This document shows positions 1 to 64,000 of a DNA stretch of 64,000 nucleotides, in pieces (the stretch's first letter is position 1; each line of letters opens with the position of its first letter). Location: positions 19,158,001 to 19,222,000 of the forward strand of contig CM069165.1 in the NCBI GenBank assembly GCA_035221665.1, in the 5' to 3' direction. This DNA comes from Okamejei kenojei (Eukaryota). The notes beneath the pieces were generated by a model. That model worked only from the letters and a program-made list of their open reading frames with translations. It was not told the DNA's origin and ran no database searches. A program made the position numbers and the translations under genes.

Positions 1-1287
1 AGGCCTCGGAGGTTTGTTAGAGAACATTAGTGAACAAACAATGTTCCTTGGGCATCATGAAGCCCAAGGAACACACCAGACAGGTCAGGGATAAAGTTGT
101 GGAGATGTTTAAAGCAGGGTTAGGTTATAAAAAAATATCCCAAGCTTTGAACATCTCACGGAGCACTGTTCAATCCATCATCCGAAAATGGAAAGAGTAT
201 GGCACAACTGCAAACCTACCAAGATGGCCGTCCACCTAAACTGACAGGCCGGGCAAGGAGAGCATTGATCAGAGAAGCAGCCAAGAGGCCCATGGTAACT
301 CTGGAGGAGCTGCAGAGATCCACAGCTCAGATGGGAGAATCTGTCCACAGGACAACTATTTGTCATGCACACCACAAATCGGCCTTTATGGAAGAGTGGC
401 AAGAAGAAAGCCATTGTTGAAACAAAGCCATAAGAAGTCTCATTTGCAGTTTGCCAAAAGCCAAGTGGGGGACACAGCAAACATGTGGAGGAAGGTGCTC
501 TGGTCTGATGAGACCAAAATTGAAGTTTTTGACCTAAATGCAAAACGCTATGTGTGGCAGAAAACTAACACTGCACATCACCCTGAACACACCATCCCTA
601 CTGTGTAACATGGTGGTGGCAGCATCATGCTGTGGGGATGCTTTTCTTCAGCAGGGACAGGGAAGCTGGTCAGAGTTCTTGGGAAGATGGATGGAGCCAA
701 ATACTGGGCAATCTTGGAAGAAAACCTGTTAGAGTCTGCAAAAGACTTGAGACTGGGGCGGAGGTTCACCTTCCAGCAGGACAACGACCCTAAACATACA
801 GCCAGAGCTACAATGGAATGGTTTAGATCAAAGCATATTCATGTGTTAGAATGGTCCAGTCAAAGTCCAGACCGAAATCCAATTGAGAATCTCTGGCAAG
901 ACTTGAAAATTGCTGTTCACAGACGCTCTCCATCCAATCTGACTGAGCTTGAGCTATTTTGCAAAGAAGAATGGGCAAAAATGTCAGTCTCTAGATGTGC
1001 AAAGCTGGTAGAGACATACCTCAAAAGACTTGCAGCTGTAATTGCATCGAAAGGTGGTTCTACAAAGTATTGACTCAGGGGGCTGAATACTTTTGCACGC
1101 CACACTTTTCAGTTTTTTATTTGTAATAAAATTTGGAAACAATGTATAATTTTCCTTCCACTTCCCAATTATGCACCACTTTGTGTTGGTATATCACATA
1201 AAATCCCAATAAAATACATTTACGTTTGTGGTTGTAACGTGACAAAATTTGGAAAAGTTCAAGTATGAATACTTTTGCAAGCCACTG
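1..1287 (+). mobile_element. Tc1/mariner DD34E transposon, Passport-like, IR/DR type; left end outside window
   Basis: Transposase remnant 57-1073. Right end ...GCCACTG is followed by TA (1288-1289). Direct repeats GAATACTTTTGCA(C/A)GCCAC at 1085-1103 and 1267-1285 give the IR/DR structure. Confidence 0.93.
57..1073 (+). pseudogene. Tc1-family transposase pseudogene (2 frameshifts, 1 nonsense codon)
   Basis: MKPKEHTRQVRDKVV... paired-like HTH, GRPP, WSDE, QQDND...PIENLW with 34 residues between D and E. Frameshifts near 224 and 380; TAA at 606-608. Confidence 0.93.
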
Positions 1288-1841
1288 TATCTGCCAATTT
1301 CCTGGTGCCCATGTGAAAATGCTCTATACTCTGATAATTGTTGCACCTTGTATGTGTATGCTGAGACCAGATGACACTCGTAATGCAAGGACTTCTGCTC
1401 TACCCATATGTAATCTACTGGCTTCTCAACAGGCCCATGCAGTACCCACATGGCCAGGCATTAACCCGTTCACTTCCAATATTTTTTTCCATGTATACTC
1501 TGTCCTGAGTATACTCTGGGGTGGCACTGAACAGATTAAAAGAGAGGACACAGTGCCATTACTATCTCTGCAGAAGTGATCCCTGATTACACTGGAATCG
1601 TATCTCATGCAAAATTGTCTTATGTTCCTCTCCATTGCTGGTGGATGTTTTTCTACATCCTATTAATGTATCTCATTTGTAGTTTAGGGTGAGAGTTGAC
1701 TTACCAATCTTTCAAATGCATCAAGCCCCACTATCAGCAACAATATCAACTACCTCTTGCACCTTATAAATTCTCTAAGGACTACAAGGATAATGAATGT
1801 CAACCATGATTGGGGCATCACAGGTATCACCAGTCTGGTGG

Positions 1842-1984
1842 TGGGGGTGGAAGATTGCAACCTTCACGTGGTCCGCCCTGTTTCGACTAATGCAATCAAC
1901 TAGACGTGCACAAACGGAAGATCAAATAGAACAAGTTGTCCTACAACTTTAGGCTGTGCACACCACACGAAAGAAGAAGAAGAG
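1842..1984 (+). mobile_element. ~140-bp SINE-like non-autonomous retroposon, copy 1 (5' HDV-like ribozyme, (AAG)n tail)
   Basis: TSD GTCTGGTGG at 1833-1841 and 1985-1993; six substitutions relative to the copy at 63221. Confidence 0.88.
1844..1897 (+). ncRNA. Predicted minimal HDV-like self-cleaving ribozyme
   Basis: P1 GGGGTGG/CCGCCCT with G1-U wobble; P2 GATTGCA/TGCAATC; P3 ACC/GGT; L3 TTCACGT; P1.1 G1880; mini-P4 T-TTCG-A; J4/2 CTAA (putative catalytic C1887). Confidence 0.8.
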
Positions 1985-2039
1985 GTCTGGTGGCTCATGA
2001 AATAGGGAGCTAAATAACTAATGAAACTGTAAAGATGAT

Positions 2040-2410
2040 TGAAGAGAAATAGATCAAGGAGTGAATGATGAGAAGAAAGAGAGGGAACAAAGACTGAAAA
2101 AAATGATAGTGGGGAGCTAGGAATGATAAAGAGTGGGTTGAGGAGAGAAAGAAAAAAGAGAGAAAGAGTTGAGTGAGGGGCTGAATAAAAATAAGTATGA
2201 TGGAGAGTGTATTGAGAAACGAGGAAGGAAGGGAAGGTGTGGGGAGGAGAAACAGTGAAGTGAAGGAGAGAATGAGATATAGTGCAGTGCACTGTGGAAA
2301 GAAGAGGGCAAGGAAAGAGGTTGGTATGGAGAGAGGGAGTGACTGAGAAAAAGGGAGTGGGAGAAAGAAAGAGAAAGCAAAAGAAAGGGGCTGTGAAAGC
2401 GAGAGAATGG
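2040..2410. repeat. Low-complexity purine-rich (GA) tract
   Basis: Strongly A/G-biased on the + strand; produces spurious F/S/L-rich minus-strand ORFs. Confidence 0.85.
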
Positions 2411-2467
2411 CATGAGTGTGGCTGATTGTCTGGGTTCTTTCTTTTCAATTTTAGAGTTAGATATAGG

Positions 2468-2610
2468 TCTTTGGGCTAACAGAATCAAGGGATATGAGGA
2501 GAAAGCAGGAAAGGGGTACTAATTTTGGATGATCAGCCATGATCATATTGAATGGCGATGCTGTCTCGAAGGGCTGAATGGCCTACTCCTGCACCTATTT
2601 TCTATGTTTC
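2468..2610 (+). mobile_element. CR1/HER1-like LINE 3' tail fragment
   Basis: gatcagccatgatcatattgaatggcg...ctcctgcacctattttctatg, shared with 8150-8305 and 37110-37262. Confidence 0.8.
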
Positions 2611-3346
2611 CGGTAATGAAATCAACAGCAGCTTCAAAAACGGCTGTACATCTCGCCAATGAGGGAAGATCTCGCACTCTAGCCAAGGATATGTCACCTA
2701 TCCATGTTCACCAGGGATGCTGCCTGACGCACTGAGTTACTCTTACTGTCTTCATCGGTGCCAAAAAGTAGTAACACTTGTATACTGCCTGGATGAGGGC
2801 TGCTACATGATTTTACCAGGGTGTATGCAAAACAAACCATTTCACTGTATCTAGGTACATGTGACAATAAAGTGTAATTGAATGTCCATAAGCAATGAAT
2901 TATCACTTCCCCCGAATCTGATGTTTTTTCCATTAGCAATTACCAACATCAAAACAAATAAAGGGTTCAAGCTAAGATATTGGCTTGTAGCTTGTAGCTG
3001 CAAAATTGGACGTGTGCAGGGTTACTGCATAATTGGCATTACTATATGCTGCCACTTATTAGTTGTGCCATGTATACACAAGATGAGTAGTCACTATATC
3101 ATAATGTAAAATATATTAATTTTACTATAAATTCCATCTTTATTCCCATCTATTGTAATCTCTCACATGGAGTGAGGACCTAAAAGTCACAATACATACC
3201 AATAAATTTGCACATAAAATCACTTGGAATTAAAATATTGGTCATAAGCATTTACATTCAACTATTTACTATTCTGTACGGTGTCCATGGAGATTTGCAA
3301 TTGAAATTGCCTTAGCCCAATGGCCCACATTTCGTCTCACTCTTAC

Positions 3347-3382
3347 CCTTTCTCCTTTTGGTCCTGCTGGCCCTGGTACACC
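3347..3382 (-). CDS. COL13A1: Exon, 36 nt, [12 protein letters not shown]
   Basis: ctatgtag|GGT...AGG|gtaaga. Confidence 0.92.
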
Positions 3383-6300
3383 CTACATAGAAATGAATAT
3401 ATTTATATATTTCAGAACAACACACTACCCTCACCTGTTTTCTAGCAACAATGCCATTAACAAAAAAAGGCCTAGCATTAGAGCGGAAGGGTGCTTAGAT
3501 CATTCAGAGAATAGTACATGAACCAGTTGCTCAGCCTAAAGAAAATTAAGTAGCGCACTCTTAGTAGGACTGGGGCATTTCTGTTGGTGAAATAAGCCTG
3601 GGTTTTACCAATGAAATGAATAGGATCTGTACAACATATAAGACGAGACAGTGCCTTGAATTAATCTGCCCACCAATTTTATGTGTCTCCTCTTGTGTCT
3701 CCTATGTGGCCAAACAGGTGAATTTAGAAATGGTGAACCAAGAGACTTAACACTGCCATTTTGTGGCTCTGTTCTAAATCAAGATTGCAATACAATCAAG
3801 TACATTGCTTCTTAGGACGGGAAAGTGAATGAACAGAAAATATAGACATTAGGATAAAATCCTTGGCAGTTTACATGGAATTTATGTAGATGCAAATTTA
3901 TTCTGCATGGCCCTCCTTTGTTTATCCATGGCAAAAGAAGATTGTTGCCCTGTGTATTGCTGATAACTATATCTGAAGAGCCTTTGGCTCATTGATGCAA
4001 TAAAAAGCTCTGTAATTTTGACAGTACAGGCATACAGGGACATTAATGAGCTTACTCAAATTCTTTTCAGCTCTTTAAAATTACCATCTGAAATAAAAAT
4101 CGAAATGTTGGATATATCGAACAGGTCAGGCAGTAACTGAGGAAAGAGTTCCAATGTGGAAGATTAACTCCGTTTCTCTTTCCACTGATGCTGCCTGATC
4201 TACGATGTGTTTCCAGGATTTTTCCCTTTAGATTTTAGATCTTCGTTATCTGCAATTTTTGTTGGTTTTTATTTACTATGGGATTAACATCTTTCTTACT
4301 GTATTGATTAATGTGAGAAAATGCACATAAACTACGGTTGAGGACATGTCACCATGTCACACAGTGTAGGCTGGAAATCTGTCTTGGTCATTAAATATAA
4401 ATGGCAATATAAATGCATTATAAATTACTTCAGTAATTTTTCTACTGACATTCTGAGGCAAAGTACAAACACCTGCTACTTTATATACAGATTAGCATAC
4501 ATGACAAATAAATATATCTACTCCAGTGGGATAATGGACAGATATTCTTTTGTTGAGGTGTCCAAGGGATGAGGGAGGCGTTTGATTCCAATGCAAAATT
4601 ACTAGAGAACATCTAGCACTGGAGCAACCTACATATTGAACTGATAACATGACAAAAAGGGATCAAGTTCCGTCTCCACTATGGAAGGTTGAAAAAAATC
4701 TGCTGCATTTAGCTCGGGTCCAATTCTGCAGTAACAGACTAATAAAAATTGGCATATTCTCCTACGTTTTGCAGTGATCCCTGCAGGAATAGGCTGGTGA
4801 TGTTCCTTTAAAAATCTCAAGAGCCTTCAAGAAGGCAGGGGAACATAAGACATAACAGCCTCATACGACACTGATTTATTTTCCAATATTAAAAAACACT
4901 GAATAGTTATGTTTAAGTCTGTGCATTTCTTATTTTATTGAAAAACTAAATGATATCCTTTGTTAAAATCTAGTAATCCTGAGCAAGGGAAGAACCAGCT
5001 AAACAGAGAGCATGTATCTGTATTTTCAAATGGGCTGCCAAAGAAATGAATCTAATTGAAATCCAGTCTCACTAATGATCCTCTAGATTCAAGCATGGTT
5101 ATGAAGGTACCTATACCCTGCAGAAGGGTTCGGCACTTCCAGGTAGTAGAGCTAGCACTTCATGGGCATGGTTCCTGCTGGTGGAGACATGATTTTGACG
5201 AGTTCCACTGAGTAATGAATGTATGAATAGAAAAGTGTATTTTGTGGTGAATATCAGTATTCCAGAGCATTGTGGATCATCAACAAGAACAGTCCTGTTC
5301 TTGAGGGAAATACTAGTCAATGGGAGGTGGGATGTCTCTTGCTCTTAATTTTCGGAACTCTGTACCTAGTGGTTGGATCAAGTAGTTGGTCACATCCAAG
5401 GGATTTTCTCAAGTTAGTCTTCACTTTTTGCAAAGTTTACCTTCGAGGAGCCATTCTCTCTTAGGGTGTTCCGAACAATTTGTCTAAACCAATTAACATC
5501 TATGCTAACTGGCTTAAATAGATGGGATGTTAACAATACATTAACTTATCAAAGACAGTACAGGCCACAGTGTGGAATCACAGTAGCTCAGCCTAGCAAT
5601 GGGGTTTCATAAATTACACTAGAGAATATAGATTGGGAGTGAAATTTGGTATGGGTAATGATACAAAATAAGTAATGAGTACTTTGCCCTCTCTAGTCGA
5701 CCAAAATTGAATTTTATCGCAATGATTTAGGAATCTGTGCAACAAATATTGCAACATGGATATGTGTTACACTTTAATTTGAAGTGTCCACTTTGGTCAG
5801 TATAACTCAGTAAGATCATAGGCCCAAGTTACACATCAACATTAAATGCTTCAGACCTACTAAGACAGGATAGATTTACTGTAAACCACAGATTGCTTTG
5901 GTATATGTAAATGTAGGACAATTGCTAGAACCAAAATTGTATCCCGCTCAACAAAACTAATTTTGTTTAAAAGCACTTTAATTCTTTATTTCCTACATTT
6001 GTTAATTTACCAGAATTACAACACTGTGGCTGCAATATTTGTAGCCATTGAACAGTCACGTTACTTAAGCATTTCCTAATCCGAATGGGAAACCAAAATG
6101 TTAATTAAGCATTCGCATGCACTGGCATATATCTCATGCTTCATTGACAATGGTAATGATTCACTGTACAGGCATGGATTCCAGCGATGTTAAATTCACA
6201 ATGCAGTCCAACAGCAGTGTAGCAGGCACGAACTATCTAGGAGAATGGACATACAGAACTCACCAGTGGTCCAGGCTGTCCATCTAAGCCAGAAGCACCC

Positions 6301-6820
6301 TGGACGGTGTATGAAGTGTTAAAAGTGGAAAGAACAGTGGGGAAGAAATGAATGTAGCAGTGAAAAGGGACATGTGCTGGCATAACTCAATGAAAGGTGA
6401 TGACATCATGTTGAAAGGGATGAAGACTTGACATATCTATCAGCACACGTGAAAGCTTTTGGAAACACAAACAATTTAGCTGAATATTTCAGGCTTATGA
6501 ATTTGCTTTAATATTTTGATAGTGAATTGGCGATTGAAACATCATTATGGTTACCAGGAGTTACCCGTGTAATAATTTTACAGAACAGGTAACCAGCACA
6601 GGAACTAGCTGAAAATACTGAATGCCAAATCTTCACAATTAGCAAAGAGTGAATATGACCAGTACCTCGTGTGATTGAAAGTGAATTATGATACATGTAC
6701 ACTGGATCAATAATGAATTATGGCAATGTTGGTGATAATGCACTGTTTTCTATCCATTGCACAACGGATAATGAATTATCTAATGCAGAAGGAGGGACGC
6801 TATTTCAACATTAGACTTCA

Positions 6821-6871
<51 letters not shown>

Positions 6872-9800
6872 GCTTTCAATACCTAGTATATTCTCATGTT
6901 TCTGTGATTTTGCATTTGTTTTTTCATCTGCCTAATCTTTAAATTCTGTTGATCATCCAGAACTAAGGAAGGGCTTCCCTATAGTTATTGATGTTATAAA
7001 TAGATTGTGTAGAATGGCTCTGTTTTCTCTGGCAGGTTTGTGATCTCACTCAGAGGGCTTAACAAATTGGATACTGTGTTTTTCTCTTGGATGGTGAATC
7101 TCAAAACGCTGTTCCCAGGACAAGGGTTCTGCCTCTTAATTGGGATATGGAGATGTCACTTTACTCAGGCTTTGAGTGCTCAATACTTTCAAGAGCCAGT
7201 TCAATAGCTTTTTGAACAAGAATGGAATTGGCAAATATGGTGACATTTGACTGGAATGTACAGTTATGGTAGAAGAGACTGTAACTTCAAATCAGTTCTG
7301 AGAAGCCTTGATGAATGGGCTAATTCTGTTCATTTATGAGTATTACCCATCAGGACACCATGAGTGATTAAAGATTGTTATTACATTTTGAAAACTTTCA
7401 TTTAAAAAAAATATATATAATGATAATCAAGATAAGTATTATAATACTAAATGTTCCAGGATTTCATGTCCCGTGCCTTGATTTGTCCTTGCGAATAATT
7501 TTGGAATGCAAAAATACTGAATTGTGTTTTGATGAAATAAATTTCAGCTGCAGGGCTGAAGAGAAGATGGATGTTGCAGGTCTAAAAGCTATGACTTTGC
7601 TCTTGATAATCGTGACCCTTCTCAGTATCAAACTTGGCCCATGTGCCATGTTTGTGTTGATTTATGCTGCGGATGCTGATTCAGAAAGATTAGGCCTCTG
7701 CTTAATTTTCAGCCCAGAATTTTTCTCAAAAAGGTCAGAAATAAATCTCTGGATGTGAGACATAGCTGGTGCTTACTTTCGTTTCGTTTTAATTTAGTTT
7801 AGAGATGCAGCGCGGAAACAGGCCCTTAGGCCCACCTGGTCTGCGCTGATTAGCAATCCCCGCACATTAACACTATCCTACACACTAGGGACAATTTTTA
7901 CATTTACCAAGCCAATTCTTATAGAAACATATAAAATTATAAAATGACTGGACAAGCTAGATGCAGGAAAAATGTTCCCAATGTTGGGTGAGTCCAGAAC
8001 CAGGGGCCATAGTCTTAGAATAAAGGGGAGGTCATTTAAGACTGAGGTGAGAAAAAACTTTTTTACCCAGAGAGTTGTGAATTTATGGAATTCCCTGCCA
8101 CAGAGGGCAGTGGAGGGCAAATCACTGGATGGATTTAAGAGTGAGTTGGATAGAGCTCTAGGGGCTAGTGGTGTCAAGGGATATGGGGAGAAGGCAGGCA
8201 CGAGTTATTGATAGGGGACGATCAGCCATGATCATATTGAATGGCGGTGCTGGCTCGAAGGGCCGAATGGCCTCCTCCTGCACCTATTTTCCATGTCTAT
8301 GTTTCTAATTTACCTACATACCTGAACATCTTTGGAGTGTGGGAGGAAACCAAAGATCTCGGAGCAAACCCACGTAGGTCACAGGAAGAACTTACACACT
8401 TCATACAGATACTATAGCACACATAGTTGGGATCAAACCCGGGTCTCCGGCGCTGCAAGCACTATGGCAGCAACTCTACCGCTGCGCCACCATGCCCCCC
8501 CCCCCCCCCTTCCTCATTCTGCGGCTGTTGCATTGGTTCTCACTTGGTTTTGTTGTCCTTATTTTCACCCCCCCAACATCACTGCCCTTCTCCTCCCCAA
8601 AATTCCCTGGAACTATTTATTTCTTGGAAAGTTAGCCATGCCAATAGCCAACCTATTTTACGTTACGTTTTTCAGTTTTATGGAAAGTGAGGGTTGCAAG
8701 CACTAAAACAATTCATGGCATGTCAAGGAGTGATAGGTTTCTGCAGAATGGAAAGGACCAAGTTGATTTCTCCCCTTCAGAGATTGAATTCAACATGAAG
8801 TTGTAAATTGGGTGGGCAGATGTTCACCTCTGGACCTGCTCACCTGACTGTAGAGGTAAATTTTAAAAAAATCCCTAAACGGATGTGTCTTTTAGTTTTA
8901 AAACAGTAGTCTAACGTGCGGTAACACACAGGTTATGGTTAGATGGTTTCTATAAAATTAGCTGTCTAAAGAATGAAGGTGATTTGTGGACCATGTTAAT
9001 TTCACTCTCATGCCCAGAAATCCCACATTGACAGTATCAGCTAGAAGTACAGATTGATGGCAGTAACAGAATATAGAACTTACAGGCAGTCCCAGGGGAC
9101 CTCGATCACCTCTATCACCTTTGAAACCTTCTGACCCAGGCTCGCCCTACATCAATAAGAAAATTGTGGTGTAATATGTTCACAATGTTATATCTGTATC
9201 ATACATAAGCTAATCCATCCAATTTACACACATAAAGTCACTGCTAAACATTCTAAGGTATAAAAATCTTGGAGGAAACTGTGAAGCCCAAATGCTAATA
9301 TTGCAAAACAATACCAGCTAAAATGTAGAATCTGGACATTTGGCCAGATATCTCTGTTGGCCATAAAATACTGGAGATGTCTTTTAGGTCAAGCAGAAAT
9401 TTTCGAGAGAGACAGTTCATCTTGCAGCTGCAGGATCTTTCCTCAGAATTCTCTCTCCACAGATGCCGCCTGAGCTGCTAATTTTTTTTTTCACATTTCC
9501 AATTTTTTATATAGTTACCATGATGCAATAAACTACAGATCCAATATGTGAGAAATAAGGCATGTTGAAGATTGTTAGCTTGTGTTAGCTTTCATAACGC
9601 AAATTAACCCCTAGCGTTTGAGAACATTATACCATACGTAATCAAAAATATGATGTGTCGTTTCAATTTTCATTTTGTTAATGATATTTAACGTTGATCT
9701 TTCAGAATCAAAAACTTGAAAATCTATGTTAAAATACATAATGGAAGTGAATTTAAAAAAAAACAGAGTTAATTTGGTCAGGACAATGATAGTTTGTGGA

Positions 9801-12800
9801 TTTTAGATTAAAAAATGTACCATCCAGGAGACAACTAGCATTGCCTCAGGCTGAACAACTCATTCCATGAAGTATTTCCCATTCAGACCTTTTCAAAACA
9901 TGTATTGCACATCAAAGATCAAATGTGTTTTCTATTTTTATCAATCAACAAATTTAAACTATTGTATAGAGAGGGAAACTGTTACACTAAAAGTAAGCAG
10001 CAGCAAGTCTCTTTTACCATACGAAGCTCATGATACACTATTCTAAATATATACAATACACAATTGTAAAAGTAGTTCAAGAATAATTAAAATTACCTTT
10101 GTCCCTGAAAAGCCATGCGGACCCTGGGCAGAACAGATTAGAAACCCGGTTTTAAATAAAGAACATTTCATCCAGATTACAATATAACAAGCTCATTTAC
10201 AATTACAACATTTCCAAATTTATCAAAATGACTGGAAGGATAATGGATTTTAGCTACACAGTTAGGTTGTAGGAGTTGGAACAGGGGTTGTTCTCCTTAG
10301 GTGGTAGGTTTGATATGAGATGAAGACAAGCTTGGATAAGCTAGACTAAGAAATATTGCTCCCATTTGCGGACGGCACAAGGACTAGAGTTTACGATTTA
10401 ATGATTTGGGGATGAAATATGCGGGGAATTTGAGGAACTACATTTTTAGGCAGCTGGTGGCAAAAATCTTGGAACCTGCCTATTAGGGTAGTGGAAGTTG
10501 AGGCATGTGAGATTTTCAAAAGGAAATTAGGTTTACACTTGAGGGAAGTAAACTTGGAGGATACGGGGACAGGGCAGGGCAATAGGACTGACTGGATTGA
10601 TCAACTGGGGGTTAGCATTGACACAATGGGCTGAATGGCTTCCTTTGTGTTGTAGTGACAGTGGACTCTCTGACAAATGAACATATTGCTCTTTTCAAGT
10701 CCTGATGCACATAAAGCAACCTGATTATTCTTAAGCATAAAGCACGCCAGATATGCTATCAACGTATGGTCTCGATGTGTATGATATACAAGTTTTTTAT
10801 TCAAAGATAGCTGTTTCAAATATAATTAATTGCCCTGGAATTATGAGATATGAAAAGACTTTATAAAAATCAAGGGTCTTTCATTAGGCATAAGGAATTA
10901 CAGTGCTATTAAAGGATATAGTTTAATTTCAAATTTACGCCTTGTTAATGGATTTACAATCACCCTCTGCTGATGCAATACCCTTAAAATTAAAATTAAG
11001 CATAACTCTGCGAGCAAACGTATTGAGTATGAGAGGTCATGCTAGCCTCCTCCTCGTCTTTCATCCCAAGTTGAGAAGAATGGAGGATTACCTTTGGACC
11101 AGGGGGGCCCTCAGGCCCAGGTATTCCTGGCGGCCCAATAACCTGCAAAAGGAAGAAACATCTTTCAGTATGTACACTAGGCAAACTTTGCAAAAGGTTC
11201 ATAAAACAGTGGACTGTGCTGTGCAGGTTCTGATTGTGACTTGTAAAATGGATAGTATTTTGCCGATTGAGTGCAAATCCTTTTACATGATGCCACTTAA
11301 CAGACAAAACGATTTCGGGGGATTTAGGCCAAATAAGGGCAAATGGGACAAGCTCTTGGTCAGCATGGATGAGTTGGACCGAAGGGCTGGTTTCCATGTT
11401 GTATGACATTAAATGCAATCATTCGCATATTGGTCATCACTACCCAGAGCTATCTTATGTCTAATTCTTAGATTTAATTGCTTCCAAAATCTGATTTTGC
11501 AGGATGAAAAATGTTTTATGTTTTTTTTTACAATTTGCCTCAAGTTTCATCTGAAATTGCCCTTTCCGATGATCTGGATTGCATTGCCTGAAGCTTCTAT
11601 GGTCATTTTCAGAAAAGGGTAAATTTGTGAAGAAGATACATTTTCAGGGCTAGCGACTAATAGTAAAGATCTTTCTAAGAGGTGGATTTGCAAATTGGGT
11701 GAATAGCCTCCTTTTGGATGCCCTCTGGTGCAAACTCTAGGCTACTTTGCCAGGAAACGCACAGCTAGCTGTGGGAGTCTATGGCTTATGATGGGCATTG
11801 ATGGTTAACCTATTTCTGGAGATGCGGTTGAAAAGATTAATGAAGGAAAAACTGCTGATCTATCAAGTGATCATTTTTTTCATGTGCATCTAACCTTGTT
11901 ATCGATTGTGGGAAATTTGTTGGGTTCCGTGATTTTGGTGAGTGCGAAAAAAATAAGGCACTAAAATAGGTTGTGGTAGTATATTTGGTAGTCAATGGCC
12001 ATATAAATTGTATTTAATCATTCATCATCCAGGATCATGGTCAGAACGCAGCTGATAAAATGAATATCTTCTCCTTGGCTTTGGTGGCTCAACCCACAGA
12101 TGGCTAGCAAGAGGGCTGATTTTGCATTAACCTAGATGAAGGAGAAATATACCAACCACTTCCTGTGCAATGGGAAGCCCCTTATTCAAAAATACTTCCT
12201 TTTCACTGGCACAGTCCTTCAATAGAAAATGGAGATGGTGACTGAATACAAATTGTGAATGAAGCTGCGAAATAAGGTGAAGGATTTAAGTGGATAATTT
12301 AATTTATGGCACAGTGGCGCAGCTGGCAGAGTTGCTGCTTCACAGCTCCAGAGACCCAGGTTCGATCCTGCCCTCAGCTGCTGCCTGTGTGGTGTTTGCA
12401 CGTTCTCCCTGTGACTACGTAGGTTTCCTCCGGGTGTTACGGTTGCCTCCCACATCCCAAAGACGTGCGGGTTTGTAGGTCAATTGGTCTCTGTAAATTG
12501 CCCCCAATGTGTAGGGAGTGGATTAAAAAAATGGGATAACATTGAACTCATGTGAACGTGTGATCAATGGTCAGCCTGGACTCGGTGGAGAGAAGCGTAT
12601 GTTTCCATCTCTAAAAACTAAACAAAAACTAGTAAAGGATTCTAAATAAGGCACTGGGATGAAGAGTGGGAATTAAATAGGGCTAGATGTTAAATGGAAG
12701 TGGTTAAATGTAATGGGAACTTAAACGGGATGGAGAGGGAATTAATGGGTAGCCATTTCCTTGGCACCAATATGGTGCTACTCCTCAAGACCACTTTGAC

Positions 12801-14784
12801 CCTATAGTGTTAAGCACCAAAATGAAGTGGGCATCAGCTACAGCTACTCACAGTTGAGCCTGGAAGTCCAACGGGGCCTGGCAATCCAGGAGGGCCTTGT
12901 AATCCTGGCTCTCCCCTTTCTCCTTTTTCACCTGTGTGCCCATCTAAACCCTAAACACATAACACAAAAAGGAAACTACTTCAGGGCATTGAAGGCTAAT
13001 TCAAAATGCTCTCGACTAAGTTGGATTGTTCAGAAATTGGATAGTATTTCAAAAGTAAAGTAACATTTGAGTCTTCTGACTCACATTGACAATTAACACT
13101 ATAGGGTCAATTTAACTGCAGTTAAAGCAAGAAGAATTTATCGTACTTCATAACTTAGCCAATCTGGTCAATATGTAAAACCTTTGCAATTCTTGATTAT
13201 AAATGAAAACCTTCTGCATATAATTGTCAAAATATTTAACTATGATGAAGATTGGACAGATTTATATTAATGTTTATAGACTCAAGGGCATATATCTGAA
13301 TTAAGGTTTTGAAGGCTTGAACTCACGGGTGATCCGACCATTCCGATATCTCCTTTGGCTCCTTTGGGACCGGGAAATCCCATAATTCCTGCCTCGCCCT
13401 TGGTTCCTTCGGGTCCCAGTGGTCCTTGCGGACCTGAGGGTCCAAAGTCTCCTGGCTTACCACGGGGGCCCTGAGTGAATTAAACCATGTTATCCAGATA
13501 AACTCTTATTGTCATCCAAAGGTTGGACAAGGCTAAAGACAGATTATGTGAACCCTGTGCGCCCATGATGAACAATTGCTTTTTAAAAATCCAATATTAC
13601 CTTTTCTCCATCAAGTCCAGGTACCCCTGGTAGGCCTATTTCACCCTATAAAAATAGAGTAACGTATCAGTAAATACATTCAACCAATGCATAGCAAACA
13701 AACTGATTGTGTTTTAGAAGTAGAAACAAGTACGGTGCAGTGGCGCAGGGTAGGGTTGCTGCCCTGCAGTGCCTGAGAGCTGGGTTCGATCTCGACCATG
13801 GGTGCTGTCTGTACGGAGTTTGTACGTTCTCCCCGTGACCGCGTGGGTTTTCTCCGAGATCTTCGGTTTCCTTGCACACTCTAAAGAGTTTGTAGGTTAA
13901 TTGGCTTGGTATCAGTGTGTGTAGGGTAGTGTTAATATGTGAGGATTGCTGGCTGAAGGGCCTGTTTTCGTGTTGTATTTCTAAACCAAAAAACTAAACT
14001 AAAGTAACTGTAGACGCTAGGTTTACAAAACAAAAGGCGCAAAGCATCTTCAGATGGTCTGAAGATGAGTCCTGACCCGAAACGTCATCTATCCATGTTC
14101 TCTAAAGATATACCTGACCCACTGAGTTACTCCAGCATTTTGTGTCTTTAATTGTATCTCAGCTTGCATTTCAAGGTACTTAAGACATTTCAGTATAAAT
14201 TCCCAAGTCGCAAACAAGCAACAAACGCAATACAACATTGGGAAAGAAGTGTTTGTATTTGCTACTGTATGAAAATGTTTCAAAAACCAGGAAGCATCTA
14301 ATAGCAAATACAGCAAAGGAAGTCTTTTTAATATTTATGGGGCTGAAATTAGTATTGCGAGACAGTAAATTGGGAGCCAGTTTGTATTGTTGATAAAATA
14401 GCACATGTAAAAAATATATATGTGTATGTATGTTTATATGTGTGTGTGTATTGGCAATATATACATGCACTGAACTTTTTCTCGTTTATTATATTGTTTA
14501 CAGTGTACTAAGTTTTCCTATTCCATTGTGCTACTGCAAGTAAGAATGTAATTGTTCTATCGGGGACATTTGACAATAAAACACTCTTAATGCCCCTGTC
14601 CCACTTAGGAAACATGAACGGAAACCTCTGGAGACTTTGCGCCCCACCCATGTGGTTCCCGGAGGTTCCCAGAGGTTTTTTCAATTTTTTGAAATAATTG
14701 CCAGAACATATAAGAAGCGGAAATCACTTTCTACCATTAGGGAGACTGACAAAAACCTTCAGGAACCGCATGGAAACCTTGGGT

Positions 14785-14872
<88 letters not shown>

Positions 14873-17800
14873 GGGGGGGGCGCCAAAAGTCTCCCAGAGG
14901 TTTTCCATTCAGGTTTCCTAAGTGGGACAGGGGCATTACTCTTGAAAAGCATCCGGGTGTAAAACAAGTTGAAATCATTACTGTCAATGTGGAAGGTTTC
15001 CTGCCTTGAGTCAATGAACTGGGTGAAAACATACCTTCTGGCCTGGTAGACCTGGCATTCCTGGAACTCCTGGAGGTCCCTAAACATAAACAATACATGT
15101 CCTCATCAGTTCATCAGGATAGTATGACATAATAAATCAAGGTCACAAACCTTGATTTTAGACTGCAAAATCGTGTAGAATTTCATCCAAAATTACAACC
15201 TGGTGCAATGTTTTTGGCCCATGCCACAATCATGGCCAATATGTATTATTCCTTTAATAACTCAAACAGAAAAGATATGCCATTATTGTCCAATTCTATG
15301 AAACAGAAATGAAATTGAAAGGAAGATTTGCATCACTTTGTTGCAAAAAGCTTTACAGATAATGATGCCATCACTGTTGCAATATGAAGGGTGTGGCAGC
15401 CATTTTGTGCACGGCAAGGTCCCATGAACAGAAATGCAACCAATAACTAGAGGTTGTGATGTTCGTTGAGGATAAAGGTTGGCCATATTGCCATAGATAA
15501 ATCCTTTGATCTTCAAAACAGACACACGGGATCATCTGCATCCACATGTGAGAGCCTACTAGACATCTGAAATACAGCACTTCCAGCAGTACAGCACTCC
15601 CTCAGAGTGGGAGAAATCACTGAGAATTTAATGCTCAGGCCTCTGGATTGGGCCTTGAACCTACGATTGCTAGGAACTATGCCATAGATGATGATACTGG
15701 ATTCTAGATTTGGTTCTTTCTTTATGCATAATGGAATCGGGGAGCAGGATAGAGGAAGCAGCCTTGCCCTTGGTACAAGAATTGGGCAGCTTCTGCTCTC
15801 ATCCATTTATGCAGAAGTGAATGAGAAGTGAAGTGTACTTCAACACAGCAGGTTGGTGTGAGCTGGTGCTTACTGCAGGAAATGTTGTGAAACCAGGCAT
15901 GCAGGTATCATTCCAAATGGAGCTGGGTGAATGCATGGGAGGAGAAGCAGTTGCAAGGCAGAGGAAAGGAACTAATTTGAGAGCTGTTTTAATCACAAGC
16001 ACAATAGACTCAATGGTCTTCACTTATGGCGTGTGAGTATCATTTGTAAATTGATCTGTTCACACAACACCTGGACTATTTCCAAAATAAATACAGCTAC
16101 ATTGCAGAAAACAGCAACAGTGAGCAACGTGGCTCTTAAATAACGTGTACCTGGAGTGCTTCATTGATGTTACCATTATAGTCAATTATCTCAGTTTTTC
16201 CTCCTTCACCTTTCAGACCTGGAAGGCCCTACAGAACAGACATGGGGAATTAAACAACACACTGTTAGAGCCAGCCTGAAACCTGCCTAATTGAAGCTCA
16301 TTTTATTCCTTCCACAGCCAAACTGGATGATTAGTGGATGATCTTCAACCATAAATTGTAACTCCAGAGTCTATGACTTCCCCAGTTTTAAAATGTATTA
16401 TTTATGATATACAAACCACATCCAATGTAAAATCAATCAGAAAAAAAATGCATAATGTTGAGACTGTTTGCTCCCACCCCCATTTTAGAATTGAAATCAT
16501 ACTTTAATCTCAGAGAAAAATGGAAATCTCTTTTCATAATCTGCTATTTGTTCCCACACAAGAGGGAGGGGTGGGGTTGTAGCTGTGGGTATAGAAGCAG
16601 AAGGAGGTAGGAGAAAGTGAAAACGGCTGGAGTGTGTGAGTGAGCAAGTGTGCGAGTGAGTCAGTGAATTGCGTGGGCATGAGCATATATGTGTAATGCA
16701 TATTTGTGTATATGCATATGTGTATATATGCTTAGGTATGTTTGTGTGTCATCACATGTCTGGGCATGTGCGTGTTCATCCATGTATGTGTGCATATACA
16801 TGTGTGCATGCGTGCACACATCTGTATGGAGTGTTTTGTGTTGTTACACTGGCCATCAGCGGATTTGTTTCAAAATATATAATTTCCAAATGTAGCAAAA
16901 CAGCTGCTTTGCCTTTCCTTAGAGGAATTAATTACTAAAACAAACTTGTCTTACAGTGAATGTCACCAACTACCAAAGCCAAACTCACCTGAACTCCTCG
17001 TTCACCCAATTCACCCTGCAAGAAATTCCATAACAAATGTTTACTGGAATATTGCAAAAACATGATAGGAGTACAACAATAATTATTCTCCTAGTAACAC
17101 CATTTAATGGTGGTTTTGATAATATCAAGGAGCTCCAGTGAAGGAAACAAGAGAATATTGAATCCAGGTGCAACTGAGGGAATGGAAACAGGTCACCAGG
17201 TGTGGGAAGGTTCAGAAGGACATTCCTGGGAGATGAGGATGGTCTTTCACCTGAAAACTGGCACCCTCCTCTATCCTGGAACAACCCTCTACAGACCTGT
17301 ACACAGGACATCTTCCCAAAGCCCCCCTCTGTGTGTTCCTCACTCAGTGGGCCTTGTAAGTGAGTCCCCTCCAATGACTATCACAAAAACAGTCTACACG
17401 TCTGGACATCACTCTCCATCTACAGAATCCCTCCTTTCCCAGCAAGTGACGTGGAGGTCCGTTGATGACCTAGCCTTCATCTGCTGGCTGAGCCTTTCCT
17501 TCGCTCATAAAGGTAATGAAACAACGACATTGCAATGCACTGCAGAGTCAAATTAATGAATGGACAGAAATACATGGGGGTGCCCCTCTGTCCACTTGTT
17601 CCCTACACCAGGAACAGGTGATTCCAAACTGCAGATAGTGGGGATTGCTCTCGGGTTACTTTGCCAGGTGTTGGATAATGTTCCGACACCTGTGAGCTGA
17701 GCCCCAAACCTTGGCAATCCATCCAGTGCCAATTCCATCTTGTGGATAAGACATTAAACTAGATGGCTGTAAATTGTTTCCCAGAACTAGCTTAAAGAAA

Positions 17801-20800
17801 TACAGTGGAATTATCTCCAGTGCCCTGGCCAATGTTTATCCCTCACTCAACACCCTGAAGCAGATACATGAGTGCGATTACCCACTTGTTGTGGACCTCA
17901 CATGGCTCACATGCCCTGTACCCTTCATTACATTGATGACCATGAAAGAACTTCATTAACTTCAATGAAATTTTGGGTATCCTGAGGTCAGGAAAGGTGC
18001 TGTAGGAGTGCAAGTTCTTTCTCTCTAAAATGGACTCAAGTCACAACAGACTTCATTCACAGTTTTAAGCTTTGATTATAACGATTCGCTATCATTATAG
18101 GGATTAATGAAGAAATAAATGGATACCCACCTTCTGACCTGGAGGGCCTACAGGTCCAGGCAGGCCGGAATCACCCTTAATTCCACCAGCGGCAGATCCT
18201 GGTTCTCCTCCTTCCCCCTGTTTAAGGAGACCAGATTGTCCCATTAAACATAGATGTAGATTAGTGATCATCTATTATTTATCCACAATTGACACTCTTC
18301 TTGTTGGACTCAAATAACAGTGCCACAGATAAAAACTAAAAGGCGCACACCTTCGTGAATGGACTCAAGAAACATCAGCGAGTCTCGGATTTTTAAGCGC
18401 AAGATGCTGAAGTCCAAGTCTCACTGAGTGATAAATGGTTGCTCCAACACTGGATTTCATGGAGAGACCAATGAAAGAGCCCAAGATAGACACAAAATGC
18501 AGGAGTAACAGTGAGTCAGGCAGCATCTCTGGGGAAAAGGGATAGGTAATGTTTCAGAGGAAGAAAGACCTCAGTCTTCCAAAGGATCAGAGACCTCCAT
18601 TGATTTCAGATTTCAGATACTCTTTCAGGCTTGTAGAATGCACGATTTGCTTTTCATTGAAAAGAGAGGGTGAAAGAGAGAGCAAGGGAAGTCTGTTGGC
18701 ATCCAGAACTTCCTAATTTTGTGGTTGTGTCCCAACTCAGGGGTCAACATGATATTAACATTTTAAATTAAATTCAAAATATGACTAAAATTAAACGATA
18801 CTGCATTCTTTTTTTATCTTAATATTTATACTTATATGCTTTTAAACCAGTGAGATGGGTGGAAGCAATGAGAAAGCATAGGGCTGATGTGGCTTTGAAT
18901 TCTGCTGGCTGAGGTCTAGTCACACTGTTCCCCTGTGCCCCCATCCACAGAACAAATGTAACGACAAGGTTTAGTTTAGTTAGATACAGCGCGGAAACAG
19001 CCTGCTGTGTTTAAGAAGGAACTGCAGATGCTGGAAAATCGAAGGTACACAAAAATGCTGGAGAAACTCAGCCTCTATGGAGCGAAGGAAATAGGCAACG
19101 TTTCAGGCCGAAACCCTTCTTCAGACAGGGAGAACTGTCTTCTGCGGAAACAGGCTCTTTGGCTTACCGAGTCTGCACCGACCAGCGATCCCTGCACATT
19201 AGCACTATCCTACACATACTAGGGACAATTTACACATACACCAAGCCAATTAATCTACAAACCTGTACGTCTTTGGAGTGTGGGAGGAAACCGAAGATCT
19301 CGGAGAGAACCCACAGGGGTCACGGGGAGAACGTACAAACTCCGTACAGACAGCACCCGTAGTCAGGAAGGAGCCTGGGTCTCTGCCGATGTAAGGCAGC
19401 AACTCTACAGCTGTACCACCATACCACAGATTGGCAGGTCAGTGGGTTCCACGTTGCTGCAGATATCCCGCGAGGGTTAGATGAGTACGCTGGTGGATCA
19501 TTTGGTGATGGCGTGGAATAGGGTGAAGGATGTAAAATCTGTCACCATGTTTCCTGCAGTGTTGCTGAAGGACAGTATGTGGACAACAGACCAGTTAGGT
19601 CAAAGATAGATCCCTGTGGATCACCACAGTTTGAGATGCGCAGATAATTTGTTTATAAAATGAAGAAATACTGTAGATATTCACATTTTCTTCCAGTCAG
19701 ACAGGGGTATGCTAATGAACAGTTCATATTGCCACTCATTTAAAATAAACAAGCCCTTAATTGATGCCAGTTATCAGCATGAGGTATCCTATATAAAGTA
19801 GCTTTTGAAAGAGCAGACTTACTTTCTGCCCTGGTGCACCTCCTATCCCAGGTATGCCATTTTCACCCTGTACAATATAAACACCCAGGTTAGAAATCAA
19901 GCAACATTGTTGTTTATTGCAAGCTAGCAATATCCCAATTCTGATAAGAGGGTTTCAAATTCTGAGTGGAAAAAAATACATTTTAAAATTAGAAACCAGC
20001 AGAGTATCTTCCGTCAAAATCTAGAAAATCAATTGGAAGTGAAACAAGAATGAACTGTGATATTTCTTATCATTTTGCTGAGATTTCTCTTACTTAAAAT
20101 CCATAACTCTCCTCTGCTGTTGAGCTGCAATGCTGGCCTGTAACCTGAATCTAGCTTCTATATATCACCACATTGTAAATTACTATCCATCAAAGATAAG
20201 CTATTTGACAGCTATGAGACACGGAGGCTTTGCACAACTACAAAGCAATATTTTAAAGAAAATTCACTGAACCAAAATGATGAAAGACACACATGCTAGA
20301 AAAATGGTAGAACCTGGCTTAGACATCTCCACTATCAATCACTGGGGTCAACATTCTCTTGAACCTACTTTACTCCCCAATCTATGCTCCATTCACTCGG
20401 CATATTCAGGCCACAGTCTCAAAGCACCCCTGTTCTGAAATATTAATGTGCTGTGACGTAATGTGTTCACAACAGCACCACAGCTCTACAGGTTAGCACC
20501 GCTTTGTTCTGGTTGTGGTCGGATGCCCATGAACTACTTGATTAAACCTTTCTCAGTAACTTTCAGAAGTTAGTGAATGATTGTACACAGTACTTGTTAA
20601 CTTATGCTCCATCATCACAACTTCCTGAATTATTATCTAACCGTTTACAAACATATTAATCACCTGCAAAACTTAACAACACTCAGTTTTTAAAAAAAAT
20701 ACTCTTAACAACTAAAACTAGATTTTTTCTGAATGCTCCATACTTGTATCTGATTAAGGTTTGGGATGGTGCGAATTTTCATTACCATTGAATTATTGCC

Positions 20801-23800
20801 ACAACTTCTTGTGATGTGTGTGTGGGAGAGGAGTGAAATTTAAAATGATTTGCTCAGCCCTTGAATCCAATTAGCTGGGTTGCCATTGTTTGTCCTAACT
20901 TTGGTGGTAATCACTCATGGGGAAATTAATCAAATGTTTAAACAGTTGATTTTTATTAGTTTGACATAAAAATCAAGTTATTTCTTGTTGAAATTCACCA
21001 AATTCCCACTGGAGTGTATTCATCGCTGGGGAGATGGGAATTGGTAAGAGAATGAATACAGGAGAGGATCACCTTGGAGCATTTTGAGAGATCAGGTATG
21101 AGAATGCAAATAGCCAGTGCCTGCACCTCAATCTGATCTTCTTAAATAATGTTAAAAGTCTGTAAATATGGCAGAAGCCAATGGAAACTCTTCTTAAGAT
21201 CTCACAATGAATTTGTAAGTAACAAGGCAAGCAACAGCAAATCCAATCACATCAGACCAAACATAATAATCTTGATTAAAATCTCACTGAAGTCCAGAAC
21301 TACTTCAGACAGGGTTACACTGAGGATCATATACTGAATGGATGGGGGGCATGCACCAGATACTATCAGATGTTACCATCACATGCAGCTGTGCACCAAA
21401 CAATGCACAGGGACTTTCAATATAAAGTGCCAAACTTTAGCTGTGATTTCCCACACTACCCATGCATTGTAACTTCCAAAACTAACAAAAAGTCCATTGT
21501 CTGAATCAAACTTAAAGAATCATCACACACATCTCCCCAAGTCCAGAGTTTGTGCTTAACTCACAATTTACATTCAAAGTGGAAATATATATTACATTAT
21601 TTATTCTAAATTTTACAAAGCAAACTGCATCTAAAGTATCCATACTGGAACTGCTTACATTGAACCCCCAGTATAGAAACAGGACTTTCAGCCACACAGA
21701 AACCTGTTGGGTTGACATATTTATGTATTTTTCAGGATCTAAACATTGCTGACAAGGCTGGTATTTATTGCCATCACTAATTGCCTGTGTAAAGTGAATG
21801 GTGAATCAGCTCTCGAACTGGTGCAGTCTGTCTTTCCAAAAGGACCGCTCCAGCTCAAGGCGGTAGTTCACCTTTATTGATGGGTAAGGAGCTACTGAGT
21901 GGACAATGGCATTGACAGTTATGCAATCATCAGCAATCATCCCTACTTCTGATCATATAATGGAAAGAAGTTATTAATGAAGCACTTCAGGATGGCCGGG
22001 CCCAGGCCACTCCCTAAGGAACTCAAATCAAGTGATCGTAGTCTGCAGAAACCTTGGATCATTGAATCCACTGAACATATCCTTTTATTTTATGGGAATT
22101 TCTACGGGAGTTAAAATGGTTAGTAATCGAGAGATCCAGCAGGCCTTCACGGACTGTGCTGAAGTGTTCAGCGAGACGATCGTCTAGTCTATGTTTTGTG
22201 TTGCCGATTTAAAGAAAGCCACATCAGAAACTCTGGATGCAATAGATGAGACTAAAGGAGGTATACATGAATCTCTGTCTCACCTGGAAGGACTGTTGGG
22301 GTCCCTGGATGGATGTGAGGGTGAAGGTATAGAGACTGTATGTTACATCTCCTGCTGTTGCAGGAGAAAATACCTGGGGAGGGGGTGATTTGGGTGGGAA
22401 AGGATGAGTGAACCAATGACAGCTAAGGGGAGCCATGTTTACTAAAGAAAGAGGATATCTTGGATGTCCTAGAATGGAAAGCATCATGTTGGGAGCAGAC
22501 GATGAAGTGATGAAGAAATTGATAGCATCTTTGCAAGAGGGAGGGTCAGAGAAGGTATAGTCCTGATAACTGTGGGAGTTGGTGGAATTTGTAGTAGATG
22601 CAAGTAGATAGTTTGTCCCCTGTTTTGGAGACAGGGAGATCAAGAAAGAGGAGAGAGGTGTCAACCACAGTTCAAGAGGCAAAATCTTCTGCCTTGGTTT
22701 AATTCTCTTTACTGGTTTTGTTAGCAGTAGTTTGCAAGGCAAGCTCATGCATCAATATATCAGGCACACCCACACTATAGATCCTACCCTGAAACCTCTC
22801 TTTCCGGGAAGGCCACGTGGACCAGCTTCTCCTGGCTCCCCCTAAGCATAAAATATGAAGATAGGAGATCAATACACAGGACCTGAAAGGAAAGGTGAAA
22901 CAGGGGGGAACATCGAGAACAGACGAGGAGACTTCAAGAACATATGAGAAAACACCACAAACAGACAAGGAAACATCAAGGCACTTTATTCAATGTGATG
23001 AGGCCACATTGTGATACATGGGATGAGACATGTATCTATCTCATTTTGCATAGGAAGGAACTGGTTTAAACCGAAGATAGGCACAAAATGCTGGAGTAAC
23101 TCAGCGGGACAGGCAGCATCTCTGGAGAAACATTTTGGGTTGTTTCAGTCTGAAGATGGGTCTCGACCTGGAAAGTCACCCATTCCTTCTCTCCGGAGAT
23201 GCTGTCTGTCCCGCTGAGTTACTCCAGCATTTTGTTTCTATCTCGTTATGCAATTCTATGATCGTACAAATCTCATGCAATGAAGTTATTACTTCTGACA
23301 GTTGTTTGATTATTTAATTATCGCCTGTTTTAAATATTTCATGACTTATCAGAGATATTGCAAAAAATCTCATACAGGCTAATGCATAAAACAGCACTGT
23401 CCATAAAACGTATTAAATTATGAATGCTAAACAGCAAGACAAGCTTTGGAATTAAAATATCATCAGCTATACAAATACTTCTCCAATGATGTGGAGTAGT
23501 GCAGCTTGATTGCTTTTCTTCAAGAGCTTGCAGTCTCACTTGTCTGTCGCTAAAGCTTTGTTTTGTCGCTCAGGCCAACAGTTTAACCTCTATGGTCAAA
23601 TATTGTGTGACTCACACTGACCTCCATTCAGCTAAAATGAGAGTGGTTCACTGCTGGTCAAGGAAAGAATTAAATGGATAGTGCTCATTCAATAAAGGGC
23701 AGCATAGAAAACAGAATGTACAAAGTAGAGGGATTTGCACAGGGGGAATTGAAGATTAAAATAGAATGGGAGGAAGTGAATAATAAGGGGAGAATGGTAG

Positions 23801-26800
23801 AATGGCAGCGAGTGTTGCTGCTTTTTAACCCCAGCTTGATCCTGACTTTGGAGATTCGTGTCTGAAGAAGGGTCTTGACCTGAAACGCCACCTATTATTT
23901 TTCTCCAGAGATGCTGTCTGACCAGCTGAGTTACACCAGCTTTTTGTATCTATCTTCGGTTTCAACCAGCATCTTCAGTTCTTTCCTACACAGTTGGAGT
24001 TCTCCCTGTGAGATCTGAGATCGCTTCTGGATGATCCATTTTTCTATCACACTCCATATTGTTAGGTTGAATGGCGAGTATAAAGTACTCCTTAGTATGT
24101 AGCTAGATAATGACAGTATGAAAGGGGAGTTGTCAAGCATATGAGAGACTAAATTGCAAGGATATCGGGAAGTAAGACAAGTGGAAAGGGGATTGAGGGA
24201 AGGGATCTACTGAGAGCCAGCATGTACCTGATGGGCTGAATGGCCTATGTGTAGAAAGGAACTGCAGATGCTGGTATATACCGAAGATGGACACAATGTG
24301 TTGTAGTAACTCAGCAGTTCAGACAGCATCTCTGGAGAAAAAGGATGGATGACGTTTTAGGTTGGGTCCCTTCCTTAGACTCAAGCCTAAGACCTTCGTC
24401 TATGTAAGTTGAAAACCTCAGAAAAGAAACATCCAGTAAACACTGATTAATCATGATACATGGTGCTATTATTATATTGTTCAGTGGAGTAACGTGTCAC
24501 AATGAGCATCTCAGATTGAAAAGGACAAAAGGAATTAAATCCGCCGGGTGTGAAATAAGCTAAAGTTCACCTTCTCTCCAGGTGGTCCAGTCTTCCCTGG
24601 CTCTCCCTGTGTCCAAGATAAATGCACGAGAGGAAGACAAGTCAGAAATGAATAGAGACAAGCGAACAAGAGTAAATTGGGTTTAATGTCGTGTTGCACC
24701 GCGACTAACCTTTAACACAGGAGCAGTTGAAATAAATGCACCCTATTGATTGAAGGCAGATAACAGTTTGGAGTTAGATATCAGTGGAAAGTATAATTAG
24801 AGATAAAGGTGAATGAATTACAGAAATAGTAGCAGATCATTTGGGCACACAATCTTTGCTGGAATTTTAGTCAAATATTTAGCTTAACTATAAATGTATC
24901 TCTATAAATGCAGAAACAAAGAACTGCTGATGTTGGTTTATACACAAGTGCTAGGGTAACTCAACAGGTCAGGCAGCATCTCTGGAGAACATGGATAGGT
25001 GATGTTTCGGGTCGAGACCCTGCTTCATGCGTTATTTTGTTGAGAGGAATATTTAAATCCTTCAGATTTAATCAGTAGTATTGGCTGCAGGAAAACTCAG
25101 ATAATCCAGGACCATTGACAGTTTGGTGGTGTCAGACTGGCAGATTGTTCTGACTATTGGACCTTACTCTGACTAACAGCTCAGCATTTTTTTAATCCAG
25201 ACCTTATGAAGACAAACATAATGCAGGACTCAGAGCACGAACTGAAAAATGTGAGTACTGAGCACGCTGCCTTTTCCATATTTTGTCTTGTTTGCCAAAG
25301 TATTTCAAAGCCCATGTCACTGTCCGTCTGTCAGGTTTAGTTTAGCTTAGTTTAGAGTTGACAACTCTAAGAGTTCTCTACATCGAAACAGGCCCACTGA
25401 GTTCACACCAACCATTAATCACCTGTTTATACTAATTCTATGTTATCCCATGTTCTCATCGAATTGCTACACACTAGGAACAATTTGCTAAGGCCAATTA
25501 ATCTACAAACCCGCATGGCTTTGTGATGTGGGAGGAAACAAGAGCACTTGGAGGAATGCAAATTCCACAGTCAGTGCCTAAGGTCTCTGGTGCCGTACCA
25601 GCTGCACCACTGTGCTCTTAAGCCTTTGAAAAATAATGCACATTTTTGAAAGATATCGAAAAAAATGATTCTTTCACAATCAGCACAGATCTAAACTTGA
25701 ATGGAAGGTAGGAGTTGCACTTTATTGGTGAATCTAGCTAACACTGGCATAGGATCCTTGACCTAAAATTACACATATCAGCTATACTGGCAGAAAGAAA
25801 CAAACTCTCTCCAAGGATCATCTGCATATTTTTAAACATCTACTTGCGATTTCCCCAAACATTTGGACATTTGGAAATAGTACAAATACAGTAGCCTACT
25901 TGTAGCTACTATAATTTTAAAAGGTTAATAAAAGGAAGAGGTTTTTGCTTCAAAATACTTTTCCAACACTTTGATGTGTATGCATTCGTGTCTGCTGTCG
26001 TGGGTGATGCAAACAAGGAGGCTAAAGGAGGACGAGGCAGTGTGTGGAGATGGAATACCTTTGTTCCAGGTTTTCCTGGGATACCAGGTCTTCCAAATTC
26101 TCCCTATGAAGACAGGAAAGTAAAAACATATACAATTTAAACAGAAAGAATTAAGAAGAAATATTGTCACTTCTATTCCAAGTAAGGATGGGAATGCAGA
26201 GAGACAGAGATAGGAAACAGGATAGGATAGGATGGTAGGAATAATGAAAAGAGGATACATTATTCTAGTTAAGCTGAAAATTCACATAAACTCCTCATTT
26301 CAATTTATTGCCACTGAACCTAACATTGACTGCTGACGATAATGATGTAGTCAGTTTCTGACCTATTTACTAACAATGCCAAAAGGCAATTAGTCTCAAG
26401 CGTGCAAGTGTGTTAAGATTAAGTTTCAAATTAGCTTCTCAGAATCCGGTCCAAGGGTCCAATATCATCAATCAGTGAAATGAATCAGCAAACTAGTTAT
26501 CGGAGGCTCTGCTTATGACTGGAGACTTCACAGTGAGCGATTCGAGTTTATTTAACCAAATGTAACATCAATATTTTGCACCACAGAGACCAAGAAAAGT
26601 GCAATCAGTTTCAATCAAAGCAATACGAATACAGTCTTAGCTACAGTATCTCTATTGAATGCTTACATAACTGTTTTACAGGCAAAATAACTCAATAAAC
26701 TTCAGAAATAAAAGTGTTGGCTGTGCTACACACTGGGATGCCTGAGTATGTGCAAAAAATAGATCTTTCCTTGTCTTCACACTTAAGGCTTCTTACTTTT

Positions 26801-29800
26801 ACCTCTTGAGTTGAATTTTTATTTTAGCTTGATTTGACAATTATTCATGTTGCCGACCTGATCTCAGACATTAAATCTTGAGTATTTTTATTGCTTCCAC
26901 TAATCTCACTGTAACCAGCAAGACTAATCAACACAGCAGCAGCACGCACAACCTAAATCCCCTCAGTCCTCTAGAGCTCACTCAGCGCTTTCCAGCAGCA
27001 ATCACTGGGACCAGGAAACTAGTCTGGTATTGTATACCCTAGGCTTGAGATGTTGCTCCTCCAGAGATCAGACACAGTCAGTCACACCCAGGAAATTCAT
27101 GAGTTGCGCGGCTAATATCAGTTGTCTTATGCAGTTGAAAGTCTGGGTACCCAATTTTCAGCTGCAGAAGGGGACACTGCAACTGAAGTTAAATATTAGA
27201 TATGTTTCCTCCAGCTGAATACTGGGCATCACATCTCAAGTTGAACAGGCCTCTGCAAAAATAGGTAATTAACCTCCATTTCTGCAGGTGAGATAACTCA
27301 CCTTGAGATGAGCAATGGATACCCATCTCCAGGTAAACATGGGTACTACCTCACGCTGAACATTAAGACACATAATTGCTTTCTGAATTAAGTACAGAGG
27401 CCACCTTCAGCTCCACATGAGGCACCTCACCTCCAGGTGAATAGGTCGGTACTATATTGTCATTTGAACAAGTCGGATATCTGATCTCCAGCTCTGCAAC
27501 TTGGGTATCCACCTCCAACTCTACGTGGGGTCCCCCACCTGTAGTACACAAGCACCAGTTAATGACACATGGATCTCATCTCTAGCTAAAAGCAAGCTAC
27601 CCTTACTTCTACCATAGGAGTGAGGTAACGTGTTGCTGGCTGTGTGTCAGGCGCACTTTCTCCTTCCTTCAAACTTTCTTCACAGCTGCTATCAGGCAAC
27701 TGAATCATCCTACCACAACCAGAGAGCAGTCCTGAACTACTATCTACCTCAATAGTAACCTTGGACTATCCTTGATTGGACTTTGTTAGCTTTATTCATT
27801 CATTCATTCCTTCCTTTGTTACCTGGCACTAAACATCATTCCCTTATCATGTATCTATACACTATAAATGGCTAGATTGTACTCATGTATTGCCTTTCCG
27901 CTGACTGGATAGTATGCAACAAAAGCTTTTCACTGTACCTCGGTACATGTGACAATAAACTAAACTGTAAAACTCAGATATCACTGAGAGTGTGATTTGA
28001 GTCCAATATATAGATGAAACAGCACTCACTACATAATGACACTGTGCTCATACATATTATACATCCTTAAGTAACAACTGAGATCCACAATTACTCTACA
28101 ATGTGGTGGTGCAATCTGAAAATTATTTTGTTTATAAATATTGCCACTAAAATGCTTGAACTTTAATCTTCAGACTACTGTTGCTCATCATTTTTCAAGA
28201 CTGAAATGTCACTACAAACAAAACATGACAATTTTCCACTCTTAAAATGGAAGAATGATTACTGACTGATTACATGCATAAATATTTAAAAGAATACTGA
28301 GTTGGAACATGCCCGCGTCTTATTAGCCAGAGTTGCTGCCACATACTCTTACTGTGAACTCTACCTCATTCAATTATTCCGTTATTGCACTTGAGTATTT
28401 CTTTGCAGTACTTCAGAAAGTACTACATTATTTGCATCATTCTGTGACTGTTTTATTCTTTGTTAGAAAGTAAATCACAGAAGCAGGCCCTTTGACCCAT
28501 AATGTTGTATATATCACTATCATGCATACGGCATACAAAGAATTTCATTGCATCCTGCTGTATATAACAACAATAAACTTATCTGAATCTGAATGCCATT
28601 TGACAGCACTTGGTCTGCAGCCTAATATGCCTTCAGGTATTTGTCCAGATGCTTCTTAAATGTTGAAACAAGGAATTGCAGACGTTGGTTTACAAAAAAA
28701 AAAGACAAAAGTGCTGGAGTAACACAGTGAGTCAGGCAGCATCTCTGGAGAAAGTTGATAGGTGGCATTTGGTTCAGGACCCTTTTTCACACTGATTGTG
28801 GTGAGGGTGGGGGAGGGGGATAAAAGGGAACTTTTACTGGCAAGTTCCTCCAGCACTTCGTGTCTCTTTTTGCTTCTTAAATGTTGAGTATCTGCTTCCA
28901 CCATTCCCTCACTTAAAGTACATTCAACGTCATCCTTGAGAACATTTGAATAATCAACAGAATTAATACTTTATTTTGTATTATTCAAAATTAAAGAAAA
29001 ATAATTTCAGTCAGTTGAGTTTAACACACAAAAAAATATTATGGAGCAAGATGCTTATATTGGGTAGGCACCAGGGACAACAAATTGGATGTTTAGCTTC
29101 CAAGAATTGTCCATTTGGTGTCACCTTTGAGACAGGGAATTGTTCCACTCTTGAACTAAAAGCTCTTTGGAACCAAGTGCTTTTAAATTGTGGTGTCCTT
29201 TTTCCCCGAGGCATTGGCTCCTGACCACCAGGGGGCAGCACTGCTAACATGCTCAAAGGTCCACCACTAGTCCCACCAAGGCAGAGTGAGAGAAGGAAAA
29301 CAGGAAGTCGATGAATTTGGACAACATGCCTGGATTGCAAGGAAGAGAGTGGCCAGGAATAGGGTTGGAAACAGGAGGTTGGTCACAAAATAAGGGGATA
29401 ATAAAATCCTTGAGAGTTGAGTTGAGCATTGGTGGGAAGGAGTTAAGATGATTGTGATCGGCTGCCGAATGGATGTCAGAGTCGTGATTGTGGTGGAGTG
29501 AAGGGCCAGTGTGGGAGGGTTAGAGGTTGTTACTTTAGACTTTCGAATTCAGAGATACAACATTTAAACAGGCCCTTCAGCCCACCAAGTCTGTGCCGAC
29601 CACCGATAGAGAATGGTACTATCCTACACACTCGGGACAATTTGTAATTTACAGAAGCCAATTAACTACAAATCTGCACATCTTTGGCGTGTGGAGGAAA
29701 CCGGAGCATCCGGAGAAAACCCATGTGGTCACAGGGAGAACTCCATACAAATAGCACCTGTAGTCAAGATCGAACCTAGGTCTCTGTCACTATAAGGCAG

Positions 29801-32800
29801 CAACTCTACCACTGTGCCACCGTGCCACATAGGTTGCTGCTTATGCTTATTTACAGTATATTGAGCTTCTTCACTAGATGGATGGTCAAATGTACATGAA
29901 GGAGGATGGCAGTCCATATGCTAGCCCTATCTGCCCAAGTCCAGAGGGCATCTGAGATGCACCAGTATCTTTTCTCCAGCACGTCACAGCTCCACTGCTG
30001 TGGTAAATGATGAGTCCAGGAGCGGAGCTCAAGTTTGTCTGTGACTTCAGCCTTTCACCACATCCAGGCTCACGTTCAAGAGGAGCTGAGCCACAAGCAG
30101 TTGATAGCTGGCCATGCTGCAGATTAAACAGTATGATTCGGCCTGGCGACCATTTTAGCCTTTGTGCTCCTGACTGGAAATTCAGTGATGCCTATAGCCT
30201 AAACCATCATTGTTGCTGCATCAAATTTAAGTAAGGGTGAGCTTTCATTTGTGCCCATGTTATTGCAGATTGTGCAAAAGACCTTGGGTGACCTAGTTTA
30301 ATTCAGTAAGCCCTAAACAGACAGGGCCACTGCTGATTTAGAACCATTCTGGGAGAATGGAGTCAACCAAGGCAAAAAAAAAGTGACTACATTCGTTTTA
30401 ATTTACTGCTAATCCCAATATAATAACTAACTTTCCTCCCTTTTAAAATACTCATAAAATTGACATGCTCATTATGGTAGTCTTGGTTTATACAGGGGAG
30501 CCAACAGGGATGTGGAGAAACATAACTCTGTTTGACTGACTCGATTAACATTTTGATCAGATAACAGAGAACGCTGGTGAAGGGAATGCTGTAGATTTTT
30601 TTCTAGCTTTTCAGAAACCATTTGAAAAAAATGCAAAATGTTGGTCACAAAATTGAGACCCTTGGAATTAACTATTCAGCCAGAGTATTTAAAGAAATGG
30701 AGAGCAGGGGTATACAGCTCTTTATTCAGACTTATACGATGCTCTTTACAGAAGGTAATAGAGCATTCACTGACTTGTATATATATATTAATGACGTAGC
30801 AAGATGTGCAATGCAAAAGTTCTAAATTTGCAGATGACAAGAAGTGTCATGCGTAATGGGAAGGGTAGTAATACATTGTAAGAGAATAAAAGGCTGAAGG
30901 AATAGTCAGACACGTGGCAGCTGAACTGCAACACAGCGAAGCATGAAGTAATACATGCAGACTGAAAAAGCAAGAGACAAGATGGAGTAAATGGGACAGT
31001 TCAAAAGATGTGCGGTAACAGAGAGTGGATGCGGCCATATTGAAATGGTGGTTAGTAAAGTACATGGGCTCCCCTGATTCATAAGTTGAGATATAGATAA
31101 CAAAGCAAGAAGATAATGTTGATGATAGACACAAAATGCTCGAGTAACTCAATGGGTCAGACAGCATCTCTGGAGAAAAGGAATAGATGACGTTTTGGGT
31201 CGAGACCCTTCTTCACACTTTTGTTGAATCTGGTTTAGTGACAACTGGGGTATAGTGTTTAAGAAAGAACTGCAGATGCCGGAAAAATTGAAGGTAGGCA
31301 AAAATGCTGGAGAAACTCAGCGAGTGAGGCAGCATCTATGGAGCGAAGGAATAGGTGACGTTTCGGGTCGAGACCCTTCTTCGGACTGGGATATAGTGTT
31401 CAGTTCTGGTCACCTCATTTTAAAAAGAATATAAAAGCTTTAGAGAGAGTGTAGGAAAGATTTATTGGAATGGCTGCAGGGCTGAGTATCTCAGTTGCAA
31501 GTTTAGACTACAGAAGATGGAATGAGGAAGGCCGATAGATATTTCAAAGAGCTGCGGCTGTTCACGAAGGGTGTCGATGGAGTATTGAGAGCAAAGTTGT
31601 TCCTATTCTCAGATGGTTCAAGGATCGGAACCACAGGCTTAGAGTTTTGGGACACAAACAGAAGGAAGGCAGGAGGAAAAGTCTTTATTACGTGGAGAGC
31701 AGCGAAGATCTCATCATTGATGAGCATGGTGGAAATGGAGTCAATCCAAGGAAGAATAATTTCCAGGATTATGGGGAAAAGGTGGTGGACTGACTGGCAG
31801 GGTTGCTCCAAGAGGGCCTGGCAGAGACTCGCTGGATTGAACAGCATCCTCTGTGCCACAACATTACAAAATCAATGCGTCCTTCCAACACAATTCAAAT
31901 TGACAGTTTTGCTCTTTATCTGAAGATGATCAGACCCATCCGTAAGTATGATGAATGTAGCAGGGAGTGGTTGAGTAATTACTGCTTTCTTTTTTCCCTC
32001 ACTTCCCTACCAGTAACACTAGGAAGCCTGATTCTTTATCATTCCTCGATAACAATCAGCACGGGAGCACCTCAAGGCTGCGTGCTCACCCCCCTGCTGT
32101 ACTCACTCTATACTCATGACTGTGTAGCTGGACATAGTGCGAACTCCATCATCAAGTTCGCCGACACCACTGTTGTGGGACGAATCACTGACGGTGACGA
32201 GTCAGAGTATAGAAGTGAGATCGACCGATTGACCAAATGGTGCCAGCACAATCACCTGGCTCTCAACACCAGCAAAACCAAGGAACTGATTGTGGACATT
32301 CAAAGGGGTAGGATAGGGACCCACAATCCCGTTTATATCAACGGGCCGATGATGGAAAGGGTCAAGAACTTCAAATTCTCGGGCGTGCATATTTCTGAAG
32401 ATCTTTCCTGGTCCCAGCACACTGATGCAATTATAAAGAAAGCACATCAGCGCCTCTACTTCCTGAGAAGATTACGGAGAGACGGTATGTCAAAGAGGAC
32501 TCTCTCGAACTTCTACAGGTGCACAGTAGAGAACTTGCTGACCGGTTGCATCATGGCTTGGTACGGCAACTTGAGCGTCCAGGAGCGGAAAAGACTACAA
32601 AAAGTAGTAAACACTGCCCAGTCCATCATCGGCTCTGACCTTCCTTCCATCGAGGGGATCTACAACAGTCGCTGCCTCAAAAAGGCTGGCAGCATCATCA
32701 AGGACCCACACCCTGGCCACACACTCATCTCCCTGCTACCTTCGGGTAGAAGGTACAGGAGCCTGAGAACTGCAATGACCCGGTTCAGGAATAGCTACTT

Positions 32801-35800
32801 CCCCACAGCCATCAGGCTATTAAACCTGGCTCGGACAAAACTCTGAACATTAATACCCCTCCATCTGTTATTTGCACTTTATTAATTTATTAATTAATGT
32901 GTGTATTTACGTATATAATTGTAGTCAATGCCTACTATGTTCTGTTGTGCTATGCAAAGAAAGAATTTCATTGTCCTGTCAGGGACACATGACAATAAAC
33001 TCTTTTGACTTTGACTTTGATCCAGGTTCAGGAACAGCTTCTTCCCCACAGCCATCAGGCTATTAAACTCGCCATCAAACAAACTCTGAACTATAACAGC
33101 CTATTGCACTTTATCTGTTTATTTATGTGTGCATATATATGGTCTATGCTATATAGACACACTGAACTGTTCTGTATTTATGCTTACAGTACTAAGCAAG
33201 TATTTCGTTGTCCTATCTGGGGCACATGACAATAAACGCTCTTGACTTGACTAGACTTGACTACTTAAGAGAGCAAAAGGAACCAGTAGATGGCGCTCTT
33301 GGTGTGCAAGCACAAATGCCAAGCCCTCAAACTGCTACAGTCATCACTCATAATGTACACCCACAGGTATGTTCTATGCCAATGATTCAAGATCAGTTTT
33401 TTTTTCAGAAGGAGCGACAGCTGACAAATTCTAATTTACCTTTCTGCATAAGAAGGCATGGGGTTTCTTTGGATTTGAATCAAGTTCAAGATATTTCAGA
33501 TTAATGTCCAGGCTCAATGCTCGGGTAGTTCTTTCCGTTGCTATGTTGTACAACCACCTGGACCTCTAAAGCGCGAATAACAAGAAGGGTAATTGCTACG
33601 TTTCCGTAATACCTGACAAAGCAAACAACTCTCTCTGTCCAGGTGCAGGAACAGGTTTCTTTTAATTAAAGATTACTGGTGTGCCAAAGAAAGCTAAGCA
33701 CAGATTCTATCTCTGACCAAAATCCCTGGTTGCACTTGCCACTGTGTGAACTTCACAATAGTTCACTCTTGGTCAATGTAAAGTTAATTACAGCAGGCAA
33801 GCAAAAGCATCATATGAATCACAGCTTAACCTCAGGCTAGAGGTAAATGAGATTGTATGGCGAGGGATCAAATTTTCACCCTTATACCACTGGGAAACGA
33901 CGCACCGTATAAGATGCTACCATGTACTAGTGACCTCCCAGAAGATGAAACACTGAGATTAAACAGCTTGGGGTGAGATTACTAATTAAAAGTTGCCACA
34001 AAGATGGAAATTCTCACTGAAGCAACCACCACTGTATAAATCAGAAGTCAAAATCCATGCCACTCACCAATAATATTATCTGCTCCAAGTGCTTTCTAAG
34101 ATTAGTATGCAGCATGTATTAGTTTACTTTAGTTTATTGTCACATGTTCCGAGGTACAGTGAAAAGCTTTTGTACCTGCTAACCAGTCAGCAGAAAGACA
34201 ATACGTGATTGCAATTGAGCCATTTACAGTGTACAGATACACGATAAAGGGAATAATGTGAAGAATGTTTAGTGCAAAATAAAGCCAGTAAAGTCTGATC
34301 AAAGATAGTCCGGTGGTCTCCAATGAGGTAAATAGTGGTTTAGGACTGCTCTCTAGTGTACGTTCTCCCTGTGACCTGCATGGGTTTTATCCGAGATCTT
34401 CGGTTTCCTCCCATACTCCAAAGATGTACAAGTTTGTAGGTTAATTGGCTTGGTAAATGTAAACATTGTCCCCAGTGGGAGTAGGATAGTGTTCATGTGC
34501 GGGGATCGCTGGTCGGCGCAGATCCGGTGGGCCGAAGGGCCTGTTTCCATGCTGTGTGTCTAAACCTAAGCCTAAACAAGTCACGGGGCTGGGTGTGAGA
34601 TGAATTGGTGGGGGTTAGGCACAAAGTAACTCAGCGGTCAGGCAGTATCTCTGGAGAAAAGGCATAGGTGACGTTTTGGATCGGAACCCTTCTTCAGACT
34701 GAAAGATAGAGGTGGGGAGAGGGGAATACTGGAAGCAAGAAATTACAGTTAGGTCAGGATAGTGTGGGGACTGAAGGAGAGCATATGAGTGGCCCACCAA
34801 TGTGATAAAATTTCCTGACCATTGTTGCTGTGGAGCCTTGCACCAGGAATGATGTTGTCCTGAAAGCATCTGAAGCAAAAATCACAACAGAACCACCATG
34901 TTTTAAGTTCCTGCTCCCTGACAATGTTCCAGCCATTCAGACAGGATCACTCATCTGCTCGCTGTAAACACATTCGTGAACAGAAAATATTCACTCAAAT
35001 CTCCGGATTGTGTATTTTTTAACCTTCTACACTGGAAGTACAAAATGGTAACAAAGAAATAATACAACGTGCACTAAATGTAAAAAATTATCTCCTCTTC
35101 CTTTTATCATTTCTTTCAAACTCTCAGACATTCCACAGCACTTTATAGCCTCCAAAGTATTTCTGAAGGCACAGTGCTAAGGTTGGAAATATAATGTGTC
35201 TGCGTCTGGAATTGTTGACCTGATTTTAACAGACAGCCTGTATTTTCGCATTCCTAACGGAACACAGCCAGAACTGAAACGCTCGACGACGATGGAATAG
35301 CAATTACAGCTAATAACCTGGTTGTTTCGAAGTAAGCAGCAGACAGTAAGATGGGCCATCTGTATTTACCATTTCAACAACCAGGCTCAATGACAAACAC
35401 AACATGTGATTCATTGGAGACGGTGCAGAGGATGTAGAGACTGTGCTGAGATGGAACATTTCCAGTTATAAGGGAGACTGGATAGGATGGATCTGGCTCC
35501 TTTGAAGTAGAGGAGGCTAAAGCTGGACCTGATAGTGGTGTATAGAAATGATAAGGGGTGTAGATCAGGTAGAGAGTAGAAAACCTTTCCTCACAGCAAA
35601 GGTTTCTAAATCTCAGAGTGCACAGTTGAGGGTAAGAGGTAAATCAGGGGTCGGCAACCAACGGCTCCCGGGCCGGATGTGGCCCATAACCCGAAAACAT
35701 CCGGCCCGCAGGCGGACTATTTTCTCGTAATCATCCGGCCAGTCGAGCGTGGCTGAGCGCCCCCCCCCCCGAGCGCGGCCGAGCGCTTTCCCGAGCACGG

Positions 35801-38800
35801 CTGTACCGCATCCTGCGCAAAGCCGCCGGCACGGCCACGCACCTTCTGTGAACAAGTTTAAGAGAGAACTGCAGATGCTGGAAAAATTCGAATGTAGACA
35901 AAAATGCTGGAGAAACTCAGCGGGTGAGACACACAAGGATTGCATGAGGCTGCCTCACCCGCTGAGTTTCTCTAGCATCTTTGTCTACCTTCTGTGAACA
36001 CGTGATTTGATGCCGGCCATCCGGGGCGGGATGGGGGCGGGATCCATGTGTACACGTGATAGATATGGCCTGCCATCCACTCACAGCATGCGTCCCGACC
36101 CCTATGCAGAACAAGGTTGCCGACTCCCGAGGTAAAGGAATCCGAGGAAGGATATTTTCACCTGAGGGTGTTTGGAATCTGGAATGCACAGCCTGAGATG
36201 AGACCTTCACATCATTTAAGAAGTATCTGGATGGACACAAGATTCAGAAAGGCTCGTAATGCCATGGACCTGGTAATGCTGGTAAATGGAATTCGTAGGG
36301 ATGGGCACTTGATACTTTGCATGCTCATGTGGGCTGAATGGACGTTCTGTGTTAGATGGCCACTAAACTACATTCAGGTTGAGAAACAACGAGTGATCAG
36401 TATCAATCATTTCCATCAACTTACTGATTCATAAAACTTGCTAAATCTAAATAAGTAGTCATGTCTCAGGTGACCGCATGAAGTTCAGGAATTATTTCAA
36501 CACATTTTGGCTAGACACCAGAATATAATAACACATTTACATCCGATTCCCTCTACCTCATTATGGACTTGGGACTTCAAAAAATGAACTGTTGCACTAC
36601 AATACTGAGAACTATATTTTTCACTCTATTTCTTTTTTTCTCTCTACCTATTGTACTTGAGTTCAGCTTGATTATATCCATCTATGAAAAGCATCTAGGG
36701 GGCGCTGCACTGACAGCAGCCTCTGCCTGCAGCCCGTTTGTTTTTACATCTTTTTTTTATTTTTAGTCCGTTAAAAGTCTGTCTTGGGGGGGAAACTTTA
36801 ACTTTTATATGTGGGGGGAGGGGGGCAGGGTAAGGGGAAAACAAACTCCCAGTCGCTTCCTGGCGGGGACACGACTATTTCTCCGAGTTGCGTCACTGGA
36901 TGTTTTCAAGGCAGAGTGAAGGGACTGTCCCACGTGGCCGTCATTCGCGCGCCATTTACGCGACCTGCTAGCGCGTGGGTAGAGCGTGGGTAGTGCGGGC
37001 CGGGCGCATGGAGTGGCGTGGAGGAGTGTGGACTTTGTCCTGCACTAAATCTTCGTGTGCCACCGGCCTGTCGCGTAACTGACGGCCAAAGTGGGGCACT
37101 CCCAGGAGATTTAGCTCTTAGGGCTAAAGGTTCTAGGGATATGGGGAAAAAGCAGGAATGGGGTACTGATTTTAGATGATCAGCCGTGAACATATTGAAT
37201 GGCGGTGCTGGTTCAAAGGGCCGAATGGCCTATTCCTGCACCTATTTTTCTATGTTTCTATGCAAAACCAACCTTTTCACTGTACCTTGGTACACCTGAC
37301 AATAATAAACCTAAACCTAACCATAGCATCTTCAATTAATTTAAGGTCTTTCTCTGAACTTACAAATGCTTCACAGTCACAGGTTCATGTATGGTAAAAG
37401 AACAATGGCAGCCAATTTACATTACAAACTCACTCAAGCACCTAAACTAATTGAAGTGACAATTACACTTCACTGACAGATTGAAGGGGAAATGTTAGTC
37501 AGGAAATTGGCAAACCATTTCTTTTTCTTATAATGCCATCTATACTTATCTGAGAGGAGATGTGCATTGTTTAACATTTCATTTGTGGGACAGCACCTCC
37601 CCAGTGCAGCATTCCCTCTGTTCTGCAGCGATGGATTAGCCTGGATTATGCATCAAATCCCTGGAAATGGACTTGAACTGCAACCTGACGCAGAAACAGT
37701 ATTCCACTCACTCTGACATGACCGGCATCTGGAGCCATCAACAGAAGCACGCTGTTCTCTTCTAATATCAAAGTAACTCCATTGAACCCCTCATGTCAAA
37801 GCCAAGGAATCGTAATCCTTTCACTTCTTCTTTGATAAATGGTCAGGGGTGTGGATGACTAACTTCACATGAGCACATGGAAATGGAAGCAGTAGTAGAT
37901 CCCCTCAAACCTGCCTGCCATTCAATACGATCATTGCTGATCTATGCTAGCCTCAACCCCTCCACGATGCTACCACTCACAGCTATCTGTTACTCAATCT
38001 TCCATATATTTATTTACTGGTCTCTACCAGGTTTGGGGGCAAAGATTCTTCTGACAGAAGAATTTTCTACACACCCAAGTTTTAAATGATCAGCTCCTAT
38101 CTTGTATATACATCCCCTTGCCTATGACTTTCCCTCAAGTCCAAACATCTCAGCATCTGCCCGATCATGCCTGCTTAGAATCTTGCCCTTTTGAATAGGG
38201 TCACCACTCATTCTTCTAGACTCCAAGGAATACAGACCCAAGGTTCGACTACACTGGATTCTGAGATGGCTGATAGTCAGGTACAAGAACCACCGACTCT
38301 CCCACAGGTAGTGTAGGTGGGATGCAATCAGGGTACCATGCATGGGTTTGACCAGCGTGCCAAAGGCTAAGGTTTCCATTTTAAAGCAACATCAAGTGTG
38401 GGTTTATATAAAGCTACACGCGACAGAAATTGCTCTTTTAAACCTGCACAGTAGGTACACAGAATTGTATGCGTCTTATTTAAAGCGATGACTTAATTCT
38501 GTTAATATTAAATAATAAAGAATAGCGATTAAAACATTTTTATGCAAAGGTTTCAGTTTTCAAAATAAAGCAATGGTCCTGTTCCAATGTGTCCAATCGG
38601 TTGTATAACTGAATGTATCAACTTTTGAACCATTGTCCCATTAAACTATCCTGTTACAAAACATTTGTTTCCTATTGACTGGAAGATATGACGGAAGTGG
38701 CAGATTTTCAGACTTCCTTTTTCAAAATGAGCGTGAGTATCTAATTAAGTCACGGACTGCCAGTGACCCTGCGATGCTGGTCATGAAGCTTCGCAATTAC

Positions 38801-41800
38801 AACAATTACGGTGGTTCAAACTACCTTTTCTCCTCTATCGCCTGCCCGGCCCATTTCACCAGGATCTCCCTGTGTGTGTAGAGGGAAAACAAAAGTTTAA
38901 ATAAAGAGAAAAAGTAAGTAGTCACACCTTTACTTGCAAGGACCCATGCAAAAATAATTGTGCCACCAATCACTTTAATCTGTATACCCGGCTCATGAAT
39001 TGATTATGACACTGAAAGGATGCAGATCCAAACCTTCCCATTTGCTCCCCCCGCACCCCCTCCCTTAACCACAGAAACACCTCCTGCAGAACTGTCAATG
39101 TCTAAATAATAAAGGATACTTTACTTTACTTTATAAATAACATTCACAAGGCACTCAATATACACAGGGGTGTTGAGGATTGGGTGCAGAGTCTCCACCT
39201 CTTGCTTGGGTCAAAAGTAGATTCCATTGTGAAATGCCCAATGTAGATTCTAGATCTTGAATTCTAGATTGTGAATTGCCCATTTAGTTGTCAAGAGTAC
39301 GTTTGACCCCAACTGCCCCCTGGAACTACGGGAGGATCAGCAGTTAACACTGAGAAGAATGCTCATGGGACCAAAATAGGAACTTTATAGACTTACATGC
39401 CATTGTGAACCATTGGTTTAGAGTGACTACAGAGAGCAGGGCTTTTTTTTTGTCAAGTTTGTGCTCCAACTGGGGCCTGAGCAGAAAATTATAATTTCAG
39501 TTCTGCAACTCATCATCAGCTAAAATCTCCACGATAAGTGCAGAACATTCTGTTGTAGAATCTGGAATACCTGATGTTTCTCTGGCTGGATTCTCCCCAC
39601 CCTATCTTCCAACTCCCTGACTCTCCTGAACACCCCCACCCCACTCCTTATGCTGCAACTCCCTAGAAGATAACCAGCCTTCCCTCAGATTCCTCAGTGG
39701 AAATGGTCAGTTTCTATAATGGCTGGCTTTCAAATGAAGCACGAGGTTCAAATCCACCTATTGCAAAATAATTGTGCCACCAATCACTATATCTGTATAC
39801 CAAGGGTTAGTCCCAATTATTAAACTTTTTCTATCTCTACACATTGCTGACTGACGTGTTGTGATCCTTTCTCCTCAGAGCTTTGAACTGTCAAAAATAT
39901 TCCAGATTTCTGATCAGTTAATTTCTGTACCGGACACCACAAGAGAGTCCTTGCATTGAAGAAACTGCTTGAATGCAACATGCAGTTGTCTTGTAGATCT
40001 AACTTTCCTCAGTTTGAACTAACTGCTAATTTGAGGAAACTCTGCAAGATCAGCCTCTGTATTTTTTAAATTGCTTTATTCATCTTACTGGATAAATCTT
40101 TTTTTTTTCCCCAACATAAATAAAAGCTCTGTAGAGCCGTATAAGCAACAACCCCACAAAGGCACGTCTAAAACAGAGTCCGTTTGAGCTCCAGACAATG
40201 TACATGTTGCACTTATTCATCAAAATCGTGCTGAATTAAAGCACAATAGCAAAGCAAATGCATTTTGGAAGCAACTTTAGTGCAATTGTTGTGTTTAGGA
40301 AAAGCTATTTGAATACAGACAGCATTGCATTATACACCCCACGGGAGCACATATAAATCCTAATTATTGACAATTCTACTGTACCACACTGAAAGGTCTC
40401 TTCGACTGAGTTTAGTTTAGTGTGAAATTCACAAATTTGATTCACTTGTGGTAGAACCGCAGGTTTAAATGATTTAGGAAAGATAGATTAGTCAAAGTGA
40501 GACAGTAATAGACTGAGACAACATCGACATGGATTAGAGATTAAAAGAAGAGAAACATGGCTCTATTACCTTTTGTCCGACTTCTCCTTGGTCTCCCTGT
40601 TAATATAAATAGGGAAGCCAAAAGGAAAGCAGAGATAAGTCACCTTTATAGAATGCAGACAGAAGCAGGAAAAAGAATGAGGTCAGGTCAGGTAACATTC
40701 ACATGCAAAAATTGACAGCTGAAACTTTAACTTAACCATCCTGAAAGTGTTAAAAAATTACAAACTTAACATCCCCAGAATGAAAGATAACCTGAAGCTT
40801 GTTACCGGTTTATTAAATGGAAATGGAAGGCTTTCAACAATAGTGTAACTAATTACACTTGACAACTGTAACCATTGTTTATTAAGAGATGTTATTTTCT
40901 ATTAAAAACAGATGTCTCTGTGCCTCCGTGCAATTAATCGCTGTTGATAAACTGACGTTCGGGATTGATGCAAGACACAGATCCATCCTCGGCATTTACC
41001 TTTCGGCCCACGGATCCCGGTAATCCGGCTGGACCAGGAAGCCCTAATTCACCAACCTCACCCTGAGGGAAAGAAGAGAAAATAAAAGCACAAAAGACCA
41101 AACTGGAAAGCACCCAGCATAGAGAAGTAGACTTATAAAGCAAAGCCTGAAATAAGGCAGAAATAACTGTAGGGAAGAGAAAGAACCTGGTGGAAGTTGT
41201 CAGCATTTGTCACGGTGGGGGAGATGTTTTTACTCTGGAGAAACTTCAAAAAAACTCATAAGGATTAAATGGCCACTAACAAAGCCAATAGGAAATTTTG
41301 GAGAATATTCAAAGGTCAGTGAAGGTGAAGAATTCCCATATATATTATTGATGCATTGAAGGACAATCTAGTTGAGAAAGGAACAGGAGGTTATTCAGAC
41401 AGAGAGGAAGAGGCAGAGGTAGAGACATACTGTTCTACGACTGAGGCCCAGGTGAATAGAAATACTGGCTTGCGGGGCAGATGTACTGCATTGTCTGCTT
41501 CTGTGCTGGAAGCTCAATAAATTCATTGGCTTTGTCCAGGGAATTAATGATGGACCACAGATAAGACACAAAATGTGGAGTAAATCAGCGGGACAGGCAG
41601 CATGTCAGGAGAGAAGAAATGGGTGACTTTTCGGGTTGAGATCCTTTGTCAGACAATTTCAAACAATCTTTAATATTTCTTTAAACACAAGCCCAGTATG
41701 TCAAGCAGCACTTCTGGGGGACATGAATAGGTGACATTTTAGGTCAAGACTTGAAATATCGCCTATCCATATCCTCCAAAGGCACTGCGTGGCCCACTGA

Positions 41801-44800
41801 GTTATGCCAGCACTTTGTGTTTTGCTCAGGATTCTAGCATCTACAGTCCTTATTTTTCTCTCAGTAATCGTTCGCTACTTGTGATCCTACAATGTCATTT
41901 TACCCCCCTGAAGTCGTGTTTGAAATGATTTGTCACTCATTTGGGAAGTTAGAAGAAGTTCGCTTTTTAAAAAGAGGGGTGAAAATCTGTAGAGCTTGAT
42001 TCCAAAATGCACCTTGGATTGAATGAGTGGATTGGACTGATGTTTTCAGATTTAATTTGGATCTATATGGTAAGCCCTATAGAAAAATATCAATTTCCTT
42101 TGATCAAAGGAATAAAGAGCTGAAGATAGCTTTGCAAAGAATCTGTCCCTCTCGTGAAGACAAAGTGCGAAGTGAAAAGGTAACTTGGTACTTTGTGTGT
42201 CTGTGTTATTCAGTGATAATCCCACCACAAATTAAACAAATTAGTTCCACACTGATTGAGTTTCAGGCCTTGGCACACTGAGGCTACTGACTATTTTTTA
42301 TTTAACCACCTATCACAGAGCTTTGACAAGATTGCTGATATAACAACTTAAAAAAAGACAAATGTATATACCAGTTTTTTTTTTAATGGTAATTTCCAAT
42401 ATCATGTTACGTAGAATTTGCAGCTTAGGAACAAGTCACCAGCCCAACTAATCAGTGCTTCGTATGAGGCTTCTTTATCTCACTCCATTCACATTCCTCT
42501 CTCTTTCACTCTACAATGTAAATTTAATATTGCTCAGAACATCTTAAAGTGGCAATGAGATAAAATTATTGGCACAGCCACTGCAGCTGATAATCTCTTT
42601 CTCTTATTAACAGAACTAACATGTAATGGCAAAGAAAAAAAAACCAAAAAAACGAGAGGCAAAAGAAACTACAGATGTGGGGATCTTGGGTAAAAGGCAA
42701 AATGCTGGAGTAACTGGGCAGTCAGGCAGCATCTCTGAAGGACTTAATACCTTTCATGTCGGGGCCTTTCTTCAGACACCGAACTTCAAAGTCCGAAGAA
42801 GGGTCCCGATCTGAAATGTCCCCTATCCATGTCCCCTCCGTTGAGCAATTCCAGCACTTTGTGTTTCACTTTTTAAAAAAAACTAGAGATTTTGGAAATC
42901 TGAAGAGAAAACAGAAAATACCGGAACCATTCAGCGGGTTAGGTAGTATTTGTGAAATGAAAAACAGAGATACCACTTCAGGCTGGGAAAGTTTGTTGAA
43001 GGGTCTTAAGTCCTGAAACAAAAACGATATCTCTTTCTCCGGAGACTGCCTGATCTGCTGAGTGTTTCCAGCGTTTTCTGTTTTTTGCTCAGATATCCTT
43101 CCATTAAATTATGTTAGTTTTGTTGATTTGGGAAAGAGATTAGAGTCATAGAGTCATACAGAATGGAAACAAGCCTTTAGGGCCATTTGCCCATGGTGAC
43201 CAACATGCCCCATCTACATCAGTCCTACTTGCCTGTGCTTGGCAGCTCATTCCATATACTTATCATCCTCTGTGTAAAGAGGTTGGCCCCAGGTTCCTAT
43301 TAAATCTTTTCCCCCTCACATTAAACCTATGTCCTCTGTTTTTTGGTTCCCCTTTTCTGGGTTAAAGACTCAGTGTATTTACCCCATCTATTCCTTTCAT
43401 GATCTTATACACCTCTATAAGAACTCCCTCATCGTGCTGCGCTCCAAGGAATAAAGTCCTAGCCTGCTCAACCTCTCCTTATAACTCTGGCCCCGAGTCC
43501 TGTAAACATCCTCGTAAATCTTCTATGCACCCTTTCCAGCTGAACAACATGAAGAGATTCTCTGCTACACTGTAGATTCTCAGTTACAGTGATTGATCCA
43601 ATAATTCATTTTCGTTTTATTTAGTATAGAGATACAGTGTGGAAACAGGCCCATCCGCCCAATTGAGTCCATGCCAACCAGTGATTTTCATGCACTAGTT
43701 CTATCCTAAACACCAGGGACAATTTACAATTTTTACTGAAGTCAATGAACCTGCAAACGTGTATGTGTTTGGCGTGTTTGGGGTGTTTGGTGTTTGGTGT
43801 GTGGGAGGAAACCAGAGCAGCTGGGGAAAACCCATGCGTTCATGGAGAGAATGTACAAACTCCGTACAGACAGCAGCTGTAGTCACGTTCAAATCCGGGT
43901 TTAAATGTGTACCATAATAAATGTAGAACTATTAGGAACGTTTCTCTAGTAGAGATCTAGATGGCACAAGTAGGAATAACCATCTTTTACCATCTATGCT
44001 ATTCATATTGCAAACATCAATAAAGGTAAATGCTAAAAGATTTAATTTGAAGTGCATGGTAAAACAAGACCTGATATATTGGATAGACGAATCTTCCAGC
44101 TGGACACTTTACAAAGAAGAAGATGAACATCTAAATTTATCATATGTGGCAGAACCAGTATAAACACTTATTTTTCCGATTGTGAGGTTAGATATACAGC
44201 ACCTCAGTTCAACTGCCCCATGTACATATGACCTACTTTACAGATTATTTGTTTAGGAGAATTTAAACAGCTATATGAAGCATCTCAAGTGCACAATGAC
44301 ACTGCATAAGTCCATTAGCGAGTGTAACATTACACGGCCAACTGCACAAGCCAAATGTTTCCAGTTAAACAAATAGTTGCAGAAACTCAAGGGAACTGGA
44401 GAGAGCTGGAGATTTGTTTCCACCTGCAACTTGGGTGCAACCCAATCCTATCAAGATTCTGGTTCATTTTAAATATCCCTCTGAATTCTAACGGAAGGTA
44501 GGGAGTTACAAGGAGGAGGGGGACATTCCTCGTCTTTGACGACAATTGTTTCCTCTGTCTCCTTGAAATACTGCGGGAAAATGTATGCTGGTTGAGTTAC
44601 TTTGAAGCTTTCTGCAACTCTTAAGACTGGTGATACATCAAGTCCAGAAGGATCATTTATCTCCCTTGTGAAAGTTCGCTCCAGTAGGATTTGAGTCAAA
44701 TGCTTTTTATCTTTCCAAATATTGGCTGGGCCTCAGTGGCTATCCTTCCACTTTATGGGGGGTGGAGCGCACTGAAATGGCTCATTAATGGGCTACTGGG

Positions 44801-47800
44801 TTTCATTCCATGAAAGCTCTCCAAAAGAGTGGGAGGGTCTGGCCTGGGAAAGAGAAGACGGGAATAACTGGCACAGACGTTGGGCGATGAAGAAAAGACA
44901 AAGCAAAGCTTATAATTATCCACATTCTGTGGGCAAGAAAAGAATCCATTCATGTAAAGCTGTGCCAGGTATTAGACACGAGATGCTTCATTATGTGTAG
45001 GAAGAACTGCAGATTCTGGTTTACACCAAAGATATACACCAAATGCTGCAGTAACTCAGCGCATCAGGCAGCACCTTTGGAGAAAAGGAATAGGTTCGTC
45101 ACTCTGAAGAAGGGTCTCGACCCAATGCATCACCTATTCCTTTTCTACAGAGATGCTGCCTGACCCGCTGAGCTACTCCAGCTTTTTGTGTCTATCTTTG
45201 ATACATCATGATGTTACACATCCCGCAAAGTGAAGGCTATTATTGCACTGATGGGCAAGGAGGCACACTCAACTCATCACACCACATTGGACTTTAGATG
45301 CTGTAGTCTGAACAGTTGCCATGTGTGCCACACACTTGCCAACTGGCTTTGCACTCTCCTGGTTCCAAACAACCTAGGATTTATAGCAGAGATATAGCTC
45401 ACAGATAAGCTGGAATTTGGCAGTATTTAAGTTCCACACTTCCAACCAGCTATTAGACAACCTATCACTATGCTCCAAATATAATAGCAACATGGGAAGA
45501 AAATCTTTTCACAATCCATTGATCAGAGATGATTAACGATCACAGAGTTGAAGAGTAATTTTGATTTAGTTTGGTCCAGCTTACATCTCTAGTATAAAGC
45601 TTTTGAGAAGAATGGAACAACATTGTACATTTCACTATGTAATCTGCCTGTAGTTGAGGTAAATGATATGGATTATAATGAGGATTTGCTCTCGATAGGT
45701 GTGCCAATACCAATGCTCTTAAATGTACATCCGTTTTCTTTTTGAGAGTAATTGATATGTTGCTGCAGACATTTTCACCTTCCCTGAGGAGCTCATATTC
45801 TCAACGCTTAAAAAAACCCCCATCAGCTACCTAAAGGAGTAACAAATACAGAACAAAAAAATGGGGATTTGATGTGATGCATAGAAACCTTCCACCTTTA
45901 TTACTAACCCTCACCTTCCCTCCTGGACAATTTCCTTTTTCTTTCTTCCTCTCCTCACTTCCTCACTTTATTTTAGTTCCCCTTCCCATTTTTTCTCTCC
46001 CTTTCACATTCCTTCCTGCATTTCTCATCTTCTACTCATTCTCTCCCCCCCTTCCCTTTCTTTCCCCTTCCTCAATCCTTATTTTCCTTGCCACTCTCCT
46101 GCATTTATTAATCCATTTGCTTTACATTTCCTAATTCCGACATCTTCAGTAGGCAAGCTGCAAACGTTTACCACATACTAATGATGCTCATTCCTTTCCG
46201 CAGTGCATACTGTTTTGCTTCATCATCTGTAATAAATGCTTTAAAATCTCTTCTAATTTTCACCTTGCTGTGGCCAATCAACGGCAATAAAGCAGGAAAG
46301 AATGGCCATGATATCCACTCAAATACCCCACCCCCCTCCTTTGGAAATAACTCATCGACTCACCCTAAGCTAGTAGTTGTTTAGAAGCCAAGCCAATGAA
46401 TGATGTTATGGTTCAGTTACAGAGCAGCTCACAAGACTGATAACATGCCTATTTTCCAAATGCTTAAATGTTAAAATCCTAGATCATTAACTTGCTTTAT
46501 CCCCAACATCAAAATCCATGCTAATTCCAAGGAGGAATTAATCCAGTTTGGCTCAGGGGCTTTAAAGTGCATAACAGAAGTAAATTGAATTGTAGCTTTG
46601 ATTGCTGAAAGCGGTTCTGAGTATTGAGGTTAGAGTAATATTAATGACAGCATTGCAGTTGGTTTGCTTTGCAGTTCTGTTTACAATAAACCATAATAAC
46701 TAATGTGAAAGAACCAACACATTTTAAGTGGTTTTACTCATGGTCTGGGAATAGTTTGGACTGATATAATCTGCCAAATTCCCAGACAGTGTTTTTGGAC
46801 TAAAATTGTGCCGAAATGGATTCCGTACAAAACCTGAGATCTTTATATTTAAAAAATAATGAGACCAAGTGTGCTTCTGATCATCACCTGAACACATGAA
46901 AAAGCCAGCATGTCATAAATTGTCAATGTTCCAATCCACTTATTTATCCTCAAATATTGGCATCATTGCTTTTACACAGTTCAGAGTTAATATGATTCAT
47001 GCCTTGTTCTGCACCTTTATTTGTTTTCTTTGGATACTTTCTACTGCAGTAGGAGCATTGGATATTTTTGTGCTGCTTCGTATTAGAGTCATGGAGTCAT
47101 ACAATGTGGAAACAGGCCATTCGGCGCAACTTGCCCACACTGGCCAACAGTATTCTGTTGGGAAGTTGACTACTTGCTTGGTCTGACCTGTGGGTGGTAT
47201 AAGAAGGACATTGCAGACTCTTGTGTGCATGGGTGTTCTGCTATCAGGCCCAACAGCAATGTTAGGGTCCACAGAAGTTAGCCCTCATCCCGCGGGGACC
47301 CAGGAGGCCAGCTGACAGTGTTGGGTCGCTGGAGGATAGCCAGCATCATCTTCCCGTGAAGATAGTCAGCAATGCCAGGAGTTCCAGGAGGCTGATTGGA
47401 AAAATTGCAAGTGGGAGCTAGGGAACATTGGCATCAAGACGTTGTGGTGGTAGGAACTGGCATCAAACGGGTCATGGAGAATGGCATCAGGGAGGGTAGA
47501 GTAACAGTTGGGTTTAGACATTCCTCACTTACCTGCACGCCCCCCTTGTGTGAATGTGTGTTGTACATGCGCCTACTGGGCCAAGTCCTCCCTGCTCCCT
47601 GCAACGCTCTATAAGAAGTGATGCACACTGAATGATTGCATCATGTATGCCCTGATGCAGAGGTCATGTTGGGTCACGATGGTGACCCATGGTCGCTGGT
47701 GTGTCCAATCACTTTGCAATCAACAATAGGCAATCTAACTCCCAAACACACTCCCCGTCACACCAATGATTTAAGGCGGCAACTCCACACCTTCTCACCC

Positions 47801-50800
47801 ATCAATAAATCCTGAGCTTTCCTGTGCTAAGATGAGAAGACTGTCTGGAGACACGTCTTGAGAGTCGATTGCCTGCAGAGTCTCCGACTCTGTGTGGAAT
47901 TAGTTTGGCTCCTGATGCTGGATTTACTGCTTTACAGCCGTCTCCAAAAAAAAACAGCTTCAAGTGAAGAACTGTCGTGTTTTACTGCTACAGCTACAAA
48001 TACGCTTCCACACTTATAGTGATAGTCGACACCAACACAAATGGAATCTAGTTTTGCAGCAGCCAGCGAAGGAAATGGCCACACATTTTGAGGCCTATGT
48101 TGACAGCAGGTTCATGCAAATCCTTTGAAATAGGGTTAATACCAAGAGTGATGGTCAGGAAGAACACGCAGAGTGTTGGTCTAGACATGTTAGTCAAGAC
48201 CATATTTGCCTGCGTAACCTGGTGTTCTTAACGCCAATCACGTTTAGTGAACAGTGTGGGTGCACACATGTAATCACCTCTCATGTGCCCCAACTACAGT
48301 CCATCTCTACTTGTGCAGATAAAGCCACTGAGCTTCCTGCAGGATCAACCGCAAAGAGTTGTAAAGAAGTTTATCCAACCTTTCTTCCTGGGAGCCCGGG
48401 TATTCCTGGTTTTCCTTGCAATCCTGGTTGCCCCTGATACAAAAAGAGGAGAGAATTTGTTATTTTTTCCTTTAGCAGAAATTATTTGCATTAATTACTA
48501 CCACCTCAGCTGTTTTCATTTGAAAGAGCTGTTTACATGTGAAGCGCCACTATTGAAGGGACATTTACTAGGGTGTGACACAGATCGACAACCGTTTGGT
48601 GAAAGTTCCCCTCATTATATAAACAATGTTTTCCTGTAAAAGCAACTCCTTTTTAAGCTTCCTGGCAACGTCCTTTAAAGTTCCTGCAGCTCCATTTCCT
48701 GATTTGATTTGCTCTGCGTATCCCAGTCCCAGGCAGTTTATTGCAGTTGTCTGTTTAAGATTAGAACACAGAAATCCTGAGGGAAACTCAGTAAGGGAGC
48801 AGCAATAAAGAAATATATCGCAAAGGCTTGACATTGTGTGGTGTCTGCCTCTCAGTGGTTTAACACCTGAAATGATAGTCAATTGCTCATGCCCTCATTG
48901 CAATGCCCCATCACTTGTCGACTTTACCTTCCATTGCCTCGGTGTCAGATTCTAAAATCTACACTTTAAATTGCTCAGCTCTTCCACATCTGTCTCCATC
49001 TTTAGGCTGCTCTGTAAACTCAAGCTCTTTGACCAAGATCTGCTTTGTGGTTTGGAGTCAAACTTTTACTGTGGTTCTTGTAAACTGGGATGTTTTACTA
49101 CAAGAAGAGTACTTATGCACGACCTTGCACCTGGATTCACAAAAGGGGATGGGAAAATAATTTGAAATGTTAAGGGAGAATATTCTTTCAAGAAATTTAT
49201 TTGGATCATACCACCAATATTTCCCAAGCTGGGTATGAAAAAAAAACTTTTAATCAAAAGAACATTTCTGAAAATGTGTATACTTCAATAAAATGCATCT
49301 TTGCATAGGATAGGCAAATAGTTAATATCAGACAAACAGTATACCATATTTAGCTAAACAAAACTACACTGTACCTTGGTATGTTTTCTTTGATTAATAG
49401 AAATTTAGAATTTAGAAATTTAGGGATGGCACAGTGGTGCAGTGGTAGAGTTGCTGCCTTACATCTTGATTACAGGCGCTGTCTGTGCAGAGTTTGCACG
49501 TTCTCCCTGTTTTAATTCGGGTGCTCTGGACATTCCAAAGACATGTAGGTTTGCAGGTTAATTGGCTTCTGTGCATTATCTCTTGTGTGTTGGATAGAAC
49601 TAGTGCATGGGGTCACTGTTGATCAATGTGGGCTTGGTGGGCCGAAGGGCCTGTTTCCATGTTGTATCTCTAAACTGAACTAAAATAAAACTACTCATGG
49701 ATCCAACATTAAGTCATAATGGCACAGAAATTGGCCCCTTGGCACACCAAGTACATGCCAACTGTCAAAATCACTATCATATTAATCCTACACATTTTAT
49801 TCTCCTCAACATCCAATAAATCTCTGCAGTTATTTGTAACATGTTTATGTTCAAAGCCCAGAGAAAACCTGAACTTAGGAATCAGTGTACATAAATACAG
49901 TAGCCTAACTGGTCAACAGTCAGTCTGGTTGAGGGCAATGACTTTATGATACAAGTTTAACCACAGATTGTCTACTCTCTGTCTCTCTCTGAAGCAGTGG
50001 ACCTATTTTCACAATGCCCTTTATGTTTACATCTGTAATGATCCATTTAAGGTCAGTCAGTTAGTTCATGAGCTGTCTCTGATTCACAACTATTAATTGC
50101 TGCCATATTTCTAATTCAAGATGCTTGCCATTTTCTTTCTAATAATTAATGGTGGATTTAACATCCACAGAATGCAATGCAGTCATTAATTTCAATGCTG
50201 ATTTGGGATCTCCAGGACGGATTACAGGTATTATTTTGCACATCAAACATCAACAGTGTTTGGCTGCCTGTACGGTATTTTGGGGCATTTTGAGTCATGG
50301 AAGGTACATGGCCAAGGAGGAGAAGCTCCTACTCGACTTGGAAATTGAGGAAGTCAAGCTGGGCGTCTTCCGTGCAATGTTTAGTGCTCTTGCAGCCACA
50401 CTGTGACTTCATGTTTCCTTTATAATCCATCAAAAGGGTTAGGCTGGTAATTACTTTGCACAGATCCCAACACTTGTGTGATATGGTGGTAAAACCAGCC
50501 AAAGCTGGGAGGTCCATTATTGAATGAGTGGGCCTTTAAAACTTGGCACATATCACTGATGTTCTTTTTGATCACGCTCTTCTTTGAAGAGTCTTTCTTT
50601 AATCTTCCTCTTCCTTTTGTGTTTAGAATAGCCTCAATGTTTGATCACCCCATCTTCTCTCTGAGGAAGTCACCGTTTTACATTGCCAAAGAGGAAAAAA
50701 CATTTCCTAAATGCACAGTAATAGTTCACACTTTCTGGGCTTGTACCCTTGTACATCTTGTGCATTAGAGGGGAAAATACGACTACTTTCAATTTTTGCC

Positions 50801-53800
50801 CCTGTTTTATGAATCTACTTTCTGTACACTCTCTGGAAATGTTTTATATGAATCTATCCAGATTTATCTAAAAGTTCAATCACTGTATATGGCAAAAATT
50901 GACTATACAGTTCAACTGATCCATTGCAGTCAATGTAGCCACACCTCCACCTCAACAACAGTACCTAAAAACCTTTCTACCTTCTGCAATTAGACTGCCC
51001 AACTTTAGTAATCCAAGTAGATTCAGTTAAGGGCCAAACTAACTGAGGAAATAATAGTAAAACTCTCTCATGCTGACACTTACCTCCAAGGGGCAGTTGT
51101 CTAATTCTGTTATTAAGGTAGAACCACAAGCCAGAAGAAATGCTACACAAATAGATCTTAATTGTACCAATCCACCCCAAGTTCAGAAATTAAATATGAT
51201 GGAATAGTCATGGGGACCGATATAGGTTCAAAATATACACTAGGCATTCCAAGACAGACCCTAATAAAGGGAATGTTACTCCCGCTGCTGAATGGATTCA
51301 CTTTTGTCTATCCAGATTTATGAGTTAGTTCGTCTTGGGATTAGTCTGCCATATAATCCAGATTGAATTGTAGCTACACAGTGTACATCCAACCATGGTA
51401 CAGTCAGCCTTTTAAGCTGCATCATGATACTACTTGTATCTATTACTCTGCTTAATTACCTAATTGTACTGAAATAGCAAAATCAGCAGTCCAAATTGCT
51501 CCTACCCGAACCATCCAAAGGGCCAGGGCTGCAAGATCTAGCCTGCATTAACATCTAGCTTGAGACAATGATGGGAGGATCACAAAGGCAGGAGATAGAC
51601 GACAATGCTGGGTTAACTGGGACAGGCAGCATCTCTGGATAGAAGGAATGGGTGATGTTTCAGGTCAAGAGCCTTCTTCTTGACCCAAAATGTCACCCAT
51701 TCCTTCTCTCCAGAGATGCTGTCTGTTTTGCTGAGGTACTCCAGCATTTTTTGTCTATCTTCGGTTTAAACTAGCATCTGCATTTCCTTCCTACACAAAG
51801 GTAGGAGATGCGATTTAAGGAAATAGACACATCCTACCCACCTTAATTCCATCTCTTCCAGGTTGTCCACCATCTCCGGATTTTCCCTGGAAATAGAGAA
51901 AGTTCTGTCTTTATTTGTGGCCAGAATGTTTGTTTCATGTGATTGCCATGTATTGAGGTGGTAGGCAAGGGCTGGCTAATGTTACTGTCACAGGGACAAA
52001 AGCTTTCATCCTTCCATGATGGCCATGGTTGTAATCCATGATATGGACTAGAATCAACCTGATGGGCATCCTGCTCTCTCCTGCTTTCTCACTCTAGTAT
52101 GATGAAATGTGTTTTGTATTTGTATATAGGCTTTAATCCTGTAAAATGCCCCAAAGTAGTACATAGCTGGTTGAGCTTGAACATAGCACAGCTCCAGTGA
52201 CCTAGGATGTTGTGTGCTATCTGTGTGGAGTTTGTACACTATCCCTGTGACTAAATGGCTTTCCTCTGGGTGCACTGATTTCCTACTGTCTCCCAAAGCA
52301 TACAAGGGTCAGTAGGCTCAATAGCTGCAGGGAATTGCCTAGTGTGTAAGTAAAGGGGAGCAGGGGGAGGTTGATGGGAATGTGGAGGGAATGGGTTGTT
52401 GGGAATGTTTGTGGGGAATGGGATTGCCCTGAGAGCCAGAATTGATTTGCAGCACTGAAATGGTCGCCTCGAATCATATGGAATTATGGAAATAGGGAAA
52501 GGACTGGAATGGGAAGCATGGTCTTAACCCAAGACAGTACACCAAATGGTGGAGAGTGAGCAAAAGGAAAGCAGAAAAAAGTTTCAGAGACAGAGGCTGG
52601 CATAGATTCAGTGGGCTGAAGGGCTTGTTTCCATCCTAGATCTCAAAAATAAACTGTGCACATTTTAAAGGTTAACCGAGATTGTTTGTTTTTCCAGGCA
52701 CGACACTTATGTTTATTAATCATGCATACCAGCGTTTTATTGCGTACAAAAAAACACTGGAGTTGGGCTGCCTTTCCGAACAAAGTCTGCAAATGCAAAA
52801 TGCGGAAGGTTAAGCAGAAGCTGCTGGAATTGATATCATGAAAGCTGCATCCAAGCCAGCAACGGCCTGTCCCAATCTGAACCAGTCATGTGGGAGAATC
52901 CAGGAATCTGCCATTTCAAGACCTTTCCAATTGTAACCAGGAATCAGACACTTCTTCAGTTTCTGACTGGAAACAGTTAGTTTTGTGTGGGGTGAAGGAA
53001 GCCGATCAATTTTGTCCAAACATAACTACCAGTCTGACCCACTACTTCTGATGTAAAGCACTAATCAATCCAGCTTTGCAATATAACTTGAAGCAGCTGT
53101 GGTCGGTGATGGATAAAATCCAATGACTCATTAAAAAGCAGCCAATTTCTTAAATTTCCTGGCCCTAAATTTGGCCAGGGGACACCAATTGAACAAATGC
53201 TATTGCACTTCTGAAGACACACTGCCCTGGATTTTTGGAGCAGTTGAATCATCTATTTTACTAGAGAAAGAATGCAGTCTGGAATTTGAAGGAAACTTGT
53301 TGAGCCTCACTCTGTCAGTGGCGCCCCATGAGCACAGACTGCAAAGCCCAATAACAAACCCCCAGTGCCAGCAAATGTCATTCTGTTGGAACTGAACCAT
53401 TTTAGCACAAATGTCCATCTCCTCCTGATTCTGCACTTTGTTGCCCTAGCAAACATGCCTTAGCAAATGTAGCAAAATTGTAACTCAGGTAGTTCACCTC
53501 TGTCAGTGCCCGTGAAGCAGTTCTGTAATTAGCACACTGAGTACTCTTTGACACTGCTGAAATAATTGTGTTTGCAAAGCATCACAACATCCTGGGTTTA
53601 GGCATTGGGACAATACAAACAGGAAGAAATGTAAAGAAAGATTAATTCTTAATTCCTTTGTCACGCGGCTGCTTGGCAAATGACAACAGTTCCAGAAGTC
53701 CGCAGGAGAGAGATAAACGGTCAAAGCTAAAACTTACTGGGAAACCGTCAGCCCCTGGCTTTCCTGAATCCCCTGGAGGTCCTTTTGGGCCTGGAGGTCC

Positions 53801-56800
53801 AGGTGGTCCTGGGGAGCAGTTTGCTTGTCCTTGTTCACCCTGGGATTGAAACAACCACCATTAGAATCCACAAAGGCAGTGAGTGCAACTTCCAACAACT
53901 AGCTTGCTTTGTCAATTCAAGGAGTAAGTAATTAATATGATGCAGAGCAGCCAAAAGCATACTGCATGACCAAAGAATGGGTTATTAGAGGTGGGAGGAA
54001 TGAATACAGAGCAGGATAAAGTGGTGCCTAGCCACAGAAAAGGCATTTACCTTGAGATAGAGACGTCTGATGATCTGGTCAGCAGGTGGTAGTATATTCA
54101 GTCGAGGTGTTGTAAACTGAACAGGCGTTAGCCAGAGTTCACGGATCAGTACAAAACCAAAGGTCAAGAGATGGTATGTTTGGTTTGGAAGGGAAAGGGG
54201 TAAATAGAGGAGGGAGGGAGGAGGGAAAAAGAGAAGAATGTTGAGAAAAAGCAGCAGAGCTCAGTCACAGAGCGAAAGCCAGCAACAAAAATATTTATAT
54301 GTGGGTGTACAGTTGGTGAAAGGAAAATAAATCTAAAACCTTTCATCATTTGCCAAATATTACAGCAAAAACAAACTAAGAAATTAAAACACTAAAACAA
54401 TTTTTGTTTCACCAAAGGACTGCCCTCAGTATTAGTTGCTGGCTTTAGTAAAGAATATTTGGATCCAGTCTTATAACAAAGTGAACAAGGTTTTGTGTTC
54501 TAGAAATGTCACCTGCCATTGGTACCATGGAATTCTCCCAATTAAAAGTGAACTCCACTCATTAATAGGGTTGCCAAACCTCCAGGACTGTCCACCAATT
54601 TAAGATCAATTTCCTAGATGCTGCTAGTAGTAAAATCCCAGGAAGAATAAAATCATTGGGGTGTGAAAATACAACTATTCCTTTAAAAAATTGGTATGCT
54701 CAATTACAGGATCAAATTACAGGATCGGACCTGGATATAGTGACTAAAGATTAGTCAAAAATCATTCAATTGAGCAGTGGAAGTATGTTTTCCTTTCCAA
54801 AGTGGCCTTGGAAAAGTCAATCACTGATAAGATGGATATGATTTTCTTTCTTAAAAAGATGGATATGATGGGCCACTTATAGTGAGGGAATGGGAGCAGC
54901 ATAACGGAAGCAGGTGTCCATGTAATGAACCTTCTAGGAGTATGTAAAAACTAGTTGGTCAAATCAATGAGACTACATCAACACACTAGGCAAGTATAAT
55001 ATGTAATATTATACATGTATAATGGATTAATATCCAATCAGTGCTGGAAATAGATTTTTTGCATATTGCTTCACAAATCTAGCCAGTTGCAAAACCAATT
55101 TCAGGCTGTTTCCTAGGAACACAAGCCACTCTGTTGTAAGATGGACCATAATGACAGTGAAAGCACTCACAAACCTTCACAGTCAGGATCTGATTTAGCC
55201 GCAGTGCTGCTAGTGAAGTCCCAGGGAACTCCTACAGAATGTAACATAGAAACTAAGTGATTCTATCCAAGGGGCAGACAGAATCCGTTCAATACATATG
55301 GCTCAGAGAGTAGCTGTCTTTTCTCTGTCAGGTTACTGGTGGTTATCCCACTCAACAGGATGAAGCACAAACATTTACAATGCACTGAGGCTTAGTGAGA
55401 ACTGCATTGTCAGTGGTGACTTCTTTCAGATATGTTACTCGTTCGTCCTCTTGGTTGGTGTGAAAGAGCTTGTGACACTATATATTGAGGAAGAGCGATG
55501 TCCAGGCCAATTTTCATCCATCACCTCAGAAAAAAGATGATCGCTTTGCTGTTTGTGGAAGCTTGCGATATGTAATTGCAAATGCTGCCCCATTTATAAT
55601 GTTAAAAGTACTTTGTGCTCCTATTTCCTCCCACATCCCAAAGGCTGGTTTCATTACAAAAGGGTAGAAATGCAAAATGAAGGATCTCAAATATGAATAG
55701 CTTTGAAAATGATTGACCAAGATTTTTAAAAAGAATGATTTTGTTGTCCTACCCATATGCCATACCTACCCAAAACAAAGATCAGGGAGTCAGATGCATG
55801 CTTCCATTTCTATATCATCCATGTTAATGAACCAAACACAAGGGGAAGTGCAGACCCACTCTTGCAAACCAATTACTGATGCGGAACAATTTTTCCTGGG
55901 ACTTTTTGACTTAAACAGTACAATCACCACTAAATAATGAACTTGAGAGATCATCTTGAGAGAACACATTATCTATCGCTCAACCTAATTATGCGAAATT
56001 AAGCCAATCAAAACATTTTAACTAAAATACAGAATATCTTAACTCAAACAGGATGGAAAAATACAGATAGCAGAGAGGAATTTAAGGAAGATCGTCACAA
56101 GGGAATGTTTAGAATTTTGACACAGAACGGGAAGGAACTTCATGTTTTTTGACTTTGGAGAGTTTATTATCTCCATGGTGTTAGAGTAACAATTGCCTCT
56201 CCAGCACCTATTGTAATGACAAAGTTTGGGCATTTAAAAAACATACAGGAAAACTCCTAAACTTAATACTGCTAAGTTATTAAAAAAAAAATAGAAAAAG
56301 CTTCATGCAGCATTTCTTAGATTGCATTGTTACTGTGAGGGCGACAGGACAGATTCTGACTGCTTGGGTTCAGTAAGATCTTTCCCTCCAACACCATTCT
56401 CCTTCTCTATTTCTATATCCCTTGATTTCTCTCAATAGCTAAAGAATTATTGATCTCCTCCATGGGATGACCAGGAAAGGACATGAAAGCGAGATGCAAA
56501 ATTGATGTTCCTGGAAAGTGATTGAGCCAACACATTGATAAATGTTGCCAAATGCAACCTTTACACAAATAACTTATTTGGAAGCATGCTTCAGAAACTC
56601 AACCATCCATGTTAATGGTCAAAGCACAATGAGAAATATGGCCCTCCCCCCTCAAAAAGAGATTGCTAGGAAATTGACTGCTGTTCCATTCCACATATCT
56701 ATAAATATTGGAACATGAACGATGAGGATCCACGCAATTGTGCAACAGCAAGTTTAAAATATGTTTTTTAAACCAGATCGATTCTTGGGAGGGCGGGTTT

Positions 56801-59800
56801 ATGAGGTGAGAGCAAACAGACTGGATCTCCACTGCTTAAGAGTTTAGCAGGATGAGAGGTGACCTCATTGAAATGTACAGAATTCTTCAGCAGCTTTGCA
56901 ACCTCGATGCAGAGTCAGTTTCTCCTCATTGGTAACTGGAGCCAGCGATCACATTCTCATAATAAGGGGTTAGCCATTGAAGAGAGGGAAGAGAAGACAT
57001 TTCTTCACCCAGTGGGTGGTGACATTTTGAAATTCTCCACCAGAGATGACTATGGAGAATCAGTCATTGTGAACTGCATATTCAAGGCAGAGATCTATGG
57101 GATTTTAGATACTAAAGGAATCAAATGATGTGGGACTAGTGAGGGAAAGTGTTGCTTTAAAAGTTTAAATATTCTTATTGAGCAGATACAAACGGCGAGT
57201 GGCTCACTCCTTCTGTTTCCTATCTCATGTTCCTCTATAAGTATTTCAAGTCTTGACCTGAAACATCACCTTTCCATGCTCTCCAAAGATGTGAGCTGAC
57301 CTGCTGAGTTACTCCAGCACTTTGTGCCTTTTTTGTTTGTAAACCAGCATTTGTACGTCCTTATGTCTATATTCATGGGAACAGTCATCGTCACTGCATC
57401 AATTATGGAATAGGAGTCAGAATTATGGCCTTGAATGGTCACTATTCTAAGGCATTGTAAAACAAAAGTATGACAAATTCATTCCACAGTGTGTACTAAA
57501 CAAATCCACTTTTAACTGCTTTACATTCCCTTGAGATAAAAAAAGCAACAATCTACTCCTGTGAACAGAAGTTCTACAATCTTTGTTATCAAAGCAGCCA
57601 GACATGCCAAGGATTTTGCAATCTGGGGCTAATTTAGACGACTTTCTAGATGTCCTGGTAATAGGTCTGTACAGGATCATGAGATGTGATACAATTCTTT
57701 TGGCTATCAAACAATCTATGATGTAGCGTTCTGAAAAGACTGCTGATTTTGGTTCATCTACGAGAGCTGAGATGAGCAATAAACAGCTCATTTATGAATA
57801 ATGGAGGGATGGTTCCAACAGATAAAATATTAAATTGCTTAGATAATAAACATTTATAAGTTCTGATAATATTTTTATCTGTCACGTTAGTACAAACCTA
57901 GAAGTAAATATGTTTGGTGAACATTGCAAAAAATATTACCAGTCATACTAAATAAGAGGGTTTCCAATAATAACAATTAGTTAAATAACAATGGGAAAAG
58001 ATAACATTCAACGTTTAATTATTGTTTCAAGATTGGTAGTGCTATTTCATTTAAAAACCCGAAGGAATCTTTTCAGTTTGTAATTGTAGTTTGGAGACCA
58101 GTGTTAACGCAACCTTCCGTTTTAACGTCAGTAATAATCTCAAAGCAGCATATAGTTTAATTCCTCACCAGCCACCAATAAAGTGAAATGATTATGTCAA
58201 GCCCATTTAGGAAAGGGGACTGAGAACATGGAGACTCTTCTGTCACAGATGAACATGGCTGCCGGACATTAAGTTAGATTTGAGATTCAGTTTTAATCAA
58301 TTCCCATAAGGATGATTAAACAAATTGAAGTCAAGAGGTATACAGCTACCAGGCAGTTTCCGTATCAGATACCCAGACCTACATTATTTTATACCATGGT
58401 TTGACAAACTGTATAACTGGAATTAGCAAAAATTGGTAGGGCAGGATGATAACAGTACAGGTTGTTAGGGAGTAAAAGAAAAATAATGGCCAATATCAGG
58501 GCTGTAGGAAAATCTAAATCAAGACAGGAAAATCTGAATATTTCTTTATTTGGATTTGTAAATGGAATGTTGATAAGTCCTGACCCTGCAAAAATAGTCA
58601 TTATTTTCCATTGTGCACTGTGTACTGTGGAAATGAGAATGCTGAGTGTTGAAACATGCTGCAGATTGTTTAATTGTTTATTATATGGACATGCCAACAC
58701 CAGTGTGAGATGGCTATGTTCTCCAGATCCATATAGTAGATGTGATCACTAGTGGGATGCTAGTATCAAAATGTAACCAGTATTGGGGGCTCTGGATTGA
58801 TTTTACTAAACTAATTAATTATTTTAATGATCGCCAACGGCTTTTACTAAGATTGAAAATAATCACAATGTGAGAAAAACGCAGTAAATGTTATCAGTTA
58901 AACTGGCATTTCAATACTAAAAGTGAGTCAAATTGAATTATGGAGAAAATTAATTCAGAAAATGTTAAATCAAAGGGAATAGATGGAATGAAACACCATT
59001 AATTACATCCTTGAACCGTTAAAATGAAAATTATAACCATATTTAAGGACTAACTTTGCCCGATGGAATGGCAATGTCAGTACTTCATAATATAATTTAC
59101 ATTATACCTCTACAGCAATGGAAAAAAGTTATAAAATGTTATAAAGCATTATGGCCTGTGGATAGGCCATTCACCTCAATTGATTCCCCCTTGCTAGAGA
59201 ATATATAAACTCAATATATGCCCTTTTACGCACGTGACTACGAAAACAAACTTTTAAAGAAAGATTACTTACAGTCAATGCTGAATCTCCACGTTGACCC
59301 TAGAAAATGACAGAATAATCAGATTTGAGTTTGCGTTTAGTTTATTATTATGTGTACCGATTAACAGTGACATGTTTTTGTTGTGTGCTAACCAGTCAGC
59401 GGAAAGACAATACATTGATTACAATCGAGCCGTTCGCAGTGTACAGATACATGATAAAGGGAATAACTTGAATCATGTTCAGTGTAAAATAAAGCCAGTA
59501 AAGTCCGATCAAAAATAGTCTGAGAGTCTTCAGTGAGGTAGATAGTAGTTCAGGACTGCTCTCTAGTTGTGGCAGGATGGTTCAGTTGTCTTATAACAGT
59601 TGGGAAGAAACTGTGTCCCTGAATCTGGAGGTGTGCGCTTTCACACTTCCATACCTTTTGCCCGATGGGAATGTCAATTCCCGATGGGAAAAGCCCGATG
59701 GAATGGCAATGTCAGTACTTCATAATATAATTTACATTATACCTCTACAGCAATGGAAAAAAGTTATAAAATGTTATAAAGCATTATGGCCTGTGGATAG

Positions 59801-60478
59801 GCCCTTCACCTCAATTGATTCACTTTGCTATCTTTGCTTCATATATAATGCTAGAATCGAGTATTGACATCTTCCAAACTCAAACTTTAACTTTTTCTCA
59901 ACACTCTCCACTATATCCACTTTCACATCTTTATCGAGTTAAATATGAACATTTTAATGAACGTGAAAATTAGAAAGTCACAGACATACAGTGCAGTTGC
60001 AAGGCCCTTCAGCCCACTGAGTATATGCCAGCCATCAAACACTCACTGATACCCATATCCACTACTGCCTGATGCAGAGACCTGTAACACTGCTTTAATT
60101 TTCAATGGCAGCCTCCATCAAAATGATGTGGGTTGACCCGTGGTCGATGAGAGCATGGGGGGGTGGTAGAACAACGTGCTTTGTGCCTTTGTCAGCGCCG
60201 TGGGTAGCCACTATTTGTATACATTGGGTATACAAGCAAAGACATTTGCATATCACTGTACCTTAATTGGTAGACGTGACAATGAAATACCTTTGAAACC
60301 TTTGAATTTCACTGTGCCTTGTCACATGTGACAATAAAGTCTTCCATTCCATTTCACTGATAAGACTCACAGATGGGATTTGTACAGTAACACTGATACT
60401 ACAGGAAACTAGGGAAAATAGTTGTAAAGCTACATTAAAAATACGTCTCACCTTGTCTCCTTTTGGACCATGTAGACC
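3347..60478 (-). CDS. COL13A1: MACIT collagen gene, collagen type XIII alpha 1-like; internal part only (26 exons found, 1431 nt, 477 aa)
   Basis: Exons spliced by hand, all with AG/GT boundaries and phase 0, joining into Gly-X-Y domains interrupted by NC2 ([41 protein letters not shown]) and NC3 ([15 protein letters not shown]). Segments [38 protein letters not shown] and [12 protein letters not shown] match COL13A1 as I recall it, better than COL23A1 or COL25A1. Confidence 0.85.
6264..6299 (-). CDS. COL13A1: Exon, 36 nt, [12 protein letters not shown]
   Basis: ccgtccag|GGT...CTG|gtgagt. Confidence 0.92.
6819..6867. repeat. (CA)n microsatellite
   Basis: About 24 CA units with one interruption. 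Confidence 0.97.
7779..8492 (-). mobile_element. HE1-like tRNA-derived V-SINE split by a CR1 insertion
   Basis: (TTTAG)n tail and ggaaacaggccc at 7779-7920; body resumes at about 8306 and runs to the tRNA-like head at 8492. Confidence 0.8.
7921..8305 (+). mobile_element. 5'-truncated CR1/HER1-like LINE 3' end
   Basis: Encodes the CR1 ORF2 C-terminus RTRGHSLRI...[17 protein letters not shown]; ends in a (CTATGTTT)-like tail. Confidence 0.9.
9084..9146 (-). CDS. COL13A1: Exon, 63 nt, [21 protein letters not shown]
   Basis: tgatgtag|GGC...CCT|gtaagt. Confidence 0.94.
10097..10123 (-). CDS. COL13A1: Exon, 27 nt, GPHGFSGTK
   Basis: ctgcccag|GGT...AAG|gtaatt. Confidence 0.9.
11092..11142 (-). 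CDS. COL13A1: Exon, 51 nt, [17 protein letters not shown]
   Basis: ttttgcag|GTT...AAG|gtaatc. Confidence 0.94.
12308..12630 (+). mobile_element. HE1-like V-SINE, full length
   Basis: A box TGGCGCAGCTGG, B box GGTTCGATCC, V-domain tttgcacgttctccc...gtttcctccggg, ctaaa tail. Confidence 0.85.
12852..12950 (-). CDS. COL13A1: Exon, 99 nt, [33 protein letters not shown]
   Basis: gtgtttag|GGT...ACT|gtgagt. Confidence 0.94.
13327..13470 (-). CDS. COL13A1: Exon, 144 nt, [48 protein letters not shown]
   Basis: tcactcag|GGC...CCC|gtgagt; preceded by a 130-nt intron. Confidence 0.95.
13601..13645 (-). CDS. COL13A1: Exon, 45 nt, [15 protein letters not shown]
   Basis: ttttatag|GGT...AAG|gtaata. Confidence 0.94.
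13734..14003 (+). mobile_element. HE1-like V-SINE
   Basis: TGGCGCAGGGTAG...GGTTCGATC head; gaagggcctgttt...ctaaactaaa tail. Confidence 0.85.
14005..14150. mobile_element. Penelope-derived short element with hammerhead-like core (14059-14086)
   Basis: CTGAAGA-TGAGTCCTGACCC-GAAA-CGTC followed by ctgagttactccagcattttgtgtc. Confidence 0.65.
14590..14936. mobile_element. Palindromic MITE (Harbinger-like termini) inserted in a Rex1-like 3' tail
   Basis: TIRs ATGCCCCTGTCCCACTTAGGAAAC.../...GTTTCCTAAGTGGGACAGGGGCAT, over 50 bp; TA on both flanks; internal poly-G. Confidence 0.88.
15035..15079 (-). CDS. COL13A1: Exon, 45 nt, [15 protein letters not shown] (COL3)
   Basis: atgtttag|GGA...AAG|gtatgt. 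Confidence 0.93.
15335..15690 (-). mobile_element. DeuSINE (SacSINE1/AmnSINE1-like), diverged; further remnants at about 17800-18025 (+), 37340-37720 (-) and 55360-55620 (+)
   Basis: Minus strand reads ggttcaag...ctgagggagtgctgtactg...gggaccttgccgtgcacaaaatggctgcc, the Deu-domain pattern as I recall it. Confidence 0.7.
16151..16228 (-). CDS. COL13A1: Exon, 78 nt, [26 protein letters not shown] (COL2 end and NC3)
   Basis: ttctgtag|GGC...CAG|gtacac; [11 protein letters not shown] is the MACIT NC3 signature in its COL13A1 form. Confidence 0.95.
16630..16835. repeat. Degenerate (TG/TA)n low-complexity tract
   Basis: Alternating purine-pyrimidine run. Confidence 0.8.
16989..17015 (-). CDS. COL13A1: Exon, 27 nt, GELGERGVQ
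   Basis: tcttgcag|GGT...CAG|gtgagt. Confidence 0.9.
18131..18217 (-). CDS. COL13A1: Exon, 87 nt, [29 protein letters not shown] (contains a Gly-X-Y imperfection)
   Basis: ttaaacag|GGG...AAG|gtgggt. Confidence 0.93.
18969..19402 (-). mobile_element. HE1-like V-SINE interrupted by a Penelope-derived insert (19001-19143)
   Basis: GCGGAAACAG is duplicated at 18991-19000 and 19144-19153 around the insert. Confidence 0.82.
19823..19867 (-). CDS. COL13A1: Exon, 45 nt, [15 protein letters not shown]
   Basis: ttgtacag|GGT...AAA|gtaagt. Confidence 0.92.
22085..22670 (-). mobile_element. Degenerate Penelope-like retroelement (RT C-terminus plus GIY-YIG endonuclease remnant)
   Basis: Minus frames read ...[21 protein letters not shown]..., ...[18 protein letters not shown]... 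and [16 protein letters not shown], typical of PLE RT thumb and GIY-YIG. Confidence 0.78.
22788..22841 (-). CDS. COL13A1: Exon, 54 nt, [18 protein letters not shown]
   Basis: atgcttag|GGG...AGG|gtagga. Confidence 0.92.
23048..23243. mobile_element. Palindromic Penelope-derived short element; similar copies at about 23860-23992, 24250-24380, 24905-25027, 28665-28790, 31125-31218, 31257-31386, 34618-34703, 41560-41850, 42660-42870, 44995-45200, 51595-51797, 57250-57360 and 63650-63800
   Basis: Arms gctggagtaactcagcgggacaggcagcatctctggaga / tctccggagatgctgtctgtcccgctgagttactccagc flank ctgaagatgggtctcgacc. Confidence 0.7.
24571..24606 (-). CDS. COL13A1: Exon, 36 nt, [12 protein letters not shown]
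   Basis: ggacacag|GGA...AAG|gtgaac. Confidence 0.9.
25336..25614 (-). mobile_element. HE1-like V-SINE, diverged; further copies at about 29534-29827 (-), 34356-34578 (+), 43612-43900 (-), 49423-49690 (+) and 52190-52450 (+)
   Basis: Shared tttag tail, aaacaggccc, ccaattaa.ctacaaac and tgtgggaggaaac motifs. Confidence 0.75.
26059..26103 (-). CDS. COL13A1: Exon, 45 nt, [15 protein letters not shown]
   Basis: cttcatag|GGA...AAG|gtattc. Confidence 0.92.
27050..27600. repeat. Highly decayed ~24-27-bp minisatellite
   Basis: Recurring CCCAYCTCCAGCTGAACA..GGGTA-like units. Confidence 0.55.
27665..27968 (+). mobile_element. Rex1/L2-like LINE 3' end; related copies at 34122-34353 (-) and 59325-59670 (-)
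   Basis: atcaggcaactgaa...aaaagcttttcactgtacctcggtacatgtgacaataaactaaac. Confidence 0.75.
29222..29240 (+). promoter_or_regulatory. Candidate CTCF site
   Basis: tgaCCACCAGGGGGCAGca matches the CCASYAGRKGGCRS consensus. Confidence 0.5.
30450..31840 (+). mobile_element. Old, heavily degenerate CR1-like ORF2 remnant with nested Penelope-derived inserts
   Basis: Traces of ...YINDV...SKFADD..., gttcagttctggtcacctca and the CR1 3' region. Confidence 0.65.
32043..33020 (+). mobile_element. 5'-truncated Rex1/Babar-like non-LTR retrotransposon (RT domains 4-7 plus C-terminus)
   Basis: [45 protein letters not shown]; stop at 32846; 3' UTR, aataaa and (TGACTT)n tail. Confidence 0.92.
33021..33261 (+). 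mobile_element. Second Rex1-like 3' end in tandem
   Basis: Repeats ggttcaggaa.agct.cttccccacagccatcaggctattaaac and ends in (CTTGA)n. Confidence 0.85.
33280..33298 (+). promoter_or_regulatory. Candidate CTCF site
   Basis: CCAGTAGATGGCGCT matches the consensus. Confidence 0.5.
35645..36129. mobile_element. Non-autonomous hAT (Charlie-like) element
   Basis: TIRs CAGGGGTCGGCAACC / GGTTGCCGACTCCCG; 8-bp TSD AGGTAAAT (35637-35644) / AGGTAAAG (36130-36137). Confidence 0.85.
36919..37105. mobile_element. GC-rich MITE with GGG.CTGTCCCAC-type termini
   Basis: gggactgtcccacgtggccgtca is the imperfect reverse complement of tgacggccaaagtggggcactccc. Confidence 0.7.
38825..38869 (-). CDS. COL13A1: Exon, 45 nt, [15 protein letters not shown]
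   Basis: acacacag|GGA...AAG|gtagtt. Confidence 0.92.
40570..40596 (-). CDS. COL13A1: Exon, 27 nt, GDQGEVGQK
   Basis: attaacag|GGA...AAG|gtaata. Confidence 0.9.
41000..41062 (-). CDS. COL13A1: Exon, 63 nt, [21 protein letters not shown]
   Basis: tccctcag|GGT...AAG|gtaaat. Confidence 0.94.
43140..43550 (-). mobile_element. CR1/HER1-like LINE 3' fragment; others at about 10270-10650 (+), 35410-36350 (+, split), 37110-37262 (+), 38000-38250 (-), 56800-57235 (+) and 60800-61000 (-)
   Basis: (AGTCATAG)n tail and reverse-complement CR1 ORF2 3' motifs. Confidence 0.75.
45885..46135. repeat. Pyrimidine-rich low-complexity tract
   Basis: C/T-biased run on the + strand. Confidence 0.8.
48380..48433 (-). 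CDS. COL13A1: Exon, 54 nt, [18 protein letters not shown]
   Basis: tgtatcag|GGG...AAG|gttgga. Confidence 0.93.
51842..51886 (-). CDS. COL13A1: Exon, 45 nt, [15 protein letters not shown]
   Basis: atttccag|GGA...AAG|gtgggt. Confidence 0.92.
53738..53839 (-). CDS. COL13A1: Exon, 102 nt, [34 protein letters not shown] (start of COL2)
   Basis: aatcccag|GGT...CCA|gtaagt. Confidence 0.95.
54051..54116 (-). CDS. COL13A1: NC2 exon, 66 nt, [22 protein letters not shown]
   Basis: ctgttcag|TTT...AAG|gtaaat; resembles the I(K/I)RR-containing NC2 segment of COL13A1/COL25A1. Confidence 0.85.
55175..55231 (-). CDS. COL13A1: NC2 exon, 57 nt, [19 protein letters not shown]
   Basis: ttctgtag|GAG...AAG|gtttgt; same length and AALR core as the mammalian COL13A1 NC2 exon (recalled). 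Confidence 0.8.
59058..59821. repeat. 129-bp direct repeat pair (59058-59186 and 59693-59821)
   Basis: Identical except for one substitution (ggccattc / ggcccttc). Confidence 0.93.
59273..59299 (-). CDS. COL13A1: Collagen exon, 27 nt, GQRGDSALT (COL1/NC2 junction)
   Basis: ttttctag|GGT...ACT|gtaagt. Confidence 0.85.
60452..60478 (-). CDS. COL13A1: Collagen exon, 27 nt, GLHGPKGDK (end of COL1)
   Basis: ttgcacag|GGT...AAG|gtgaga. Confidence 0.9.
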
Positions 60479-62859
60479 CTGTGCAAACATAAACAGTGAG
60501 CCATATCCAAAACCACCTCACTATATCAAAATTACATCTTTAAAGTTCAACTCAGCATTACATGATTATAAAGAATGGAACTTAAGAATTCAGAACATAA
60601 ATACATATCTTATGATATCTTGTTTTATATTTACAATAATGGAATATATTGACATTGACCTAGAGTGTCTCTGTTAGACATCTCATCATAACCAACGGCA
60701 AACAGCAAAACCTCAAGTAATATTCAGTACAGTGAAGACTTAAGTAATAAAATGAAGCTCATGCAAATATATATATTAATGCCAGCAAAAAAATTAATGC
60801 CTCAAAAATATCCATTGACTTGGCCTACACAGTAGTCTATGGCAATGAATTCCACAGATTCACCAGCCTCTGACTAAAGAAATTCCTCCTCATCTCCATT
60901 CTAAAAGTACATCCTCTTATTCTGAAGCTATGGGCTCTGGTCCTAGACTATCACACTCGTGGAAACATCCTCTCCACGTTCACTCTATCCAGGCCTTTCT
61001 TTTGGGTGATTAGTGGACTGACGTTGGTGAATAAAACTCTACACAGCTTGTTTAGTGTTCTGGGTGAGCATTGGAGTTGTGCTGTGAATCTGCATAATGC
61101 TTAGGCCGTGTGTGAGGCTGCCCTGATTATGTTACGGCACAGTTTTAAACAGGAAGGTAACATGCGTTACCTCTCGTCAGGAAAGTTATCTTCCGTGGAC
61201 GATTGAGTAAATTGTGCTTGTAGCAGACAGAAATGCCAAACAGATCAGAATCCTTGAAATCCAGAAACACAAGAAAAGGCACCTTTGTATTTCTTTAGGG
61301 AAGTGTTAGATACAGTGCTACTCGAAGAAATACATAAGCAAACCTTCTCTTAATACTATGAGTGGGTTATTCTTTGCCATTGAATCTGTTGCCATCTATT
61401 CAGTTGATCATTTCCTTCTCCTTTCCCATCAATCCAAGATTCCTGCAACCCCTAACAGTAACCTCACATCTTTCTCTACTTTCTCCCACTCCCTTTGATC
61501 CTCCAGCAGTAGTTCTTGGAAGAACATTTATTCTCCCCTCGTGTCATTTTTCCCATCTGTTCCTGTTCTTATAAAACCTTTCACTCACAGTCTTCTTTCT
61601 AGTAACTTAGCGGACAGTAATTGACTATTTAATTCCTCGTGTTTAAAAGAAATTTGATCCGTTGGGCAGCTGAACTGGCCTCCGACAAAAGAAGCAAAAA
61701 TAAATAGTATTAGTTAGAACAGCAGTCCTGAGCCAGCATTATAAATACACTCAAACACAAAAAAACCCTCAAAACCAGTCCCCTCAGGAGCCATACAACA
61801 CGTTCAAATTAGGCTGAAAGATTAAACTGTTCCATCCCCATAATTATGCAATCATTACAATAGATTTGAAAGGATTGAATGGCAATATTAAAGCTGGAGT
61901 AAGGAGTTCGAAAAAGTAATCCAATGAACTTGCAATGCACACTGAAACCGGACCAGAGTTAGTTTGTCCCTGTATACTATTATGCCAGTGTAAAACCTTT
62001 GATGATTAATTCAGTCAAAGCCTCCATCCAGATAGCTACCTGAGTTTCACCAATAAATATTGAACTTGGTTGTCAGAGACTGCACACTTCAAAGGCTGCC
62101 GCCTGTGTAGGTGATTTGTTTTCAGATCATGTGGCTTTCAGCATCAGTATTGTGACTTTCAGATCTTAAACTATGTTCAGGAAATAATTTTGTAGTGATG
62201 GTTGCCAAAGGCCAGGAATAATCTCATCAACCAGGAGAAGGTAATGTTTGAATAAAATGCAATCAATCCTGCTCCACATTTTCAGGGTTGGAATTGGTAA
62301 ATGTATCCACAAAGTTACACTTCATCCAATATCCTGCCCACACCATTCCCATGGCCACTCTAACTATTTAAGACCCTGTAGGTCTGATTAAACTATAGGT
62401 TTATTTATTGCAGCTGTTCCACAAAGTGGAGTCATCTATGAGCTATTGCTAGGCCTCAGGAGGTGGGATTAATTTTGTGCACAATTCCTCTTGCTATAAA
62501 CGTCAAAATGCTTCAAAAATACTTGATTGACTGTTTTGAGATGTCCTAAGGTTATTAAAGGAACTCTTGTAATGCACTACTTGCTTCCTTCCCTTGGTTA
62601 CCAGATTACCTTCCTTTGGTTATCCAACAATAAACATCACCAAAAACAGATGAAGTGGCCATTTGTCCCACTGATGTTACTGGGATTTGTCTACGAAACT
62701 GCAATTCATCAAAAGTGTGCTTCAAAATACAAATTCTCCCCCTCAGCAACTTATTTGATCATGCTAGCCTTGTTATTCCAAATGTTGGGCTTTTTTGCCT
62801 GTTGTTCCAATGCATTGCTAAACCGAACATTTCAAGAACAAACTATTTTAAAATTGGGA

Positions 62860-63188
62860 TTAGTTTAGTTTAGTTTAGAGAAACCACGTGGAAACAGGCC
62901 CTTCAGCCCACAGAGTCTGCACCAACCAGCGATCCATGCACATTAGCACTATCCTATACACACTAGAGACAATTTTACATTTTGTACCTAGCCAATTAAC
63001 CTACAAACTTGTACGTCTTTGGAGCGTGGGAGGAAACCAAAGATGTGGCAGGAAACCAAAGATCTCGGAGAACACCCACGGGGTTACGGGGAGAATGCAC
63101 AGACAGCACCCATTGTTGGGATCGAACCCGGGTCTCTGGCACTGTAAGCGTTGTAAGGGAGCAACTCTACCGCTGCGCCACAGTGCGC
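62860..63188 (-). mobile_element. HE1-like V-SINE, full length
   Basis: (TTTAG)n tail; B box (gatcgaaccc on +); A box (accgctgcgcca on +). Confidence 0.87.
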
Positions 63189-63220
63189 CCGGGATGTACT
63201 GGAAGAATAGCAAAAATGAC

Positions 63221-63274
63221 GGGGTGGAAGATTGCAACCCTCACGTGGTCCGTCCTGTTTCGACTAATGCAATC
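63221..63274 (+). ncRNA. Predicted minimal HDV-like self-cleaving ribozyme (copy 2)
   Basis: P1 GGGGTGG/CCGTCCT; P2 GATTGCA/TGCAATC; P3 ACC/GGT; L3 CTCACGT; J4/2 CTAA (C63264); G+1 directly abuts the TSD. Confidence 0.78.
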
Positions 63275-63358
63275 AACTCGACGTGCACACACAGAAGATC
63301 AAATAGAACAAGTTGTCCTACAACTTTAGGCTGTGCACGCCACACGAAAGAATAGAAA
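63221..63358 (+). mobile_element. ~140-bp SINE-like non-autonomous retroposon, copy 2
   Basis: TSD CAAAAATGAC at 63211-63220 and 63359-63368; same 5' end as copy 1. Confidence 0.88.
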
Positions 63359-64000
63359 CAAAAATGACCAGCAGTCCTTTGAGGGGATAATGCAATGGTA
63401 CAAAGCCACACTTAATGATCACTGCTTATGGCTCAGTATATCAGCACTGTCATAGGTAGTCTTGAACCTGAGCACAAGTTTCTGCAAGGAATAGTTTTCA
63501 AAGAGTCATCTTATTTTTTGTAAATGTCTGGCTCTACAAAGCAGAAGGCTTGCAAAGGGTACATAAATGAAAATCAAACTTTTGGGCACTTCAAAAATTG
63601 AACAAAAATTTGTGACTTTAAAGACCATATTCAGCAATTTCTAGAAACTAAGAACTGCCGCTGTCTGTTTATTAAAAAAAGACACAAAGTACTGGAGAAA
63701 CTCAGTCGGCCTGGCAGCATTTCTGGAGAACCTGGATAGGTGACCCGAAACATCACCCATCGATTCTACCCACCGAATTACTCCAGCACTTTGTGTCTTT
63801 TTTTTAATGAGTGAATTGTAACTTGCTTATTTACAACACTGCTGTAATCTGTGCAATTTGTAGTGCAGACACCAGCTATTGCAAGCACAGGATGTCAGCA
63901 GATAAGAGTACATCTAGTTTGGAATGAATAGCTGTGACTGAGAGGCATAAACTGGAACTTTAAAATATATGCCCAACAGCTTGACTGGCTCTCTGGTTAA

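Follow-up and report, generated by a model that had tools for sequence, protein, structure and literature searches.

Non-autonomous LINEs that are bipartite and carry a ribozyme head form an established class (PMC5786205, PMC4035085), and cleavage at +1 has been demonstrated for NARTc and SIDER heads (PMC4035085). Further background is given in PMC7761336, PMC3391268, PMC5753468, PMC3747384, PMC10919898 and PMC4908430. Vingi LINEs are described as compact, with a single ORF, APE and RT domains and no RNase H (PMC13708176). Vingi-1 serves as a gene-writing tool; in the parts of the review consulted here, ribozymes are mentioned only for R2.

Minimal HDV-like ribozymes are defined by the absence of P4. 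Cleavage has been shown for four of them, about 99% are found in phages, and the sections of the source used here report none from human, mouse or protist genomes (PMC10879173). No CPEB3 ribozyme has been detected outside mammals, according to the relevant part of PMC8233481.

Here, we analysed a stretch of 64,000 nucleotides from the skate Okamejei kenojei (hereafter the window), which contains a short element beginning at position 1844. We propose, with a probability of roughly 0.8, that this element is a full-length member of an abundant family of non-autonomous retroposons derived from a Vingi-type LINE, and that its head is a predicted P4-less HDV-like ribozyme that would free the RNA at G1844. 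The two-part anatomy, the partner LINE, the number of copies, their shared 5' end at G1 and the TSDs are read directly from the genome.

Results

The element joins the two ends of a single LINE

The element lies on the + strand between the two copies of a 9-bp TSD (1833..1841, identical to 1985..1993), as a preliminary description of this DNA had reported. Two additional bases (1842..1843), presumably a junction addition, separate the 5' TSD copy from G1844, and other copies of the family have 0-3 such bases. The LINE-derived 5' part (1844..1915) corresponds to nt 1-72 of the partner LINE and is identical to copy L223 at 67/72 positions. It is followed by a 20-nt linker at the deletion junction (1916..1935), part of which repeats LINE nt 73-80 and may have originated there; in an older copy, L325, the linker is about 15 nt. 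The LINE-derived 3' end (1936..1969) consists of the last five codons, the stop codon of the LINE ORF (1950-1952) and a short 3' UTR, and an (AAG)n tail (1970..1984) completes the element. Against LINE copy L241, 1936-1981 matches the last 46 nt of the LINE at 41/46 positions. The tail had been given as CCACACG(AAG)n; the (AAG)n repeat, in which sister LINE families also end, is present, but one additional A precedes it.

The partner LINE resides in the same genome, is 3.05 kb long and has a single ORF with APE and RT domains and without RNase H. In L222 (3,044 bp) both termini are in line and an 8-bp TSD flanks the copy; both ends are also present in L224, L225, L226 and L237, and the APE frame begins about 130 nt after the shared head in further copies. 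A LINE sharing both termini, for which a search had been suggested, is thus present. The short element has no ORF, both of its ends match this one LINE, and the head is 93% identical to the LINE 5' end, with an inner P1 pair that is U-A in the LINE and U.G in the short element. The initial label of a ribozyme-headed SINE is apt for the ribozyme-shaped head at the exact 5' end, but the element is a bipartite, internally deleted LINE and the head is the LINE's own 5' end.

The partner was reached by an endonuclease search that led to L136, from the L136 protein to several related families, and from these to L190, which carries the short-element ends. The top 30 loci matching PF14529 and 19/20 further picks were other LINE types, and only L136 was Vingi-like; L136 was rejected as the partner and belongs instead to the sister family V1. 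A guessed pattern for the partner 3' end had 0 genome matches. Several individual loci are of separate interest. L190 and L227 (= L193) are partner copies with an inverted 5' head, as from twin priming, and L209 (1240-2124) is an 885-bp partner copy with both ends and two internal deletions, an intermediate deletion form. A short copy with its own TSD lies inside the ORF start of the parent LINE (L221 1269-1406, = L237 499-636). Among other LINEs, L134 (- strand, 1162-4989) has an (AAG)n tail and, after a gag-like ORF, an apparently intact 1,276-aa APE-RT-RNase H ORF, and L122 and L123 have 1,000-aa stop-free CR1-like ORFs.

All of the partner loci examined (22/22) are broken, the longest stop-free piece being 414 aa, and partner copies are 82-91% identical to one another, as judged from 36 long pairwise alignments of 7 copies. 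The 39 short copies most similar to the 1844 copy, selected on that basis, are 96-99% like it. A driver of the youngest short copies was not found among the partner copies seen, all of which are broken and older-looking. It is possible, though less likely than not, that the short element came from the partner LINE and that its youngest copies were mobilised by another Vingi-type family via the shared tail. The older look of the partner copies relative to the youngest short copies is consistent with such a driver, and the sister families V1-V3 have similar CATACG-like and (AAG)n ends; however, copies of the other Vingi-type families are broken as well, and the partner searches, which scored only 150 out of some 500 candidates, may have missed a young partner copy. 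This alternative concerns the driver only and is compatible with our reading of the element as a ribozyme-headed Vingi derivative.

A second copy in the window (63221..63358, + strand) is 95% identical to the first and has a 10-bp TSD (63211-63220 and 63359-63368). Collagen-type exons on the - strand flank both copies on either side, and both copies are therefore intronic and antisense; in this orientation the 1844 copy would not cut the collagen pre-mRNA. The collagen gene, with many short Gly-X-Y exons (window 3347-60490, - strand), spans the entire window and was also seen in L367 and L368. Other abundant repeats, in both orientations and some of them forming long hairpins, lie for example at 7778-7885, 19120-19408, 23061-23280, 31109-31396 and 35883-35989.

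The head has the anatomy of a P4-less HDV-like ribozyme

The first 54 nt of the element (1844..1897, + strand) can be arranged as a nested double pseudoknot, with P1, P2, P3 and P1.1 in the right order and G at +1. P1 (GGGGTGG, 1844-1850; CCGCCCT, 1873-1879) includes the G+1.U wobble and one inner U.G, and J1/2 (1851-1852) leads into P2 (GATTGCA, 1853-1859; TGCAATC, 1891-1897), which has 7 Watson-Crick pairs. P3 (ACC, 1860-1862; GGT, 1870-1872) encloses L3 (TTCACGT, 1863-1869). The P1.1 base G1880 is followed by the linker 1881-1886 and by J4/2 (CTAA, 1887-1890). This anatomy had been proposed in the preliminary description, and it is right at every coordinate. Cleavage is predicted to occur 5' of G1844, with C1887 as the catalytic base.

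Core bases of the HDV fold are also present. In the HDV/CPEB3 numbering of PMC4836649, U20.G25 corresponds to T1863/G1868, the C22-G pair of P1.1 to C1865-G1880, and the first base of J4/2 to C1887. U1881 allows two readings: it may close a U-UUCG-A loop, or it may form a U.U second P1.1 pair as in CPEB3. The earlier view that P4 is reduced to a UUCG tetraloop and P1.1 to a single G is therefore one of two possibilities. CPEB3 functions although its P1.1 comprises just a G-C and a U-U (PMC4836649), so a single P1.1 pair would not be fatal. The second copy carries a U20 to C change, from which its ribozyme is likely weaker or dead.

A strict HDV descriptor, a search that had been recommended for this locus, found 2 sites on the + strand of the 64-kb window, namely the copies at 1844 and 63221, and 0 on the - strand. 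The Rfam model RF02682 aligned end to end with 1844-1897, weakly (16 bits, E 0.73) and below its cut-off of 44 bits; the P4-less head is 20 nt shorter than this model. No other Rfam family matched the head, and an Rfam scan of the whole window gave no HDV family at E <= 1. The folding energy of the head is ordinary (z -0.04) by a minimum-energy method whose model does not include pseudoknots, and for this copy, pairing between the 5' flank and P1/L3 is predicted. In the 3' half (1898-1969), a possible long stem (1906-1912/1955-1961) and a hairpin at the deletion junction were noted, with an energy that is not significant (z -1.19).

The family is large and shares its 5' end

In the 2.76-Gb genome, a 33-nt head pattern had 6,864 exact matches, the first 19 nt 11,295 and the 3' 18-mer 11,592, against 0 for reversed control patterns. 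The family numbers at least 11,600 copies and probably about 21,000, the latter being a rough extrapolation from one region in which the exact 5' 19-mer is present in only 16/30 copies picked by their tails. All 30 loci chosen by the 3' 18-mer (the first matches on contig 1) proved to be short elements.

Of these tail-picked copies, 28/30 start within 2 nt of G1, and the other two are truncated at nt 17 and 43; the 5' ends are thus unstaggered, unlike those of truncated LINE tails, as the preliminary description required. Moreover, a TSD of 8-14 bp ends <=3 nt from G1 in 34/43 copies, and exactly at G1 in 13; the 43 are the distinct loci with an exact 12-nt head and a readable tail among 90 loci examined. 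Additional 5' bases in 10 copies are mixed, with a lone G in 2, and a regular additional 5' G, as capped RNA might leave, is absent from the 43 copies. The short element is its own dispersal unit, with a variable-length TSD and a repeat tail. A 140-nt element is seldom truncated in any case, and uniform ends alone therefore do not separate a ribozyme from an internal promoter.

ARAGORN found 0 tRNA genes in the window, and no Pol III SINE head from tRNA, 5S, 7SL or snRNA was found by Rfam scans and ARAGORN, in agreement with the earlier statement that the element lacks a tRNA head; the head is the LINE 5' end. The size, tail and TSD of the element are SINE-like, and the Rfam score below cut-off and the ordinary folding energy might suggest an ordinary Pol III SINE, its head taken from a small RNA, or else a fold that arose by chance. 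We regard this explanation as extremely improbable: no tRNA was found, the fold recurs, differently spelled, where four other families begin, and the 93% identity of the head to the LINE 5' end refutes it, unless the LINE took its head from a SINE.

At least two subfamilies can be distinguished, which within the head are set apart by J1/2 and by the free J4/2 base. The changes from the LINE to the subfamilies affect J1/2, the free J4/2 base (CUAA/CGAA) and one U-A pair, which becomes U.G. Of 60 rows, six were left out, one being the 1844 copy and five being copies that are truncated or split; among the remaining 54, only 15 retain the complete set of 17 pairs together with the checked core bases. 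Covariation, a test of which had been proposed, is almost absent within these copies, with decay only; compensatory changes appear across LINE families. T1872C, which breaks a P3 pair, is common to 7/54 copies. Its carriers are L316, L318, L319, L336, L338, L340 and L048, six of which come from the first 5 Mb of contig 1; a subfamily, local spread or an assembly error may lie behind this recurrence.

These observations bear on the idea that the head is a relic, the ribozyme having been active in the parent LINE lineage, the P4-less form having little or no activity, and the 5' end being set by an internal promoter that occupies these bases. Precedents can be cited for it, since Pr77 of L1Tc is both promoter and ribozyme, and certain trypanosome SIDER heads failed to cleave even though they conformed to the folding rules (PMC4035085). 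The T1872C copies and a linker shorter than in the closest theta-ribozyme rows (PMC10879173) point the same way. However, the P4-less form is already present in the LINE and was retained through both subfamilies with changes at tolerant sites, a second short family (L390-L393) has the same 7-nt linker, and the regular additional 5' G is missing. We consider a relic head improbable, though far less so than a Pol III SINE, and favour a ribozyme that is predicted to function in the P4-less form.

Part of the stretch occurs in sequencing runs under seven organism labels, and contigs from three of them depart from the element at 1844. The element is covered by contigs of four presumed-RNA runs, two of them marked as probably DNA; these contigs show neither ends nor strand. 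Following a loose-end motif from the run contigs had a single outcome, the diverged short copy L121.

The partner belongs to a clade of probable Vingi LINEs

P0001, an intact relative of 1,019 aa that is 75% identical to the partner, contains APE and RT domains and a C-terminal CCHC motif and lacks RNase H, which the same analysis detected in the control element L134. The RT tree unites the partner with four sister families and relatives from invertebrates in a single clade (99/99), which excludes the RNase H-bearing, CR1-like and Rex-like rows; the reference labels (CR1-like, Rex-like etc.) are provisional, and named Vingi or Ingi proteins lie outside the scope of this tree. A 117-aa RTE-like piece falls outside the partner clade (SH-aLRT 84, long branch). 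An Ingi/Vingi or RTE clade had been suggested for the partner; the architecture fits the published description of Vingi, and the partner does not group with RTE, represented in the tree by this piece. The partner is likely, with high confidence, a Vingi element.

The four sister families V1-V4 (loci L144-L153, L154-L160, L170/L191 and L172-L177) are Vingi-type, have their own HDV-like heads with P4, and are broken in all copies seen. In V1-V4 and the partner, 5'-truncated copies aside, identity between copies starts at or 1-2 bases from G1 of P1, and the tails of V1-V3 consist of a CATACG-like motif and (AAG)n. The distance from P1 to the catalytic C is 7 nt in the 1844 head and the partner and 16-45 nt in the sister heads.

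The pairs of these heads change from family to family. Among 8 lineages, from which the kin L333, L223 and L254 were left out and V2 was missed by the parse, each of P1 positions 4-7, and likewise each of the six counted positions of P2, is occupied by 3-5 kinds of pair. Strands taken from different lineages pair at 61% on average (56 combinations); the 100% self-pairing within lineages holds by construction, and the independent fact is the position at the family boundary. The single P1.1 pair is U-A in V2 and C-G in the others. Comparison of sequences thus shows that four other LINE families begin with the same HDV fold, including compensatory pairs.

Relatives from metagenomes extend this picture. 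Upstream of the ORF, the strict descriptor matched 4/21 loci, compared with 0/21 reverse strands and 1/420 shuffles, the 21 being those of 74 metagenome loci in which the DNA before the ORF was long enough. When 14 of the 21 were parsed more loosely, 2 were added, and 15/21 were matched by neither descriptor.

Some Vingi-type heads resemble the CPEB3 ribozyme

The 1844 head shares with CPEB3 its L3, the G-U after P1 and a P1.1 of one G-C and U-U (RF00622; PMC4836649, PMC8233481), but its other stems differ and it has no P4. RF00622 did not match the 1844 head. In this genome, it had 42 matches among 59 candidates scored, 30 of them above the cut-off (35), with a best score of 66.8 bits; in 14 control genomes, it had 0 matches. 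In L374, a CPEB3-like head continues into APE and RT pieces that are 34-39% identical to P0001, and the same APE start follows the CPEB3-like heads of L369 and L372 (heads at about 1511-1575). An APE-type ORF was not seen after the CPEB3-like head in the other 22 of 25 loci examined.

Furthermore, L390-L393 (about 1512-1700) represent a second short family of about 165-200 nt, with a CPEB3-like P3/L3, a 7-nt P4-less linker and an (AAG)n tail. All four copies seen have U instead of G before the P1 G run.

The heads of this further Vingi-type family are so CPEB3-like that the mammalian CPEB3 ribozyme likely began as a Vingi-type transposon end. Sea-urchin and lancelet ribozymes resembling these Vingi heads were reportedly assayed by Webb in 2009, so some of the connection between Vingi and CPEB3 may already be contained in published work. 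The 5' ends of Vingi-2_Gav, Vingi-4_Crp, Vingi-2_SPur and Vingi-1_BF are printed in the supplement of PMC5786205. In the tRNA-headed alligator element SINE2-1_AMi, the Vingi-derived middle keeps, by eye, the CPEB3 P4 stem, with changed L3 bases (PMC5786205). Vingi heads would supply an outgroup for the CPEB3 ribozyme.

Discussion

Taken together, our data suggest a life cycle for the short element, whose steps are modelled on L1Tc/NARTc and R2 (PMC4035085, PMC6765202). Transcription would start in host DNA and read through into the element, or would start at a promoter that, as in L1Tc, lies in these same bases. The transcript would cleave itself 5' of G1 using C1887, and its 3' end and (AAG)n tail would recruit the APE-RT protein of the LINE in trans. 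Target-primed reverse transcription would then insert a copy with an 8-14-bp TSD, and most copies would decay afterwards.

In the parts of the literature that our search covered, Repbase and Dfam lying outside its scope, neither this short family nor a ribozyme in Vingi nor a derivation of CPEB3 from Vingi is described; likewise, the short family is unnamed among the bipartite LINEs in the sections consulted of PMC5786205 and PMC3414825. As far as searched, the P4-less head, with almost a theta-ribozyme core, is new in an animal retroelement. We lean modestly towards the joint proposal that an active P4-less HDV ribozyme is present at some 20,000 copies in a vertebrate, that HDV heads are general in Vingi, that at least two losses of P4 occurred in this genome, with the loop solution of phage theta ribozymes, and that CPEB3 is a domesticated Vingi 5' end.

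If this is true, minimal HDV ribozymes move from gut phages into an animal genome at very high copy number, and Vingi joins the ribozyme-bearing LINE clades. The thousands of natural variants, together with the orientation of intronic copies, would provide a test of host-transcript cutting. The family would also indicate that a Vingi protein may make do, in trans, with as little as about 120 nt of RNA.

The closest counterparts of the head itself are the minimal HDV-like and theta ribozymes of PMC10879173, which likewise have no P4, a 7-bp P1 and P2 and a 2-nt J1/2. Rows of the theta-ribozyme table, e.g. no. 1782, have the same P3, L3, UUUCGA loop and CUAA as the 1844 head, and 7-nt linkers like the short loop that replaces P4 here also occur in that table; its rows are motif matches, not assays. 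Compared with the matching rows, the linker of the 1844 head lacks 1 nt, and its P1.1 consists of one C-G pair instead of two. In the table as a whole, the P1 and P2 of the 1844 head occur in separate rows and were not found together in one. Theta ribozymes adjoin the 3' end of a tRNA in phage, whereas the skate head lies in an animal genome, in a window without tRNA.

As a retroposon, the element most resembles NARTc, RIME and SIDER of the L1Tc/ingi group (PMC4035085, PMC6765202), which are likewise short, internally deleted derivatives of an APE-type LINE. There, as here, an HDV-like ribozyme at +1 is common to parent and derivative, and insertion is dispersed, with a TSD of about 12 bp. The skate family differs in that its parent lacks RNase H, its head is 54 nt without P4 instead of 77 nt with P4, and it occupies an animal genome at about 21,000 copies; cleavage is shown in the trypanosome elements and predicted from sequence in the skate. 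The bipartite LINEs of RTE, Ingi, Vingi and R2, including the Vingi-1_EE derivatives and R2 SIDEs (PMC5786205; PMC3414825), combine the 5' and 3' ends of the parent, have no ORF and keep the extreme 5' end, as the skate element does.
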